Source: a virus. From it: a stretch of 64,000 nt of DNA. The stretch is taken from positions 32,001 through 96,000 of the IMG/VR virus record IMGVR_UViG_3300042398_001385. The stretch is one strand, 5' to 3'. A program made the translations under genes and the position numbers. A model generated the notes under the pieces. The model was not told where the DNA came from, did no database searches, and was given only the letters and a program-made list of their open reading frames with translations. Shown piece by piece: positions 1 through 64,000 of the stretch. The stretch's first letter is position 1; each line of letters starts with the position of its first letter.

Positions 1-217
1 GAATAGGATCATAATTAAAATTTTTCTCCCGGTAGATATTTTTTATTTCCGATGAATTTAAACTCTGGTCTATAGGATTTTTAAAAAAATCAGAATAATC
101 CCACGAATAGAATTTAGCTTCTTTTGAGTATAAATTTGCTGTTCCTATACATGAAGCTATTTGGAATAACTGATTTCCTAATCTTCCGAAAGAACCGATT
201 TTAGAGAATGTTATCAT
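1..217 (-). CDS. alpha-1,2-fucosyltransferase (GT11 family), N-terminal part; runs off the window edge
   Basis: Not in the ORF track. Manual translation from ATG at 217 gives MITFSKIGSFGRLGNQLFQIASCIGTANLY, with the GT11 signature G-x-LGNQ-x-FQ. The start overlaps the previous stop (ATGA). Confidence 0.85.
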   Translation of the reverse strand, partial: MITFSKIGSFGRLGNQLFQIASCIGTANLYSKEAKFYSWDYSDFFKNPIDQSLNSSEIKNIYREKNFNYDPI

Positions 218-1185
218 TTTTCAATTACTGCTTTCCATTGGGAGATACATTTCTCCTCATGAATTTTACTGAAATTTATAACATTGTTTCTTTTTTCTTT
301 AATTAATTCTTCATTTTTAGTTAATTCCAAAAGATGATCAAATGAATTAAAATAAATAAATAGATCTTTATGATCAGGTAAATACCATTCTGACGATTCT
401 ATAAAACTCCTATCAAAAGGAGGACTCCAGAAAAAATTAGGTTTAAATGAGAGGTCTAATAAAAAATTTTTAGAAGGTATAAAATAAACGTTCCCTATTG
501 ACCAGTTTTCAAAAATAGCTAAATTAGACCAAGCATAAGGAATGTGTATTATTCCTTTTATGCCTATAAGATCCGAGGGTCCATTGTATTCACCTCTATA
601 CGTTTCTATTCCTAATTCATCACACTTATTTTTAAGATCCATATAGATATTATCATTGTGATATCTTGTTATTAAAAACGTATTACTTTTTAATTGACCA
701 CTAGGAAAAAGATCGTATTTATCTTCTTTATCTACTATGCTAACAGGTCTAAAAACATCCGTATCCCATTCTATTTCTCTATATTTTTTAGCATACTCGT
801 GTTCAAACTTAGTATAGGATCTAACAAAAGTATTATCTCTTTTTATAGCAGATTTAAATAAATCATAATAATTATTATCAGGAAAGTTTACGCTATTTGT
901 TGCTGAATCACTATAGTCAAACCTATTACACACCCATATTATTAATTTACCTATAAATTGATCTCTAAGAAATATTCTAGAAAGTGGTGCAGTATCTGAT
1001 GTAATTACACAATCAAAAGAATTATAATAATCGCAGTTTTCTTTCCATATACTATCAGCAAGATCTTGAGATATATTATAATTCCAATTAGCCCTTTGAG
1101 TTTCTAATTGATATCCTAGTTTTTTACAAATATAATCTACGGAGATAACACACCCCGAATGATATGTTACGTGTAATATTCTCAT
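214..1185 (-). CDS. putative glycosyltransferase-like protein
   Basis: 323-aa ORF in the glycan cluster, coupled to both neighbours; GT-B-like C-terminus (HIPYAWSNLAIFE...YFNSFDHL). Confidence 0.5.
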   Translation of the reverse strand: MRILHVTYHSGCVISVDYICKKLGYQLETQRANWNYNISQDLADSIWKENCDYYNSFDCVITSDTAPLSRIFLRDQFIGKLIIWVCNRFDYSDSATNSVNFPDNNYYDLFKSAIKRDNTFVRSYTKFEHEYAKKYREIEWDTDVFRPVSIVDKEDKYDLFPSGQLKSNTFLITRYHNDNIYMDLKNKCDELGIETYRGEYNGPSDLIGIKGIIHIPYAWSNLAIFENWSIGNVYFIPSKNFLLDLSFKPNFFWSPPFDRSFIESSEWYLPDHKDLFIYFNSFDHLLELTKNEELIKEKRNNVINFSKIHEEKCISQWKAVIEK

Positions 1186-1814
1186 CTATTTACCTTATAG
1201 TTTCTTAACACGTCTATAAGAGGTTCCTTATCTTTTTTAATCCAAATTGTAGTTCCCATGTAGGTATCCTCAAAATGTATTTCTACGTAATTTGAAGGAA
1301 CTTGCACGATGTTATATCCATATATGTTTTTTAAAACCCTATTATGATCTCTACTTGTATCATGAGCGGCAATTATATCAGCTTTATCAAAAGAAAGATT
1401 AACTAGATCTCCCCTGAGATGTATACCAGCGTCTACGAAAATAAAATCGTATGCGCTATTGCTAATAAATGGATCCGTTATTTTTTTAAGGACTTTAAGA
1501 TATTTAGTATCTTCTAGAGGAAATCTTAATTTTTGTGCTCTTTGATCAGCATTAGATATTTCCTCAGGAACGTTTACGTAATGCGATTCCCAATTATCGT
1601 AATCTTTTAATTTTTCCTTAGTTTTCTCATACCACTCCAAATTATATGATCCTAGTGATAACTCCACTGATGTTACCTTTTCACAATTTTCAAGTAGGAA
1701 TTCAGTTCCTACGCCTAATCCAAACTCTAAAAAATTATTTATTTTTTCATGCGAGAATATTTCTCTAAAATAATAATTCCAATCTTGAGGAGGACCTAAT
1801 TCATATTTTTTCAT
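1182..1814 (-). CDS. class I SAM-dependent methyltransferase
   Basis: Motif I LEFGLGVGT, SVE at strand 2, YDFIFVDA and HD motifs. Confidence 0.75.
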   Translation of the reverse strand: MKKYELGPPQDWNYYFREIFSHEKINNFLEFGLGVGTEFLLENCEKVTSVELSLGSYNLEWYEKTKEKLKDYDNWESHYVNVPEEISNADQRAQKLRFPLEDTKYLKVLKKITDPFISNSAYDFIFVDAGIHLRGDLVNLSFDKADIIAAHDTSRDHNRVLKNIYGYNIVQVPSNYVEIHFEDTYMGTTIWIKKDKEPLIDVLRNYKVNR

Positions 1815-3106
1815 ATTTCTATTTTTATTTCATAAGCACCATAGATAGTATCTATTTCATTATAATATATCCAAACCTTCTTCGGTTCTTTTATATTTAA
1901 TATTTCTATTAATTTTTTAAACTGATTGTTGTATAATGTATTAGCCCTTTTTATATTTTTTTTTAGATTATCTCTTTTTAATTCATATTCCCTTTCTAGT
2001 TTAATAAATTTACCCACCAAATTCTTCAAGTTTAATTTAGAGTTTGTGGGTATTATTAAATCATGAGATTCTATACTCATCATATAATTTAGTGACTTGA
2101 TATTATAAGCTAGACATATAGAGGGTATGTTGAACGAATTTAATAATATATTAGCATGTAACCTAGTAGCGATACAAAATTTTAGATCTGAGCAAAATTC
2201 AACTAATGATTCAATTTCTCCGTAGTTAAAGGATTTACATAAAATATTAATATCCTTATATTTATCAATATCATTTATCATTCTAATGAGTTCTTCGTGT
2301 ATTCCTCTTTCACCTTCGCCCATAGAATAAAATATTATATTATACCCCCTATCTAATATCCAAATACAGTGATTAAATATAGAATCGACCAATCTTTTTC
2401 TATAATCATCATAACTCTCATTTTTAATTCCTATTCTCCCTTCCCCGGTAACCTCAGCTAAATTTATTCCTATATTTTTAGAATCTAAATTATTCTTATG
2501 AGTAAATAATCCGGACAATAATATACCGGGATCATAAATAAATGGCTTTGAAAATTTTTTATTTATAGATTTAGCTATATTTATATCTAAAGGTCCTCTC
2601 ACTCCTCCAATATTGCAACAGGAAATAGAATCTATATTAATTTTCATTAAATCGTTAACAGGAAAATCAACCTCTTTAGTTTTTCCTGTTAATAATTCAT
2701 TTCTATTCTTATCTGGTATTTTAAAATTAGATGTATCGCTTATTCCTGTACCAAAGCAAAATTTAGCTAATAGTTTTTTTTCATTTTTTAATACCCCTAT
2801 AGTGTAAGATATTTCCTCTGGATGTATTAAAGAACCTCCTCCTATAACACCTATATTACAACCGCTAACCCAATTGTTACCGGAAGCCCACTTTAATAAC
2901 GATTTCTCTAAGAAACAATTAACATTATATTTTTTATCTATAGCTTTTTTTAAAAATCCCATAAATATTTCAAAAAGTACATCGTCCCCAAGATTTCCAC
3001 TGTTTAAGCATCCAGTATAAAACCCTCTAAATACAAGATCCCCATTCCTATTAATATTACTTCTTCTATTAATCCTATTTAGATAAAATGTATTGATATC
3101 CATCAA
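1811..3106 (-). CDS. polysaccharide pyruvyl transferase family protein
   Basis: GNLGDD, IGGGSL, GVRGP, DPG and TRLHA motifs. Confidence 0.8.
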   Translation of the reverse strand: MMDINTFYLNRINRRSNINRNGDLVFRGFYTGCLNSGNLGDDVLFEIFMGFLKKAIDKKYNVNCFLEKSLLKWASGNNWVSGCNIGVIGGGSLIHPEEISYTIGVLKNEKKLLAKFCFGTGISDTSNFKIPDKNRNELLTGKTKEVDFPVNDLMKINIDSISCCNIGGVRGPLDINIAKSINKKFSKPFIYDPGILLSGLFTHKNNLDSKNIGINLAEVTGEGRIGIKNESYDDYRKRLVDSIFNHCIWILDRGYNIIFYSMGEGERGIHEELIRMINDIDKYKDINILCKSFNYGEIESLVEFCSDLKFCIATRLHANILLNSFNIPSICLAYNIKSLNYMMSIESHDLIIPTNSKLNLKNLVGKFIKLEREYELKRDNLKKNIKRANTLYNNQFKKLIEILNIKEPKKVWIYYNEIDTIYGAYEIKIEI

Positions 3107-3773
3107 ATATTATTTTAAATCCTGATTCTAATAGGTATGGTATAGCATTTTCAGATTTACCTAATTTATTGTTAAAATCTCCCATATCTCTAGGTGTACC
3201 GTTTAATACATCATCAATTAAAATAATACCTCCTTCTTTTAAAAGATTCCTACGAACTATAATCTCTGCTTCTTTTAGTTGTAGATTACATGTGTATTCT
3301 ATAGGCCACATATCACCAGTATCTAAATATATAAGATCGTATCTTTTATCGGTATTTTCTAAATATATTGTAGAATCCGATGTAATATGATTGCACTTAA
3401 TATTTAAAGAATCAGTCATTATTTTACATCTTTTTAAATGAGCTTCTATTAAATCCACTGTGGTAAATGAATTGTAATTACCGATCATACCAAAAATTAA
3501 AGTAAAACATCCCGCTCCCCAATCCCATTTAGAAAAATCATCCTTATTCCAGTAATTAGGATCGTCCATATTACATCCCTCAAATTTCCCGTCTACAAAA
3601 CTTCTAGATGTTCCTAATTCTAATATATCACTAGAATTTCTTTTATCGAGAAATTCTAAACAATATTTAAAAGATTTATATCTAGACTTATCAGGATCAT
3701 TATATCTTAATCCCTCATTAGATCCTATGTCCAATAGTTCTTTGTATTTGTTGAGTGATTCTATTTTATTCAT
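3075..3773 (-). CDS. class I SAM-dependent methyltransferase (Methyltransf_24-like)
   Basis: ILELGTSR, YDLIYLD and LKEGGIILIDD motifs. Confidence 0.8.
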   Translation of the reverse strand: MNKIESLNKYKELLDIGSNEGLRYNDPDKSRYKSFKYCLEFLDKRNSSDILELGTSRSFVDGKFEGCNMDDPNYWNKDDFSKWDWGAGCFTLIFGMIGNYNSFTTVDLIEAHLKRCKIMTDSLNIKCNHITSDSTIYLENTDKRYDLIYLDTGDMWPIEYTCNLQLKEAEIIVRRNLLKEGGIILIDDVLNGTPRDMGDFNNKLGKSENAIPYLLESGFKIIFDGYQYILSK

Positions 3774-3775
3774 AA

Positions 3776-4537
3776 TTATCTATATTTTGAAATATTTATA
3801 CTGGTAAAATCATTATCTATTAATGGATTTCTAGCTACTATCAATCCGTCGTGTGAATATGACTCATTCATATCATGCTCACATAATATTTTAAATTCTT
3901 TATTTATTAAAAAAGATAGACATTCCTCATGTAAGAATTCTTTAGGAGCTCCCCAGGATTCGCCTTTATTGTTTTTATCTGTATGTGTAGATATAAAAAT
4001 ATAGCCAACATTTTTTATAAAATCTCCTAGCTGCTCTAATAAATGATACTCCCATCCTTGTATATCCACATGAAGTATATCTATAAAACTAATTGATTGA
4101 TCAGTTATAAAATCTAGAATATTCAATTCAGGGATTTTTCCTATATGAAAACTTCCCTCCATGTTATTAATATTAAAATTCTCCACACCTAAATTAAGAT
4201 TAATCGAATCGACATCAATCATAAAATTTTTAGCATCCTTTATTTTTTGATTAAACCACATAGAATAATAAGCCCATGAAGATCCAACCTCAATCATTAA
4301 TCCCCCTTCCTTTATTTTCTCAAGAACTTTATAAAAAGCAAACTCCTCCTGTGGTTCGTGGTGGCCTTTACATTTTAATATTAATTCTGTCATCCATTCT
4401 CCACAATAACAATCCCTTATTATTTTTATCCCATTGTGCATTATTTGGAAATTATCCAATATATTTCCGCTATTTAAATCTCTATCTAGAGAATCACAAT
4501 CTTTACATAATAAGGCTTTATCTATTCTGGTAAGCAT
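3776..4537 (-). CDS. FkbM-like methyltransferase
   Basis: MIEVGSSWAYYS and IDILHVDIQGWE motifs. Confidence 0.75.
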   Translation of the reverse strand: MLTRIDKALLCKDCDSLDRDLNSGNILDNFQIMHNGIKIIRDCYCGEWMTELILKCKGHHEPQEEFAFYKVLEKIKEGGLMIEVGSSWAYYSMWFNQKIKDAKNFMIDVDSINLNLGVENFNINNMEGSFHIGKIPELNILDFITDQSISFIDILHVDIQGWEYHLLEQLGDFIKNVGYIFISTHTDKNNKGESWGAPKEFLHEECLSFLINKEFKILCEHDMNESYSHDGLIVARNPLIDNDFTSINISKYR

Positions 4538-5451
4538 TCTATTATCTGTTTTATTCTATTTACGTATGTATGTTTTTCTTTGACCTCATTCATCAAATAC
4601 CTTAATTTTTCAATATGATCCGGAGAATTTTTAAATTCTATGGATTTATTAAAAAGCTCTATTGTATCCCTACTATAGATAAGCTCTTCATTAAATAATG
4701 AATTTACACTTGGTGAATTAACGTAACCCATATGCCCATAAGATATATTTTTAAATATCCTGCAAGGAATATATTCATTTTCTATTTGCCAAGGTCCTTG
4801 TATAGTAGGGGAAATATATGAAGAATTTACCATGTTCCTATTTTGTTCAAAAGAAACAGGAGATGACCATGGATTTATCTTAATAACATCTATTCCGTTT
4901 TCATTACAAGAATTAAAAAAAGGATCCAATTCAGTACCGTTTTGATAGATACCAGTAGAATCTCCGAATGTTCCTATCCAAAGGCAGCTCTTTGGATTTT
5001 GTATATTTTTTGCAAGATCTAGATCTATTTCAGATGGTAGGAGATCTGTTGCCCAACAAGTATATAATGTATCAATAGTATCTTTCTTTATAAAAGTATA
5101 ATCGTTTATTATCTCGCTTTTAAAAAATTCATCGGTTTTAGTATTAACCTGTAAAACTAATATCTTACATTCCTTATCAATATATTTTTTACCATCAACA
5201 TTATGTAAAACATAATACGAGTTTTTATTTAAGGGTATATTTTTTTCCTGCTCTCCTGCAGTAATAAACAAACATTCATCAAAACCTATATCATCATAGT
5301 TTTCGTCGCTAAACCAATATGTATCGTATCCCATACTTTTAAAAGCTTTATAAAAAGAAGCATGGATATATGAGTGTGTATGGGTATTTAATGGATAACC
5401 CCATATTATTACTTTTTTAAATTTCATTTTTATTCTTTGATAATATACCAA
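4522..5451 (-). CDS. putative glycosyltransferase (CgeB/GT-B-like C-terminus)
   Basis: PCRIFKNISYG and C-terminal HTYVNRIKQI resemble CgeB-type GTs. True start is probably MKFKK (~5427). Confidence 0.55.
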   Translation of the reverse strand: MVYYQRIKMKFKKVIIWGYPLNTHTHSYIHASFYKAFKSMGYDTYWFSDENYDDIGFDECLFITAGEQEKNIPLNKNSYYVLHNVDGKKYIDKECKILVLQVNTKTDEFFKSEIINDYTFIKKDTIDTLYTCWATDLLPSEIDLDLAKNIQNPKSCLWIGTFGDSTGIYQNGTELDPFFNSCNENGIDVIKINPWSSPVSFEQNRNMVNSSYISPTIQGPWQIENEYIPCRIFKNISYGHMGYVNSPSVNSLFNEELIYSRDTIELFNKSIEFKNSPDHIEKLRYLMNEVKEKHTYVNRIKQIIECLPE

Positions 5452-6017
5452 TCTTCAAAAGGAAAACCGTTATGTGTTACGTTTTCTCTTTCAATAATAT
5501 AACCATTTTTATTAAGTATTTTTTGTATCTCTTTTTTTCTATATTCACCGTCTGAATATAAATTATGCTCTATAGTAATAGCTCCAAATTTCCAATCACT
5601 AAAAGGAAAGTTTTCTATTATAGCTATCTCGTTACCCTCTACGTCTATTGATAAATAATCTATAAACCGGGGTGCATTATTTTTAATTAATATATTTTCT
5701 AGAGTATCACATTCTATAAAATAATCATAGGAATCATTTATTTTGCTACCCATTTCAGAACTGCTAAAAGGTACTTTTCCTTTAAAATTATTAACTGCAA
5801 CATTTTCACATATACAGTCTCTATTTTTAACAAGTGATTGATAATTTTTTAGATCTGGCTCTATACATATGCCATTCCATTTTAGGTTTTTTTCAAAATA
5901 TAAGGTATTACTATAGTTAACACCATCGTAAGCACCTATATCTAAAAAATATCCATTTTTTTTAGAATTTGTTTTTTCTAAAACCCATTGGTCCTGTCCT
6001 GCTTGTGAATAAAACAT
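5430..6017 (-). CDS. FkbM family methyltransferase
   Basis: YSQAGQDQW, FLDIGAYDG, SNT, WNGICIEP and IDYLSIDVEGNE. Start trimmed to MFYSQ to remove the overlap with the upstream gene. Confidence 0.9.
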   Translation of the reverse strand: MFYSQAGQDQWVLEKTNSKKNGYFLDIGAYDGVNYSNTLYFEKNLKWNGICIEPDLKNYQSLVKNRDCICENVAVNNFKGKVPFSSSEMGSKINDSYDYFIECDTLENILIKNNAPRFIDYLSIDVEGNEIAIIENFPFSDWKFGAITIEHNLYSDGEYRKKEIQKILNKNGYIIERENVTHNGFPFEDWYIIKE

Positions 6018-6019
6018 TT

Positions 6020-6640
6020 TTATTTTAATTTCCAGTTCTCCCAAACCCAATCATAGCACCATGTGCATTCATGAGTATTTTTTAATAATTCGTTTATTCT
6101 TTCTCTTCTTTCCTCTGCACCAGGAATAAAAGTGTGATATTGTACCTGTATATTTTTTACTCTACATATTAGTTCAGAATCAGATACTAGCCTTTCTAAT
6201 AAATTATATTCTTCTCCCTCTATGTTTATTTTAATCAGATCTATTGAATCTATATTTAGCTCTTTTATTACCTCAGATATGTTTCTTAATATTATAGCCT
6301 CTCTATTAGCATCGTCTATAGGAGTTATAGAGCTAGCATCTTCAGAAATATAGATGCTGGAGATTATATTATCCTTAGATAATCCATATTTAAGATTTCT
6401 TATTTTAGAAATGTGGCCAAATTTGAAATCGCAAGCTTTGTGAAATTCATCAACAGGTTCAAATAAATAAATATTAGATCCATATCTAGTATAAATAGAT
6501 TCAGTAAATGTTCCTAAATAACCACCGACATCAAAGACTACAGATTTCTCGTTTAATTCAGGATAATCTAGTCTTTTATAAACATCACCCTTATCTATAA
6601 ACCATCTTTTTACATTCTCCTTAAATATATCGTTTATCAT
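6020..6640 (-). CDS. FkbM family methyltransferase
   Basis: VFDVGGYLG, FEP, IDLIKINIEGEEY and QVQYH motifs. Confidence 0.9.
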   Translation of the reverse strand: MINDIFKENVKRWFIDKGDVYKRLDYPELNEKSVVFDVGGYLGTFTESIYTRYGSNIYLFEPVDEFHKACDFKFGHISKIRNLKYGLSKDNIISSIYISEDASSITPIDDANREAIILRNISEVIKELNIDSIDLIKINIEGEEYNLLERLVSDSELICRVKNIQVQYHTFIPGAEERRERINELLKNTHECTWCYDWVWENWKLK

Positions 6641-6643
6641 ATT

Positions 6644-7261
6644 TTATGCTTTGGTTTTTAATTCACTTATTCTGTAATATAAAAGAACATCAGGAAGTAT
6701 TTTAAATTTAGCTCCTTTAGTGAGAAGTCTTTTCCACATGCAAAAATCATCAGATGCAATTTCCTCCGATATTAGATTTTCGTTATAATCTAGTATTTTT
6801 CTACTATAAGCACATGCAGGATGTGCAATTATATTGTGATTATTTGAAAATTCTTTAAAAATATCAAGTTCTTCAAATTTTGTACGATGTATATTTTCCC
6901 TTGTCTCGCTAAAAGAAATATAGTTTCCTGACATAACAGAAATCTCAGGATCAAAATTATCTATTTGTAATTTTACCCTGTCTAGTGGATATCTGTCATC
7001 AACGTTTGTATTTAATATTAAATCATAACCTAATGAAAAGCATCTTTCCAATAGATAATTGTGAGCCTGCGCATGATCATTAAGATTTAATGATATAAAT
7101 TCACTATTTTCAAATATTCTTTCCTCGCCGCCTCCATAATTTAATTCAAATATATCGAAGTCTTTATTTGTTTGATTTATTATACTATCCCTATATTTTT
7201 CTATCCATTCAATCGGATATCTACCTATATTTTTATGAAATGATATTAATGCTGTTCTCAT
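6644..7261 (-). CDS. GT2-like glycosyltransferase
   Basis: NVDD..P.RV..Q, IAHPA, DDF.MWKR and LPDVLLYYRI are typical of GT2. Confidence 0.7.
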   Translation of the reverse strand: MRTALISFHKNIGRYPIEWIEKYRDSIINQTNKDFDIFELNYGGGEERIFENSEFISLNLNDHAQAHNYLLERCFSLGYDLILNTNVDDRYPLDRVKLQIDNFDPEISVMSGNYISFSETRENIHRTKFEELDIFKEFSNNHNIIAHPACAYSRKILDYNENLISEEIASDDFCMWKRLLTKGAKFKILPDVLLYYRISELKTKA

Positions 7262-8202
7262 GATCTTATTTCTTTATGGTCTTTGTCTAATAGTAGTATT
7301 TTACATATGAATTTTTCTCTCCCTCCCCATGATTCATATATTTTATGATTGTTCTCCGGATAATGATACGAAGGACTTAAAACTTTAGTAGGAACTAATG
7401 TAGTGAGATATTTATTTATAGCTGATTCATCGTGCCATATAGGAATTATTCCCATACTTTCGTCAAGATTTATAATAGTCATACAAAAACTAGACATCTT
7501 AAAAAATTCGTCTCTATTAAAAGAATAAAATCCACCTCCATAATAATTTTTAGCCTCCCTTACAGGAACGTAGCATTTAGATAATTGTCTTTTCTCAAAT
7601 GATCCCAATTTATTAACAAACCCGCAGTGCTGTGTTACTGTTATAGGATATAGTATTTCTGTTCCTATATTTTCTTTAATTAAAGTATCAGCGTCTATGT
7701 ATATTAATTGTTCACCTATTATCTTATCTGAATAAGTATTAAAAAAATGAAATCTCTTGAGCGTAGGATAAGGAAAAGGCCTATGTTCTATTGGTAATAT
7801 TTGATAATTTACTCCTTTTATTTTAATATCCTTATCTGTAAATATATTATAGTATTTTTTATTTTTTGGAAGTACAAATTTTTCTATAGATTCTATCAAG
7901 GGCTCAACAAAAACGTCGTATTTACCAGTTGCTACTATTAAAAATCCAACCTCCGTAGAATATTTACTCTCGTCGTTTTCATACTCACTGTGCAAAGGGT
8001 AATGGTTATTCATAAAATCATTTTCTTTAATTTCTTTATCTTTTTTATCCCCATTGGATTCACCTTCCTCAGAATTTATTTTTTTATTCTCTGAATTTTT
8101 AAATCTTATTGGTGGGCCAAATCTATTAACTAGCTGCCTACCGATGTTTTTTTTACCACTCATACAATATTTATATAATGCTAGGACAATCTTTTTTACC
8201 AA
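7258..8202 (-). CDS. GT6 family glycosyltransferase (ABO/alpha-1,3-Gal(NAc) transferase-like)
   Basis: LIVATGKY, IESIEKF, YIDAD (DxD), YYGGGF, WHDES-x-INKY, LSPSY and LDKDH are GT6 hallmarks. Start uncertain (N-terminal extension). Confidence 0.88.
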   Translation of the reverse strand: MVKKIVLALYKYCMSGKKNIGRQLVNRFGPPIRFKNSENKKINSEEGESNGDKKDKEIKENDFMNNHYPLHSEYENDESKYSTEVGFLIVATGKYDVFVEPLIESIEKFVLPKNKKYYNIFTDKDIKIKGVNYQILPIEHRPFPYPTLKRFHFFNTYSDKIIGEQLIYIDADTLIKENIGTEILYPITVTQHCGFVNKLGSFEKRQLSKCYVPVREAKNYYGGGFYSFNRDEFFKMSSFCMTIINLDESMGIIPIWHDESAINKYLTTLVPTKVLSPSYHYPENNHKIYESWGGREKFICKILLLDKDHKEIRS

Positions 8203-8974
8203 CTTCTGCTTCTTTTATTATTTTAACTAGTTTATTTTGGTCCATAGAAACAAACTCATTAAAAAGCTTTTCATTTAAATTAAGATTTTTAGTGTCCTTT
8301 GATCTATGATTTAAATGAGCAGCTTCATAAGGAATTCTGTACATTGTCTCATCATTTCTATTCAATAAAAACTTTATAGTTTCCGTTGCTGCTTTATCTT
8401 CCCATCCATATCTGAAAAAATTTTCGTTATATCCTCCGAACGTATTCCAAAACCAATTTTTATTATAAACCAATATAGCTCCATATCCACAACCCCTTGT
8501 CATAGATCTAAATTTAAAAACCTCATCTCTTGGCTCTCCCCCTTTGTTTCTTAAATTGCTAAAATTCCTAGTCCTTATCCATTCGGTAGTTGGATTTTCA
8601 TGATTACACCAATAATAAGTTTCTGCTCCGGCAGCAAATTCTCCTTTAAATTCACTTATTTTAGTAAAATATTCCTTTTCGAAAACAAAATCCGAATCCA
8701 TTAGAACTATTATCTCCCCTTCAGCCTCTCTTGCACCTACGTTTCTGCACCAGCTTAGATTAAAACCTCTATTCCCGGGGTCCTTTATTCCGATATGTTT
8801 ATATTGAATTATATTATTATTCTGTTTATAAAATCTTCCGTCTAGTGACTGCTCTATTACTATTACTTCAAAATCTCTAAATGTCTGTTCGTTTATACAT
8901 TTAAGGCATTCATTAAAATTTCTATTTCTCTGCGGATCATTTCCTGCTGTTGGTAAAATGATAGATAATCTCAT
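8171..8974 (-). CDS. GT2/GT7-like glycosyltransferase (galactosyltransferase C-terminal motif)
   Basis: SIILPT, VIEQ, FNLSWCRNVG, MDSD and GGYNENFFRYGWED. Confidence 0.8.
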   Translation of the reverse strand: MRLSIILPTAGNDPQRNRNFNECLKCINEQTFRDFEVIVIEQSLDGRFYKQNNNIIQYKHIGIKDPGNRGFNLSWCRNVGAREAEGEIIVLMDSDFVFEKEYFTKISEFKGEFAAGAETYYWCNHENPTTEWIRTRNFSNLRNKGGEPRDEVFKFRSMTRGCGYGAILVYNKNWFWNTFGGYNENFFRYGWEDKAATETIKFLLNRNDETMYRIPYEAAHLNHRSKDTKNLNLNEKLFNEFVSMDQNKLVKIIKEAEVGKKDCPSII

Positions 8975-9711
8975 TAATATATTTTAAGTTTATTAAACAA
9001 TACGTCACATATATTTTTATTACTGATATATGGTCTTGGTAGATGACAATCTATATATTCATTTGCATTATAGTCGTTTTTAGGCCATATTACCTTATCT
9101 AATCTTCCTGTAGCATATTTTTCTTCTATCCAGCCTCTTTCAAGATGTCTAATATAGTATCCAGATTTTTTCAAAGTCTGATTATAAAAAAACTTCTGAT
9201 CAGTGCCACTTCGCAGATTCATTCTTTTTAATCTTAGAAGAAAATCTAAATGGTTTTCTTCATTTAAATCTAGCAGATCTGAAAAACTTTTTGGATCTCC
9301 CGCAAGATAACACATTGGATATTGTGGATTTGTCCTATACCATCTATATTTAATGATATCTGAACTATAGGATATTAATCCAGTATCTCCTATGTACTCA
9401 GCGTGATTTATATAGTAATCTTTTGAGATAGGAAGCATATCCATATCGGATATGATGAATGGCTTATCAAGAATGTTTGCTGCCCAAAATCTAATACATT
9501 GTGCCTGTTGTGCAATATCCCAATCATTCCTTGATTCTAAATAAAAAACCTTCCCATGTTCATAAACCCAAGCAGGTGGTTCCGCATTATCTATATAAAG
9601 AAGAACAGGTTCTAATCCTATTAAATTCTTCCATGCTCTAGCTACATAAGGCCAAAAATCAAGGTATTCCTGATTTGAGTTAGAGCTAACTACTGCATAT
9701 TCTAATTTCAT
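8974..9711 (-). CDS. putative GT-A fold glycosyltransferase
   Basis: ISDMDMLP (DxD), DQ and DCHLPRP motifs; cluster context. Confidence 0.55.
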   Translation of the reverse strand: MKLEYAVVSSNSNQEYLDFWPYVARAWKNLIGLEPVLLYIDNAEPPAWVYEHGKVFYLESRNDWDIAQQAQCIRFWAANILDKPFIISDMDMLPISKDYYINHAEYIGDTGLISYSSDIIKYRWYRTNPQYPMCYLAGDPKSFSDLLDLNEENHLDFLLRLKRMNLRSGTDQKFFYNQTLKKSGYYIRHLERGWIEEKYATGRLDKVIWPKNDYNANEYIDCHLPRPYISNKNICDVLFNKLKIY

Positions 9712-10335
9712 CTATCTTCTTATTCTGAAATTAGGATTTGAATTCATTTTACGATGAACGTTTCTAGATTCCTGATAATGTTCTATAACAGGAGATACAC
9801 CAGGATACATCATCTTCATATGATCATAAATGAATGTGTATTCAGGTGGAAGATTATAATAATTCAGATCTGTCATTTCTCTTTGCGCTCTCTGCATATT
9901 TTTTTGCTCCCATGTTTCAGGTTTCATTCTTTCTGCCGGTGTTGCTTCGTTTAATTGTATCCATCTGTCTACAAATCTTTTTACCTTGTCGTTATTTTTT
10001 AAGAATAGTGTACCTGATAATGCTTCATCAGCTCTCCATCTAAAGTCCTGGGTTCTATATGCTATGTCACAATCTAGGGATGGAATAAGTTCTGGATACT
10101 GTTTAAATTTAGCATCTACATCTACATAAAGAATATCCTGATTTCTAGATTCTAATATGCCCTTAATAAAATATGCCTTATGATGTGTGTTTTTTTCCCA
10201 TGATCCTAAATCGTTTATTGCTTCTATATAATGGGGGATTGAAAATTGATTTAAAGACTGCCTAAGACTTTCTGCTAGAACTTCGTAAGAGGTGCTTTCT
10301 GTGTAATATGCTATAACTAAAAACTGGGGGCTCAT
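9712..10335 (-). CDS. nucleotide-diphospho-sugar transferase (GT-A)
   Basis: YVDVDA (DxD), LSGTLF, WEQ, LPPEY and IEHYQESR motifs. Confidence 0.7.
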   Translation of the reverse strand: MSPQFLVIAYYTESTSYEVLAESLRQSLNQFSIPHYIEAINDLGSWEKNTHHKAYFIKGILESRNQDILYVDVDAKFKQYPELIPSLDCDIAYRTQDFRWRADEALSGTLFLKNNDKVKRFVDRWIQLNEATPAERMKPETWEQKNMQRAQREMTDLNYYNLPPEYTFIYDHMKMMYPGVSPVIEHYQESRNVHRKMNSNPNFRIRR

Positions 10336-10489
10336 AGAATTAAGATAAGATAGTATTCATAACCTGGGATTTACAGAGTAAAAATTTTAGTCCCTGTATG
10401 CAGGATAGTTTCAGTATTTAAGAAATATTTTTTTATAGTGGGATATTTTAATTGTTTTCTATATATAATAAAGAACATAAAATGATTTT

Positions 10490-11203
10490 ATGGCAGAAAT
10501 GAAGCCTTATTGGTTTATAGAATCCCCTATAGATTTTGAATATAAGTATTACGTGCTTATGGCATATCTAATGAAGGTTAAAGGAAGCTTTGGTGAAAAT
10601 GGATTTGAAAAAAATTTCAAGCATCTATTGACGATTAAAAAAGATTTAGAGAGCTTTGTTAAAAATACAGAGCTTAGCCAAAAATCCAGAGCTAAAATGA
10701 CCGAAGACGAGAATGATAATTTTTATAATATATTAGATAGAAATTTAGATTCTATAGGAGAGATAGAGGAGATTGCTAAGAATTCTATAAGCGTTATAGA
10801 TAAATTCATAGAGGAGAATAGTAATTTTTACGAGAAATACAATTCCTTAGTAGATGTGGAAAGTTATTGTTCTAAATATAATCTGTGGGACCAGGGATTT
10901 TTAGTTATAAGAAAAAAAGAGGAAAGGACCATGAGAATATTTAATTGGTTTTTTTCTATAGTTAAAATAGCAAACAAAGAAAACGTAGCTTTATTAATGA
11001 CAGAGTTATTGGATCCTCTATGTGAAACTACTAGTGATATTAAAGGAATAAAAAAATTTCTTAAAGGAAACATAAGAGATTTTTCAGATCAGTATGACTG
11101 TATATTAGTAGCAGACATATCCAATGAGATTGATATGGAAATAGGGACGGAGTTAAGTAAGGAAAAATCTATAGATATTATAATGACTCGATTTAAGCAT
11201 TAG
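10490..11203 (+). CDS. hypothetical protein
   Basis: 237-aa ORF with N-terminal WFIESPIDFEYKYYVLMAYL; TATATA element upstream. Confidence 0.7.
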   Translation: MAEMKPYWFIESPIDFEYKYYVLMAYLMKVKGSFGENGFEKNFKHLLTIKKDLESFVKNTELSQKSRAKMTEDENDNFYNILDRNLDSIGEIEEIAKNSISVIDKFIEENSNFYEKYNSLVDVESYCSKYNLWDQGFLVIRKKEERTMRIFNWFFSIVKIANKENVALLMTELLDPLCETTSDIKGIKKFLKGNIRDFSDQYDCILVADISNEIDMEIGTELSKEKSIDIIMTRFKH

Positions 11204-11750
11204 CTTTTAAATCGTCCATCACAGATTTGGTTTCCTCTACTTCTTCATCTGTAAAATCGAATCTATCAAAAGGAAATTTATCTGCCTTAAAAAGATAAAC
11301 TCTTTCTTCTCCAGCTTCATCTTCTGTTACAACTTCTATTTTAGATCCGTGTCTGTTGATATAAAAATCTGCTCCTCTTCCGTTTTTAAGAATCTTGTTT
11401 CTTATAAAAAGAATAGCTCCTCCTGGCATTTTCGTTTCAGGCTCATATTCGCCAGCTTCTATAATTCTTTCTATCTCAGGGATAATCTTAATTATTTCAG
11501 AGAATGTTTTTTTAGCAAGATCATCTAATGATGAAATTTTCATTGTTGATGATATGAATTCGATTATTTCTTTTTTAAGTTCTGGCTTTTCTATAAAAAT
11601 AGATTTTAAGTCATCAACGAATGATTTGCTATTATAGCCATTTTTTGGATCATTGGAAGAATACTTAAATGGTATATTATAAGTTTTATCCATATTTCCG
11701 GCAGCACTGCTTTCATTTACAAATTGGTTAAAATTAAATATCCTTCTCAT
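11193..11750 (-). CDS. putative internal virion protein
   Basis: N-terminus MRRIFNFNQFVNES resembles the T4 capsid-targeting peptide. Confidence 0.6.
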   Translation of the reverse strand: MRRIFNFNQFVNESSAAGNMDKTYNIPFKYSSNDPKNGYNSKSFVDDLKSIFIEKPELKKEIIEFISSTMKISSLDDLAKKTFSEIIKIIPEIERIIEAGEYEPETKMPGGAILFIRNKILKNGRGADFYINRHGSKIEVVTEDEAGEERVYLFKADKFPFDRFDFTDEEVEETKSVMDDLKANA

Positions 11751-12151
11751 ATTCTATTCGTTATAAGTTTTTTTCTTTCCTCAAATGTCATAGGATTAGA
11801 GGATATCATATCTTTTCCTATTTTAGATATACTTTCCTTATCAAATTTATCGAAAGATGGCTCGCCATCCTTAGAAGAAGATTCTGGTCTACATTCTAAA
11901 AATCCCTCAAAATCTTTTAATTCTAAAAAAACCCCTTGTGAAGTTACACTCAGAAGATCATCCTTAATTAATTTTATTCTTGACCATATAGGTTTTAATA
12001 TATTAGGTTCTCCTATTGTTTCTATTTCATATGAAGATATTACCTCCACATAGAGATCTTTTTTTACCACATAAGAAGATCCACCTGCTTCTAATCCATA
12101 TTTAGATTTAAAATCAGATGTAAAATTATCTATCTTGGATATTTTATTCAT
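11747..12151 (-). CDS. hypothetical late protein
   Basis: Start re-assigned to MNKISKIDNF (ATG at 12151), 7 nt after a GATATATA motif. Confidence 0.6.
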   Translation of the reverse strand: MNKISKIDNFTSDFKSKYGLEAGGSSYVVKKDLYVEVISSYEIETIGEPNILKPIWSRIKLIKDDLLSVTSQGVFLELKDFEGFLECRPESSSKDGEPSFDKFDKESISKIGKDMISSNPMTFEERKKLITNRI

Positions 12152-12158
12152 TTCTACA

Positions 12159-12166
12159 TATATATC
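12159..12166 (-). promoter_or_regulatory. putative late promoter GATATATA
   Basis: Exact motif 7 nt upstream of ATG 12151; back-to-back with a + strand copy. Confidence 0.65.
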
Positions 12167-12185
12167 AGATTCCATAGGATAAAAA

Positions 12186-12193
12186 GATATATA
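12186..12193 (+). promoter_or_regulatory. putative late promoter GATATATA
   Basis: Exact motif 19 nt upstream of ATG 12213. Confidence 0.7.
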
Positions 12194-12212
12194 GTATAAA
12201 AGTATTAACAAA

Positions 12213-12944
12213 ATGGTGATCAGAAGTTATTCACAATTTATATCAGAATCTAAATCTAACAGAGGGGGATATGATATTAGCCAATATACAGATGAAATGT
12301 ATATGTTAGAAAGCGAATATTTAAGACTTCAATCAGAGGGTTTAAACGAGGAGGAAATTAACGAAAATATATTTACTTCATTTTTTAGCTCTTTAGGAGG
12401 TGGTTTTACTGACACGTTTAAAGATTATATAATAGATTGGGCAGCTCAAAAATTTGGTATCGATCCTTTCGATGAGAGCGGACAACCAACTTTTTTCTAC
12501 CAAGTTATTAGAAACGTAATAGAGCAGGTACATTTTACAGATCTAGGAAAATATTTCGGGTCTGGATCATGTAAAAATTGGGCTACTGCTATTATAGAAG
12601 GTTTATCTGAAACATTACAAGAAAGAGGAATAGAATATTTATTACCTAGATTAGGTATGAAAATAGACATGACCGAAGGAATGGGAGGAACTATAGCAGC
12701 AGGATTAAGAGAGGCTTTAACAAACGCTATAAATAATACTTCTTTCATGAATAACATAGAGAAGATGATAAGCGATAAAATATGTGGATTTAAACTTGGA
12801 GACGTTTTATCTGGTGGTAATGTTACAACTTCAGATAAACAGAAAATTCAAGGACAGATAGAAGCAGCTGGTGAAAAAAATCCAGATATATATACACAAG
12901 CAATGAGATCTGGCTTATCCAGTGTTCTCCAATTTAATAAATAA
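12213..12944 (+). CDS. putative internal virion protein
   Basis: MVIRSYSQFISES tag; LNE/INE sites followed by the amphipathic segment NIFTSFFSSLGGG. Confidence 0.6.
   Translation: MVIRSYSQFISESKSNRGGYDISQYTDEMYMLESEYLRLQSEGLNEEEINENIFTSFFSSLGGGFTDTFKDYIIDWAAQKFGIDPFDESGQPTFFYQVIRNVIEQVHFTDLGKYFGSGSCKNWATAIIEGLSETLQERGIEYLLPRLGMKIDMTEGMGGTIAAGLREALTNAINNTSFMNNIEKMISDKICGFKLGDVLSGGNVTTSDKQKIQGQIEAAGEKNPDIYTQAMRSGLSSVLQFNK
12885..12892 (+). promoter_or_regulatory. putative internal late promoter GATATATA
   Basis: Exact motif inside the 3' end of 12213-12944, 57 nt upstream of ATG 12950. Confidence 0.45.
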
Positions 12945-12949
12945 AAAGG

Positions 12950-13201
12950 ATGAATCAGAAAAACGTAAAAAAAAGAGAGATCCTAAGCTATAAGGATTTT
13001 ATGAAGGTCGTTAGCGATCCTTGGAATCCTGATAATCTTAGTAAGGAAGACAGAACAGGGTTACATAAAATATCACCTGAATCTGCATACGATTATGTGG
13101 GATATAAAGATGCTATTTTTAATAAAACATCTAAAATAGATTACCCAGGATATGGCGCTACTGAATCAGGAAGTGCTGCTTCAATAGGAATAACTGAATA
13201 A
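12950..13201 (+). CDS. small hypothetical late protein
   Basis: 83 aa; REILSYKDFM tag-like motif. Confidence 0.6.
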   Translation: MNQKNVKKREILSYKDFMKVVSDPWNPDNLSKEDRTGLHKISPESAYDYVGYKDAIFNKTSKIDYPGYGATESGSAASIGITE

Positions 13202-13213
13202 AAAACATAAAAA

Positions 13214-14047
13214 ATGGATAAAAAAATATTATCTTTCGAAGAATTTAGCTCAAAAAAACCTCAAGAATTGCCAGAAGAGAATGAATTCTGGAATGATATG
13301 GAAATAGAGGAGGAGGAAGAAGAAGAAGATGAAGAGGACGACATGGACCTAGAAGACGAAGAGGAAGATGACATGGACCTAGAAGACGAGGATGAAGAGG
13401 AAGATGACATGGACATGGAAGACGAGGACGAGGATGAAGACGAGGACGAAGAGGAAGATGACATGGACCTAGAAGACGAGGATGAAGACGAGGATGAAGA
13501 CGAGGATGAAGACGAGGATGAAGACGAAGACGAAGACGAGGATGAAGACGAGGATGAAGACGAGGATGAAGACGAGGATGAAGACGAAGACGAAGACGAG
13601 GATGAAGACGAGGATGAAGACGAGGATGAAGACGAAGACGAGGACGAAGACGAGGACGAAGACGAGGACGAAGACGAGGACGAAGACGAGGATGAAGACG
13701 AGGACGAAGACGAGGATGAAGAGGAAGATGACATGGATCTAGGAGACGAGGATGAAGAGGAAGATGACATGGATCTAGGAGACGAGGATGAAGACGAGGA
13801 TGAAGAGGAAGATGACATGGATCTAGGAGACGAGGATGAAGACGAGGATGAAGAGGAAGATGACATGGATCTAGGAGACGAGGAAGAAGAAGACGATGAA
13901 GAAGATGAAGAGGACGACATGGACCTAGAAGACGAAGAGGAGGAGGAAGAAGAAGAAGACACAGAAGAGGAGGATGAATCCGAATTAGAAGGTGAAGAAA
14001 ATAATGAAGTAGAGGTTATACGATTCGATAACTTCTTCGGTAAATAA
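13214..14047 (+). CDS. poly-Asp/Glu acidic protein (possible prohead core or polyanion)
   Basis: 277 aa, almost entirely D/E with DDMDL(E/G)D units, flanked by KILSFEEF and EVIRFDNFFGK. Confidence 0.75.
   Translation: MDKKILSFEEFSSKKPQELPEENEFWNDMEIEEEEEEEDEEDDMDLEDEEEDDMDLEDEDEEEDDMDMEDEDEDEDEDEEEDDMDLEDEDEDEDEDEDEDEDEDEDEDEDEDEDEDEDEDEDEDEDEDEDEDEDEDEDEDEDEDEDEDEDEDEDEDEDEDEDEDEDEDEEEDDMDLGDEDEEEDDMDLGDEDEDEDEEEDDMDLGDEDEDEDEEEDDMDLGDEEEEDDEEDEEDDMDLEDEEEEEEEEDTEEEDESELEGEENNEVEVIRFDNFFGK
13307..13978 (+). repeat. low-complexity tandem repeats (GAAGACGAGGAT 12-mers and GATGACATGGA(C/T)CTAG units)
   Basis: Directly visible; encodes the D/E tract. Confidence 0.9.
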
Positions 14048-14067
14048 TTTTTCCATTAAACATATTT

Positions 14068-14094
14068 AAAGCCCAGATTGATTCCGGGCTTTTT
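14068..14094 (+). terminator. intrinsic terminator
   Basis: AAAGCCC-N11-GGGCTTTTT hairpin with T-tract after the acidic-protein gene. Confidence 0.7.
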
Positions 14095-14105
14095 CTTTGT
14101 TTATC

Positions 14106-14113
14106 GATATATA
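14106..14113 (+). promoter_or_regulatory. putative late promoter GATATATA
   Basis: Exact motif just after the terminator and 4 nt upstream of ATG 14118. Confidence 0.7.
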
Positions 14114-14117
14114 CATT

Positions 14118-15617
14118 ATGGATTACTCATTACTAGAAAAGTTTGTATTTAAGGGAGTTAAAGGAAAGGAAAGACCCTTAACAGTTGTTATATTAACTAC
14201 TAAACTTGGTAAAAGTCTAAAAAATGCTCCAACAACAGATAAGATAATGAAAATCTGTGAGGAGAAGGGAGTTAGATGTATAATAATAGATACTGAAAAA
14301 GGATCTATACAAAAAACAATAAAAGGAACTTTTCTTATATCAAGCAGAGGGGGAAAACAACAAGAAATACATCTGGATAGAACCATAGTATTAACTAGAA
14401 GATCGTCTATAAAAAACAATGCAGCTAAGGGATTTTTTAAAAAAATGGAGGATCTAGGTTTTCCGTGTGTCAATTCCTATGATTCTGTTATTATATGTGA
14501 AGATAAACTACAGACTACAAGAAAATTACAGTTAGCTAAAATACCTGTTCCTAAAACATCATTAATATCATCTGAAGCTGATATAGATAAAGCAGTAGAA
14601 GAGGTTGGTGGTAATTATCCAGTTGTTTGTAAATTTCTATCAGGAACTAAAGGAATAGGTGTATTTATGATAGACTCTAGACCATCTCTAGTTTCTACCT
14701 TACAGGCTTTGTGGCACTTAGCACCAGGGACTGAAATAGTTTTACAAGAAAAAATAGATGCAGATTACGATCTTAGAATACACGTAGTTGCAGAAAGTGA
14801 TGGTATGGCAAGTAGAGAATACAAAGTCATAGCAGCAATGAAAAGAATAAAAATAGAGGGGGATTTTAGAACTAATTTTTCTTTAGGTGGTGAAACGGAG
14901 AATGTTAAGCTTTCGAAAGAAATAGAAAGGATAGCAATAGAATCTGCTAAAGCTACCGGATGTTTATGGTGTGGTGTAGATATTATAGTAGAAAAAGGAA
15001 AAAGTACATCAGCAGAGGAAAAACCTTATGTTCTAGAGGTTAATGCCTCTCCCGGAACTACTGGTATAGAAAAAACAACTGATATTCCTGTAACAGATAT
15101 GGTAGTAGATTTTCTTTTAGATAAGAAAAACTGGGTTAAACCTAAGAAAACTACCGGATTTAGAGAAATGGTGACTATATCTGGAGTAGGAACTTTTGTA
15201 GGTAAATTAGATACTGGTAACGGAGCAACTTCTTGTAGTTTACATGCAGACAGCATAGAGGAATCCGATGGTAAAGTTTACTGGAAGCTAGGTAATCAAG
15301 AATTTGTAAATAAAATAGTAGGTCAATCAAAAGCTGAGGTTGGTGAAAAAATACACCACAGAGCGGTTGTTAATCTCGATGTAGATTTCAATGGTCTTGT
15401 ATATAAGAAAGTTAAGTTCTCATTAGTAGATAGAACTGAAAAAAGTACCCCATTATTACTAAACAGGGATTTTTTAAGTTCCGCCGGATTAGTTGTAGAC
15501 CCTTCGGAGGATTTTGTTTTAACTGACAGACCTGAGGGATATTCACCAAAAGATGCAAAAGGAGATCCTATAGCTGGGGTTAAGGTAGTTAAATCAAACG
15601 GGAATTCCGAGAAATAA
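14118..15617 (+). CDS. rimK: RimK-family ATP-grasp ligase fused to a retropepsin-like (RimB/ATP-dependent Zn protease family) domain
   Basis: DKLQT..L....IPVPKT, YPVVCK..GTKGIGV, LQEKI, DLRIHVV, FRTNFSLGG, GVDI, VLEVNASPG; C-terminal GFRE...KLDTGN..CSLHA...LVDR.....LLNRDFL. Start re-assigned to MDYSLLE. Confidence 0.88.
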   Translation: MDYSLLEKFVFKGVKGKERPLTVVILTTKLGKSLKNAPTTDKIMKICEEKGVRCIIIDTEKGSIQKTIKGTFLISSRGGKQQEIHLDRTIVLTRRSSIKNNAAKGFFKKMEDLGFPCVNSYDSVIICEDKLQTTRKLQLAKIPVPKTSLISSEADIDKAVEEVGGNYPVVCKFLSGTKGIGVFMIDSRPSLVSTLQALWHLAPGTEIVLQEKIDADYDLRIHVVAESDGMASREYKVIAAMKRIKIEGDFRTNFSLGGETENVKLSKEIERIAIESAKATGCLWCGVDIIVEKGKSTSAEEKPYVLEVNASPGTTGIEKTTDIPVTDMVVDFLLDKKNWVKPKKTTGFREMVTISGVGTFVGKLDTGNGATSCSLHADSIEESDGKVYWKLGNQEFVNKIVGQSKAEVGEKIHHRAVVNLDVDFNGLVYKKVKFSLVDRTEKSTPLLLNRDFLSSAGLVVDPSEDFVLTDRPEGYSPKDAKGDPIAGVKVVKSNGNSEK

Positions 15618-17009
15618 TCTTATTACCTCTTTTCTATATTTAATCTGATCATCTATGATCATCTTATTTTTTAAAGCTAGTTTGCTTCTTTCTATTACAG
15701 AATCAGGAACTAATCCCTTAAAAGTATCCTTTAATATCTTTTTATTTTTTCTTTCCTCGAAAGGAAGACTTATAGCAAATCTAATTATATCGTGATTTAA
15801 AAAAGGACTTCTTAATTCTAGTGTATGCGCCATCGATAGCTTATCTAATCGGGGAAGATGATAATAAGTTAATTCGTGAAATATATCAGAATGCTGTGAA
15901 TCATACTCATTTATTCTTCTATATCCACCAAATAATTCATCTGCTCCGTCACCGGATATAACTATTCTTGTATTAGAACCTTTTTTTATTGCATCGAATA
16001 AATGATACTGAGGAACTACACTTCCCATATCAACTGGAGATTCGTTCCATTTTTTGTATATTTCTATGAGATTTTTTTTACCTGAATCGGATTCTATATC
16101 AATATTATAATTTAATCTTTTGGATTCTACATCCCAGTAGTATTCACAAGCTTTTACATATTCTTCATCTTCACCATTAGATATGGAATAAAAATCAACA
16201 TTTCCCCCAAGCTTTAGTAAAAGACCAGCAATTATTGAAGAATCCAATCCCCCTGATAAAAGTAGAGATGTTGGATAATTTTTAGATAATAATCTGGCTT
16301 CTACAGATTTTTCCATCTTATCAAAAAGCCATTCACATCTGTCATCATATGTATTTAGTCCTGCGTCGAAGAAGTTAAAATCGTAGTATTGGTCAGATAC
16401 ATTAATAATATGAGGAGAGTCTAGATTCCATTGATAGAATCTATTAGGTTCAAGCTTTTTTATACCTATAAAAGGAGTTTGTTCTGTAGCTAAATAACCA
16501 AATTTAGTAACGCCTGAAAAGAAAGATCTATCAAAATTGGGTCTTTCATTTTCTTCATATAATCCTTTTATCTCTGAACAGATCTCTCCTTTTTCGTTAC
16601 GATATAAACATTTTTTTCCAAGAGGATCTGTAAAAGCATAAATATCTCTTTTTTTAGTGTCAACCAAAACTATAGCCCAAAATCCATCCCATGAAACTAT
16701 GTGTGAATCATATAAAGCCTGTAGTATACCTATTCCTCCAAATTGGAATGTTGAAAACAATTTTTGTAAATAAGCTGTATCTGATTCGTAATTTCCGTAA
16801 TTAAAAATCTCTCCATTAAACAATAGCCATCTATCTTCACCTATTTGTATAGGCTGTGACCAAGAATCCCCATCTACTGTTTGTATAGGAAGTCTATGAT
16901 GTACTAAACAAAGGTCATCCTTATAAACTACATTATGTTCAATTCCTCTATGAGCAATAGACATTATTCTTTCCTCACTTGCTCTTTTTGCTACTAATAT
17001 ACCACACAT
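15594..17009 (-). CDS. asnB: asparagine synthetase (glutamine-hydrolysing)-like amidotransferase
   Basis: N-terminal MCGI (Ntn Cys), HRG, HRLPI, FNGEIFNY, LSGGLDSS, SGDGADELFGGY and LELRSPFL. Confidence 0.9.
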   Translation of the reverse strand: MCGILVAKRASEERIMSIAHRGIEHNVVYKDDLCLVHHRLPIQTVDGDSWSQPIQIGEDRWLLFNGEIFNYGNYESDTAYLQKLFSTFQFGGIGILQALYDSHIVSWDGFWAIVLVDTKKRDIYAFTDPLGKKCLYRNEKGEICSEIKGLYEENERPNFDRSFFSGVTKFGYLATEQTPFIGIKKLEPNRFYQWNLDSPHIINVSDQYYDFNFFDAGLNTYDDRCEWLFDKMEKSVEARLLSKNYPTSLLLSGGLDSSIIAGLLLKLGGNVDFYSISNGEDEEYVKACEYYWDVESKRLNYNIDIESDSGKKNLIEIYKKWNESPVDMGSVVPQYHLFDAIKKGSNTRIVISGDGADELFGGYRRINEYDSQHSDIFHELTYYHLPRLDKLSMAHTLELRSPFLNHDIIRFAISLPFEERKNKKILKDTFKGLVPDSVIERSKLALKNKMIIDDQIKYRKEVIRLFLGIPV

Positions 17010-17011
17010 AT

Positions 17012-17548
17012 TTAAATTCTTCTAATTTCTTGTTTAAACCTCACTACCGACTCCAAATCGAAGTTATTATTGAAAACCTTTACATCCACTCCCAAGTCTC
17101 TTAAAAGCAAAGAAAACTCAGTGAAAAGGGATCTTTCTTCTTCTACTCTAGAATCGTCCTGATCCCATATATCTTTAGTTCTTTTTTCTGACCATTGTCC
17201 TTGAACAACTATTATTTTAGTATTCCTAAAAAGTCCTCTTTTGTTAAAATTTATAAGATCTTTTTCTGCTTGCTTTTTAGTTACTCTTCCTTGAAAAACG
17301 CCCCAAACAGAATTGGTAAGTATTCCTCTGTCGACTACCATTTTATCTAGAAATCCGGATGAATTTAATTCGTGAAGCATTACCTCTTTGCCTAACCCAA
17401 ACCAATGGACCTCTTCGGATTGCTTACCAAAGTCCCAGGTAGAAAAATTGGAATTAAAATCGAATTTAAAAACGGGAAGATCCGTTTGTTTTGATATAAG
17501 ATATGATTTACCGGATTTTCTTGATCCTTCTACAATAATAAGGGGCAT
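17012..17548 (-). CDS. P-loop nucleotide kinase (thymidylate/dNMP kinase-like)
   Basis: IIVEGSRKSGKS Walker A and VDRGILT motif. Confidence 0.65.
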   Translation of the reverse strand: MPLIIVEGSRKSGKSYLISKQTDLPVFKFDFNSNFSTWDFGKQSEEVHWFGLGKEVMLHELNSSGFLDKMVVDRGILTNSVWGVFQGRVTKKQAEKDLINFNKRGLFRNTKIIVVQGQWSEKRTKDIWDQDDSRVEEERSLFTEFSLLLRDLGVDVKVFNNNFDLESVVRFKQEIRRI

Positions 17549-17607
17549 AACCTTTGTTTATGATTATACCCCTAAAGTAATTAAAAATTTCTATTATTCT
17601 TGTTTTT

Positions 17608-19620
17608 TTATGCTGCACTAACCCCGTCGGCGTATGTCATTTTTCCTCCTGCTGCCTTAAGTACTTTTAATAGAGTAGATTTTAAGTTATCTCCTGTGTA
17701 TGTCTTGCCTTTAAATGTCATGCTCCTACCTCCTTTGTCCCATGTACCTCTTATTGCTGTAGCAATCTTTCCTGTATATGTTCCCGTGTTAAATTGCCCT
17801 TGGTCATCAAAGAATATGAACAATTTACTAAGATCAGTATCCCAGTCTAAACTTACATTAAGATATCCTTCAACCCACCATCTTTTTCCTTCAGCATCCC
17901 ATTTTAGATCTTTACCTAGCCATTCAGCAACCTTAGATATTTCTTTAGCTTGGTTCATTTTTCTTGCTTCTGCAAAATTTAATTTACATTCTATAAAATC
18001 AGATAAGTCTTTTTCTGCGCCCATCAAAGAAAATTTTATCGTCTTAGATGATTTTTTGTAAGTTCCTGGGTAGCTTTTAAATGATGTAAATTTACCAGGT
18101 AAGTAGTATTTATAATCAGTATTTCCTGCCCTGTATATAACTGCTGTTACATATCCTGCAGTTCCGTAGGATATTGTACTTTCTACATAATATCTTTTTT
18201 CCTTATCAGAATCTATAGTAGATTTGCTGTTATATTTTTTAAATTCTGTGAATAGATCCTCCATCTCCTGAATACTTAATTCTCTAGAATCTAATAATTC
18301 GCTATCATATTTAGAACCGTATTCTTTCCATGCTTTTCTTATATAGCTGTTATTATGATCTCCTTCTTTATCCAAATTGTTATTTTTTGCCCAATCTCCT
18401 TGATTTTTAATTACCCATTCTCTAAATTTATTTCCTTCAGTCTCATTTGCAAAAGGGGTTTTAGGTAGTTCATCCATTTTAAATTTTGGAGGAGCGGTAG
18501 AAGAAGATTTAGAGCCGGAAGATTTAGAACCAGAAGATGATCCAGATCCTCCTTTACTCATAGCAGCAATAGCAGCATCAACATCAAAATCGTCCGATTC
18601 ATTAACTCTGTTTCTCATAAAATCAGAGAAAGTTACTATCTTATAATTATTGTCTATAGAAATACTCTCTTTCAGACTTGTTAGAACCTCTACGAATGCT
18701 TTGGTTATATTACCTGTAGTATCTCCGGATAATGTTGTATATTTTTTAACCAATCCTGCTTTAACCCCCCTTATAACGTTTGCAGTATTTGCTCTTAAAG
18801 TAGGACCAGGATTACTAGGATTTTTATATACGATTTTCCAATCTGGCTGTTCCGCTAATTTTGTACTTTTATATTTATTATAAATTAGTAACTTAACTGC
18901 CTTTATTGTCTCTGCTTGTTTTCCAGTATAAGCAGCTTTTCTTTGTACAATTGTTTCTGCTACTTCTATTTTACCCGTTGATCCTGTACCTCCTGTACCT
19001 CCTGTACCTCCTGTAGATCCTTTTACATTTAATTTTGTTAAATATAATTTAGCCTCGTCAAATAGATCTTTAATTTCTTGTATTTTAGTTTCTAACTCTC
19101 TGTTTGATTGATCTACTGGTCTTTCTTCTATATCTTTGTTCTTGTCGTCTGACCATTTTTTAGAAAGTTCCTCGTACTCAGTAGCTATTTCTACGTATTG
19201 ATCTCTAAGTGTTCTTATTATAACATCATCCTTTCCTATTTCGAATTCACCGCCCTCTTTTTTAGCTTTGTCGTACGTACTAACTAAAAGATCTAGAACT
19301 CTATTTTTAAGAGAGTTCATAGAATCTAAATTTGTTTCGTAGTATTTATATCCAGCAGATCCACTTCTAGCAGTATTCATCATCGAGCTAACTTCTGCCA
19401 TTATCTGATCTCTTAATAGCTCAAGAGCATTTATGAAAGCATTCGTTTTAAATTTTCCGCTAGCATCTGAAAATTTATCCTCGTATTTTTTTTTCTTTCT
19501 GTTTACTCTATCAACCTTATCCCCGGATGCTGTTCTATCTTTACCTCTAGCCTCTTCTAGGGGAGATACAGATTTCATGTTTTCTAATAGGGAAGAAAAT
19601 TTATTGCTAAAATATTTCAT
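17608..19620 (-). CDS. large putative virion (internal head/ejection) protein
   Basis: 670 aa with LLE/LEE/LKE/VNE sites, internal KIVTFSDFM..VNES tag, a GSTGGTGGTG linker and coiled coils. Confidence 0.55.
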   Translation of the reverse strand: MKYFSNKFSSLLENMKSVSPLEEARGKDRTASGDKVDRVNRKKKKYEDKFSDASGKFKTNAFINALELLRDQIMAEVSSMMNTARSGSAGYKYYETNLDSMNSLKNRVLDLLVSTYDKAKKEGGEFEIGKDDVIIRTLRDQYVEIATEYEELSKKWSDDKNKDIEERPVDQSNRELETKIQEIKDLFDEAKLYLTKLNVKGSTGGTGGTGGTGSTGKIEVAETIVQRKAAYTGKQAETIKAVKLLIYNKYKSTKLAEQPDWKIVYKNPSNPGPTLRANTANVIRGVKAGLVKKYTTLSGDTTGNITKAFVEVLTSLKESISIDNNYKIVTFSDFMRNRVNESDDFDVDAAIAAMSKGGSGSSSGSKSSGSKSSSTAPPKFKMDELPKTPFANETEGNKFREWVIKNQGDWAKNNNLDKEGDHNNSYIRKAWKEYGSKYDSELLDSRELSIQEMEDLFTEFKKYNSKSTIDSDKEKRYYVESTISYGTAGYVTAVIYRAGNTDYKYYLPGKFTSFKSYPGTYKKSSKTIKFSLMGAEKDLSDFIECKLNFAEARKMNQAKEISKVAEWLGKDLKWDAEGKRWWVEGYLNVSLDWDTDLSKLFIFFDDQGQFNTGTYTGKIATAIRGTWDKGGRSMTFKGKTYTGDNLKSTLLKVLKAAGGKMTYADGVSAA

Positions 19621-19632
19621 CTTTTATTTTTT

Positions 19633-20223
19633 TTATACTTTTTTTGTTTCCTGTTTAGCTTTTTCTAAAGTAGTTAATGCGTTAGTTATAAACTCTTTAA
19701 CCGCTGTAACTAAAGCAGTATTTGTAATTTCTGTCCCATATTTTTGCGAATAAGCTGACAGTAACTGAGATATCTTAGCAACTCCTTTATTTATTGAATC
19801 GTAAGCCTTTTTAAAATCCTCTGAGCTTTCTGCTATCTTTTTTACCTCTGTAGAAGCATTCATTGTCTGCCATTTAGTAATAATATCTTTAGAAATTATG
19901 TCCAAATTTATATCAGCTTTTTGTGAGTTTAATTTAATAAAATCAAACATCTCTGCTGCATATCTAGCTTTAACAGTTTCGTCAGTTATAGAATTCATAA
20001 AATAATTATACTCATCATATATTAACTGAAATATCTTAACAGCATATTCAGTGGCATATTTTATTTTATATTCTGATGTTCCTGGTTTTAAAAAAGCACC
20101 AGTACCTCCAGTAGATCCTTGATCTATAAGTGTTTCTCCCTCCTCATTTATTCTTGAATATTTCTTAGCAGTTTCTGTAATAGATTCAAAAAGAGGGTTA
20201 TATTCTAATCTTTTATTGTACAT
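19633..20223 (-). CDS. hypothetical late/virion protein
   Basis: YNPLFESITE..INE N-terminus and GSTGGTG; GATATATA upstream. Confidence 0.6.
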   Translation of the reverse strand: MYNKRLEYNPLFESITETAKKYSRINEEGETLIDQGSTGGTGAFLKPGTSEYKIKYATEYAVKIFQLIYDEYNYFMNSITDETVKARYAAEMFDFIKLNSQKADINLDIISKDIITKWQTMNASTEVKKIAESSEDFKKAYDSINKGVAKISQLLSAYSQKYGTEITNTALVTAVKEFITNALTTLEKAKQETKKV

Positions 20224-20240
20224 TTTTTAAGATTTTTATT

Positions 20241-20248
20241 TATATATC
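20241..20248 (-). promoter_or_regulatory. putative late promoter GATATATA
   Basis: Exact motif 17 nt upstream of ATG 20223. Confidence 0.7.
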
Positions 20249-20251
20249 ATA

Positions 20252-20539
20252 TTATTTGATGGATTCCATCTTTTTATATGCTACAGATTTTTTTTGAAAT
20301 TCTGCAACTTTCTTTTGTAGTTCTATTGATTGTTGATTAAGAGACTCACTTTTAGTTAGTGTTCCGTCTTTTTCTCTTTTCTGTAAATTAGCAATAGCAA
20401 GATCTATATCAGATATCCTTTTATCTATATCCATTATTTGTTTTTCTGCATCTGTTTTAGCTTGGAGCTCTTTTGTTTTTTGCTGAGTGTTTTCTTGCTC
20501 TAAAACAAATTCGTGTATTTTAAATATTCGATTCTGCAT
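20252..20539 (-). CDS. small coiled-coil putative virion protein
   Basis: MQNRIFKIHEFVLE tag followed by a heptad coiled coil. Confidence 0.6.
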   Translation of the reverse strand: MQNRIFKIHEFVLEQENTQQKTKELQAKTDAEKQIMDIDKRISDIDLAIANLQKREKDGTLTKSESLNQQSIELQKKVAEFQKKSVAYKKMESIK

Positions 20540-21413
20540 ATCTTCTATTTTTCATTTCCCTTTCAATGGTATTTACTCTGCTTCTTACTCGATCTATATT
20601 TTTTCTTAAATGATATTTTACATTCATTTCCTTTCTATCTAAGGTAGCTAAAGTATCTGATTCCCCTTGTCTTTCTGCTATCTTACGGTCTCTTTTAATA
20701 TTATCTATTGCTCTTGAATAAGTATCCTCCAATTCAAAAAAGAAGTCCCTTATTTGAGTATAATATTTATTAAGATTGTTCTGATCCAGGGATCTAGTTA
20801 ATGCTGAAGCCTCTTTCGGCTGCATGTTTAGAAAATTTAAAACATCCTCGCTCATTTTAGGTGGAATCTCAATTGTAGGCATATAAGAGGGTCTTTCTTT
20901 TATTTCCTCGTAGAAAGAAGCCTTCCTATTAGCATCCCTAACCAAAGCATCAAATTCTGAATTTATTTGATTTAAAAATCCCGAATCTGATATAGATCCT
21001 ATGTTCTTCATTAATTTTTCTTTGGTTTCCACTTCAACTTTAGCAACTTCTGAAGCAAAAAAAGCTTCTAACTTCGGTTCATCGTCTATAATTGATCTAG
21101 CTTCTTTGGTTAGTGCATTTATTTCCTGTCCCTTTAGAGCGGAATAAGTTCTACTTTGTCTTCTTAAATTGGTAACAGTAAATCTATATTCAGGACTATT
21201 ATCTCTATCAAGTCCATTTATTTCTTTTTCTATAGAAATAACATTAGAAACCTCTTCGTTTCTAGCTTCTCTTATTTTTTTGATAATATTTTCTATCTTA
21301 CCTTTTTTTGAGGTAAAAAAGTCCTTAACACCACCAAATAATGAAGATAAAAATCCTTCATCTATCCTATCGAAATCCTCTAGTCTTTGTATGTATTTTT
21401 TATTAAATTCCAT
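20520..21413 (-). CDS. coiled-coil putative virion protein (paralog of 21426-22412)
   Basis: YIQRLEDFDRIDE then GFLSSLFGG; shares motifs with the adjacent gene. Confidence 0.6.
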   Translation of the reverse strand: MEFNKKYIQRLEDFDRIDEGFLSSLFGGVKDFFTSKKGKIENIIKKIREARNEEVSNVISIEKEINGLDRDNSPEYRFTVTNLRRQSRTYSALKGQEINALTKEARSIIDDEPKLEAFFASEVAKVEVETKEKLMKNIGSISDSGFLNQINSEFDALVRDANRKASFYEEIKERPSYMPTIEIPPKMSEDVLNFLNMQPKEASALTRSLDQNNLNKYYTQIRDFFFELEDTYSRAIDNIKRDRKIAERQGESDTLATLDRKEMNVKYHLRKNIDRVRSRVNTIEREMKNRRYAESNI

Positions 21414-21425
21414 ATTAATAATTTT

Positions 21426-22412
21426 TTAAGACTTAACTTTTTCTTTTTCTCCTAATTCTTCAAGATATTTTTCGATCTCATTATATAGATCATAGAGTTT
21501 AGATCTATTTTCTTCACCAAGATCCCCATGAGGATTTTCCTTAGTTATTGTTGAATTATTTTTCATCATTATATTATAGATCTCGGTTTCTAGATCAAAA
21601 ATTGCTTTTCTTCTTGTTAAATATTTAGCCTCAGTGGATTTAATTAAATCGAATCTTTTTCTGAATTCTTGCTCAGGATCATCTTCAACTCTTGGGTCAC
21701 TTCCAGTAGTTGTTGTTCTTTTAAGTTTTTCAACCTCGTATTCAGCTTTTCTTTTTGCTTCTTCTGATTCTTTTTTAAGATCATCTAAATTAACACTAAA
21801 GAAATCTTCTAAATCTTTTGTTCTATTAACACTTCTTGCAGTTATAGCCTTAGTCTTTTCGTATCTGTCACTTCTTGTTTCTTCTACGTCTACTGCTCTT
21901 TGTGCATTAAAATATTTTTTCTTTCTATTACTATCCTTAGTAAGATCCCTTACTCTCTGTTCGAAAGCACTTAATATTTCATTGTGAGTTTTAGTAAGTT
22001 CTTTAAATCTTAAATTTAAAGCATTTCTACCTTGTTGAATATCTCTACTAAGAGATTGATAGTTTGTATTTTCCCTGTCCTTATCTAGAGCTTTTTGGTC
22101 TTGTAGTAAATTATAGAACTCGTCATATATCTGATATTCTTCTCTGTTGTATTTAAGTTCCTGTTCTTTCATTTGAGTAAGTACAGTTTTTAACTTACTA
22201 ACATCACCACCGAAAGCTCCACTTAAAAAATTCATTATAGTATCGCCTAATCCTTCGTTTAGCTCCACTAGCTGACATATTAATTCACCTTCTGATATTT
22301 CACTAAACATCGGAGATTTTTTCAAAATACGAGCAGTTTTATCAATATCCCTATCGTTTTCTAAAAGAACCTGTTTTGCTTTTTGGAATTGACTTGCATT
22401 TTCAAATAACAT
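21426..22412 (-). CDS. coiled-coil putative virion protein
   Basis: LFE/LLE/ISE/LNE sites, then GLGDTIMNFLSGAFGG; GATATATA upstream. Confidence 0.6.
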   Translation of the reverse strand: MLFENASQFQKAKQVLLENDRDIDKTARILKKSPMFSEISEGELICQLVELNEGLGDTIMNFLSGAFGGDVSKLKTVLTQMKEQELKYNREEYQIYDEFYNLLQDQKALDKDRENTNYQSLSRDIQQGRNALNLRFKELTKTHNEILSAFEQRVRDLTKDSNRKKKYFNAQRAVDVEETRSDRYEKTKAITARSVNRTKDLEDFFSVNLDDLKKESEEAKRKAEYEVEKLKRTTTTGSDPRVEDDPEQEFRKRFDLIKSTEAKYLTRRKAIFDLETEIYNIMMKNNSTITKENPHGDLGEENRSKLYDLYNEIEKYLEELGEKEKVKS

Positions 22413-22428
22413 AATTTATCTTTTATTC

Positions 22429-22436
22429 TATATATC
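22429..22436 (-). promoter_or_regulatory. putative late promoter GATATATA
   Basis: Exact motif 16 nt upstream of ATG 22412, just after the capsid-gene terminator. Confidence 0.7.
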
Positions 22437-22454
22437 CAAAAACCTCCCGAAAAT

Positions 22455-22483
22455 AAAAAAGGGTCTCCGTTAAGAGACCCTTT
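22455..22483 (-). terminator. intrinsic terminator of the major capsid gene
   Basis: Minus strand AAAGGGTCTC-TTAACG-GAGACCC-TTTTTT. Confidence 0.85.
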
Positions 22484-22509
22484 CGAGTATGTATCTGTTA
22501 CAGTTACTA

Positions 22510-24294
22510 TTAGATGATAGCAGTAGCAGTTCCAGTGTTAACGTGGAAGCAGAAATACATTGTTTCTGGGTGGTGACCAGCCTCAACTAAAGAGTAACGA
22601 GATTTAACCGCGATTTTAGGAGACATAGTACCCTCAGAGATAGTCTGGATTGACTCAGCCATCATGTAAGGCATGAATTTCATACCTGGCTCATCATCAG
22701 CACCTTTTCTACCAACTAATACTCTAGTGTCACCGAATGACATGTTTTGATCAACATATACAGTCATACCAGCAAGTGAACCTACAGGGTATAATGTACC
22801 GTTGTTTTGAGTAAGTGTGTTAGTAAATGGAGCGAATGTGAACTGACTGATGTCTTGTAAAGCAGACGCGATTTGAGAGTTAGTAACGATGAAGTTAGCA
22901 GGACCTCTACGACCTCTGTTAGCAACTACGTTAGCAGCAGCTAAGATACGAGAGTAAAGTCTTCTTTGAACTGTTGATAAGTTCTCGAAAGTACCTGAAG
23001 CAGGACCAGCAACTGCACCTGGTTTAGAACCACCTGTGATAGCAGTACCTTGTTTACCGATGTAGTTAGGAACTGTATAAGTAGCAGCACCACCAATTAC
23101 TAAGTTTAAGTTAAGGTTTGTGTTCTCTGTTACTAAGAACTGAGAGTGGTTAGACCATCCTAGAGCGTATGCTCTTGATAAGATGTGCTTGTTAATAGCT
23201 TGAGAAACCTCGTTAACAAGTGCGTTCTCGATCATAGAAACTACGTCGATACCGAACTGCTTGTTAAGGTCTTGGATTTGCTCAGTAGTAACAGAAGCAG
23301 CAACTTGGAAAGTACCAGCTTCTACGAACTTAGTGAAAGTAGAAAGACCTAATGACTTGTAATAAGTTGTCTCACCTACTCCTCTTAACATAGGATCGTA
23401 GTTTTTAGTACCGTCTACGTATGGACCTTGCCAATCGTTATCGTTTTCAGGACCAGCTCCAGAGAAACCTTGGATATGATCTTCTAACGTTTTAACTAAT
23501 ACAGCGTTACCAGCAGTAGAAGCAGCTAAAGAACCAACGTTAACTGATGTTAAAGCAGTACCAGTAGTCCATGTAGTTGCATAGATATCAGCAGTACCAG
23601 CAGCAGGAATTACCTGAGCGATAGAGTCGCCGTTACCGATAGCAAGGATTCTGAAAATAGGGAAACCGTCGATACGTGAGTTACCGATGAATACACCGAT
23701 TGCAGCGTTACCACCTGTTGCAAGGTTAACTGAAGAAGAAAGACCAACACCGATTACATAATTATCACCTACTACAAGACCAGTTGCTGGAGAAGCAATA
23801 GCCGTAGGGATTTTAATCATGTCAGGAGTGTTAGCTACATAGTTGCTAGTAGAATCAGCTGAACTACCAGCTAATGAACCACCTGCATATACGTAGTCTA
23901 GGTAAGATAATACTCCAGTAGGACCAGCCATAGGAATAACAGGAACGATGTCAAAACCAACGGTTTTAGCAGCTACCTGAATAGCCAATGGAAGTAATGA
24001 TGGGAATTTATCACCAGAACCAACATATGGACGACCAGCGTCATAAGTGTTGTTGTAGTAGAAACCAGCAGGACCCGCACCAGCTGCACCACCTTGGTAG
24101 TTACCAGCAGGAAGTACGTTACCCATACCGTTTAATACGCCTAGAGAGTTATAAGCTCCGGCAGATTCGTTTAATGAATGGAAGTGGCAATATTTAGATA
24201 ACCACTCTACCTTTGAACGATCCGTCATACCGGTCTTACTCTCGATAATTGGAGACCACGTTTCGTAAATCTCGTTTTCGTTTAAGAGTTGCAT
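22510..24294 (-). CDS. gp23: major capsid protein (T4 gp23-like)
   Basis: W-x-PIIE, DIVPVIPMAGPTG, TEQIQDL..QFGID, E..L.NE....IN, RRGPANFIV, VGSL.GMTVYVD, PYM, PKIAVKSRY; strongly biased codon usage. Confidence 0.95.
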   Translation of the reverse strand: MQLLNENEIYETWSPIIESKTGMTDRSKVEWLSKYCHFHSLNESAGAYNSLGVLNGMGNVLPAGNYQGGAAGAGPAGFYYNNTYDAGRPYVGSGDKFPSLLPLAIQVAAKTVGFDIVPVIPMAGPTGVLSYLDYVYAGGSLAGSSADSTSNYVANTPDMIKIPTAIASPATGLVVGDNYVIGVGLSSSVNLATGGNAAIGVFIGNSRIDGFPIFRILAIGNGDSIAQVIPAAGTADIYATTWTTGTALTSVNVGSLAASTAGNAVLVKTLEDHIQGFSGAGPENDNDWQGPYVDGTKNYDPMLRGVGETTYYKSLGLSTFTKFVEAGTFQVAASVTTEQIQDLNKQFGIDVVSMIENALVNEVSQAINKHILSRAYALGWSNHSQFLVTENTNLNLNLVIGGAATYTVPNYIGKQGTAITGGSKPGAVAGPASGTFENLSTVQRRLYSRILAAANVVANRGRRGPANFIVTNSQIASALQDISQFTFAPFTNTLTQNNGTLYPVGSLAGMTVYVDQNMSFGDTRVLVGRKGADDEPGMKFMPYMMAESIQTISEGTMSPKIAVKSRYSLVEAGHHPETMYFCFHVNTGTATAII

Positions 24295-24303
24295 TTTGTT
24301 AGA

Positions 24304-26391
24304 TTATTTTTTAAATCTTTTTTCTAACTCTGCTGCGATATTCTGCATGTAAGAATTACTTACTCCCGAATTAGCAGGTTTGTTAGTGTTTAGAGATTCG
24401 CTTAGGAATTCAGTAGATTCCGGTTTTACAGAAACTAATCCTCTAGTTCTCCAAAAGTGATTGATCTGATAAGGAGTATCTAATTTGTAGAATTTACTTT
24501 GAGCTACAATTGCACCTCTTTGAGATTCATTTAGACCTTCCCATGTAGGAACTAAATCACCAGGGATCATGTCAAGGAATTTTTCTCCGGAATTAGCTTG
24601 TTCAGCTAAAGCGGACCCCATAATTTGAACTACATCCGTACCCGAATTATAGTTCTGCTCGTTAAGAGCTTTAGCGACCTTTTGTTTTTCGGCCTCGTTC
24701 AAGGATAAAAATCCTTTCTTCGTTCTGTCATCGACAAGCTTTAAGAAAGAATATTTATTTTCGTTTATGATTTCGTCAGTTTTTACGTTACTAACTGATT
24801 CAATTAATTTATCAACTTTTGAAGAAAGATTTGTATAATCTCCAGAGAATCCTGAAGTTCTTCTACCTTCATTAATAGACTCGTTTACGTTCTTTGCAAG
24901 ATTTGTTCTTGTGTTTCCTCCTCTATTAATAGACTCTGCTAAATATTCAGTATAATCGATACCAGATTTAACTTTTTCAGCGATATAATCTGAATAATTA
25001 ATATTGCCATTTAACTTCTCTCCTAAGTAGTCAGAATAAGTAATATTTTGATCTAATTTCTCTCCTAAATAATCGGAGTAAGTAATGTTCTTGTCTAAGT
25101 TCTCAGCAAGATAATCAGAGTAAGAAATATTCTTGTCTAAGTTTTCAGCTAAATATTCAGAATAAGTAATATTCTTGTCTAAGTTTTCAGCTAAATATTC
25201 AGAATAAGTAATATTATTATCTAAGTTTTCTCCAAGATACTCAGAGTAAGAAATATTCTTGTCTAAGTTTTCAGCTAAGTATTCAGAATAAGTGATATTT
25301 CTATCTAGGTTTTCAGCTAAATATTTACTGTAAGCTATATTGTTATCTAGATTCTCTGCAATATATTCAGAGTAAGAAATATTTCCATCAACATGCTCAG
25401 CAAGATATTTAGCATAAGAAATAGACTTGTCTAAATTTTCTGCTAAGTATTTGTTATAAGAAATAGATCCTTCTAAATTTTCAGCTAAATAATCTCCATA
25501 TTTAATAGCTGTTTCTAAATTTTCAGCTAGATACTCAGAGTATTTTTCTAATCTTTGGATTCTTTCCTCTAAACCAGAATCTGAAAAATCTGATGTTGAT
25601 CTAGTAGAAGGTCCTTTAGAAACAGATCTAAGTTCATTTTTTAATGAATCCATTTCCTTTTTAAGGATTAATGAATATTCGTTTAGCTCTTCTGCAGTGA
25701 CAAAGTTATTGTCCATGTTTCTTGAATTATTTATGTTTTCTTTTAAAAGCCTAGAGATTTTCTCCGTATCTTTTATTCTATATATCTGAGTGTTAGAATT
25801 TTTTCTAAGCCCAAAACTTTCATTTATGTTAGTTAATGAAGAAATAATTGAATCTTTTACTGATTCTGATGGAATATGTGATCCTAAGCTTTCATAAACC
25901 CTTTCTAATTGAGCATTTTCGAATCCAGGATCAGCAACTAGATCATATGTAAAAATTTTCTTAATTTCTACTTTTTTATTCTCCTTAACGTTACCTGCTG
26001 CTCTAGAAGAGATAGAAATAGGAATACCTGCATCAATTAAATTTTTAGCTATTTTACCAGCGGGGGTATCTAAAAGTTTTACTTTTATTTTTACGTTTCT
26101 ATTAGATTTATCGTATGAAAGATCCGTAATAACGTGTGATATATTTTTAAGAGAAACGTCGAACTCCTTAGGGTGATCTAATTCACCAACTAATCTATTC
26201 TGATCAATTTTCTTTCTAAGATAATCCAAATGAGGCAAGTATTCGTTTTCCTCATAAATTCTGTGGTTAGAGTTTTCAACTCCAAAAACAGCAGCAATAC
26301 CTTCAAGAAAATATTCTCCTCCTTGCTTTTTAGTGCTAAGGTTATGAGAAGATTTCTCTAATATCAGTACGTAATCTAGGTTATTTTCCAT
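24304..26391 (-). CDS. gp21: prohead protease (T4 gp21-like) fused to a repeat-rich scaffold/core region
   Basis: LEGI, NSNHRIY, GELDHP, SH, LLDTPAGKIAK, ISSRAAG and TYDLVADPGF; C-terminal 15 x 14-aa repeats. Confidence 0.92.
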   Translation of the reverse strand: MENNLDYVLILEKSSHNLSTKKQGGEYFLEGIAAVFGVENSNHRIYEENEYLPHLDYLRKKIDQNRLVGELDHPKEFDVSLKNISHVITDLSYDKSNRNVKIKVKLLDTPAGKIAKNLIDAGIPISISSRAAGNVKENKKVEIKKIFTYDLVADPGFENAQLERVYESLGSHIPSESVKDSIISSLTNINESFGLRKNSNTQIYRIKDTEKISRLLKENINNSRNMDNNFVTAEELNEYSLILKKEMDSLKNELRSVSKGPSTRSTSDFSDSGLEERIQRLEKYSEYLAENLETAIKYGDYLAENLEGSISYNKYLAENLDKSISYAKYLAEHVDGNISYSEYIAENLDNNIAYSKYLAENLDRNITYSEYLAENLDKNISYSEYLGENLDNNITYSEYLAENLDKNITYSEYLAENLDKNISYSDYLAENLDKNITYSDYLGEKLDQNITYSDYLGEKLNGNINYSDYIAEKVKSGIDYTEYLAESINRGGNTRTNLAKNVNESINEGRRTSGFSGDYTNLSSKVDKLIESVSNVKTDEIINENKYSFLKLVDDRTKKGFLSLNEAEKQKVAKALNEQNYNSGTDVVQIMGSALAEQANSGEKFLDMIPGDLVPTWEGLNESQRGAIVAQSKFYKLDTPYQINHFWRTRGLVSVKPESTEFLSESLNTNKPANSGVSNSYMQNIAAELEKRFKK
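24934..25542 (-). repeat. 15 tandem 42-bp (14-aa) repeats, consensus YSEYLAENLDKNI(S/T)
   Basis: Counted in the translation; the span of 609 bp equals 14 x 42 + 21. Confidence 0.95.
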
Positions 26392-26402
26392 TTTTCTTTT
26401 TT

Positions 26403-26410
26403 TATATATC
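26403..26410 (-). promoter_or_regulatory. putative late promoter GATATATA (protease-capsid operon)
   Basis: Exact motif 11 nt upstream of ATG 26391. Confidence 0.75.
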
Positions 26411-26413
26411 TAA

Positions 26414-29014
26414 TTATGCTTCAGATTCTTCTTCTCCTTCAGCTTTAGCTCCAGAGGATGCTGATACAACTGAATCAGTGATTTCTTCCATAGATTCAGA
26501 TAATTTTTCTAAATCCTCTTCAGTTATGTATTTAAGATTCTCTGAAAGCTTAGGTTCGTTAGCATTTAATTTTCCTACTGCTGCAACACAAGCGTCTTTA
26601 GCATTTTCAAATTCTATTGGTGCTCCATTGATAGGATTTCGGGTTTTAAATGATTTAGGGAATGAAGGAATAGTGTCCATATCAGTAACCATATCTTTAA
26701 AGAATCCTCCAGCTCCACCAGAAGTGATAGAAGCTATATCACCTTCTAAGCTTCCGCCTCCAAATGATGAATATTGTCTTTTAACTAAACTCCATACTGA
26801 AACTGCTTTACCGTCTCCTGTATCAGTAAATGTACCTCTACAAAGAATAAGGGTAGAGTATATTGCTAGTAAGTCTTGCGAAGATACGGTACCACCTAAG
26901 CTGTTGTATAAACCTCTAGCCATTGCTCTAACTGCTATTTCTTCTATGAATCCATTAAATACTAATACAGCGACCGTTTTTCTATCGCTTCCTGCCCATT
27001 TTGCTATAGTGGTTCCTCCGATTATTCCACCTCCCCATAAAATACTAGCACCTACTGCTCCACTACCTAAAGTTGCTGCTGTAGCCATACCTGTACCTAC
27101 TGCACCTGCTGTAAATGTTGTTGTTGCAGCACCTGCTCCTATCGTTGCTGCTGCTGCTGCAGATCCTACTCCCCAAGTAAGTACTCCTGCTCCTATAATA
27201 ATACCAGCAACTAATGCTCCTTTAGCTACATCGCCAAACCATTCTGCCCAGCTTTCGTCGTATAATAATCCATATGTTCCATCGTCTACTGGTTTTAAAC
27301 CTTTCCATTTTATTTCTTCTCCAGTTGCGCCAGTTTCTCCAGTTGTACCAGTTTCTCCAGTTGCACCACCAGTTGCACCAACACAATCAAGAACTTTTCC
27401 TTGTTCTAGAGATTTCTTAACGCAATTATCAACGATTTTTTTCTTTCCTATATTAGGATCTGGAACTACTGCCTTAGCTCCGGGAGTTTCTTCAGATTTA
27501 CCCCTTAATCTATCAAATACGTTTTCTTCGTCTAATTTTCTAAAGCTATATGATTCTTCTATAACTGAATAGAAATCCTCGAAAGATAAAATAGGAGATC
27601 CTTTTATCTCTTCTCTTTCTTGGATCTTTTCGTCGATTTCCATTTCTTCGAAATCGTCAAAATAATATCTACCGTAACTTCCTTCAAAAACTATAGATGT
27701 AGTATCTATATCTGTAGAATTAAGAGCCATTAATTGATCGTACATATCCTGAGTTAAATCAGAAGTTAAAGCTTGACCTGATTGACCTGATAAATATCCC
27801 CATACTATATTTACTACTGCTGCAGTACCTTTACCGTATATTTTGTCTTGACCTCCAAATTTTGCTAAATATGTATTTGCTGAAGGAATTAATTCCATTA
27901 ATTTTTTCTGAAGATCCCCTATTTGTGTACATTTGTTATTAAGTTTAACAGGGAATGTACAATCTTTAACTGGTAGAGGTGTAACTTTCTTTTTCTTCTT
28001 AACAACTTCTTCTTCACCTGTTGCAACATCTACACATTTTCCTAATGATTTGTCGTAAACCTGTCCTGGAGGACAAACAGGATCTGCAGTTACTGGTTGT
28101 TCTATATTAGTAAGAGATGCTTTTAATCTTTCGTATTCTTTTTTCTGTCTAATAATTTCATTTACTAGATCGTCTTGCTTTCTCTTATATTCCCCAGCTT
28201 TAAATTCTCCTGAAGGAGTAACAATTTTTCCTCCTAAAGCACCTGCTCTGTCTACCATTTGTAGTTCTTGTGCTTTTTTATAAAGAGAATCTGCAATTTC
28301 TTTGTATCTTTTTATATCTGAATTATCCTTCAAATTTGGTAAGTATTTGTCTCTGTCTACCATACCAACAAAAGAATTTGCTGCATCTAACGATTCTTTA
28401 GATTTGTTAAAAGCCTGTCCTCTAAATTCTCCATCTGTAGCATCAGCTTCGTCTCCAGTTTTTCTTTTTTCAGATAAACCTTCTTTAACTACCAATCCCT
28501 TTTTAATTACTTCTCCGAAAAGTTTAGGATTAGTTTTTCTCATCTGATTTTCTCTGTCTTTTAAATCGTTAGAGAAGTTTTCAAGAACTTTAGCTATAGT
28601 ATCGTTTTTAATACTCTTATACATTTTAGGATCTCCTAGAACAGCTTCTACTTCACCGCTTAGTATACTAGTAATCATTTTTAGGTTTGAATCGTAAGCT
28701 TGTTTTTGACCTGGGTCCAATACTGCTAATGATTCTATAAAAGAAATAAGATACTGTCTAAAAGATCCAAAATTATCTGTTGACAGAATTTTATTTTTTA
28801 TAGATTCAAATCCTCTAACAGTTTTAGCATCCTCCATTTTGGAAGATAGTATTAAACTAAAAAGAGTATTTAAAGCAGTAACAACAGCTGTCATTGTGTC
28901 GATAGCTTTTGTTTTTCTTGATGTTCTTTCTCCTTCGTTAAGTGAGCTTCTTAAACTCTCGAAAACTGGGTTAATTCCGCCGTAGATGTCTTTTTTCATA
29001 TTATTATTATTCAT
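26414..29014 (-). CDS. large putative virion/ejection protein with a PG-binding-like domain and a Gly/Ala-rich hydrophobic region
   Basis: INPVFESLRSSLNE, CPPGQVYDKSLGKC, IGDLQKKL...QDKIYGKGTAAV, ILSFEDF..IEES, GATG linker and a long GxxxG hydrophobic stretch. Confidence 0.6.
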   Translation of the reverse strand: MNNNNMKKDIYGGINPVFESLRSSLNEGERTSRKTKAIDTMTAVVTALNTLFSLILSSKMEDAKTVRGFESIKNKILSTDNFGSFRQYLISFIESLAVLDPGQKQAYDSNLKMITSILSGEVEAVLGDPKMYKSIKNDTIAKVLENFSNDLKDRENQMRKTNPKLFGEVIKKGLVVKEGLSEKRKTGDEADATDGEFRGQAFNKSKESLDAANSFVGMVDRDKYLPNLKDNSDIKRYKEIADSLYKKAQELQMVDRAGALGGKIVTPSGEFKAGEYKRKQDDLVNEIIRQKKEYERLKASLTNIEQPVTADPVCPPGQVYDKSLGKCVDVATGEEEVVKKKKKVTPLPVKDCTFPVKLNNKCTQIGDLQKKLMELIPSANTYLAKFGGQDKIYGKGTAAVVNIVWGYLSGQSGQALTSDLTQDMYDQLMALNSTDIDTTSIVFEGSYGRYYFDDFEEMEIDEKIQEREEIKGSPILSFEDFYSVIEESYSFRKLDEENVFDRLRGKSEETPGAKAVVPDPNIGKKKIVDNCVKKSLEQGKVLDCVGATGGATGETGTTGETGATGEEIKWKGLKPVDDGTYGLLYDESWAEWFGDVAKGALVAGIIIGAGVLTWGVGSAAAAATIGAGAATTTFTAGAVGTGMATAATLGSGAVGASILWGGGIIGGTTIAKWAGSDRKTVAVLVFNGFIEEIAVRAMARGLYNSLGGTVSSQDLLAIYSTLILCRGTFTDTGDGKAVSVWSLVKRQYSSFGGGSLEGDIASITSGGAGGFFKDMVTDMDTIPSFPKSFKTRNPINGAPIEFENAKDACVAAVGKLNANEPKLSENLKYITEEDLEKLSESMEEITDSVVSASSGAKAEGEEESEA

Positions 29015-29801
29015 TGTATATATTTGAATATGCTTTAGAGATTAACTCTATTATCTTTTCTATATATCCTTCATTTCTTAATTTTTTAAATGCTAGATTT
29101 TCAACGGAAAATTCCCCTTCCCTCTCCAATCCTTCCTTTCGCATTTTCATTATTTTTTTCTTTATTTCTAAAGAATGATTATAGAGTTCAACCTCAGTAG
29201 CGGTTGAAAAATCGGATGCTGCCATTAGATTTTCCATCTTTAGTATATCTGAAACGATACCTTGAAATTTTAAATCTACGTCTTTGTAGTCAATCTCTGG
29301 TGGATTATACTTAGGAACTCTGATCCATTCGTTATTTAATAAAGAATATAAACCAGATGCAGTATGTGGCTCGTTGATGCCCTGTACGTATAATTCTACG
29401 TCGAATCCTCTTATTTTTATTTTGTGTCTAAGATTCCATATAAATCTTACACCATCAACTGCTTTTTTAACAAGGGTAAAGTTGTCATCAATCTCATTGA
29501 AGTCTATTAGAACATGTACGTCTAAATCAGATTTGTCTGTCCAGTTATAATTGGCTAAGGAACCAGTTAGTTGGATATCTCTTATTTCTGGATCGAATCC
29601 TAGTGATGAATAAAAATCGTTAGCTAACTCAATAAGTTTTTTTCTTAGTTTCTGGTCAAATTCATAATTTTCTGCTCCAGCACTTTCGGGAAGATCCTCA
29701 CTAATTTTTTTCCAGAATGACGGATTTAATTCTTTTTTATAAAAATCACTCCTTTCCTCGTTTTCTAGAACCCAAGAATAAAAATTTAAAATGTTTTTCA
29801 A
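29007..29801 (-). CDS. Pol-beta-superfamily nucleotidyltransferase
   Basis: LTGSLANYNW...SDLDVHV (GS + DxD) and VELYVQ; TTG start; N-terminal capsid-targeting-like tag. Confidence 0.8.
   Translation of the reverse strand: MKNILNFYSWVLENEERSDFYKKELNPSFWKKISEDLPESAGAENYEFDQKLRKKLIELANDFYSSLGFDPEIRDIQLTGSLANYNWTDKSDLDVHVLIDFNEIDDNFTLVKKAVDGVRFIWNLRHKIKIRGFDVELYVQGINEPHTASGLYSLLNNEWIRVPKYNPPEIDYKDVDLKFQGIVSDILKMENLMAASDFSTATEVELYNHSLEIKKKIMKMRKEGLEREGEFSVENLAFKKLRNEGYIEKIIELISKAYSNIYNE
29061..29068 (-). promoter_or_regulatory. putative internal late promoter GATATATA
   Basis: Exact motif in the 3' end of the NTase gene, 46 nt upstream of ATG 29014. Confidence 0.5.
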
Positions 29802-29821
29802 ATCTGGATATTACTTTAACG

Positions 29822-29829
29822 TATATATC
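29822..29829 (-). promoter_or_regulatory. putative late promoter GATATATA
   Basis: Exact motif 20 nt upstream of the NTase start at 29801. Confidence 0.7.
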
Positions 29830-29843
29830 CAGACCTAGAATCT

Positions 29844-30539
29844 TTATGCTGTCATTCTCTTAAAACAATTCATTGTACAAACAACATCTTGTTCACAGTA
29901 TGATTTTATCTCTTCTGATTTTCCACTCCAGTAAAATTCATGTACCTGGGATCCTTCCATATTATCTTTAGATGTAGGTACTCCTAAAACATGTGATATT
30001 AGATCCAGTGAAGAAAAAGTTTGTCCCCATGCACCAAATGCAAATATTTCAGCAAGATCTAAAAAAGAAGTCTCCCATGGTTTTTTATTCCATGTTTGTA
30101 TAATAGGATCAGGAGTTATATTGTTTATTAACATTCTTTTACCCATATACGGAACATCGAAATTTTTTATATTTTGACCAGCTAATTTATACGATTTGGA
30201 TCTTGAATTAGCCAATACTTTATTTGTTTTTTCTAGTATGTCTTTTTCATCCTCCCCGTAAAAGCTTGTTAATCTCTCAACTCCTTCAGGAGTAAAGACA
30301 CCAAATGTAACACATACTATTCTACCAAATTCTGGGTGTAATGATGATCTGTTTATCCATAAATCGCTAGGATCTGTAGATTCTCCAGGCTCTACTTGCT
30401 TTTGTAGCCATTTACATCTTTTAACCCATAGTTCTGCCAAATGAGGGTCATTGGATTTTAGTTCTTCTAGTGTTGGATATAATCCTGCGGTTTCAATATC
30501 GAAAAAAATTGAACCATCTATTATTCCTTGGTGTAGCAT
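29844..30539 (-). CDS. 3'-5' exonuclease (DnaQ-like, PolB exonuclease-related)
   Basis: FFDIET, PEFGRIVC, GQNIKNFDVPY and YCEQDV (DEDDy-type motifs). Confidence 0.88.
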   Translation of the reverse strand: MLHQGIIDGSIFFDIETAGLYPTLEELKSNDPHLAELWVKRCKWLQKQVEPGESTDPSDLWINRSSLHPEFGRIVCVTFGVFTPEGVERLTSFYGEDEKDILEKTNKVLANSRSKSYKLAGQNIKNFDVPYMGKRMLINNITPDPIIQTWNKKPWETSFLDLAEIFAFGAWGQTFSSLDLISHVLGVPTSKDNMEGSQVHEFYWSGKSEEIKSYCEQDVVCTMNCFKRMTA

Positions 30540-30547
30540 GATATATA
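30540..30547 (+). promoter_or_regulatory. putative late promoter GATATATA
   Basis: Exact motif 6 nt upstream of ATG 30554. Confidence 0.65.
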
Positions 30548-30553
30548 GTTTAT

Positions 30554-30820
30554 ATGGAAAAATACGGGTATAAAAACATAAGCTCTAGAAACGAATTCGA
30601 AAAAGCATCTAAGAGAGACGGACGTGTTGATCACGGACCTGTAGTAGGAGACGAGCTTACCACATATGACTTCGTAGATCTTAAGAAAAAGGGAGACTGG
30701 GGAATGCCAGGACAGACTAGATATTATGTAAAAACTATCGAAGATCTTATAAAGGCCAACGACAAGATGAGTAAGTCTATTACAAATGAAAGAAAGCCTA
30801 AAGGATACGTTGCCTGGTAA
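30554..30820 (+). CDS. small hypothetical late protein
   Basis: 88-aa + strand ORF filling a gap between minus-strand genes, with its own promoter motif. Confidence 0.7.
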   Translation: MEKYGYKNISSRNEFEKASKRDGRVDHGPVVGDELTTYDFVDLKKKGDWGMPGQTRYYVKTIEDLIKANDKMSKSITNERKPKGYVAW

Positions 30821-30830
30821 AAATCCTTTC

Positions 30831-31628
30831 CTAGTTAGGCTCTGGCAAATTATTATCAAAAGCAACATCTATTATTAAATTATAAGGATTTAAATCTTGT
30901 ATTGTTATTGTTTCCTCTTGACTGGAAGGACAGTAGAACATTATAGGATTAGATCTTTCTGCCCAAGTGGAAGCAGCCAAAAATAAGCTTTCTTTATATG
31001 TTAGTCCTCCTTGGTTGGTTCTGTGTGATCCTGTTCTAAATATTATTGGTATTTTTTTCTCTATGTAGGTTACAGATAATAGATCTTTTACGGAAAATAA
31101 ACTAGGCTTTTCGTCGTTTATTATTGCTATCTGCTTTTGTACTCTCCAAGGAAGTGTATCAAAGAACTTACAAAAGTCCATCATACTTTTTCTTCGGTTC
31201 CCATTAGCTCCTCCGATATGACATATTAATGGTATATCAAATCTTCCAGCATCTATTTCATTTATAAAATTACCTATCTTTAATATTTCTGATTTAGATT
31301 TTTTCTTTGAATCCGCATCTGTTGATATGACATGGTTTTTACTTTTTATATAAAAAGCTATTCTTATTTCTAAATCATCAATATAATGAAAAAATCTTTC
31401 CTTCTCAAATTCTGTAACGTCTGTTGATAAATCTATATCTTTTTCAGATAACTCAACTATAAACAATTTATATCCTATAGACAGATACATTTTTATCTGG
31501 TCACAAACTATACGGGACAAAGAATTGTCCCTGTGTTTTCCCTCTGGAATTCTTATTACAATACCATTTCTTATTGATTCCATAACTTTTTTAGTGTGAA
31601 AAGAAAATAAGTTTCTATAGGGAATCAA
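30831..31628 (-). CDS. uvsE: UV-damage endonuclease (UvsE/UvdE)-like protein, degenerate
   Basis: HIGG, NDEKPSLFSVKDLL, IPIIF and LAASTW match the UvsE layout, but metal ligands look altered. Confidence 0.6.
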   Translation of the reverse strand: MIPYRNLFSFHTKKVMESIRNGIVIRIPEGKHRDNSLSRIVCDQIKMYLSIGYKLFIVELSEKDIDLSTDVTEFEKERFFHYIDDLEIRIAFYIKSKNHVISTDADSKKKSKSEILKIGNFINEIDAGRFDIPLICHIGGANGNRRKSMMDFCKFFDTLPWRVQKQIAIINDEKPSLFSVKDLLSVTYIEKKIPIIFRTGSHRTNQGGLTYKESLFLAASTWAERSNPIMFYCPSSQEETITIQDLNPYNLIIDVAFDNNLPEPN

Positions 31629-32409
31629 ATTGATCCAAATCCATTTTGGGCCAGGATTCTAGTAAACTTATGGGCGAAAGGTTAGCAACCTTTACTCCTC
31701 TTTTTTCTAAATTATTTCTTAATACTGAATATTCTAAATCTATATTCCTTATGTGCTTAGATAATTTGTGAGATCCTGTATTTGAAAAGAAGTGATCGTT
31801 GGTAAAATCAACTCCAACCATTCCTATTTTTTTAGCTCCTAATTGATAAGCTATTATTATAGCCATATAAGGAGAGTTCATTGTATAATCTACTAGGCTT
31901 AAATTATCTAAATTTGGATTGTTTCTTGAGCCTATTTTAATTTTAGATATATTAGAAGATCTTGTTATAGGTCCAGGATTTTCTAAATGAGTAAATATTA
32001 CTGGACTTAATGTTTCTCTTACATACTCCCATCTTCCTCTCATGAAAGTACGATGGTCGTTTACAACAACTAAAAAATCGGGGGTTAATATTCTATCAAT
32101 ATCATTTACTCCTATAACATAGTATTTACTAAAATCACTATAATAGTTTAGAGATGTACCACATCCAGCAACTATAAAAGTCTCACCGTCGAATTTATTT
32201 ATATAATTAGGATATAGAGTGTTTCCTAGATGACTGCTTTTTACAGATGTTTTTATTCTGTTTATTTGAGTATCCGTATTTGGATCCTTTTTAATCTCTA
32301 TTTCTTTTTCATAGTTTTTAGGAAGCTCCGATGGTATGTTAATTTTATTATTGTTTATAGATTTTTCTCTACTTATTCTTAGTAAGCTTCTTTTTCTTTC
32401 TATTGACAT
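31615..32409 (-). CDS. MptE/DUF115 (Maf-like) Rossmann-fold putative glycosyltransferase
   Basis: IVAGCGTSL, IGVN, PDFLVVVND, NSPYMAI..AYQLGAKKIGMVGVDF. Confidence 0.6.
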   Translation of the reverse strand: MSIERKRSLLRISREKSINNNKINIPSELPKNYEKEIEIKKDPNTDTQINRIKTSVKSSHLGNTLYPNYINKFDGETFIVAGCGTSLNYYSDFSKYYVIGVNDIDRILTPDFLVVVNDHRTFMRGRWEYVRETLSPVIFTHLENPGPITRSSNISKIKIGSRNNPNLDNLSLVDYTMNSPYMAIIIAYQLGAKKIGMVGVDFTNDHFFSNTGSHKLSKHIRNIDLEYSVLRNNLEKRGVKVANLSPISLLESWPKMDLDQFDSL

Positions 32410-33281
32410 TACATAAATCGATTTATAATATTATTAGCTTTTTCTGTATGATCATCCTTAGATTCACCGTAAGATCTTTTACATATATCAGGAAAGTGCT
32501 GAATCATTTGTTTTTTTGACTCCATTTCATTTTTAATCTCTAAAAACAATATAGCAAGAATAGCTTTTAAATCTATTGGCTCTTCTAATAAATCTGGATG
32601 ATAACAGAAATAACAAAATGCCTCAGCTGCTTTTAAAATGTCCTTAAACGAACCATTAATAGATTTCCTTGAAAATGATATAAGGTTGTCGCTAGGATCA
32701 GCTAAAACTGAATTAAATATAAGATTGTCGGATGGTATATCATCAACAAATTTTATTTTCCATCCAGTCCCCATAGGGCCTTCAACTGAGTTTCCTTCGG
32801 TATCAATATAAGGATGATCTAGAATTTTATTTTCTAAAGATCCCCATACAATATTACCTCCGTTATATTTTAGATTTTGTGCGTTCTTCTCTCTTGAATC
32901 TATTCCCATACCCATAACATTTTTTGAATTACCTCTATCCTCGTAAAATTCTATTGATCCGGGGATTAAGGTATATGTTTTTTTATCTTGTAAGGATTGT
33001 ATCTTTACGATGTATGATTTACCGTCAGTTGATTTTGACGTTTCTATTATCTCGCCTTTTATTTTTTTAGATTTTCCTTTTACTTTTCCTTTTACTATGT
33101 CACCAACCTGAAAAACTGAATCCTTTACTAATAAACTAGGATCTGCATCTCTACCTACAGCAATAGAAAGATCTGAATATGCTTTATAGTTAACTTTAAA
33201 AACCCCATTAGAGCTATTAAATCCATCGCCGTTTATCGATTGAGCAAACTGTTCGTTTATTAATTTAATTCTTCTTTTCAT
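32409..33281 (-). CDS. hypothetical virion protein with an SH3/KOW-like segment
   Basis: MKRRIKLINEQF tag; FQVGDIVKGKV...GEII. Confidence 0.55.
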   Translation of the reverse strand: MKRRIKLINEQFAQSINGDGFNSSNGVFKVNYKAYSDLSIAVGRDADPSLLVKDSVFQVGDIVKGKVKGKSKKIKGEIIETSKSTDGKSYIVKIQSLQDKKTYTLIPGSIEFYEDRGNSKNVMGMGIDSREKNAQNLKYNGGNIVWGSLENKILDHPYIDTEGNSVEGPMGTGWKIKFVDDIPSDNLIFNSVLADPSDNLISFSRKSINGSFKDILKAAEAFCYFCYHPDLLEEPIDLKAILAILFLEIKNEMESKKQMIQHFPDICKRSYGESKDDHTEKANNIINRFM

Positions 33282-33820
33282 TTTTGTTTTTTATATACTT
33301 CAATTAGATCTCTAAGTTTAGAAGCCAACTCGTAGTTTTCGTCGTTTAAAGCTTTATCTAATTGTTTTTGTAGGTCAGCAGTTTCTGGTTTTTCATCTAT
33401 TTCTTCGTCAGTTAAAACAGTTTCCCTAGAAACAACAACCATTGGTGAAAAATACACCTCTAACATAGATTCCATGATAGGTATAAATGTGCTTTCACCA
33501 TTTTCTATTTCCTTACCATTATCATCTGTTTCTGGTATCTCCATTTCCCATTCTCCATTAACCCATATTACATTCCATGGTCCATACATATATTGTGATA
33601 TATCGTTTTCAACCACATGATTTATAACATGAAGAACCTCCTCTTTTATGTGTTCGTCTGTTAATTTAGTCTTCTTATCAAGCTTTTTTATACCTGGTAT
33701 CTGTGTAGTTTCAGTACCTATTGTCCTCCCCACCAATTTATAAAACTTATGGATTAAAGGCCAATCAATGGTATCAATTACTCTGCTTATTAGTGTTTTA
33801 TTTTTTTCTGATATTACCAT
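33278..33820 (-). CDS. hypothetical protein with a C-terminal UVR (UvrB/UvrC) motif
   Basis: LQKQLDKALNDENYELASKLRDLI. Confidence 0.7.
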   Translation of the reverse strand: MVISEKNKTLISRVIDTIDWPLIHKFYKLVGRTIGTETTQIPGIKKLDKKTKLTDEHIKEEVLHVINHVVENDISQYMYGPWNVIWVNGEWEMEIPETDDNGKEIENGESTFIPIMESMLEVYFSPMVVVSRETVLTDEEIDEKPETADLQKQLDKALNDENYELASKLRDLIEVYKKQK

Positions 33821-33878
33821 TGCCCTTTATTATTTTTACTCAAATCCTATAATTGTGTTCCAAAAAATAAAAATAAAA

Positions 33879-34502
33879 TTATGAAGTTGTTATACTTCTT
33901 ATTTTATACCATATTCTAAAGGTAACTAAATGATCTCCCACTGTAGCGTCATTTAATGGATTATCCCCATTATCTATTGCTACATTAAGAGGCTTATTAG
34001 TATTTATCGGTAAATTATATATTGATAAAGGGACGGATATAGCATATGACTCATCATTGCCTGTCCATAATGCACCAACAGAAAGAGAAATTGCAGATAT
34101 ATAATTAGTTGAAAATCCAGAAGTTTCTTGAGAAAAATAAATTCCTTTATATTCTGAATAATTGTAAGGAGTAGTTGCAGGTGAATCCCCAGGATAAGAT
34201 TCCGATATTATTCTAAATACGTCTATGTATTTTCCTAACCCTGGTGCTGGTATTAACTCGTAATATTGACTTGTTAGTACTCTAATATCAGATGGAGCTG
34301 GTTGAACTTCTATATAATTATAATCCCCTTGGAAAACGCCACTTATATTTCCATCTAGGTCTTTATAAAATATTTGGTTTAGATCTAATGAAAGAAAAAC
34401 CGTATCGTTTGGTATAGATACTGAATCGGCGGAAAAATCTGTAATAGTATATTTGTATTCTATACCAAATGAAGATTTTCTAGATAAAATTGATATTGCC
34501 AT
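33879..34502 (-). CDS. putative tail fibre/appendage protein
   Basis: beta-rich; ELIPAPGLGKYI; located in the fibre cluster. Confidence 0.5.
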   Translation of the reverse strand: MAISILSRKSSFGIEYKYTITDFSADSVSIPNDTVFLSLDLNQIFYKDLDGNISGVFQGDYNYIEVQPAPSDIRVLTSQYYELIPAPGLGKYIDVFRIISESYPGDSPATTPYNYSEYKGIYFSQETSGFSTNYISAISLSVGALWTGNDESYAISVPLSIYNLPINTNKPLNVAIDNGDNPLNDATVGDHLVTFRIWYKIRSITTS

Positions 34503-34504
34503 AA

Positions 34505-36277
<1,773 letters not shown>

Positions 36278-36296
36278 GCTAATATTTTTATTTACT

Positions 36297-36304
36297 TATA
36301 TATC
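36297..36304 (-). promoter_or_regulatory. putative late promoter GATATATA
   Basis: Exact motif 19 nt upstream of ATG 36277. Confidence 0.7.
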
Positions 36305-36340
36305 CGATTTTTTTATTATTAAGAACTAGATAGCACAAAT

Positions 36341-36369
36341 AAAAAAAGGATCCCTTTCGAGATCCTTTT
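36341..36369 (-). terminator. intrinsic terminator
   Basis: Minus strand GGATCTC-GAAA-GGGATCC-TTTTTTT (GNRA loop). Confidence 0.85.
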
Positions 36370-36394
36370 AGAATTATGAAGATTTATTATTAAA

Positions 36395-38785
36395 TTATGC
36401 TTCAACTGTTTCTACTAGATTAAAATATTCAGTAGCTGTACTTGTAATATTTATTGTTCTAGTTGAATCCTCCCAACCAGAACTAACTGAAAATACCTCT
36501 ATTACATATTCATTATTATATGATGATGGAAGATCGTAGAAAGTAATACTTCTAAATCCATTATTTATAGATCCGCTTCCTATTGAAACTTGCTGAATAT
36601 TATCAGGACCAAATTCAAAAAGTCTATAGAGATTAATATTAGAATCTATAATTGTATCTGTTCCACCAACAACGTCTACATTTAAATTAATAACTCTATC
36701 TAGATTTATATCTACAGAAACATCCGAAGCTCCATCATATGATCCTGAAGCTCCTCTTTCTGGATAATTCGGAGATAATGCTGCATATACGTTGATCATC
36801 TGTGAATCGTTATTAGGTATAGTGAATTCATAATATCCATTGCTATCAGTGTTACCTGTATAATTCCAAGTATCTCCATCAGCAGATACTTCCGCTCCCT
36901 CTAGTGGATTATTGTTTTCGTCTCTAACATATCCATAAACAATATTATCTCCTGGATTTACATAATTTAGTTCGAAATTAATTTCTACGGAAGGAACCTC
37001 TTTTTCAACAACAATATTTGAATATTCGTATTCTTCATATCCTGCTGCTTCTACTGTTATTCTATCCAATCTTCCAAAAGGAACATCCAAGAAAATGTAA
37101 TTCCCGTTTTCGTCTGTTGAAACCGATATATTAAGAGGAGATAATCCAACTTTAGCCTTGCTTATTCCAACACCATTATCATCTGTAACTTTACCCCATA
37201 CTCTACCGTCTATCTCACTTATAGGAGTAACTTCACAAAGATCATTAAATGAAAGTGTTAATTGTATATTGGAAATAGAATCACAGAATATTCTATTCGC
37301 AAACTCTAAAGATTCTTTTTGCTCTGCTTGAATCTCTTTAAGGTTATCGTTACAATCTACATAAACTGAAATTTTATCAGCATTGAAAAGAACTCTAGAT
37401 CCTATTAGATGAAGTAATTTAATGAAATCATCATAAAACTTAACTCCAGTGGAGAATAAATCATTAAGCTTCTCTCTTCTTATATCACCATCTTCTAATA
37501 TACTTAATTCTTGATCAACTTTATTATGTAAATCCCTAGATATTCTAGTATCTATTGTATATTTTGGTGCTACGTTAGGTAATTTTGCCCAATTTTCTTC
37601 TTCATTTGCGCCTTCTAGATAAACTCCCAAAATACATCCTCCGTAAAGAAGTTCTTGATAAGTCTTATCTTTAGTTTCGTTCCATTTTTGATAAAACTCA
37701 TAAAGCTTATACCAAAGATCTGATCTCCCTTCAAAGAATTCTACAACATTTAATGGGCTTGGGTTGCAAAGATCTAAATATCTTCCTTGCCAATCTCCAC
37801 CAGGAAGGGGAATATAAAAACGTCTTTCTCCGTTACCCTCTATCCATAATCTATACGGTGAATATATTTCAGCATCTTTTGCAGCTGTTGCTCTTCCGTC
37901 TTTTATAGATGCTGATTGATAAGAAAGAGTTAATCCGCAAGCAGATTGAGCTCCTGTCACTAAGTATGGAGATATATTAGAAGAAACACCAAAATTATTG
38001 TATAGATAAGTATCACAAGCATCAGGAACGTTTGTACCAAAAACTATATTAGTTTTTTTACAATCATCCATACAAACATTTTTAAGGGATTTGCGGATAT
38101 AGCATATCTCTCCTTTTTTAAAATCCACATCTTTTATTTTAAAAATGTAATATTTCTCGGTTTTTCTGTCCAACATATAAAGAATAAGAGATTCAGGTCT
38201 AACTGGACCCACTGCTTCTAAAGCATTAGCTCTTTGCTGAAGATCTGAAATCCCTCCCCAACTTAAATGTTTTAAATAGTTTATTGATGGATTATAAGGA
38301 TCTACACCATCATGTTCATCCGGGTATGCAAACCAAACTCCTTTCGGTGTATCTTCGGAAGGTTCATTTTCTTGAAATACGTTATATAATAAGTATCCTT
38401 CATATTTTTCAGTATCCGCTAATTTAAGTCCAACATAGTCAGATATAGTATCTGTTAAGCATCCTGAAAGGCAAACGATTGCGATATCTTGAGATTCCTC
38501 AGTTCCGCTTTCTGTTAGATTTGTTTCCACATCACAAGGGTCCCATCCACCTATTTGATTTCCTTTAGTGTCCCAAGCCCATACGTCCCCGTTCCATATT
38601 TTTTCTGCTAGTGCTCTAGATTTTTTAATTTGCTCGACGTCGAATTTTTTTCCTAGATCGACGGTGGAATTTGCTTTCAATCTAATTCCACCAAGATCTG
38701 AAATAATAAGATCTCTTGAAAGTAGGTTAGTAACTTTAAAGATGTAATTCTCATTATCAGATTTTCTTGATGCTGATGCGTTCAT
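36395..38785 (-). CDS. structural protein with C-terminal carboxypeptidase-regulatory-like (Ig-like) domains
   Basis: GKVTDDNG.GI..AKV...TDENGNY.F..VP.G and GYVRDENNNPLEGAEV...TDSNGYYEF repeats; AATATATA variant upstream. Confidence 0.7.
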   Translation of the reverse strand: MNASASRKSDNENYIFKVTNLLSRDLIISDLGGIRLKANSTVDLGKKFDVEQIKKSRALAEKIWNGDVWAWDTKGNQIGGWDPCDVETNLTESGTEESQDIAIVCLSGCLTDTISDYVGLKLADTEKYEGYLLYNVFQENEPSEDTPKGVWFAYPDEHDGVDPYNPSINYLKHLSWGGISDLQQRANALEAVGPVRPESLILYMLDRKTEKYYIFKIKDVDFKKGEICYIRKSLKNVCMDDCKKTNIVFGTNVPDACDTYLYNNFGVSSNISPYLVTGAQSACGLTLSYQSASIKDGRATAAKDAEIYSPYRLWIEGNGERRFYIPLPGGDWQGRYLDLCNPSPLNVVEFFEGRSDLWYKLYEFYQKWNETKDKTYQELLYGGCILGVYLEGANEEENWAKLPNVAPKYTIDTRISRDLHNKVDQELSILEDGDIRREKLNDLFSTGVKFYDDFIKLLHLIGSRVLFNADKISVYVDCNDNLKEIQAEQKESLEFANRIFCDSISNIQLTLSFNDLCEVTPISEIDGRVWGKVTDDNGVGISKAKVGLSPLNISVSTDENGNYIFLDVPFGRLDRITVEAAGYEEYEYSNIVVEKEVPSVEINFELNYVNPGDNIVYGYVRDENNNPLEGAEVSADGDTWNYTGNTDSNGYYEFTIPNNDSQMINVYAALSPNYPERGASGSYDGASDVSVDINLDRVINLNVDVVGGTDTIIDSNINLYRLFEFGPDNIQQVSIGSGSINNGFRSITFYDLPSSYNNEYVIEVFSVSSGWEDSTRTINITSTATEYFNLVETVEA

Positions 38786-38865
38786 AGTAGTTTTTATTCA
38801 TATATATTCTAAAATTCCAATAAAATACTACTATACACAGAGGATCAACTAAAAAAAATAATTAT

Positions 38866-39411
38866 TTATTTATTTGGGGAAAGTATAGATGTAAATATAA
38901 GCTGCACGCCAGGATTTTGAACATTTTCTCCTTTTACAAATATTGAAATTTCAGATCCTTCTGAAATTTTATATTCATATCTACCACAAGCTATCTTGTT
39001 ACCTTCAGATTTTAATGATGCTATTATTTCATCATTAACATAAATTATAGCCTCCCAATCTTTTTCTTCCCTTGATGATAGAGATATACCCACAAGAACA
39101 CAATCATTCCAAGAAATAAAAGGTGTTATATTCGTATAATTTCCTCCCGCTCTCTTTATAAATCTATCTGTTACTCCCTCACATCCGCTCCAATCCTCAG
39201 AAGCATCAAATGTAAAAGTCATCTGATTTACAATTTCTGATGGATTCTTGTGATCTACATAATCAACAGGTATAGGCTTATCGTCATATTGTTCCCTGCT
39301 AATCTCTGTACCGCTATTGTCTAGATATATTATTTTTTTTCTTGTAACAGCATCTCCATTTGGTAGAGTTATCTGATATTCCTTTATTTGATATGATCCG
39401 CTATTAGACAT
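38866..39411 (-). CDS. hypothetical structural protein
   Basis: 181-aa ORF in the fibre operon with a beta-rich C-terminus. Confidence 0.5.
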   Translation of the reverse strand: MSNSGSYQIKEYQITLPNGDAVTRKKIIYLDNSGTEISREQYDDKPIPVDYVDHKNPSEIVNQMTFTFDASEDWSGCEGVTDRFIKRAGGNYTNITPFISWNDCVLVGISLSSREEKDWEAIIYVNDEIIASLKSEGNKIACGRYEYKISEGSEISIFVKGENVQNPGVQLIFTSILSPNK

Positions 39412-39946
39412 TGGTTAGTTTAATTTTTATTTCTATTCTAGATCTAAGATTAGTAGGATTAGTTTCCCATGTAGGTGTAGTCCATTTTATGTATAACTTA
39501 TCTCCTCTAGATATAGATACAGGTGTATCTAGGTTTATACTTAAAGCTTCCACTGTATCTGTTGTGATATTAGTCTCAAATACGTTTAATTCTTTAGTTT
39601 CATTGTATAGTAAATAATTAGATAACTCTGAGGATCCTGTTACCATTCCTGGATATAAAAGAATAGAATATCCTGTTATCTCACCATCAAATAGTGATAA
39701 AACTTTAGAAGCATCAGATAATGTTGTTAGTGGTAATTGATCATTAAAATCGCCGAAGAAATATAACTGATTGTCTATGGGAGATATTGATGAGTGTCTA
39801 AATATAATAGAGCTATATGGCTGAACTGGTATAGCGCCAGCTGAATCCCAAGCATATCCGTTCCATATCCATGTTTTTCCGTTATCTGTATAGATGTATC
39901 CTATATCTAATCCCATTCTGGGCGGATTTGTTGGCCAGTTTGACAT
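39404..39946 (-). CDS. putative fibre-associated protein
   Basis: N-terminal WPTNP...TWIWNGYAWD module shared with 34505-36277. Confidence 0.55.
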   Translation of the reverse strand: MSNWPTNPPRMGLDIGYIYTDNGKTWIWNGYAWDSAGAIPVQPYSSIIFRHSSISPIDNQLYFFGDFNDQLPLTTLSDASKVLSLFDGEITGYSILLYPGMVTGSSELSNYLLYNETKELNVFETNITTDTVEALSINLDTPVSISRGDKLYIKWTTPTWETNPTNLRSRIEIKIKLTNV

Positions 39947-39954
39947 AATTTATT

Positions 39955-41178
39955 CTATTTAATTATATTTTTTTTATACTTACCCTTCAATAAAATATCT
40001 AATATTTCATCACTATGGTCTTTTTTCCAGTATGATTTAATTAGGTAATTATCTGACCTTGTTAAAGATCCCGATGGAAATGTATTACTTTCTCTTTCGT
40101 TATATATTAATCTATATCTTTCGTTTACATCTGATCCTATAGCTCCAAGTAAATCATTTTTTATAGCACCTTTTTCTACATTATCTAATGGTAATTTACT
40201 TTCGTTTATTAACGGAAATAACGAATCAATAATATTTCCATCTACGTCTAATAATTCCACAATGTATCCAATCTCAGGATCTTTAGCTAACTCAATAGAT
40301 TCTTCAGGGTCTAAATATTTAGGTAAGTATTTACAAGTAAAATCTAAAGATGTTTCAAATTCCTCAGGACTAGCTCCATTTAGATCTGAGGTAAATTTAG
40401 ATATCGAATATCCATTAGGATCTATTTTTGATTCCAATACTTCAGTTTTTAATAGCTGATTTCCTTTGTTAATATATTGATAGATTTTGTAGCTATCTGT
40501 TTGTATGGGTCCTGTCTTTGTAATAGAGTATGTCCTTAGGTTTATATAAGAAAAATCACCATTTATCCAATCAACTATTCCGTCTATTTTATCCTTATTA
40601 TAGCTTTGAATGCCGTGATTTTTATAAAAGTCAAATAGAGATTGTGTACTTACTATAAAATCCTTAAAATTAAAGTCATCTACATTTCTTCTTAAATATC
40701 TAAAAACAGCTTCTTGTCTATCATCCCTACATTTTTTTATGCTGTTATTGAATTCGTCCCAATTGATTAGGATATCGTTCTCACTAAGTATTTTTTTTAT
40801 TATTTCTGAATCAGGTATAAAATGCTTACATAGGATATTTAATTCAATCTCAGTGAATGAATCAATATCCACTGAATCATTACCATTCTTTTCTTTGTAT
40901 TTTTTGGAAGAATATATTAGTTCAAGCTCATCTAAAAAATTTATATAATCCATTCCTGAAAATGTCCATAGATCATTTAGATTTGATATTGATAATATGT
41001 TTTCATATCCATCTATTTCTGAGTCTGAATATACCCAGGGAGCATTTCCTTTTAGATCTTTTATATCCCAATTAAAAATATCGACGTTAATTATTTTTCC
41101 GTCAATCTTAAAAGCCAGAAGTTTTCCTTGATCCTTAGAAATTGAATGTCTTCTATATGAATTGTTTTCTCTTATCAT
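39955..41178 (-). CDS. hypothetical protein (possible fibre assembly factor)
   Basis: 407-aa ORF directly downstream of the 1302-aa fibre gene. Confidence 0.5.
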   Translation of the reverse strand: MIRENNSYRRHSISKDQGKLLAFKIDGKIINVDIFNWDIKDLKGNAPWVYSDSEIDGYENILSISNLNDLWTFSGMDYINFLDELELIYSSKKYKEKNGNDSVDIDSFTEIELNILCKHFIPDSEIIKKILSENDILINWDEFNNSIKKCRDDRQEAVFRYLRRNVDDFNFKDFIVSTQSLFDFYKNHGIQSYNKDKIDGIVDWINGDFSYINLRTYSITKTGPIQTDSYKIYQYINKGNQLLKTEVLESKIDPNGYSISKFTSDLNGASPEEFETSLDFTCKYLPKYLDPEESIELAKDPEIGYIVELLDVDGNIIDSLFPLINESKLPLDNVEKGAIKNDLLGAIGSDVNERYRLIYNERESNTFPSGSLTRSDNYLIKSYWKKDHSDEILDILLKGKYKKNIIK

Positions 41179-41184
41179 TTGATA

Positions 41185-45102
<3,918 letters not shown>

Positions 45103-45114
45103 TTATGTTTAGAA

Positions 45115-45122
45115 TATATATC
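45115..45122 (-). promoter_or_regulatory. putative late promoter GATATATA
   Basis: Exact motif 21 nt upstream of ATG 45093. Confidence 0.7.
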
Positions 45123-45139
45123 CGGATTTTAAATCTCAA

Positions 45140-45541
45140 TCAACTTATTAGAGTTTCAATCTCCTTATAAAAAGAATTAAATTTAGACGGAAAAAAAATT
45201 TTAAGCTCTTCTATCTCCCTATTAGATAGACTATACTTATCTTTTATGAAGTTTATAATTTCTTCTTTATACTCTTTTTTCTCCTTTTCCTTCTCTTTTT
45301 TTGATGTTTTTGTCCATACCCAAGATGGATTATTTTTGTGTTTGTGTGTTATAAATATCTTCCAAAAGTCTACTACTTTTTCAGGATTTATTTTTATATT
45401 ATTAAATGAATTAGCTTGAAGTGGATATGCTATAGAACATATACGATTAACCATAAATAGATTTCTAGCTTTATCTCTATCACTTATTTTATCCCAAGAT
45501 TTGGAATAAAATGATTTTATTATATCAAATGGATTATTCAT
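45140..45541 (-). CDS. gp62: putative clamp loader small subunit (gp62-like)
   Basis: FMVNRICS and YSLSNRE resemble gp62 motifs; replication-cluster context. Confidence 0.5.
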   Translation of the reverse strand: MNNPFDIIKSFYSKSWDKISDRDKARNLFMVNRICSIAYPLQANSFNNIKINPEKVVDFWKIFITHKHKNNPSWVWTKTSKKEKEKEKKEYKEEIINFIKDKYSLSNREIEELKIFFPSKFNSFYKEIETLIS

Positions 45542-46671
45542 TAGTTAAATAGTTCGAATGGATCAAATCCCTTAGGGGGTTTAGCTTCGCTAGCCCATGG
45601 TGAATTTTCAATCATTTCTTTTTTATCTATATTTAATGTGATTTTTTCTTTGGAATCTAATTCCTGTACGTGATTCTTTAATCCTTCAACCATATTTTTT
45701 GGAAGAGTCCTAGAATTAAGCCAAACCAATCTAGCGTTTTCCTCGTAGAATTTTTTAAATTTATCTCTATTCTCAGAGTTGTCTGTTTGTGATATTAATC
45801 TTAATGAAAGACCAGCTATCCATCCGAGAAAATCTTCATTATCCCATAGATACTCCATCGAATAATCTTTCCATTTCGACTCCTGATAAAGCTCCCAAAT
45901 TTTATTAGATTTTCCTTCCGCTATATTAGAATTCTTTCCGCTTTTAGTTTGGTGAGGAAAAACTCCAGGAACGTCATCTTTTTTGTCACCCATTAGGATT
46001 TTTTTAAAAATGTATTCCTTAGTGTTAATTCTTTCTAAAGTACAAGAAGATAATAGCTTTTCCATCTTTGATGAATTAGCTCCGGAGATAGGATTAACGT
46101 CAAATATAGTTGTTTCTGATTCGGATTCTTCTTTCCAATTTTCAGAAACAATTAATTTGTTATTTTTAGAATTACTGTTCCATATTCCAACCCAAACATC
46201 TTCGTTGTATTTTACTAACTGGTGCATGTCTTTATCACCACTTATTACAATAACAGATTCTTTCTTATCTGTAAAATATTCAGACCAAGCCCAAATTAAA
46301 TCGTCTCCTTCCGCTCCTTGATATGAGCTATAAATAAATCCATTAGATTCTAGATATTCCGAAAACTCGTCCATTAATCTAAAAAAAGATCCCCAGTCTA
46401 CACCTTCTCCTTTTACCCTACTTTCCTTATAAACACTTCTTGTTATTTTGTAATCTTTTCTCCAAGATCTAGAATCCTTACAAAATATCACTTGTTTTAT
46501 TTCTGGTATTTGTTTAAGAGAATAGCAAAGATCCGTTATCACCTTTCTTATAAACATATTTCTTTCAGCCTCTGATGATAATACATCTCCAGGGTTCTTA
46601 CTTCCAAATCCAGAAAATATACCGAATGTCTTATGGAAGATATAATTACCGTCTACTACTACTGTTGTCAT
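45541..46671 (-). CDS. rnh: RNase H / 5'-3' exonuclease (T4 rnh-like, FEN family)
   Basis: VVDGN, DSRSWRK, YKESR, EGDDLI, SGDKDMHQL and GDKKDDVPGV. Confidence 0.9.
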   Translation of the reverse strand: MTTVVVDGNYIFHKTFGIFSGFGSKNPGDVLSSEAERNMFIRKVITDLCYSLKQIPEIKQVIFCKDSRSWRKDYKITRSVYKESRVKGEGVDWGSFFRLMDEFSEYLESNGFIYSSYQGAEGDDLIWAWSEYFTDKKESVIVISGDKDMHQLVKYNEDVWVGIWNSNSKNNKLIVSENWKEESESETTIFDVNPISGANSSKMEKLLSSCTLERINTKEYIFKKILMGDKKDDVPGVFPHQTKSGKNSNIAEGKSNKIWELYQESKWKDYSMEYLWDNEDFLGWIAGLSLRLISQTDNSENRDKFKKFYEENARLVWLNSRTLPKNMVEGLKNHVQELDSKEKITLNIDKKEMIENSPWASEAKPPKGFDPFELFN

Positions 46672-47141
46672 TAAAAATCTTCATTTGTTATCATTATATC
46701 ATAGTCAAAAAAACCAGAAAAATCCCTCTCGTCTGCTAAAAATCTTCTCTTGACGTCGTCGGCGTCATTTCTTTCAGCGAGTCTTTTCATTCTTATATCT
46801 GATGGGGGATTTAGATATATTACGAAGCTTTTATCTCGGAGATCCTTAGGTAGGGACCTTAATCCTGCAGGACTTAGAATAAAAAGATCCTTTTCGTTAA
46901 ATTCACCTTTAGAGATTCCATATTTCCAGCCATTGAATTCCTGTAATTCTAAAAATAGATCCGAATTAGCCTCGAAGAAATCTGGATCTCTAAAAAAATA
47001 ATCCTTTCCCTCTTCCTCTCCTTTTCTAGGAGGTCTACTCGTAAAAGAAATCCCATAAGAAAATCCCTTCTCTACCATCTTCTTTCTTAAGAAATCTTTT
47101 CCGGATCCCCCTGGTCCTACTATTATAATTTTTCCTTTCAT
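46671..47141 (-). CDS. gmk: guanylate kinase
   Basis: GPGGSGKD, TSRPPRKGEEEGKDYFF and WKYG. Confidence 0.9.
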   Translation of the reverse strand: MKGKIIIVGPGGSGKDFLRKKMVEKGFSYGISFTSRPPRKGEEEGKDYFFRDPDFFEANSDLFLELQEFNGWKYGISKGEFNEKDLFILSPAGLRSLPKDLRDKSFVIYLNPPSDIRMKRLAERNDADDVKRRFLADERDFSGFFDYDIMITNEDF

Positions 47142-47207
47142 ATTATTTTTTCGTATAGTATACTACTCATTATCATTGGTTTTCTGACATAACGAGTAGT
47201 ATACTGG

Positions 47208-48155
47208 TCATTTATTGAACATCTGCTGAAGTTCAAATATTAAAGCTAGTAAACTAACTATTGGATCAATTACCTGGCTTCTTTGAGATTGATATCTAGC
47301 AACAGTAATAACTATTGATGGAATCAGATTTAATTTCTGTGGATTCTTTTCTTCTATCCATTTAATAAAGTCTGAGCTTAAAGAAGCCATAACCTCATCA
47401 ACCCTTCCGGAATATTGACCAACTACATATTGGTAGTTTCCGATTGGATCTGGTTTAGATAAAACCATATTAAAAACTTCTTCGTGGTCGAATGTTATTT
47501 CGTTTATTTTACTTTCTGTTAGATCTGTTACTCCATCTATTTGCCATCTCTGTATGGTATTAAGTGCAGATCTCATATCAGGAAAATACTTCTTTGTAAA
47601 TAACTCAAGACTTCTGTCGTCGTGATTTATTTCCATTAGATTAAGTATTTTAGAAACGCGATCTTGCCATTGGTTTTTTATTTCGCTTTCCTCCTCCTTA
47701 CTCATAGGATCAAAATCATAAACTTCGAATCTTGACCTAATAGCATCCGGAATTTTACTTAAATAGTTACACGTAGCAACAAATCTTGTTGTTCTAGCAT
47801 ATTTCTCTATTGTACCTCTTAAAGCTTTGTAGAACTGATCTGATGCACCGTCGAACTCATCTAGGACTACAATCTTAATCTGATTCTCTCCGTCTAGTAT
47901 AGAAACTGTAGAACAGAAATCGTGAACTTTAGTTCTAATTGTTTCTACTGAACTTTCATCTGATACATTTATAAAAATGTATGGATGGTTCTTTATTAGA
48001 ATTTTAGCCATACTTGTTTTACCAGATCCTGGAGAGCCAGCTAATAGAACATTCTGTTGAAGACCGCTTTCAAACGATCCCTTTATTCTTTGTGGAAGGA
48101 TCATATGTTTTAGTTCCTTCGGTCTTAATTTTTCTGTTAATAGTTCTTGTATCAT
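47208..48155 (-). CDS. gp44: clamp loader large subunit (gp44/RFC-like AAA+)
   Basis: EKLRP, GSPGSGKT, LDEFD, ALR..IE, TCNY, IRSR and FPDMR. Confidence 0.92.
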   Translation of the reverse strand: MIQELLTEKLRPKELKHMILPQRIKGSFESGLQQNVLLAGSPGSGKTSMAKILIKNHPYIFINVSDESSVETIRTKVHDFCSTVSILDGENQIKIVVLDEFDGASDQFYKALRGTIEKYARTTRFVATCNYLSKIPDAIRSRFEVYDFDPMSKEEESEIKNQWQDRVSKILNLMEINHDDRSLELFTKKYFPDMRSALNTIQRWQIDGVTDLTESKINEITFDHEEVFNMVLSKPDPIGNYQYVVGQYSGRVDEVMASLSSDFIKWIEEKNPQKLNLIPSIVITVARYQSQRSQVIDPIVSLLALIFELQQMFNK

Positions 48156-48733
48156 TTAATATTTTTTAATATTCTTTCCATCTCAGCATCAACAACTTTC
48201 TTTGCTATTCTTTTATACTCATCTCTTATAATAGATTTCTGCTCTTCTGTTGCAGATCTCATATTAAGAGACTTAAGATGATTCCATTTAACCATTGTGG
48301 AAGCTCTATATCTCTCATAGTTGATTAATTGGGCTCTTTTAGATTTTATAAGGACTTTAAGTATTTTATCCTCTGTAGGATTATTCATTCCTTTAAATTT
48401 TTGACCACTAGGCATTTTTTTTAAAGAAATTTTAGATGCTATATCTTCTATGTAGGATCCAAATTTTTCATAAAAATCAGCTTGATCTTTCATTGTTTTT
48501 CTCCTACTTATTTCCTTGTGCCTATCGTTTAAGAGTTTTATTCTATCCAGATTTTCTTCCCTATATTTAATCGAATATTGTCTTTTGTAACTAGTGTTTT
48601 TTAAACTCCATTCTTTAGATTTTTTCTTAGTGCACTCAGCACACTTATGTGCTTTCTCTTTATAAATATAAAAATCAGTCTCCCCGTGAATTTTACATAC
48701 ATCTTTTAAAAATTTTGTTACCTTAACCTCCAT
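48152..48733 (-). CDS. basic hypothetical protein with an N-terminal Zn ribbon
   Basis: CKIHG...CAEC; very Lys/Arg-rich. Confidence 0.55.
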   Translation of the reverse strand: MEVKVTKFLKDVCKIHGETDFYIYKEKAHKCAECTKKKSKEWSLKNTSYKRQYSIKYREENLDRIKLLNDRHKEISRRKTMKDQADFYEKFGSYIEDIASKISLKKMPSGQKFKGMNNPTEDKILKVLIKSKRAQLINYERYRASTMVKWNHLKSLNMRSATEEQKSIIRDEYKRIAKKVVDAEMERILKNIK

Positions 48734-48748
48734 ATATTAAAATTTAAA

Positions 48749-50104
48749 TCATTTACATAAACCACTCATATTGTCACCTAAATCCTTATCGTTTCTTATT
48801 TCTATAAATCTTGGTAAGAACAAAGACCAATTATCATTCTTATCATTTATTATGACGTTGTATTGTATAGCACAAACCTTACCTATTTGAGAATCTGGAT
48901 TTTCACTAAGATCCTTAAGATCCTGATCTGTAAATCCTGCTCCTACTTTTACTTTAACTGTACCTGAAGAATCCTCACAGTAAAATCCTCCTATAAATCC
49001 CTCTCTCTTTCCTTCTCCTGGATACCATCCAGTAATTATTAGATCACAATCATTAACCTCTTTAAGTTTAATCCAATTCTTAGATCTTTTACATTCATAT
49101 ACATGTTCAGGATTTTTAAGAATTACTCCCTCTCCGCCACGAGCAACAATTTTGTTATAGTAAGCGTAGATGTCTTCTTTTTCTGTAGTCAAGAAAGAAT
49201 CTGCAAGAGTGAGTGAAGTTGTCTTATATGTACTAAAAACCCCCTCTAGCGTACTTCTTCTTACATCAAACGGAATTATACCTTTTCCAGATTTTAACGT
49301 GTCTGCATCTTCAAGATCAAAAACATTATAAAGAAGATCGTCACCTATAGAATCTAATGGTTTTCCTTTTAACATTTGTGTAACTTTACCCGATACACTT
49401 TTCCTGTTTAGATCAGTAAGTTCCCCGTCAAAAAACCATTCTCCTTTTAATCCTGAATTTTTAATAAGTATCAAACATTCATCTGCAATCTTTTTCAAGT
49501 ATTGATTAGGAATTTCGTTGAAAGCCCTTGTGTAAAATTTTACTTCACCACCGGAAATAAATGCTATTACTCTTACACCATCATATTTTTCCTCGCAAAC
49601 GATTAGATCCCATTTTTTTATTTCGTCCTCATCGTCTTGTGCAAGCATTAGACTTGGATCTGGTATAACTTCCTTATTGAAAGCTTTGTTTATTAACTTA
49701 GCTCCAATTCCTATGTTTAATCTTTTTGTTAAAACTTTAGACAAAATCTTTCTTTCATCAATAGAAAGGGGATAACAGTTAACAACTTCAAATGCTTCCT
49801 CTCTTAATTTATCATTTGCTGCAGGTGCAAAAAATAATTTTTCAGTAAGATCCTTAAATCTTTCAAATAGATCTCCATCCTCTATGATATAGGGTGATTC
49901 TTCTAAAACTGGAAGCTTGTGTAGTTTTGTTGTTAAAAATGGATCTAGAGCAACTTTTAAAAGATATTCTAATTCCTTAGAGTAATTATTTTTTATTAGA
50001 TCCTGTTTAATTTTTTGTGACCCGTTGCCTGTTGAATTTTCAATCTCTAATAAAATTCTAAGTTCTTTCTGCATGAATTGGTTTTTAGCTAATATAGAAA
50101 TCAA
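48749..50104 (-). CDS. lig: ATP-dependent DNA ligase (gp30-like)
   Basis: EEKYDGVR, FDGEL, VFD, EGVILK, KRSKNWIKLK, VGAGF and LFLPRF..IR.DK. Confidence 0.95.
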   Translation of the reverse strand: MISILAKNQFMQKELRILLEIENSTGNGSQKIKQDLIKNNYSKELEYLLKVALDPFLTTKLHKLPVLEESPYIIEDGDLFERFKDLTEKLFFAPAANDKLREEAFEVVNCYPLSIDERKILSKVLTKRLNIGIGAKLINKAFNKEVIPDPSLMLAQDDEDEIKKWDLIVCEEKYDGVRVIAFISGGEVKFYTRAFNEIPNQYLKKIADECLILIKNSGLKGEWFFDGELTDLNRKSVSGKVTQMLKGKPLDSIGDDLLYNVFDLEDADTLKSGKGIIPFDVRRSTLEGVFSTYKTTSLTLADSFLTTEKEDIYAYYNKIVARGGEGVILKNPEHVYECKRSKNWIKLKEVNDCDLIITGWYPGEGKREGFIGGFYCEDSSGTVKVKVGAGFTDQDLKDLSENPDSQIGKVCAIQYNVIINDKNDNWSLFLPRFIEIRNDKDLGDNMSGLCK

Positions 50105-50170
50105 ATCTAAATAATAAAAATGATTTAAATATTATACTAAAAAAATAAGTAAGTTTTCGGTTTATTGGTT

Positions 50171-51814
50171 TTAAATAGCAGGTTCTGCTCCTGTTGCTTC
50201 GCCTCCAGTAGCTTCAGCTTCTGCTCCAGTAGCTCCAGCTTCTGCTCCAGTAGCTCCAGTAGCCCCAGCTTTACCTTCTTCCTCGGATTTTTTAACGTAG
50301 GATTTATTTAACTGTATATCCTCATAGTTAAGATCTAACCATCTCTCTATCATAAAATCTTGATCAAAAAATTGAACCTCTTCTTCGTTTACTGTTTCTT
50401 TTATTTCTCCCATTGCAGTAATGAAATCAATTTTTTTGATCAGTTGTTCTATTTCTCTAGATTCACCAAATAAATTATCACTTTCAAATTTAACACCTAT
50501 TTGACTTCTAAATTCAGCATCGTTTTTAAGATCCGGAAATTCTAAGCACATTTGTATCCATAGAGGTTTTACTATAATCTCTTGGAATATAGATCTCAAT
50601 CTTGTTATAAATTTAGCAAATCTAACCTCATCCCTTTCTGCTCCTTCCGCCCCTGTTTTAAAAGTATTATTTGAGCCCATACCAAATCTTGAAGAGAATC
50701 TGTTATAAGGTATTTTGGAATCTTGTCTTAATTTATTATAGAAATAAACAACCGAGTCCATTATATTTAAATTAGGACCTTGAGCATTAAGTGTTTCTAC
50801 TTTTACTGATTCGCCTCCTTGCTGAGGGAAAAGATAGTTTTTATAGAATTGAAGATCAGGTCTTCCGTTTATAGCTAATTCTCCTGAGCTTGTATCTAGT
50901 TTAATATCCTCTTTATATACGGACATAAGTTCTCCAAGTGTCTCTTTAGCCTTTTGAGGAGCTTTACTTCCAATAGGAACTGTCATTTTAATCCTATACT
51001 GAGCATTCATAACATTCCATATTATTCTGGAGTGTTCCATAATCTTTAATAAGTTATAAGACCTTATTAATCTTTCAGTGTAAGATACTCTTGAAACAAC
51101 GTTGGCTTTAGCATATGAAATATAAATAACCTGAGCGTCTAATAATTTTCTTTGTCTAACAGTTTCTCCGTAATACTGCCACCATATAGTTTCTCTTGTT
51201 CCGTCAGGCTTTTTTTCGATAGCTGGAGTTAAACTAACAGCATCCAATTCTTTAAAACCAACTATTTCTTTACCGTCGTTTGAATATATTATCTCGAATG
51301 CTAAAAAACCTTCTACGATTAGTTGTCTAAAGTATTGCCATCCGGTTAATCCATTTGCAAAATTGTGGAGAACATATAGTTTTCTGAAATTCTTCCTCAT
51401 GGATTTTATAACATCATCCTTTAGATCCATATTCATTAAAGCTGGATGACAGAAAAAATTCTTCTCATCATATACTACTGCTTCGTCACATATAGTATCT
51501 AAAATGTATTCTATCTCAGCATTTAAAGCAAAGGTTCTTAGAAAATCCCTTTTGAATGGATAATCTTTATCAAAATATGCTATGTACTTTCTGTTTGATG
51601 TGTCTTGGGCTGCTATACTATAGATAAAGTCTTCGTCGCTATCAGTAAATCCAAATCTTTCTCTCATGCTGGCTTCAGATGCACCTATAGCCATGGAGTC
51701 TTGAATAACCATATCCTTATACTCCATCCCAAAAGATCCAAGACCACTAATAGTTTTTAATATCCTAGAGATATTCGGATTTATCTTTCCTAAATTATCT
51801 AAAAAGCCCGCCAT
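50171..51814 (-). CDS. gp20: portal protein (gp20-like), copy B
   Basis: EIEYILDTICDEAVV, YNLLKIMEHSRIIW, YF..KL..DSKIPYNRF, RDEVRFAKFITRLRSIF. Confidence 0.9.
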   Translation of the reverse strand: MAGFLDNLGKINPNISRILKTISGLGSFGMEYKDMVIQDSMAIGASEASMRERFGFTDSDEDFIYSIAAQDTSNRKYIAYFDKDYPFKRDFLRTFALNAEIEYILDTICDEAVVYDEKNFFCHPALMNMDLKDDVIKSMRKNFRKLYVLHNFANGLTGWQYFRQLIVEGFLAFEIIYSNDGKEIVGFKELDAVSLTPAIEKKPDGTRETIWWQYYGETVRQRKLLDAQVIYISYAKANVVSRVSYTERLIRSYNLLKIMEHSRIIWNVMNAQYRIKMTVPIGSKAPQKAKETLGELMSVYKEDIKLDTSSGELAINGRPDLQFYKNYLFPQQGGESVKVETLNAQGPNLNIMDSVVYFYNKLRQDSKIPYNRFSSRFGMGSNNTFKTGAEGAERDEVRFAKFITRLRSIFQEIIVKPLWIQMCLEFPDLKNDAEFRSQIGVKFESDNLFGESREIEQLIKKIDFITAMGEIKETVNEEEVQFFDQDFMIERWLDLNYEDIQLNKSYVKKSEEEGKAGATGATGAEAGATGAEAEATGGEATGAEPAI

Positions 51815-51817
51815 ATT

Positions 51818-53437
51818 TTATATTGTAATTTCTCCTCCTTCAGATCCAGCTTCACCTCCTGTTGCTCCTTCAGCTCCTGTTGCTCCTGCTTCAGCTGCTG
51901 CCGCTTCTTTCTTTTTCTCTGCTGCTTTTTCTTTGAATTTTTTATTTGTAACTAAATCCTGTCCTTTCACTCCTAAAAATCTATCAACTAAAAAGTCCAT
52001 ATTAAAATATTTTTTACCCTCTGAGTTCATTAGGGCGGATATTTTTATAACCTGGTCTTTTCTAGCAGCTAATACCTCCATTTCTTTTGCTTCCCTAAAT
52101 ATATTTTCTTTTACATAATCTAAACCAAATTCGGATTTAATTATGTAATCTTTCTTAAGATGCGGAAAGTCTAAGCAGAATTGTACCCATAGTGGCTTCA
52201 TTAATATCTCTTGATATATTGACCTTAATCTGTTAATAAATTTAGCAAATCTTATTTCCTCCTGATCCAATCCTTCTGCTGTAAAAGTAATTGTTCCTTC
52301 AGATCCTGCTTCTTCTCTACCAAATCTAGTTGCTGGTATTTTAGAGTCCATTCTTAATTTATTTGCAAAATATTTAAGAACTGTTGTATCCGAAAATGCA
52401 GTTGCGTCTCCTCCCCCAGGAAGTGGCTGTATATCAGGAGTTCCATTAGGAGATGATGGCATTAAGTAATTTTTAAAGAATTGTATCTTTGGTTTTCCGT
52501 CGATTGTTAATTCTCCACTGCTATTATCTAATCTTATATCTTCTTTATAGATTGACATTAGTTCACCTAATGTTTGTTTTGCTTTTTGTGGTGATCTAGT
52601 ACCTATAGGAACTGTCATTGCCATCCTATATGAAGAGTTCATTACGTTCCAGATGATTCTTGTGTGCTCCATTATTCTTAGGAGATTAAATGACCGTATC
52701 ATTCTTTCACAGTAACTAACTCTTGAAGATGTTCCACCTCCCTTAGCATAACTTATATAAATTATCTGGGAGTCATATAGTTTTCTAGTCAAAGATGGGT
52801 TATCTGGATATTGTATCCATATATCAATAAAAGATCCATCTGGCTGTGCCTCTACTGTTGGTATTAGTGACCATGGATCCAATTCTTTGAATCCAACAAT
52901 ATTCTTACCTTTTTTATCAAATACGATTTCAAAAGCTAGAATACCATCAACTAGAAATTTTCTGAATAAATGCCAAGCTGATATATCTTGATTAAATCCA
53001 AAAAGATTATATACCTCTTTATACCTCTTTTGTACTTTTTCGTAAGTTTCCTCATTAACATCATCATGTTGCATGAAAGAGAAATAAGCCCAAAAGTTTT
53101 TGTCATCATATACTATTGATTCGTCGCATATAGTATCAAGAATAAATTCTATTTCTGGATTCTGAGAAAATCCTTGTAGATAATGTCTTTTGTTTTTATA
53201 GTCCTTATCAAAATAAGCTATGTATTGTTTAGTGGTAGTATCTGCTCTTCTTAATCCAAAAAGAAAAGATTCATCCTTTATCCCTCCCTTTTGTAGAAAT
53301 TGAGCTTCTGTTATACCTACTGCTTGAGAATTTTTAACTACAAGATCTTCGTAGGCCATACCGAAACTACCCACTTTCTTTATACTATCTAAAATAGAAC
53401 TAAAGAATGATTTTTTATCGTCAGTAAATCCAGCCAT
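51818..53437 (-). CDS. gp20: portal protein (gp20-like), copy A
   Basis: PEIEFILDTICDESIV, FNLLRIMEHTRIIW, LPGG, KLRMDSKIPATRF, EEIRFAKFINRLRSIY. Confidence 0.9.
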   Translation of the reverse strand: MAGFTDDKKSFFSSILDSIKKVGSFGMAYEDLVVKNSQAVGITEAQFLQKGGIKDESFLFGLRRADTTTKQYIAYFDKDYKNKRHYLQGFSQNPEIEFILDTICDESIVYDDKNFWAYFSFMQHDDVNEETYEKVQKRYKEVYNLFGFNQDISAWHLFRKFLVDGILAFEIVFDKKGKNIVGFKELDPWSLIPTVEAQPDGSFIDIWIQYPDNPSLTRKLYDSQIIYISYAKGGGTSSRVSYCERMIRSFNLLRIMEHTRIIWNVMNSSYRMAMTVPIGTRSPQKAKQTLGELMSIYKEDIRLDNSSGELTIDGKPKIQFFKNYLMPSSPNGTPDIQPLPGGGDATAFSDTTVLKYFANKLRMDSKIPATRFGREEAGSEGTITFTAEGLDQEEIRFAKFINRLRSIYQEILMKPLWVQFCLDFPHLKKDYIIKSEFGLDYVKENIFREAKEMEVLAARKDQVIKISALMNSEGKKYFNMDFLVDRFLGVKGQDLVTNKKFKEKAAEKKKEAAAAEAGATGAEGATGGEAGSEGGEITI

Positions 53438-54033
53438 TAGACTTGTGAGTTTTTATTATATATCTCATTTAACTGGGTCCCTTCAATAGACCTAGTATTT
53501 AGATATACTATTCTAGTCCAATCTTCCAAAGGAATTTCCACTACATCACGAACTTTTTTTAAATCCCAAGCTCTATAAGCATGTTTATAAGGTATTCCTT
53601 TTAAAATTATATCCATAGTTTGGTAGTCAGTTTTAAGAGGAGCTTGTCCTCTTCCTTCCCCCATTTCTATTTTTTTTAAGTTTCCTTCTATCTGATCCTT
53701 GAATACGCTTTGTACTCTTTCAAAGAATGCTATTCTAAATATCGGTGAAATTAAAATTAGATCAAGACCTTTAAAAAGGTTCTTTTTTTCGTAATTATCG
53801 TATTCAGTAAAAAAAATAACTGGTCTTTTGTTTATAAAAGGTTTCCCTTTTTCTAATTGATCATTGTATTGAAAAGAATAAACTTTCCCAGATAAAAAAT
53901 TTAAAGGGCTAAATTCAGATTTTTTATTCACATAATTATTTGCCCAATACGTAAATGATTCTTCAGGTAATGAGGTTAGACCTGAGACTGAAAGTTTGTA
54001 ATCATTAAATTGTTGTTTAAAGGAAGAAATCAT
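53437..54033 (-). CDS. gp2: DNA end protector protein (gp2-like)
   Basis: GKVYSFQY...RPVIF...FKGLDL...IPLEDW; position next to gp4. Confidence 0.6.
   Translation of the reverse strand: MISSFKQQFNDYKLSVSGLTSLPEESFTYWANNYVNKKSEFSPLNFLSGKVYSFQYNDQLEKGKPFINKRPVIFFTEYDNYEKKNLFKGLDLILISPIFRIAFFERVQSVFKDQIEGNLKKIEMGEGRGQAPLKTDYQTMDIILKGIPYKHAYRAWDLKKVRDVVEIPLEDWTRIVYLNTRSIEGTQLNEIYNKNSQV
53457..53464 (-). promoter_or_regulatory. putative internal late promoter GATATATA (portal operon)
   Basis: Exact motif in the end of gp2, 19 nt upstream of portal ATG 53437. Confidence 0.65.
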
Positions 54034-54515
54034 CTCATTATAAAGCTTTCATTTATAGCACCGAATTTATATCCTCTAGATTCAGCAAATCTAGTTGCTG
54101 CTTCAAATTTAGCTCTATTGGTTATCCATATTTTAAGTTTCTCATTATAGGATCTTATCTTTTTTTCAGTTAAATTTCCTACAGGTTCTTTGGGCCTTTT
54201 ATTAAGTGCATATTGATCCTCGGGTTTTATTTCTATAAACCAATTTTCAAATACATCTCCCTTTTGTACTTGTATATAGTAATCTACAAAATACTTATGT
54301 TCCTTTTTGTCTATTGGAGACCAATATGGTATATCTGTTGGTTCTGAGCTCCATTTGGTTATATTGGGATTTATATCACAATATTGACAAAATTTTCTTT
54401 CCCATGAGCTTCGGTATATTATATTGTTAATATCCCCAATGTACTTTAATGGATTAACTGGATTATATTTTCCAGATTTCCACTTTCCATTGGGCTTTAA
54501 CTTTTTTATATCCAC
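54030..54515 (-). CDS. gp4: head completion nuclease (gp4-like, TnsA-like)
   Basis: NPLKYIGD, IYRSSWERKF..YCD.NP.I..WSSE, PY.SP.D...H.YFVD, EIKP and N.AKF.AA. Confidence 0.92.
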   Translation of the reverse strand: MDIKKLKPNGKWKSGKYNPVNPLKYIGDINNIIYRSSWERKFCQYCDINPNITKWSSEPTDIPYWSPIDKKEHKYFVDYYIQVQKGDVFENWFIEIKPEDQYALNKRPKEPVGNLTEKKIRSYNEKLKIWITNRAKFEAATRFAESRGYKFGAINESFIMR

Positions 54516-54517
54516 CT

Positions 54518-54874
54518 TTATACATTATAGTTGGAATTTTCCTCCCTTACTATTCTAGAAAAAGGAATAGTTTTCGGTGACTTAGGTGGATGAATTTTTT
54601 TCCATCCTTTTTTCATTCCGTTATGTGCTATTTGGGATATAAAGGCAAAAGGATTATCAGACTTTGCTGGATCGTATCTATTCCAATACTTAACTAGATC
54701 TTCAAGACCAGATGATATGCAATCTTCTTTGTCTTCGTTATCTCTATAAGAATGTGTCTTAGACATTCCGTTTACTATAAGAGTAAACATTTTAACGGTC
54801 TCATCAGTTAGTTGACCTTTTTCTTTACTTTCGAGGAGAGCTCTTTTTAGCTCTTTGTTTTTTACGTATATCAT
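54518..54874 (-). CDS. gp55: late-transcription sigma factor (gp55-like)
   Basis: YVKNKEL, DCISSG.E.LVKY..RYDP.KS.NPFAFISQIAHN. Confidence 0.85.
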   Translation of the reverse strand: MIYVKNKELKRALLESKEKGQLTDETVKMFTLIVNGMSKTHSYRDNEDKEDCISSGLEDLVKYWNRYDPAKSDNPFAFISQIAHNGMKKGWKKIHPPKSPKTIPFSRIVREENSNYNV

Positions 54875-55128
54875 TCTTCTTGCGGTGGAATATTATTTTG
54901 GAGCTTTTCTATTTGTTTTTCTAAATTAACCCTTAATTCTTCCAAATTTTTCCTCGAATTTCTAATTGTGTCTATACCTATCTTACCATTTTCTTCACTA
55001 GAAGTTTCTAATTCTTTTATTTTTTCTAGACAATTTTTCAAATCGTCTAAAACAAAATTGAGTCTGTTACCAATTCCCTCATCCGGGTCATTAGCAACAG
55101 ACTCATTTATTCCTTTTGTATTTACTTT
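54871..55128 (-). CDS. -1-frame coiled-coil extension of 55122-57458 (candidate frameshift product)
   Basis: 85 open codons (KVNTKGINESVANDPDEGIGNRLNFVLDDLKNCLEKIKELE...LEKQIEKLQNNIPPQEE*) with no ATG. Begins at the A-tract ending the upstream gene; its TGA overlaps the gp55 ATG. Confidence 0.7.
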   Translation of the reverse strand, partial: KVNTKGINESVANDPDEGIGNRLNFVLDDLKNCLEKIKELETSSEENGKIGIDTIRNSRKNLEELRVNLEKQIEKLQNNIPPQEE

Positions 55129-55134
55129 TTTTTT
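55059..55134 (-). other. candidate recoding signal: A9G slippery tract (A AAA AAG) plus a 16-bp downstream hairpin
   Basis: Minus strand ACA AAA AAA AAG TAA (55136-55122), then 19 nt, then stem TGAGTCTGTTGCTAAT / ATTGGTAACAGACTCA (55105-55059). Confidence 0.65.
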
Positions 55135-57458
55135 GTTTTTGGAGCGGAAGAAAAATTAGACACTTTGTCATTTTCAGCAAATCTTCTTCCATTTTTTTTG
55201 CTGTTTCCGTGTGCATCAGCAAAATTAAAATCGTCCTCGTCTTCCATGAATTTTTTAGACTTTTCGGATTTTCCTTTAGGAGCTTTCTCTATGTGAGAAT
55301 TTTTTTGATTCTCCTTAAGTGTAGCTAGATTCATGTTTTTAAGATCCTGTATAAATTTAGAAGATCCTTTAATAGAAGCGCTAGGAGCTTTAGCTAAATC
55401 TAGATTATCTAGAGTATCTATAAACTTTTTACCACTTCCGACTTTTCCTTTGGTAGGAAGATCTGCCATATTAGCAGATTTTGATTTAACACCTCTACCA
55501 GTTAAAGGTGCTGATTTACCGCTCTTTGGTAAACCTGCCATAGTTCCTTTTTCATTGTTTATAAACTTAGAAGAAGATCCTGTTTTTTTATCTGGTGCTT
55601 GAGCCATGTGTTTTTTAGAAAGATTCTCTATTCTAGAATCTTTGTGTGATCCTCCTCTGTTTCCTGGAGCATTAGCAAAATTCTGATTTGATTCATTAGC
55701 AAAATCTTCAGTATATTCGATATCTAACTGAGGTGCTTTAATATCATATCTGTCTATTTCGTCATCCAGATCTTCAACATCAGAGAAGAAGTATTCCCCT
55801 GTTTTACCCTCTTTAAAAAGAATAGTATAAGTTTTAGAGCTTCCGTCTACTCCAATAACTCTTCCTTTAACGCCATTTCTTTTTATTCTAACCTCAGTAT
55901 CAATAGGATATCCAAGGTCTTCATTCATTGAAGGAAGTTCTTTAGCTTTACTTTCAAATCTTGAAATCTCTAGGTTGATTTGATTCCATCTGTCTTTTAG
56001 GGATTCGATTTCATTTTCAATGCTTTCTTCTAAAGTTACAAGTTCATCAGATTTAGCGATAAGAGGATTTTCTTTTTTAGCAACATCCAATTTTCTTAGT
56101 TCGCCTTCTAATACATCGATATTTTTGATAATCTCTTTTTTATCATTCTTCATTATACTCAAGAATGCTTGTTCTCCTTCTAAAAATTCTGTAAGAGATT
56201 CAGTGATATCATATTTAATAAAGTCTTTAACTATATTAATAGCTTGAGTTGCATTAGCTTCGTATATTTTATTTAATCTCATAGCTGGATTAACTGTTTG
56301 TACATAAATACCAGCTTCTGTTTTAAATATATTAGCCTCTACGTTTTCAAAAACTCTAGATTTTATTTTTTTACCAAAATCAAGATCTATAATTTCCTCA
56401 GCATTACTAGCTACAAATACTGCTTTAGCTATTTTGTGGTTTGAACTTTCTAAAAGATTGTTTGTACTTACACTAACTGCAAGTGGAAGATCATCTTCGT
56501 TAATTCTTTTTCCGTCAAAATAAACCTCCTTAGATTCGTTTGTAAATACTATCTCTACCTTATTATTTCCAATATTTAATGATATCTTATTGTTATCTAT
56601 TTTAACGTCTCTATCGCTTATAATTTGAGCCTGATCAGCTAGTTCTTGTGGAACTTCATCCATGCTACATTCTTGAATAACTTGTGTGTTCTGATCTATC
56701 TTTAAAAATTTACCAGATGAGTAAAATACTGTCTCTTCATTTTCGTTTAAATAGATAGGTGAATAAAGATTGCTTATTTCACAAACGTTATTATCAAATC
56801 CAACATTGAATTTTCCTGTATTTTCATTTTCGTATATAGATAAGAAACTAACAAGATTTCTAACCATTGGATTAAATCCAAATCTTTTAAGACCATGCAC
56901 AAGAGATTCTGTTGATTTAGTTTCAGAAACTAACCATCCTTTCATTTGATCTGTAGCATCGGAAAATAAATCCCTTCCTGGACTATTTCTCATAGTTTCG
57001 TAAGTCTTAATAACCTCAATCTCTCTTTTTCTGTTTTCTAATATTCTATTTAAGTTCTCTAGAACTGGAGTTACTGCATTTTCCCAAGAAAACGATTTAA
57101 GATCGTTTATAAATCCTTCAATTACAAATGATTCAGATATTCCTTTCCCAACCAATATATGATCATATTTTTCTAACATAATCTTACCAGCTGGTATCTC
57201 ATTTAAAGTTGAATTTTTTAAAGCCGAAACTGTATTTATTAGACCAAAGCTAAAAGAAATACCTTTATTAGAAGGTCTAGATGAAGAACCATGTGATTGT
57301 GATTCCTTAAGCATTTGAGCAGTTGAGCCTCCAAGGAAAGTAGAAGCAACAGGTTTTTTTGTTGCTCCTAATCCAGCCCATTCTCTTAAAGAATCTGCAG
57401 CATTTTTAGAAGTCTCCATATTTAGTCTATTGATCTCTGGATTAATATTTTTTTCCAT
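55122..57458 (-). CDS. large putative prohead core/scaffold-like protein
   Basis: 778 aa with many (L/I)xE sites, coiled coil, an SH3-like segment and basic C-terminal AxAP..K...SKKF repeats; late-promoter motif upstream. Confidence 0.55.
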   Translation of the reverse strand: MEKNINPEINRLNMETSKNAADSLREWAGLGATKKPVASTFLGGSTAQMLKESQSHGSSSRPSNKGISFSFGLINTVSALKNSTLNEIPAGKIMLEKYDHILVGKGISESFVIEGFINDLKSFSWENAVTPVLENLNRILENRKREIEVIKTYETMRNSPGRDLFSDATDQMKGWLVSETKSTESLVHGLKRFGFNPMVRNLVSFLSIYENENTGKFNVGFDNNVCEISNLYSPIYLNENEETVFYSSGKFLKIDQNTQVIQECSMDEVPQELADQAQIISDRDVKIDNNKISLNIGNNKVEIVFTNESKEVYFDGKRINEDDLPLAVSVSTNNLLESSNHKIAKAVFVASNAEEIIDLDFGKKIKSRVFENVEANIFKTEAGIYVQTVNPAMRLNKIYEANATQAINIVKDFIKYDITESLTEFLEGEQAFLSIMKNDKKEIIKNIDVLEGELRKLDVAKKENPLIAKSDELVTLEESIENEIESLKDRWNQINLEISRFESKAKELPSMNEDLGYPIDTEVRIKRNGVKGRVIGVDGSSKTYTILFKEGKTGEYFFSDVEDLDDEIDRYDIKAPQLDIEYTEDFANESNQNFANAPGNRGGSHKDSRIENLSKKHMAQAPDKKTGSSSKFINNEKGTMAGLPKSGKSAPLTGRGVKSKSANMADLPTKGKVGSGKKFIDTLDNLDLAKAPSASIKGSSKFIQDLKNMNLATLKENQKNSHIEKAPKGKSEKSKKFMEDEDDFNFADAHGNSKKNGRRFAENDKVSNFSSAPKTKKK

Positions 57459-57477
57459 TTGTAATTCGCTTTTTTAG

Positions 57478-57485
57478 TATATATC
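57478..57485 (-). promoter_or_regulatory. putative late promoter GATATATA
   Basis: Exact motif 19 nt upstream of ATG 57458. Confidence 0.7.
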
Positions 57486-57545
57486 TAATCTTTTATAGAT
57501 TCCCTTTTGTTATTTATTTCCGATCGAAAGTATTTTTCAATTCTT

Positions 57546-60431
<2,886 letters not shown>

Positions 60432-60444
60432 TTAATTTATTTAT

Positions 60445-60999
60445 TTAAAAAATTATAAAGTCGCCATCCTCGTTAACTAAGATGTTTCCATTTTGATCTG
60501 TAAGATATTCTGTAATTTCGCTATCTACTAATCCCTCTCCTATTATAACCTCGACATTAACTCTAACTGAATGAGGATTATATAATAGCATACCTCCTTG
60601 TTCAAAATAAGGAGATTCTATATCGCTTCCATTAGGATCTAAATCCCATCCACCAAATATATAGTTGCTATTCCCTGTTAATATGGTTAGATTTGCCATA
60701 GGCAAATAGTTACCGTTGTATAGTATATTTATAAATCTGTTGGAAACGGGTAATGATGTTGGGTATGTTGCCTTAATCATTACAAAGTCAACATTATTTA
60801 ATCCTTCGGCACTAAGTAGTAAAGATGAGTTTCCATAAACACATCCACTGAATGATGAGTAGTTATTAAGTACTATATCAGTGTCACAAAAGCTTATTTC
60901 TCTAACAACTTTAGTCCCATTGACTATTTGAAGATTGCATCTTTGAAAGATAGCACCTTCAAATTGTATTGTATCACATACTAGAGGTGGTGTAGCCAT
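60445..60999 (-). CDS. hypothetical structural protein (paralog of 60999-61583)
   Basis: FQRCNL...SFCD...MIKATY...LTILTG...GWDL...GG. Confidence 0.65.
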   Translation of the reverse strand: MATPPLVCDTIQFEGAIFQRCNLQIVNGTKVVREISFCDTDIVLNNYSSFSGCVYGNSSLLLSAEGLNNVDFVMIKATYPTSLPVSNRFINILYNGNYLPMANLTILTGNSNYIFGGWDLDPNGSDIESPYFEQGGMLLYNPHSVRVNVEVIIGEGLVDSEITEYLTDQNGNILVNEDGDFIIF

Positions 61000-61583
61000 T
61001 AGTTAAAAACAAATATTTCTAATTCCATACTATATGTATCGTTAATGTTACTAAACATAATACCACCAAACGAGAGATTCGGAGAGGCGGGAGTTGGATA
61101 TATGTGTGGACTAAAACCAGGATTCGGAGGATTATTGGAATAATAGCTAAGATCCCATCCCTGCCAAGGTATTTCTGGTTCAGTTCTACCTGTTAAAATC
61201 ATCAGGCTTCTTATTGGATATGTTTGTCCTTTATATTCCCATGTTAGAAATCTTTGTTCCTCTGGACAATTCTTTTCATATTTAACCTTAACAACTATCA
61301 TCTGAACTTCTCCTTGAGCTTGTCCAATTTCTGGAGCATTAAGTGTATAGCTAATATTTGGTCCTAGTGTTATGCTTTTTTTAAGAGATCCTCCACATCC
61401 TCCCATCTCAGAGCTTCCTAAAGATTCCAATTTAAAATCACAGAGAGATACACTAGAAAGTATATTTGCACCCTCTTTTACATCCAAATTACACGACTGA
61501 AAATATACCCTCTTATAAACACCAGGATTACAATCCAAGTTTTCTATATACTTTGGATCGGTTGTATAAACTTTTTTGATCAT
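60999..61583 (-). CDS. hypothetical structural protein
   Basis: FQSCNL...SLCD...VVKVKY...LMILTG...GWDL...GG. Confidence 0.65.
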   Translation of the reverse strand: MIKKVYTTDPKYIENLDCNPGVYKRVYFQSCNLDVKEGANILSSVSLCDFKLESLGSSEMGGCGGSLKKSITLGPNISYTLNAPEIGQAQGEVQMIVVKVKYEKNCPEEQRFLTWEYKGQTYPIRSLMILTGRTEPEIPWQGWDLSYYSNNPPNPGFSPHIYPTPASPNLSFGGIMFSNINDTYSMELEIFVFN

Positions 61584-62836
61584 TTTAAATTTAAAGGGTT
61601 ATCTTCACCCCCTGGATTATTTCTAAAATTTTTTCTAGATGCAGAATAATCGGGATTGCTTCTAAATCTTTCCCTTTCGATTCTTTTTTTTCCTAGCATT
61701 ATCTCATCATTATATTTATCAGAATTTTCTTCTTTATTCTCATCTTTTTCTGTATCTTTTTCTACATTTTCGTTATGAGTATCCGGATCTTCTGAAATTT
61801 TTAAATCCTCTTCATTTTCTATAGGATCTAGCTCGGACGATTCTTCCGTCTTTTCATTATCTAATTCAGCTATATGGTCAATCACTGACTCTTCAATAAT
61901 ATCTTCTTGATAAGGCTCTTCAATAATTTTTTTGGAATTATCTTCGTTATTTTTAACTCTTATTTTTTTTATTCTATTCCATATATTTTTTATAGAATTT
62001 TCTTTATTTTCGTTTTTCATTTCTTCCTCTTCCTCTTTTTTTTCACTCATTTCAAATGCAAAATTTGCAGCTATAACTAAAGCAATAGCCAAAGGATCAA
62101 AAACTAGCATCAAAATTATTATGTACCAGTTAACTACACTGTCTATATCGCTTCCCGTTAGTTTTGCAATATATTTTAAAGGTCCTACCTCTTTTGCAAG
62201 ATCTGCATTAGAGGAAACACCAAACTTTTCTTGTTCTATTGATGATATCCTAGTATTTTTAGATGATATTGAATCATTTAATATTGATATTTCAGAATCC
62301 ATTCTTTTTATTTCTCCGTCGACATCTTTTATCTGTTGGCGTACTGCATTTGTTGATTTTGATTTCTCTATAAGGACATCCTGTGTTGATTGTAGATTTG
62401 TCCTTATAGTAGTTAATTGACCTAGACGATCATTCTTTTGTTTTATCTGAGATTCATAATTGACGATCTCTGTTTTTATTATCGAGATATTTTTATCAAG
62501 AATCTGAATATTTTTATCTTGATTCTGAACTTTAAAAGATGTTTCTTGATAAGCAGATGATAGGAATCCATATATTCCTGCAGATGTTATAATTATTAAT
62601 ATAAGGGTTGCTATTGATAGGTATAGTTTCAAACCTAGATTAAGCTTTTTCCAATATTGATATAACAAAGAAGCAGTAACAAGTTTAGCAAATTCTAAGC
62701 TTCCTGCTAAAACCATTACTTGTAATGATGCACCAGCAAACATTTTACCAAGTCCTGTAACCGAATAAAAAGCAGCTGATCCTGAAACGGATAATGCGGA
62801 TAAGGCTATTATCCACGGTAATAATTTCTTTTTCAT
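61580..62836 (-). CDS. multi-pass membrane protein with a long coiled coil
   Basis: Three N-terminal TM helices, coiled coil, EVGPLKYIA and a fourth TM (VFDPLAIAL), then an acidic tail. Start re-assigned to MKKKLL. Confidence 0.75.
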   Translation of the reverse strand: MKKKLLPWIIALSALSVSGSAAFYSVTGLGKMFAGASLQVMVLAGSLEFAKLVTASLLYQYWKKLNLGLKLYLSIATLILIIITSAGIYGFLSSAYQETSFKVQNQDKNIQILDKNISIIKTEIVNYESQIKQKNDRLGQLTTIRTNLQSTQDVLIEKSKSTNAVRQQIKDVDGEIKRMDSEISILNDSISSKNTRISSIEQEKFGVSSNADLAKEVGPLKYIAKLTGSDIDSVVNWYIIILMLVFDPLAIALVIAANFAFEMSEKKEEEEEMKNENKENSIKNIWNRIKKIRVKNNEDNSKKIIEEPYQEDIIEESVIDHIAELDNEKTEESSELDPIENEEDLKISEDPDTHNENVEKDTEKDENKEENSDKYNDEIMLGKKRIERERFRSNPDYSASRKNFRNNPGGEDNPLNLK

Positions 62837-62843
62837 ACTTAAG

Positions 62844-62851
62844 TATATATC
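62844..62851 (-). promoter_or_regulatory. putative late promoter GATATATA
   Basis: Exact motif 7 nt upstream of ATG 62836, immediately after a terminator. Confidence 0.7.
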
Positions 62852-62854
62852 CAC

Positions 62855-62885
62855 AAAAAAAGACTGGCATTAATACCAGTCTTTT
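62855..62885 (-). terminator. intrinsic terminator
   Basis: Minus strand GACTGGTA-TTAA-TGCCAGTC-TTTTTTT. Confidence 0.85.
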
Positions 62886-62909
62886 GTATTATAATTTATG
62901 TAGTAACTA

Positions 62910-63410
62910 TTATTCTAGTTCTATTCCTTGTTCAGCAGCTGCAAGCTGTTGCTCAAGATCTTTAACTACCATATTGTCTTGTTGAATTAACATCAATGTT
63001 TCTTCTAATGTTTTCCAAAGAGTTACAAAAGATTCAATTTCTTTTTCTCCTTTCCCTTCCATTCTTAGAACGAAATAATGTGAAGCCTCAACCTCTAGAT
63101 TTGTAAAATAAACTACTCCGTCTTTAATTCCTTCAGATTTTACCTCTTCAATTCTTTTTAGAATTTCTTTAACGCCAAGAGCTTCTTTAGATCTCCATTG
63201 AACTTCTTCTCTCATATAGATTTCAAATCTATGTAAAAGTGAATCCGACATTGATACTGCATACTCTTTGTCTTTAAGACTTGCCTTATAATTTTCTAAA
63301 TCTTTCTTAATTGATTCTACTTTTTCAGTATCAACTTTACTGATGTATTTTTCAAGTTTAGCTTCATTTTGAGCTACTAACTCTTCCTCTAATTGTGGTT
63401 TATTTGCCAT
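62910..63410 (-). CDS. acidic helical hypothetical protein
   Basis: 166-aa ORF followed by a terminator. Confidence 0.65.
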   Translation of the reverse strand: MANKPQLEEELVAQNEAKLEKYISKVDTEKVESIKKDLENYKASLKDKEYAVSMSDSLLHRFEIYMREEVQWRSKEALGVKEILKRIEEVKSEGIKDGVVYFTNLEVEASHYFVLRMEGKGEKEIESFVTLWKTLEETLMLIQQDNMVVKDLEQQLAAAEQGIELE

Positions 63411-63451
63411 TTTGTTTTTATTTTTATATCTGTTATTGTCACAGAAGTTTC

Positions 63452-64000
63452 TTATATTCCGTGTATTTCTCTGAATTTTTTAGCAAGATCTATAAATTGT
63501 TCCAAATAATATTTCAATTCGTAGTCATGAACTATAAAAGTTTGTATATCTGATGTTTGTTCGTTTGCTATTCTTATTCTTCCACATTTAGGTACTTCCT
63601 GATATTTTTCAGCACACATAAACATATAAGCGGCTATCTGCAATTTATAGCTTAAGATATCATCTTCATCTTTTAAAGATGTTGAAGATTTAAAGTCGTC
63701 AACTATTAAATATTGTTCTTTGTTTCTATAAACAAAGTCACAAGCTCCTGCCCATCCACCTTTAAAGGTAGTATATAAGAATGCTTCGTTATCTACTACT
63801 TCTTCTATATCTTCCCAAAAATTAGTGTGATAAAAATTCCAAAATAGATCCCTTCCTTTATTTACATACTTAGCATATTTTCCTTCGTCCCTACTAGATT
63901 CCTCTATTGCAAAGATCTGTGCTTTTTTTAATGATCTATCTACATCTTTTTCTTTTGCCCATTCTAATAAGAAGAGTTCAAGCATCCTGTGCATAACAGT
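63452..64000 (-). CDS. PD-(D/E)XK exonuclease, 5' end outside the window
   Basis: T.MH..LE, AGACD, IVDDFKSS and YKLQIAAY. Confidence 0.8.
   Translation of the reverse strand, partial: TVMHRMLELFLLEWAKEKDVDRSLKKAQIFAIEESSRDEGKYAKYVNKGRDLFWNFYHTNFWEDIEEVVDNEAFLYTTFKGGWAGACDFVYRNKEQYLIVDDFKSSTSLKDEDDILSYKLQIAAYMFMCAEKYQEVPKCGRIRIANEQTSDIQTFIVHDYELKYYLEQFIDLAKKFREIHGI

Follow-up and report, generated by a model that had tools for sequence, protein, structure and literature searches.

Results

A T4-type protease is fused to a repeat array directly before the capsid gene

Why would a phage prohead protease carry a long array of short repeats, each resembling the peptide that T4 uses to target proteins to its head? 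A gene of a giant uncultured lake phage (source contig 153 kb, 32% G+C) raises this question. We analyzed a 64,000-nucleotide stretch of this contig (IMGVR_UViG_3300042398_001385:32001-96000), called the window below, and collected its relevant features in Table 1. The explanation that best fits the whole, and that is probably correct, is that a T4-type protease has been fused to the main scaffold, that the gene gives rise to two products, and that the assembly digests itself after the shell closes.

The 695-aa ORF contains, in order, a T4-type S77 protease (aa 11-201), 15 in-phase units of 14 aa (aa 282-491), and finally a C-terminal domain that is helical and conserved. The ORF call, profile matches, and a regular-expression search agreed on this architecture, bearing out the original prediction that a gp21 domain is fused to 15 x 14-aa repeats. 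Pfam Peptidase_S77 (PF03420) matched aa 24-140 with 38.6 bits (cut-off 27), phrog_207 (head maturation protease) matched aa 11-201 with an E value of 1.1e-38, and AlphaFold2 modeled the protease domain with a pLDDT of ~90. When the protein was aligned with 59 relatives, H73, S128, S129, and R130 were invariant (60/60 sequences). We take H73 and S128 to be the catalytic His and Ser of the S77 protease. H73 lies within ELDHP and S128 within ISSRAAG, the counterparts of ELNHP and VSSRG in the T4 gp21 record.

Like T4 gp21, the protein has an [LI]-x-E site near its N terminus (I10-L11-E12, versus L-I-E9 in T4), and E12 of this likely propeptide is kept in at least 90% of 60 relatives. According to the available text of two papers, loss of the N-terminal propeptide by self-cleavage is thought to activate T4 gp21 (PMC9026906, PMC9958956). 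At its other end, the gene is separated from the capsid gene by a gap of 9 nt (24295-24303) that contains no ORF; as predicted, no separate gp22 lies between protease and capsid.

Table 1. Positions of the protease-scaffold gene, its parts, and related features, counted from the first nucleotide of the window
Feature	Coordinates	Strand	Basis
Protease-scaffold fusion, whole ORF, 695 aa	24304..26391	-	ORF call, Pfam and phrog profile matches
S77 (T4 gp21-type) prohead protease domain, aa 11-201	25789..26361	-	Profile matches, 60-sequence alignment, AlphaFold2
Codon of H73	26173-26175	-	Invariant in alignment
Codon of S128	26008-26010	-	Invariant in alignment
N-terminal 12 residues ending I10-L11-E12, likely autocleaved propeptide	26356..26391	-	Conservation, T4 parallel
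Promoter-like box GATATATA inside the ORF	25779..25786	-	70 nt before internal ATG; 33-box survey of contig
In-frame internal ATG (M226), where a 470-aa scaffold-only candidate (24304..25716) would begin	25714..25716	-	Met conservation
Array of 15 units in tandem (14 aa, 42 nt; aa 282-491), [LI]-[AG]-E in every unit	24919..25548	-	Regular expression, Tandem Repeats Finder, helix prediction
Adjacent pair of units, aa 394-421, with no difference over the 42 nt	25129..25212	-	Codon comparison
Conserved helical C-terminal domain, aa 520-695, F646 and W647 invariant	24307..24834	-	Alignment, predicted fold
gp23-like major capsid protein	22510..24294	-	Pfam Gp23, E 5.1e-40; 9 nt downstream of fusion gene
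Gene with N-terminal tag MVIRSYSQFISE (RSYSQFISE)	12213..12944	+	Pattern scan, true N terminus
Gene with N-terminal tag MRRIFNFNQFVNE (FNFNQFVNE)	11193..11750	-	Pattern scan, true N terminus
Gene read from a TTG start and tagged MKNILNFYSWVLE at its N terminus; phrog_36119, nucleotidyltransferase-like matches weak	29007..29801	-	

The array is old and carries one predicted cut site per unit

The regular-expression search placed the unit starts at aa 282, 296, and onward to 478, spaced by exactly 14 residues with zero phase slips. Tandem Repeats Finder reported a period of 42 nt (10.8 copies, 76% matches, 25031-25485), as well as periods of 84 and 126. Y3, Y6, [LI]7, [AG]8, E9, and [LVI]11 were kept in all 15 units. 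The units had been described as beginning with I(S/T), which holds for the array generally but not for the first unit, which starts with EK.

Where two units have the same residue, their codons differ synonymously at 42% of positions, which argues that the array is ancient and maintained by selection at the protein level. From these codon differences, and from the retention of the array in relatives at 35-60% identity, the units are the result of neither chance nor an assembly artefact. Within this old array, one adjacent pair (aa 394-421) is identical down to the nucleotide, indicating recent duplication of one unit. Across 118 diverse family proteins, we collected 1,079 units, a count biased by the fact that 920 of them were detected with a matrix made from the 695-aa protein. 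In this set, position 7 was L, I, or V in 96%, position 9 was E in 86%, and position 3 was Y, H, or F in 95%, and all three ranked among the best-kept columns of the unit.

AlphaFold2 predicted long helices across the array (272-389, 397-445, and 463-489) at low confidence (pLDDT 37-62). Hydrophobicity within the array had its strongest harmonic at 3.5 residues, the value that a unit of two heptads would give. Read by eye, the hydrophobic face of the would-be heptad helix includes two Asn in every unit.

The (L/I)-x-E cut site that had been proposed for each unit was present in 15/15. Together with these, the protein contains 29 [LI]-x-E sites, a density of 4.17 per 100 aa compared to a contig median of 1.38, and only six proteins of 53-116 aa were denser. 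In an in-silico digest, no site fell within aa 48-191, so that a 144-aa protease core stayed whole. The remainder (aa 192-695) was reduced to pieces of 12-43 aa, and the digest yielded 14 exact 14-mers (e.g., NLDKNITYSEYLAE). This distribution of sites agrees with the earlier proposal of a self-digesting protease-scaffold, and the conclusion that the fusion is a protease-scaffold built for digestion is supported at the level of sequence. The pattern of 14-mers would be a clear signature for proteomics.

The gene belongs to a large class of protease-scaffold fusions

In T4, the prohead core protease and scaffold are encoded by two genes (gp21 and gp22, in the order 21-22-23), while here a single gene would supply both. 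The two systems share the protease family, the catalytic motifs, the [LI]-x-E rule, an N-terminal site of self-cleavage (a predicted one here), and the place directly before a gp23-like gene; digestion of the scaffold to small peptides, which occurs in T4, is predicted here. They differ in that the scaffold part has no detectable homology to gp22. Neither Pfam T4_CASP (PF25623) nor phrog_237 matched aa 226-695 even at E <= 1, in searches where T4 gp22 scored 6.8e-89 and 1.6e-92. With hhalign, comparison of the family to T4 gp22 (probability 0.8%) and to the scaffold of phage 121Q (probability 0.5%) was not significant. T4 gp22 does contain a single LAKEWLAEN stretch that, in a post-hoc observation, is close to YSEYLAEN of the unit; gp22 has this one stretch and no array. 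By function, the scaffold part has the features of a protease-degraded scaffold, as it is encoded before the capsid gene, is predicted to be helical, and is dense in protease sites.

The C-terminal domain was predicted with a pLDDT of 83, and its fold had no PDB match at E <= 0.001. Among predicted structures, it matched a 657-aa protein named "Peptidase U9, T4 prohead protease" and a 389-aa protein of virus NIOZ-UU157 (E ~4e-7). Weaker matches were to the "prohead core scaffold" of Tenacibaculum phage pT24 (E 0.24, probability 0.87) and to PTm1 (E 0.74, probability 0.33).

Searches with the scaffold part alone (aa 230-695) recovered 716 clusters at 50% identity (E <= 1e-3), and both the protease and the C-terminal domain were present in 112 of the best 150 of these clusters. 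The capsid and protease genes were closest to those of uncultured huge phages of 462-735 kb, Lak phages, and Tenacibaculum jumbo phages. Huge phages LR756500-504 and LR745206 (462-735 kb) have a matching layout, followed by the capsid gene. A family of 716 clusters that includes the largest known phages points to the main scaffold design of a major huge-phage group.

This class is already annotated. ORF-300 of Tenacibaculum phage PTm1, just before the capsid gene, carries the annotation "prohead core scaffolding protein and protease", and identical wording is used for freshwater Bacteroidota phages in the available text of Chen et al. 2022 (PMC9723584). Thus, the fusion as such was known by annotation, and our gene is a member of this large class of T4-type protease-scaffold fusions. 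The PTm1 fusion and ours share their place before the capsid gene and have homologous protease parts (hhalign E 7.7e-33), while the likeness of their C-terminal folds is weak. They differ in their central repeats, which in PTm1 are ~16 residues long and W/Y-rich (as read by eye), rather than 14-residue units. The available text of the PTm1 record and of Chen et al. 2022 mentions neither repeats, nor per-unit cut sites, nor tags, and in open-access papers and bioRxiv we found no description of a scaffold made of 14-residue tandem units, nor of the resemblance of such units to targeting peptides. In the same literature we found neither a cut site in every unit, nor a digest to 14-mers, nor the candidate nested start described below.

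Beyond the capsid gene, the window encodes four K/E-rich helical proteins (19633-22412). These could be further candidates for core or scaffold proteins.

A conserved internal methionine suggests a nested scaffold-only product

In lambda C/Nu3 and herpesvirus UL26/UL26.5, a protease-scaffold gene also yields an in-frame scaffold-only product from an internal start. Our gene resembles them in having a candidate internal start, marked by a conserved Met (M226) and a promoter-like box, and differs in that its protease is of another family and its shorter product is a candidate. In 57/60 aligned sequences, a Met lies 2-12 residues before a conserved F-V-T-x-E motif, compared to 17% expected by chance. 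This motif opens the scaffold part, and the Met precedes it within a low-complexity, Asn/Lys-rich linker that is otherwise unconserved. Across the 695 residues, comparable conservation of Met occurred at three places only: the start, the M226 site, and a structural M-P motif.

Of the 33 copies of the box GATATATA on the contig, 25 precede a gene start on the same strand by at most 100 nt, in most cases by 12-30 nt. The copy inside our ORF shares 15 identical nt with the box that precedes gene 21426..22412, and M226 is encoded by the first ATG, in any frame, that follows the copy in our ORF. Since the Met is conserved and a box lies upstream, we regard the 470-residue scaffold-only protein as a candidate product; the sequence suggests a nested gene behind the in-ORF box.

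We considered whether both features could be by-products of constraints on the protein, with no nested gene at all. The box encodes Q-I-Y-R-I, overlapping an I-Y that is conserved in the family consensus, and its distance to the ATG (70 nt) is unusually long compared to the 12-30 nt of most boxes on the contig. Constraint on the protein would, however, have to account for a Met that keeps to within 2-12 residues of the next motif in a linker that is not itself conserved, and for the rarity of such Met sites in the protein. We therefore consider the absence of a nested gene unlikely, and suggest that the gene be annotated as two nested products, the second being a candidate.

Two other candidates were dropped. 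A T4-late-like ATAAATA sequence, considered as the internal promoter, was kept in only 3/46 distinct relatives. Several shorter Met-starting database proteins, considered as stand-alone scaffold genes, begin inside the linker of the fused form or where its protease domain ends; they look like truncated calls and do not argue for split genes.

In four metatranscriptome runs from four studies, assembled contigs covered parts of the capsid gene and of the 3' region of the fusion gene. One contig of 1,802 nt bridges the two genes, and a single piece maps to the protease part. These pieces are contigs that carry no transcript starts, and the libraries may contain DNA; the gaps in coverage over the 5' part and the repeat region carry no weight.

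A proposed model for assembly and self-digestion

In the model that we favor, the scaffold part would have three pieces: a helical linker, the 15 two-heptad units arranged as a rod (~210 residues, ~31 nm if fully helical), and the C-terminal helical domain, which most likely grips the shell or the core. The full fusion would bring a few copies of the protease into the core, and an abundant scaffold-only protein, starting at M226 behind the internal promoter-like box, would provide the rest of the scaffold. Once the shell has closed, the protease would remove its own 12-residue N terminus and then cut after the Glu of [LI]-x-E, once per unit. By analogy with T4, the rod would thereby be converted to acidic peptides of 14 residues, small enough to exit the prohead. 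Since the unit shares Ar-x-x-Ar-[ILV]-x-E with the T4 targeting peptide (CTS) and with the tags of at least six proteins encoded on the contig, these tags may, as a conjecture, pack against the rod as extra units.

The repeat unit resembles N-terminal tags near the cut site

T4 IPII and IPIII begin with MKTYQEFIAE (T4 record). In the available text of one review, residues 4 and 7 of the CTS direct targeting, while residues 8 and 10 direct processing (PMC9026906). The four CTS positions reported as important are the four positions that are kept in the repeat unit. The CTS and the unit thus have aromatic-x-x-aromatic-[ILV]-x-E in common and differ in their setting: a single N-terminal propeptide of cargo in T4, and an internal, 15-fold element of the scaffold here. 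How T4-type targeting peptides find the core is called mysterious in the available text of a 2023 review (PMC9958956), and scaffold units that contain the four key CTS residues bear on this problem.

To place the pattern on the contig, we scanned six-frame ORFs of at least 60 aa for [YFW]-x-x-[YFW]-[ILVM]-x-E. The 36 occurrences comprised 15 in the repeats, 6 at true N termini, where the pattern follows a start codon by 5-7 codons, and another 15 elsewhere. The six N-terminal matches compare to ~0.1 expected, as calculated from the internal rate with the repeats removed, and a looser N-terminal pattern was present in 21/167 genes compared to ~5.7 expected. Hence, a CTS-type residue pattern is found at the N termini of six cargo-like genes, whereas in the repeat unit it is internal. 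RSYSQFISE and FNFNQFVNE, which had been singled out as local tags, are both true N termini of ORFs.

We asked how far the likeness between units and tags extends. With a 7-column matrix made from 18 local tags, 11/15 units scored within the top 0.13-0.18% when ranked against 43,274 other internal windows, corresponding to p ~0.02 after allowing for 14 registers of one ancestral unit. Comparisons of full profiles went the other way, as the tag matrices gave zero scaffold windows among the top 50, and a 9-column matrix from the repeats gave 0 N-terminal tags among the top 20. What stands of the original prediction that the unit core aligns with the T4 peptide and the local tags is therefore the four-position pattern Ar-x-x-Ar-[ILV]-x-E, and not the wider profile. 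We conclude that the likeness is real but thin.

The same likeness could equally be explained by an extended recognition site of one protease. In this case, the repeats would be only a self-associating, self-destructing coiled-coil spacer, the tags would bind the C-terminal domain, the inner face of the capsid protein, or the protease, and the shared pattern would reflect a preference for two aromatics before [ILV]-x-E. We give this explanation a little less than an even chance. It accounts for the failure of the full-profile matrices and for the confinement of the likeness to residues beside the cut site. It also fits the observations that the cut site directly follows the aromatic pair in only 6 of 18 curated tags (drawn from the 21 genes with the loose pattern) and that the hydrophobic residue before the first aromatic is three positions ahead in tags and two in units. 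It fits less well with the available description of T4, in which the aromatic positions affect targeting and not processing (PMC9026906), and with the high rank of most units under a matrix made from tags alone.

Docking of tags on the repeats is a weakly supported hypothesis. In its full form, which we consider decidedly unlikely, the scaffold rod would be the capsid-targeting module itself in polymeric form, with every 14-residue unit acting as a combined targeting and cleavage peptide. Cargo would enter the core because its tag imitates a single unit and lodges against the array, and one protease rule would both free the cargo and dissolve the rod. If true, such a rod would for the first time explain in structural terms how targeting peptides of the T4 type reach the core, and it would account for the presence of 10-16 units in phages with many tagged proteins. 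When a complex between units 5-12 (aa 338-449, with alignment) and the N-terminal 40 residues of the RSYSQFISE protein was predicted, the score was 0.02, which is informative neither way. A tblastn search of phage records with the 243-aa tagged protein returned zero matches, and the N termini of 61 annotated CDS in the last 50 kb of Tenacibaculum phage PTm1, read for tags that vary along with the different repeat of that phage, contained no consistent tag family.

Repeat number varies among close relatives

The repeat number had also been proposed to act as a ruler, which we examined by comparing unit counts with genome size. In six genomes that are complete or nearly so (462, 597, 635, 636, 642, and 735 kb), the arrays span 11, 10, 13, 12, 12, and 16 units, respectively. 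Span and genome size showed a positive trend only (Spearman rho 0.75, p 0.08, n=6 related genomes), and the correlation was stronger when only matrix-detected units were counted in the same six related genomes (rho 0.90, p 0.015). Against this trend, the number of units is not constant even among close relatives. In the 120 best relatives (75-99% identity), arrays span 12 (n=8), 13 (n=13), 14 (n=72), 15 (n=26), or 16 units (n=1), and full-length genes at IMG/VR loci of 37-100% identity contain 8-16 detected units, mostly 12-15. Because unit number is polymorphic among close relatives, a strict ruler is disfavored.

That repeat number sets head size or cargo load as a radial ruler is, in our view, very unlikely. 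One unit corresponds to ~2 nm of helix, by our own estimate the right order for the expected differences in radius, and in the available text of one study, mutations in T4 gp22 alter head length (PMC9546572). These points, and the trend itself, are set against the small number and relatedness of the genomes, the 12-16 units already present at 75-99% identity, and the fresh duplication of one unit in our gene. Moreover, capsid T-numbers are quantised, so single-unit steps cannot each change size, and the lineage is seen here as a 153-kb contig, with longest contigs of 347-361 kb among its relatives. Rather than serving as a strict ruler, the array may be subject to a loose length requirement.

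Genes and promoter-like sequences around the protease-scaffold gene

An eight-nucleotide box, GATATATA, occurs 33 times on the 153-kb contig, and 25 of these copies lie within 100 nt upstream of a gene start on the same strand, mostly 12-30 nt before the ATG. The box is strongly promoter-like. The T4 late promoter has a different sequence, TATAAATA, and on this contig that sequence stands ahead of just 8 of 173 genes.

The capsid gene is followed by genes for four Lys/Glu-rich, apparently helical proteins. Several carry L-x-E close to the N-terminus, and the four could be additional core or internal proteins. Scans against Pfam and PHROGs gave no significant match for the 328-, 297- and 196-aa proteins, nor did a further profile scan for the two largest.

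The 866-aa protein encoded immediately upstream of the protease-scaffold gene matched no Pfam or PHROGs family. When internal stretches are ranked against the position matrix built from the contig's N-terminal tags, its ILSFEDFYSV, at residue 475, comes second. The protein also contains a hydrophobic Gly/Ala-rich block, and its gene has a short GETG-type repeat (27317-27368; period 9 and 18 nt).

Features discussed in the text (window coordinates, except L070, DNA of Tenacibaculum phage PTm1)
Feature	Position	Strand	Remark
Four Lys/Glu-rich proteins	19633-22412	minus	328, 297, 95 and 196 aa; after capsid gene
866-aa protein gene	26414-29014	minus	immediately upstream of protease-scaffold gene
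Tagged gene	29007-29801	minus	TTG start; phrog_36119 match
GATATATA box, example	20241-20248	minus	
GATATATA box, example	22429-22436	minus	
GATATATA box, example	26403-26410	minus	
GATATATA box, example	29822-29829	minus	
PTm1 ORF-300	L070 3228-4922		fusion

Tagged proteins and a cultured relative

The tagged gene with a TTG start encodes a putative enzyme that may be packaged into the head; its nucleotidyltransferase-like Pfam matches were weak and below threshold. Products of a small-gene cluster at about 120-147 kb of the contig (window coordinates 88000-115000, mostly past the window end) begin with MK-x-I-x-x-F-E-x-F. Since many of these proteins lack a cut site directly after the motif, there may be two classes of tag, cleaved and uncleaved.

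In the fusion of the cultured phage PTm1, the central repeat differs by eye from the contig's unit, being roughly 16 residues long and rich in W, Y and F; it contains L-S-E sites. Thus, a design of aromatic repeat plus cut site may recur with different units.

Occurrence in public datasets

Within 22400-25200, assembled metatranscriptome contigs from four runs in four studies covered the capsid gene as well as the 3′ portion of the scaffold gene. At least half of the sampled words were present in 14 DNA runs, labeled mostly as lake water or freshwater, with five labeled "fungus metagenome" and one "metagenome".

Follow-up and report, generated by a model that had tools for sequence, protein, structure and literature searches.

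The end of the 778-aa gene described here is probably a programmed recoding site, at which a run of nine A residues followed by G and a stop codon (A9-G-TAA) would yield two products, a 778-aa protein and a minor, C-terminally extended form of 862 aa; on the same reading, made from sequence comparison, the hairpin downstream would serve as a transcription terminator or attenuator and the late sigma factor gene gp55 would be expressed independently. The site lies in a window of 64,000 nt (positions 32,001–96,000 of the virus record IMGVR_UViG_3300042398_001385), which is part of a 153-kb phage genome belonging to the T4-like myoviruses of freshwater, with Bacteroidota as the probable hosts. The original prediction had described the end of the ORF, the A9 run, the -1 frame, its overlap with gp55 and the hairpin, and all of these sequence statements held on re-inspection (Table 1). 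Its proposal that a short and a long isoform are produced by a -1 shift at the A-run is backed by the comparative evidence. The arrangement recurs in relatives, at 71 loci that represent 46 distinct sequences and whose upstream proteins are 37–99% identical, and is therefore attributable neither to chance nor to sequencing error.

Table 1. Positions of the recoding site and neighbouring features in the window
Feature	Position	Strand	Details
0-frame ORF, 778 aa, short isoform	55122..57458	-	Ends ACA AAA AAA AAG TAA
Recoding site: A9 run (55126-55134) and G 55125	55125..55134	-	Holds A_AAA_AAG at 55125-55131
0-frame stop TAA directly 3' of the slip site	55122..55124	-	TAA or TAG, at the same position in every recoding lineage
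-1 extension, 84 codons and TGA (putative long isoform, 862 aa)	54871..55125	-	Starts GTA at 55125; VNTKGINES...PPQEE
I-N-E-S, (I/L/V)-x-E motif of the T4 prohead protease type	55099..55110	-	Glu8 invariant in 35 sequences
Conserved RNA hairpin, 16-bp stem with 5 G-C pairs	55059..55105	-	Starts 19 nt after G 55125
T-rich tract ATTTTGTTTTAG after the stem	55047..55058	-	From our own hairpin-plus-T-tract scan
gp55-like late sigma factor, 118 aa	54518..54874	-	ATG overlaps the extension TGA as ATGA 54871-54874
GATATATA motif, candidate late-type promoter element	57478..57485	-	20 nt before the ATG of the 778-aa gene

The conservation of the slip site was evaluated at all recoding loci. Every one of the 71 reads xxA AAA AAA AA[G/C/A] TA[A/G] and continues into a -1 ORF of 79–86 codons. 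Among the 46 distinct junctions, the 14-nt motif including the stop is CAAAAAAAAAGTAA in 40, ends in GTAG in two and in CTAA in two, and is GAAAAAAAAAGTAA or CAAAAAAAAAATAA in one each. The heptamer in the 0-frame phase is thus A_AAA_AAG (43/46), A_AAA_AAC (2/46) or A_AAA_AAA (1/46), and the run measures nine A's in 45 junctions and ten in one. In addition, the codon preceding KKK is always NNA (ACA in 31 of the 46 junctions, TCA in 10, GCA in four and AGA in one), whereas NNA codons account for only 33–42% of those codon families genome-wide. Runs of nine A's are depleted in the window (3 observed vs. 12.3 expected); the complete genome holds four, none of them longer than nine, and only the run at the slip site ends an ORF with a long alternative frame behind it. 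The invariant wobble A before KKK and the depletion of A9 runs in the genome indicate that the length of the run is under selection. In vivo, slippage is efficient on runs of nine A's or T's, and many bacteria show clear selection against A/T runs of this length (PMC5009743, PMC1088944). Moreover, no heptamer is more prone to shifting in E. coli than A_AAA_AAG (PMC5009743). Among its tRNA genes, the phage carries tRNA-Lys(UUU) and lacks tRNA-Lys(CUU).

The -1 frame contains no ATG, is closed upstream by TAA at 55156–55158 and terminates with TGA at 54871–54873. Across 35 aligned relatives, the extension is 38–95% identical. Past the hairpin, pairwise differences amounted to 0.34, 0.18 and 0.41 at codon positions 1, 2 and 3, which is a coding signature, and the distal 57 codons combine clear conservation at position 2 with synonymous variation. 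The part that overlaps the hairpin shows no such signature, as positions 1 and 2 vary equally. Stops in the linker were counted in 39 distinct versions and occurred in 0/39 in the -1 frame versus 36/39 in the +1 frame; this variable linker, which includes a 3-nt indel, stays open in all 39, although the chance expectation is 0.43 per version. Furthermore, the -1 frame is open back through the slip site in every recoding lineage, with its full span kept in all 46 distinct versions of this AT-rich region. Conservation near the 5' end of the extension is partly due to RNA-structure constraint, and conservation near the 3' end may partly reflect constraint on the gp55 initiation region. AlphaFold2 modelled the extension with residues 1–17 disordered and helices at 18–46 and 51–76 (mean pLDDT 79). 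Searches of Pfam and the PDB returned weak coiled-coil-type matches (best Pfam E 1.2e-4, for one member; best PDB E 0.013). Together, the comparisons indicate that the extension is coding and point to a disordered linker with an invariant Glu, followed by a helical hairpin of ~60 aa.

The motif around this Glu reads INES, IIES, ITES, LAES, ISEN or ILEN in the relatives. The Glu is invariant and P3 is I, L or V, in agreement with the (L/I)-x-E pattern of gp21 sites, although a motif this short is weak evidence. The (I/L/V)xE sequence in the linker is therefore a possible prohead-protease (gp21) site, at which the extension might be cleaved.

The A-run and the extension ORF are absent together. 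Eight loci lack the A-run (L048, L049, L061–L065 and L085), and all eight also lack the extension ORF; their -1 frame stays open for no more than 24 codons, and the gap is shortened to 196–207 nt. These gaps still align to the extension (z up to 6.8), in blocks such as TTGGAAACTTCTA..GGTAA. A tree of the distinct full-length proteins (43, of which 40 come from recoding loci) places the two groups that have the site ~1.3–1.8 changes per site apart; this tree is unrooted and cannot by itself decide between gain and loss, but the decayed remnants that persist in the gaps decide the question in favour of loss. The extension profile found no match in the 119-kb contig of L063 or in the contig of L085, both incomplete records of the non-recoding clade. 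At least one clade thus lives without the extension, which is dispensable.

The hairpin is stable (dG -29 kcal/mol, z = -6.9), and none of 200 shuffled sequences folded as well. In 41 sequences, 93% of the stem cells are paired, compared with 30–43% when the partner arm is slid. Compensatory changes were found at 8 of the 16 pairs, and the observed covariation score was reached by 0/500 shuffles. Directly after the stem, all lineages have a T-rich tract, although its codons differ (CAATTTTGTTTT, CAGTTTTATTTT, CTCTTTTTTTGC, CTTTTATTTTTT), and in the non-recoding lineages the hairpin occupies the same position with the shape of a textbook terminator. The minus strand of the window contains five hairpin-plus-T-tract sites in all, among which the slip-site hairpin has the longest stem. 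A simple terminator scan did not call the hairpin because its loop exceeds the 3–8 nt limit of that scan; the terminator reading comes from our own scan and the lineage comparison. Since lineages that lack recoding retain the hairpin in the form of a typical terminator, the hairpin and T-tract most likely form an intrinsic terminator or attenuator. The original prediction had rightly cautioned that the hairpin is too distant for a standard stimulator, as its core lies 19–25 nt downstream of the slip site across lineages. Its suggestion that the hairpin stimulates frameshifting nonetheless does not agree with the conserved T-tract that follows or with the survival of the hairpin, as a classic terminator, after the slip site and ORF are gone. 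In many lineages, the minimum-energy fold adds A-U pairs that bring the stem to ~11 nt from the slip site, and a weak stimulatory role of the hairpin with this A-U extension is possible.

On the reading that we prefer, most expression would halt at TAA to give the 778-aa protein, and a minority would go on in the -1 frame to give the 862-aa protein. The shift could occur by either of two routes. The host RNA polymerase may slip on the A9 template so that the mRNA gains one A, or the ribosome may retreat by a single nucleotide on A_AAA_AAG at the moment when the neighbouring stop codon occupies or borders the A site. Both routes would lead to the same junction, ...TKKK-VNTKGINES, and sequence alone does not separate them. 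The G after the run (43/46), the invariant stop and the presence of tRNA-Lys(UUU) without tRNA-Lys(CUU) favour ribosomal slippage. The extension would supply a flexible linker with the potential protease site and a helical hairpin of ~60 residues, which probably serves in docking or oligomerisation and would be present on only a fraction of the molecules, comparable to lambda G/GT and T7 10A/10B. The RNA hairpin and T-tract would close the 778-aa gene and merely fall within the linker-coding part of the extension.

Three other explanations of the gap downstream of the 778-aa gene were weighed. One of them takes the arrangement for a homopolymer error in sequencing or assembly that conceals a true A10 and a single 862-aa ORF. 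Such runs are error-prone on some sequencing platforms; however, the same frame relation was obtained in 46 distinct assemblies from many samples. The distinction between A9 and A10, which the original prediction had singled out for checking, was made through the relatives, none of which is A10-fused or in-frame. In a library of 1.84 billion representative proteins, the extension domain occurred neither in any longer protein nor as a standalone protein whose start was consistent, and no protein of ~860 aa was present there or among the 120 homologs listed. A comparison of the extension profile with longer proteins also gave no match, which is weak evidence. The chance that the run is an error is practically negligible. 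Alternatively, the gap may encode a separate small protein of ~45–75 aa, translated either from a non-canonical codon such as TTG 55041 or by ribosomes that re-initiate after TAA. The window does contain this TTG, three relatives have an ATG at +26, and gene callers predict fragments of 45–74 aa. Yet these callers start the fragment at five different places, and no start codon in the extension is conserved among the relatives compared. TTG 55041, named in the original prediction as a possible independent start, is an ordinary Leu codon, in place of which many relatives have TTA or CTN. Conserved residues (G19, L22 and the invariant E8) are encoded upstream of it, the open frame runs back through the slip site, and where the A-run is lost the ORF is missing too. 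A separate small protein is accordingly very improbable. It is also conceivable that the gap is untranslated, with conservation arising only from RNA or DNA signals (the terminator, and the promoter and initiation region of gp55); the frame would then be open by accident. The hairpin part without a coding signature would fit this explanation, as would the conservation of the last ~25 nt before gp55 even where they are non-coding, and one clade manages without the ORF. On the other hand, the position-2 conservation and synonymous variation of the distal 57 codons, the frame open in 46/46 distinct versions and the confident helical hairpin obtained by AlphaFold2 from the alignment make an untranslated gap highly improbable.

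The gp55 assignment was supported by matches to PHROG 234 'late sigma transcription factor' (E 1.9e-16) and to Pfam PF04542 Sigma70_r2 (27 bits vs. a cut-off of 24, covering profile positions 25–105 of 181), and the protein is exactly 118 aa long in 46 distinct relatives. The original prediction held that the hairpin aids the shift, that only shifted ribosomes reach the gp55 start and that shift efficiency throttles the late sigma factor in a feedback loop. The geometry is in keeping with such a model. In each of the 46 distinct junctions, the stop of the extension either overlaps the gp55 ATG or lies very close to it (ATGA in 27, TAATG/TGATG in 13, gaps of 5–15 nt in five and a misassigned start in one), and at recoding loci the extension ends at this ATG or no more than 18 nt from it. 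Moreover, no relative has GATATATA or the T4 late promoter TATAAATA in the interval from the 778-aa stop to gp55, and gp55 would therefore be reached from the late-type motif only through the recoding region. GATATATA is present in 17 copies in the window (9.7 expected) and stands 25–33 nt upstream of the homolog ATG in 38/39 distinct readable upstream regions, the exception being L027, which is cut at its 5' end. The next copy on the minus strand (53457–53464) precedes the portal gene. TATAAATA itself is not enriched, and none lies near the 778-aa gene. However, in lineages without the slip site and extension ORF, gp55 still measures 118 aa and is still preceded by the conserved block CCAAAATAAT.TTCC, so gp55 can start on its own and does not depend on the extension; this contradicts both the exclusive access of shifted ribosomes and the feedback loop. 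The distance of 19–25 nt between slip site and hairpin, and the occurrence of the hairpin where there is no frameshifting, also speak against the model. In addition, T4 needs gp55 before late transcription begins (PMC2988020), and from this established biology it is implausible that the factor would be supplied only late and only through frameshifting. The model as a whole is quite improbable. Translational coupling from the extension to gp55 is possible. For a predicted complex between the gp55 alignment and extension residues 14–84, the score of 0.01 speaks neither for nor against an interaction.

A related proposal is that slippage at A9-G-TAA sets both the isoform ratio and GATATATA-derived transcription into gp55, gp4 and gp2. 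The terminator would then be read through mainly when a ribosome in the -1 frame trails the polymerase across it, whereas ribosomes that stop at TAA would be released ~16 nt upstream of the stem and let the terminator fold. We consider such recoding-gated attenuation unlikely.

The proposed site shares its heptamer and phase with the -1 frameshifting of E. coli dnaX and of IS3/IS911, and in these cases, too, one gene gives two products and a 0-frame stop lies near the shift site. In contrast to them, the phage site lacks the canonical stimulator 5–9 nt downstream, and the listed junctions showed no Shine-Dalgarno-like element that is conserved upstream of it. Furthermore, the phage shift would lengthen the protein by 84 aa, its run always has at least nine A's, and the G is replaceable by C or A. 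A run of nine A's is likewise found in transcriptional slippage, as in Thermus thermophilus dnaX, IS elements and Shigella mxiE (PMC1088944, PMC5009743), and, as in programmed slippage systems, 9A runs are under-represented elsewhere in the phage genome. Baranov et al. looked for an overlapping-ORF arrangement conserved among non-identical homologs (PMC1088944), and non-identical homologs of the phage gene indeed have the same run and ORF organisation. The invariant adjacent stop and the strong preference for G are not required by transcriptional slippage. A minor, C-terminally extended isoform with a small additional domain is also known from the lambda G/GT tail chaperone, T7 10A/10B and the major head protein of Lactobacillus phage A2, and the phage gene similarly lies in a morphogenesis cluster. 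It differs in that the gene family is uncharacterised and the phage is a T4-like myovirus, and in that the extension runs across a putative terminator and stops at the beginning of a late sigma gene. Tail chaperones of T4-like phages reportedly do without frameshifting (work cited in PMC10885494). Rho-independent terminators and the trp and pyrBI attenuators also have a stem-loop and U-tract ~20 nt past a stop, where translation could block folding. Unlike the attenuators, the phage terminator candidate lies inside a trans-frame coding region, and no alternative anti-terminator fold was identified.

The site is thus a well-supported new case of recoding; its gene family is uncharacterised, and recoding is annotated neither there nor in this phage group. 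For annotation it means that every gene caller leaves the gap of 250 nt empty or fills it with arbitrary fragments. Since it unites an ideal ribosomal heptamer, the stop beside it and the invariant run of nine A's, the site offers a clean natural setting in which slippage of the ribosome and of the polymerase could be told apart, and the covarying terminator candidate in a trans-frame coding region just upstream of a late sigma gene makes a coupling between recoding and termination testable. More generally, a hairpin close to a slip site should not be presumed to be a frameshift stimulator.

The original label of the 778-aa product as a core protein is unsupported, because searches of Pfam and PHROG assigned the protein to no family. 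At E 0.001, 141 homologs were detected, of which the 120 listed were read for lengths and ends; they measure 508–785 aa, the full-length ones being ~740–785 aa, and nearly all end in ..AP..KKK. A DNA search of the phage collection gave a short gp4 match only, and the 778-aa protein found only distant matches there, in Lak and other huge phages. The distant relative LR756500 encodes a 617-aa homolog followed by separate ORFs, with no similar junction. In the AlphaFold2 model of the 778-aa protein, a helical N-terminal part and a beta middle part are accompanied by a coiled coil (423–503), a small Tudor/SH3-like beta domain (522–563) and a disordered tail of Lys-rich repeats (570–778). A fold search of this model against the PDB returned nothing at E <= 0.001; the sole resemblance in that search was of the small beta domain to Tudor or NusG-KOW folds. 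The same search against a viral library retrieved only uncharacterised myovirus proteins, including some from Tenacibaculum phages.

All sequence features of the original prediction agreed with the DNA. The 778-aa ORF ends ACA AAA AAA AAG TAA, with the A9 run (the slip site, together with its following G) at 55126–55134. From GTA 55125, the -1 frame has 84 open codons (the extension; long isoform, 862 aa), contains no ATG, is closed upstream by TAA at 55156–55158, and ends in a TGA that shares bases with the ATG of gp55 (ATGA). Starting 19 nt past the heptamer is a 16-bp hairpin (55105–55059). A9 runs were depleted, with 3 in the window vs. 12.3 expected and four in the 153-kb genome, of which only the slip-site run lies at an ORF end. 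The other two in the window (1956–1964 and 19486–19494, minus strand) lie within long ORFs (431 and 670 aa) with no long alternative frame downstream, and are probably tolerated slippage-prone Lys runs.

Minus-strand genes around the slip site, in the order listed
Feature	Coordinates	Strand	Remarks
Collagen-repeat tail-fibre gene	57546–60431	-	
778-aa ORF	55122–57458	-	
Gap of 247 nt		-	between 778-aa ORF and gp55-like gene
gp55-like late sigma gene	54518–54874	-	118 aa
gp4-like head-completion gene	54030–54515	-	PHROG 218, E 2e-44
gp2-like gene		-	
gp20 portal gene		-	

The junction was compared across 88 related loci from two viral-contig scans and look-ups of database homologs, with upstream protein identities to the query of 37–99%. 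The motif xxA AAA AAA AA[G/C/A] TA[A/G] was present at 71 loci (46 distinct junction-to-gp55 sequences), each with a -1 ORF of 79–86 codons whose stop lies on the gp55 ATG or at most 18 nt away; the flanks of the motif vary freely. The codon ahead of the three Lys codons was ACA, TCA, GCA or AGA, always ending in A, and A-ending codons make up just 33–42% of those families in this genome. An A10 run or in-frame homologs had been named as grounds for refutation, and this did not hold: no in-frame fusion of ~860 aa was found among the 120 homologs listed of 141. A profile of the extension, searched against 1.84 billion representative proteins, matched only fragments of 45–74 aa with five different start positions; one further match, a 494-aa coiled coil, was spurious (E 1.5e-4, eight stretches). 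Because the motif and ORF are conserved, no fused form was found and the fragment starts are inconsistent, a sequencing error is excluded for practical purposes, as is a gene with its own start.

Codon-level variation showed that the extension is coding. Past the hairpin, variability was lowest at codon position 2 (0.18), followed by positions 1 (0.34) and 3 (0.41). The variable linker right after the slip site includes a 3-nt indel, and stops occurred in the -1 frame of 0 of 39 distinct versions and in the +1 frame of 36, with a chance of 0.43 per version that the linker frame is open. AlphaFold2 prediction with 35 sequences gave a disordered stretch (residues 1–17 of the extension) and then a helical hairpin (helices 18–46 and 51–76; mean pLDDT 79). 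Within the disordered part lies a short (I/L/V)xE motif whose Glu is invariant; it fits the T4 prohead-protease site and is a putative cleavage point. The 778-aa protein has structured domains to about residue 570; beyond them, its tail is disordered and Lys-rich and contains AP..K..KF repeats. This tail (residues ~570–778; 55122–55750, minus strand) comprises ~5–6 degenerate copies of the repeat (N/D)L(A/S)xAP....K..KF(I/V)E(D/N), the last truncated by the slip site (..SSAPKTKKK).

The run was absent at eight loci: a three-member clade of the tree, near-copies of that clade, and the partial locus L085. In exactly these eight, the -1 frame closes after 2–24 codons and the gap is shortened to 196–207 nt. 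Their gaps still align to the extension (z up to 6.8, with blocks matching the ELETSS..GK coding stretch), as remnants broken by stops and frame breaks; because of these decayed remnants, the extension is taken as ancestral and lost along with the slip site. This co-loss is the strongest evidence that slip site and extension depend on each other, and it shows that the extension is dispensable. Loci L048, L062, L063 and L085 have lost the run, keep a pseudogenised remnant and have a stronger, G+C-richer terminator, providing a natural "knock-out" for comparison.

RNA polymerase may slip on the A9 run, or the ribosome may shift to -1 at the heptamer, and the resulting protein is identical. A run of at least nine A's is invariant even at a free wobble base, C or A is tolerated instead of G after it, and a stimulator is missing at the canonical distance; these points, together with the genomic depletion of such runs, favor polymerase slippage. 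Moreover, efficient slippage on runs of 9 A or T, exploited for expression, has been published (PMC5009743, PMC1088944). Ribosomal slippage is favored by the 26 phage tRNAs, which include tRNA-Lys(UUU) and lack tRNA-Lys(CUU). It is also favored by the stop directly after the run (TA[A/G]), invariant at the nucleotide level and not needed for polymerase slippage. Furthermore, the base after the run is G at 43 of 46 junctions, which creates A_AAA_AAG, the best heptamer in bacteria (PMC5009743). Either route fits the evidence, and both may contribute.

The hairpin (-29 kcal/mol, z = -6.9) is real. Across 41 sequences, 93% of cells pair vs. 30–43% with slid partners, compensatory changes occur in 8 of 16 pairs, and none of 500 shuffles reached the observed covariation. 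The 40%-identity clade pairs the same columns with a wholly different stem sequence. A role as frameshift helper was not upheld; we argue that the hairpin is a predicted terminator, because it lies 19–25 nt from the slip site, a T-rich tract always comes after the stem though encoded by differing codons, and recoding-less lineages hold a textbook terminator in the same place (e.g. ATCCGCTTC...GAAGCGGATTTGTCTTTT). A weak, minor stimulatory effect may exist, since in many folds a weak A-U extension puts the stem base ~11 nt from the slip site. Our own scan found five hairpin-plus-T-tract sites on the minus strand of the 64 kb, this stem being the longest; a stock terminator scan made no call here because the loop exceeds its limit. 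Two of the others (36344–36369 and 22457–22484, minus strand) are classic terminators (A-tract, G+C-containing stem, T-tract) with the candidate late-type motif GATATATA ~20–40 nt beyond, forming terminator-promoter modules.

GATATATA was enriched in the window (17 copies vs. 9.7 expected: 57478–57485 and 53457–53464 on the minus strand, and 15 more), 20–33 nt before ATGs. It is a candidate late-promoter core distinct from T4's TATAAATA, which was not enriched in the window. In every lineage, the 40%-identity clade among them, the motif lies 25–33 nt upstream of the ATG of the 778-aa homolog, and it was absent between these genes and gp55 in the relatives compared. The next copy after 57478–57485, at 53457–53464 (minus strand), precedes the portal gene; thus, the gp55, gp4 and gp2 genes would be reached from the motif only via the predicted terminator.

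The gp55-like protein, by far the most conserved product of the locus, is exactly 118 aa in 46 distinct relatives (identity 71–99%), vs. 185 aa in T4, and covers profile positions 25–105 of 181. Conservation of the block upstream of its gene, CCAAAATAAT.TTCC, extends to lineages in which this region is non-coding. Because of this block and the constant length, gp55 can initiate without ribosomes coming from the extension, and the strict feedback loop, in which only shifted ribosomes reach the gp55 start, was unsupported. In a softer version, shifted ribosomes translating across the predicted terminator might possibly suppress termination.

In mechanism, the slip site groups with -1 frameshifting of the dnaX and IS types or with 9A transcriptional slippage; functionally, the 778/862-aa pair resembles the two-isoform phage genes lambda G/GT and T7 10A/10B. 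The literature searched gave only general recoding work and no description of this case, and no source searched annotates the 778-aa family. The mechanism type is known, and the recoding site in this uncharacterised family is new; a covarying predicted terminator embedded in a trans-frame region beside a late sigma gene is unusual.

The 153-kb virus has 32.5% G+C. Its portal is closest to those of huge phages, including Lak phages of Prevotella, and fold comparison places the 778-aa protein with uncharacterised myovirus proteins only, some from Tenacibaculum phages; a Bacteroidota host is therefore likely. In Pfam, the gp4-like protein also hits the N-terminal domain of TnsA-like endonucleases (E 4e-16). 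The 26 tRNA genes cluster outside the window at 130531–139031 of the genome sequence (G000:C1), and include tRNA-Lys(UUU), four tRNA-Met(CAT) and one tRNA-Ile(UAU).
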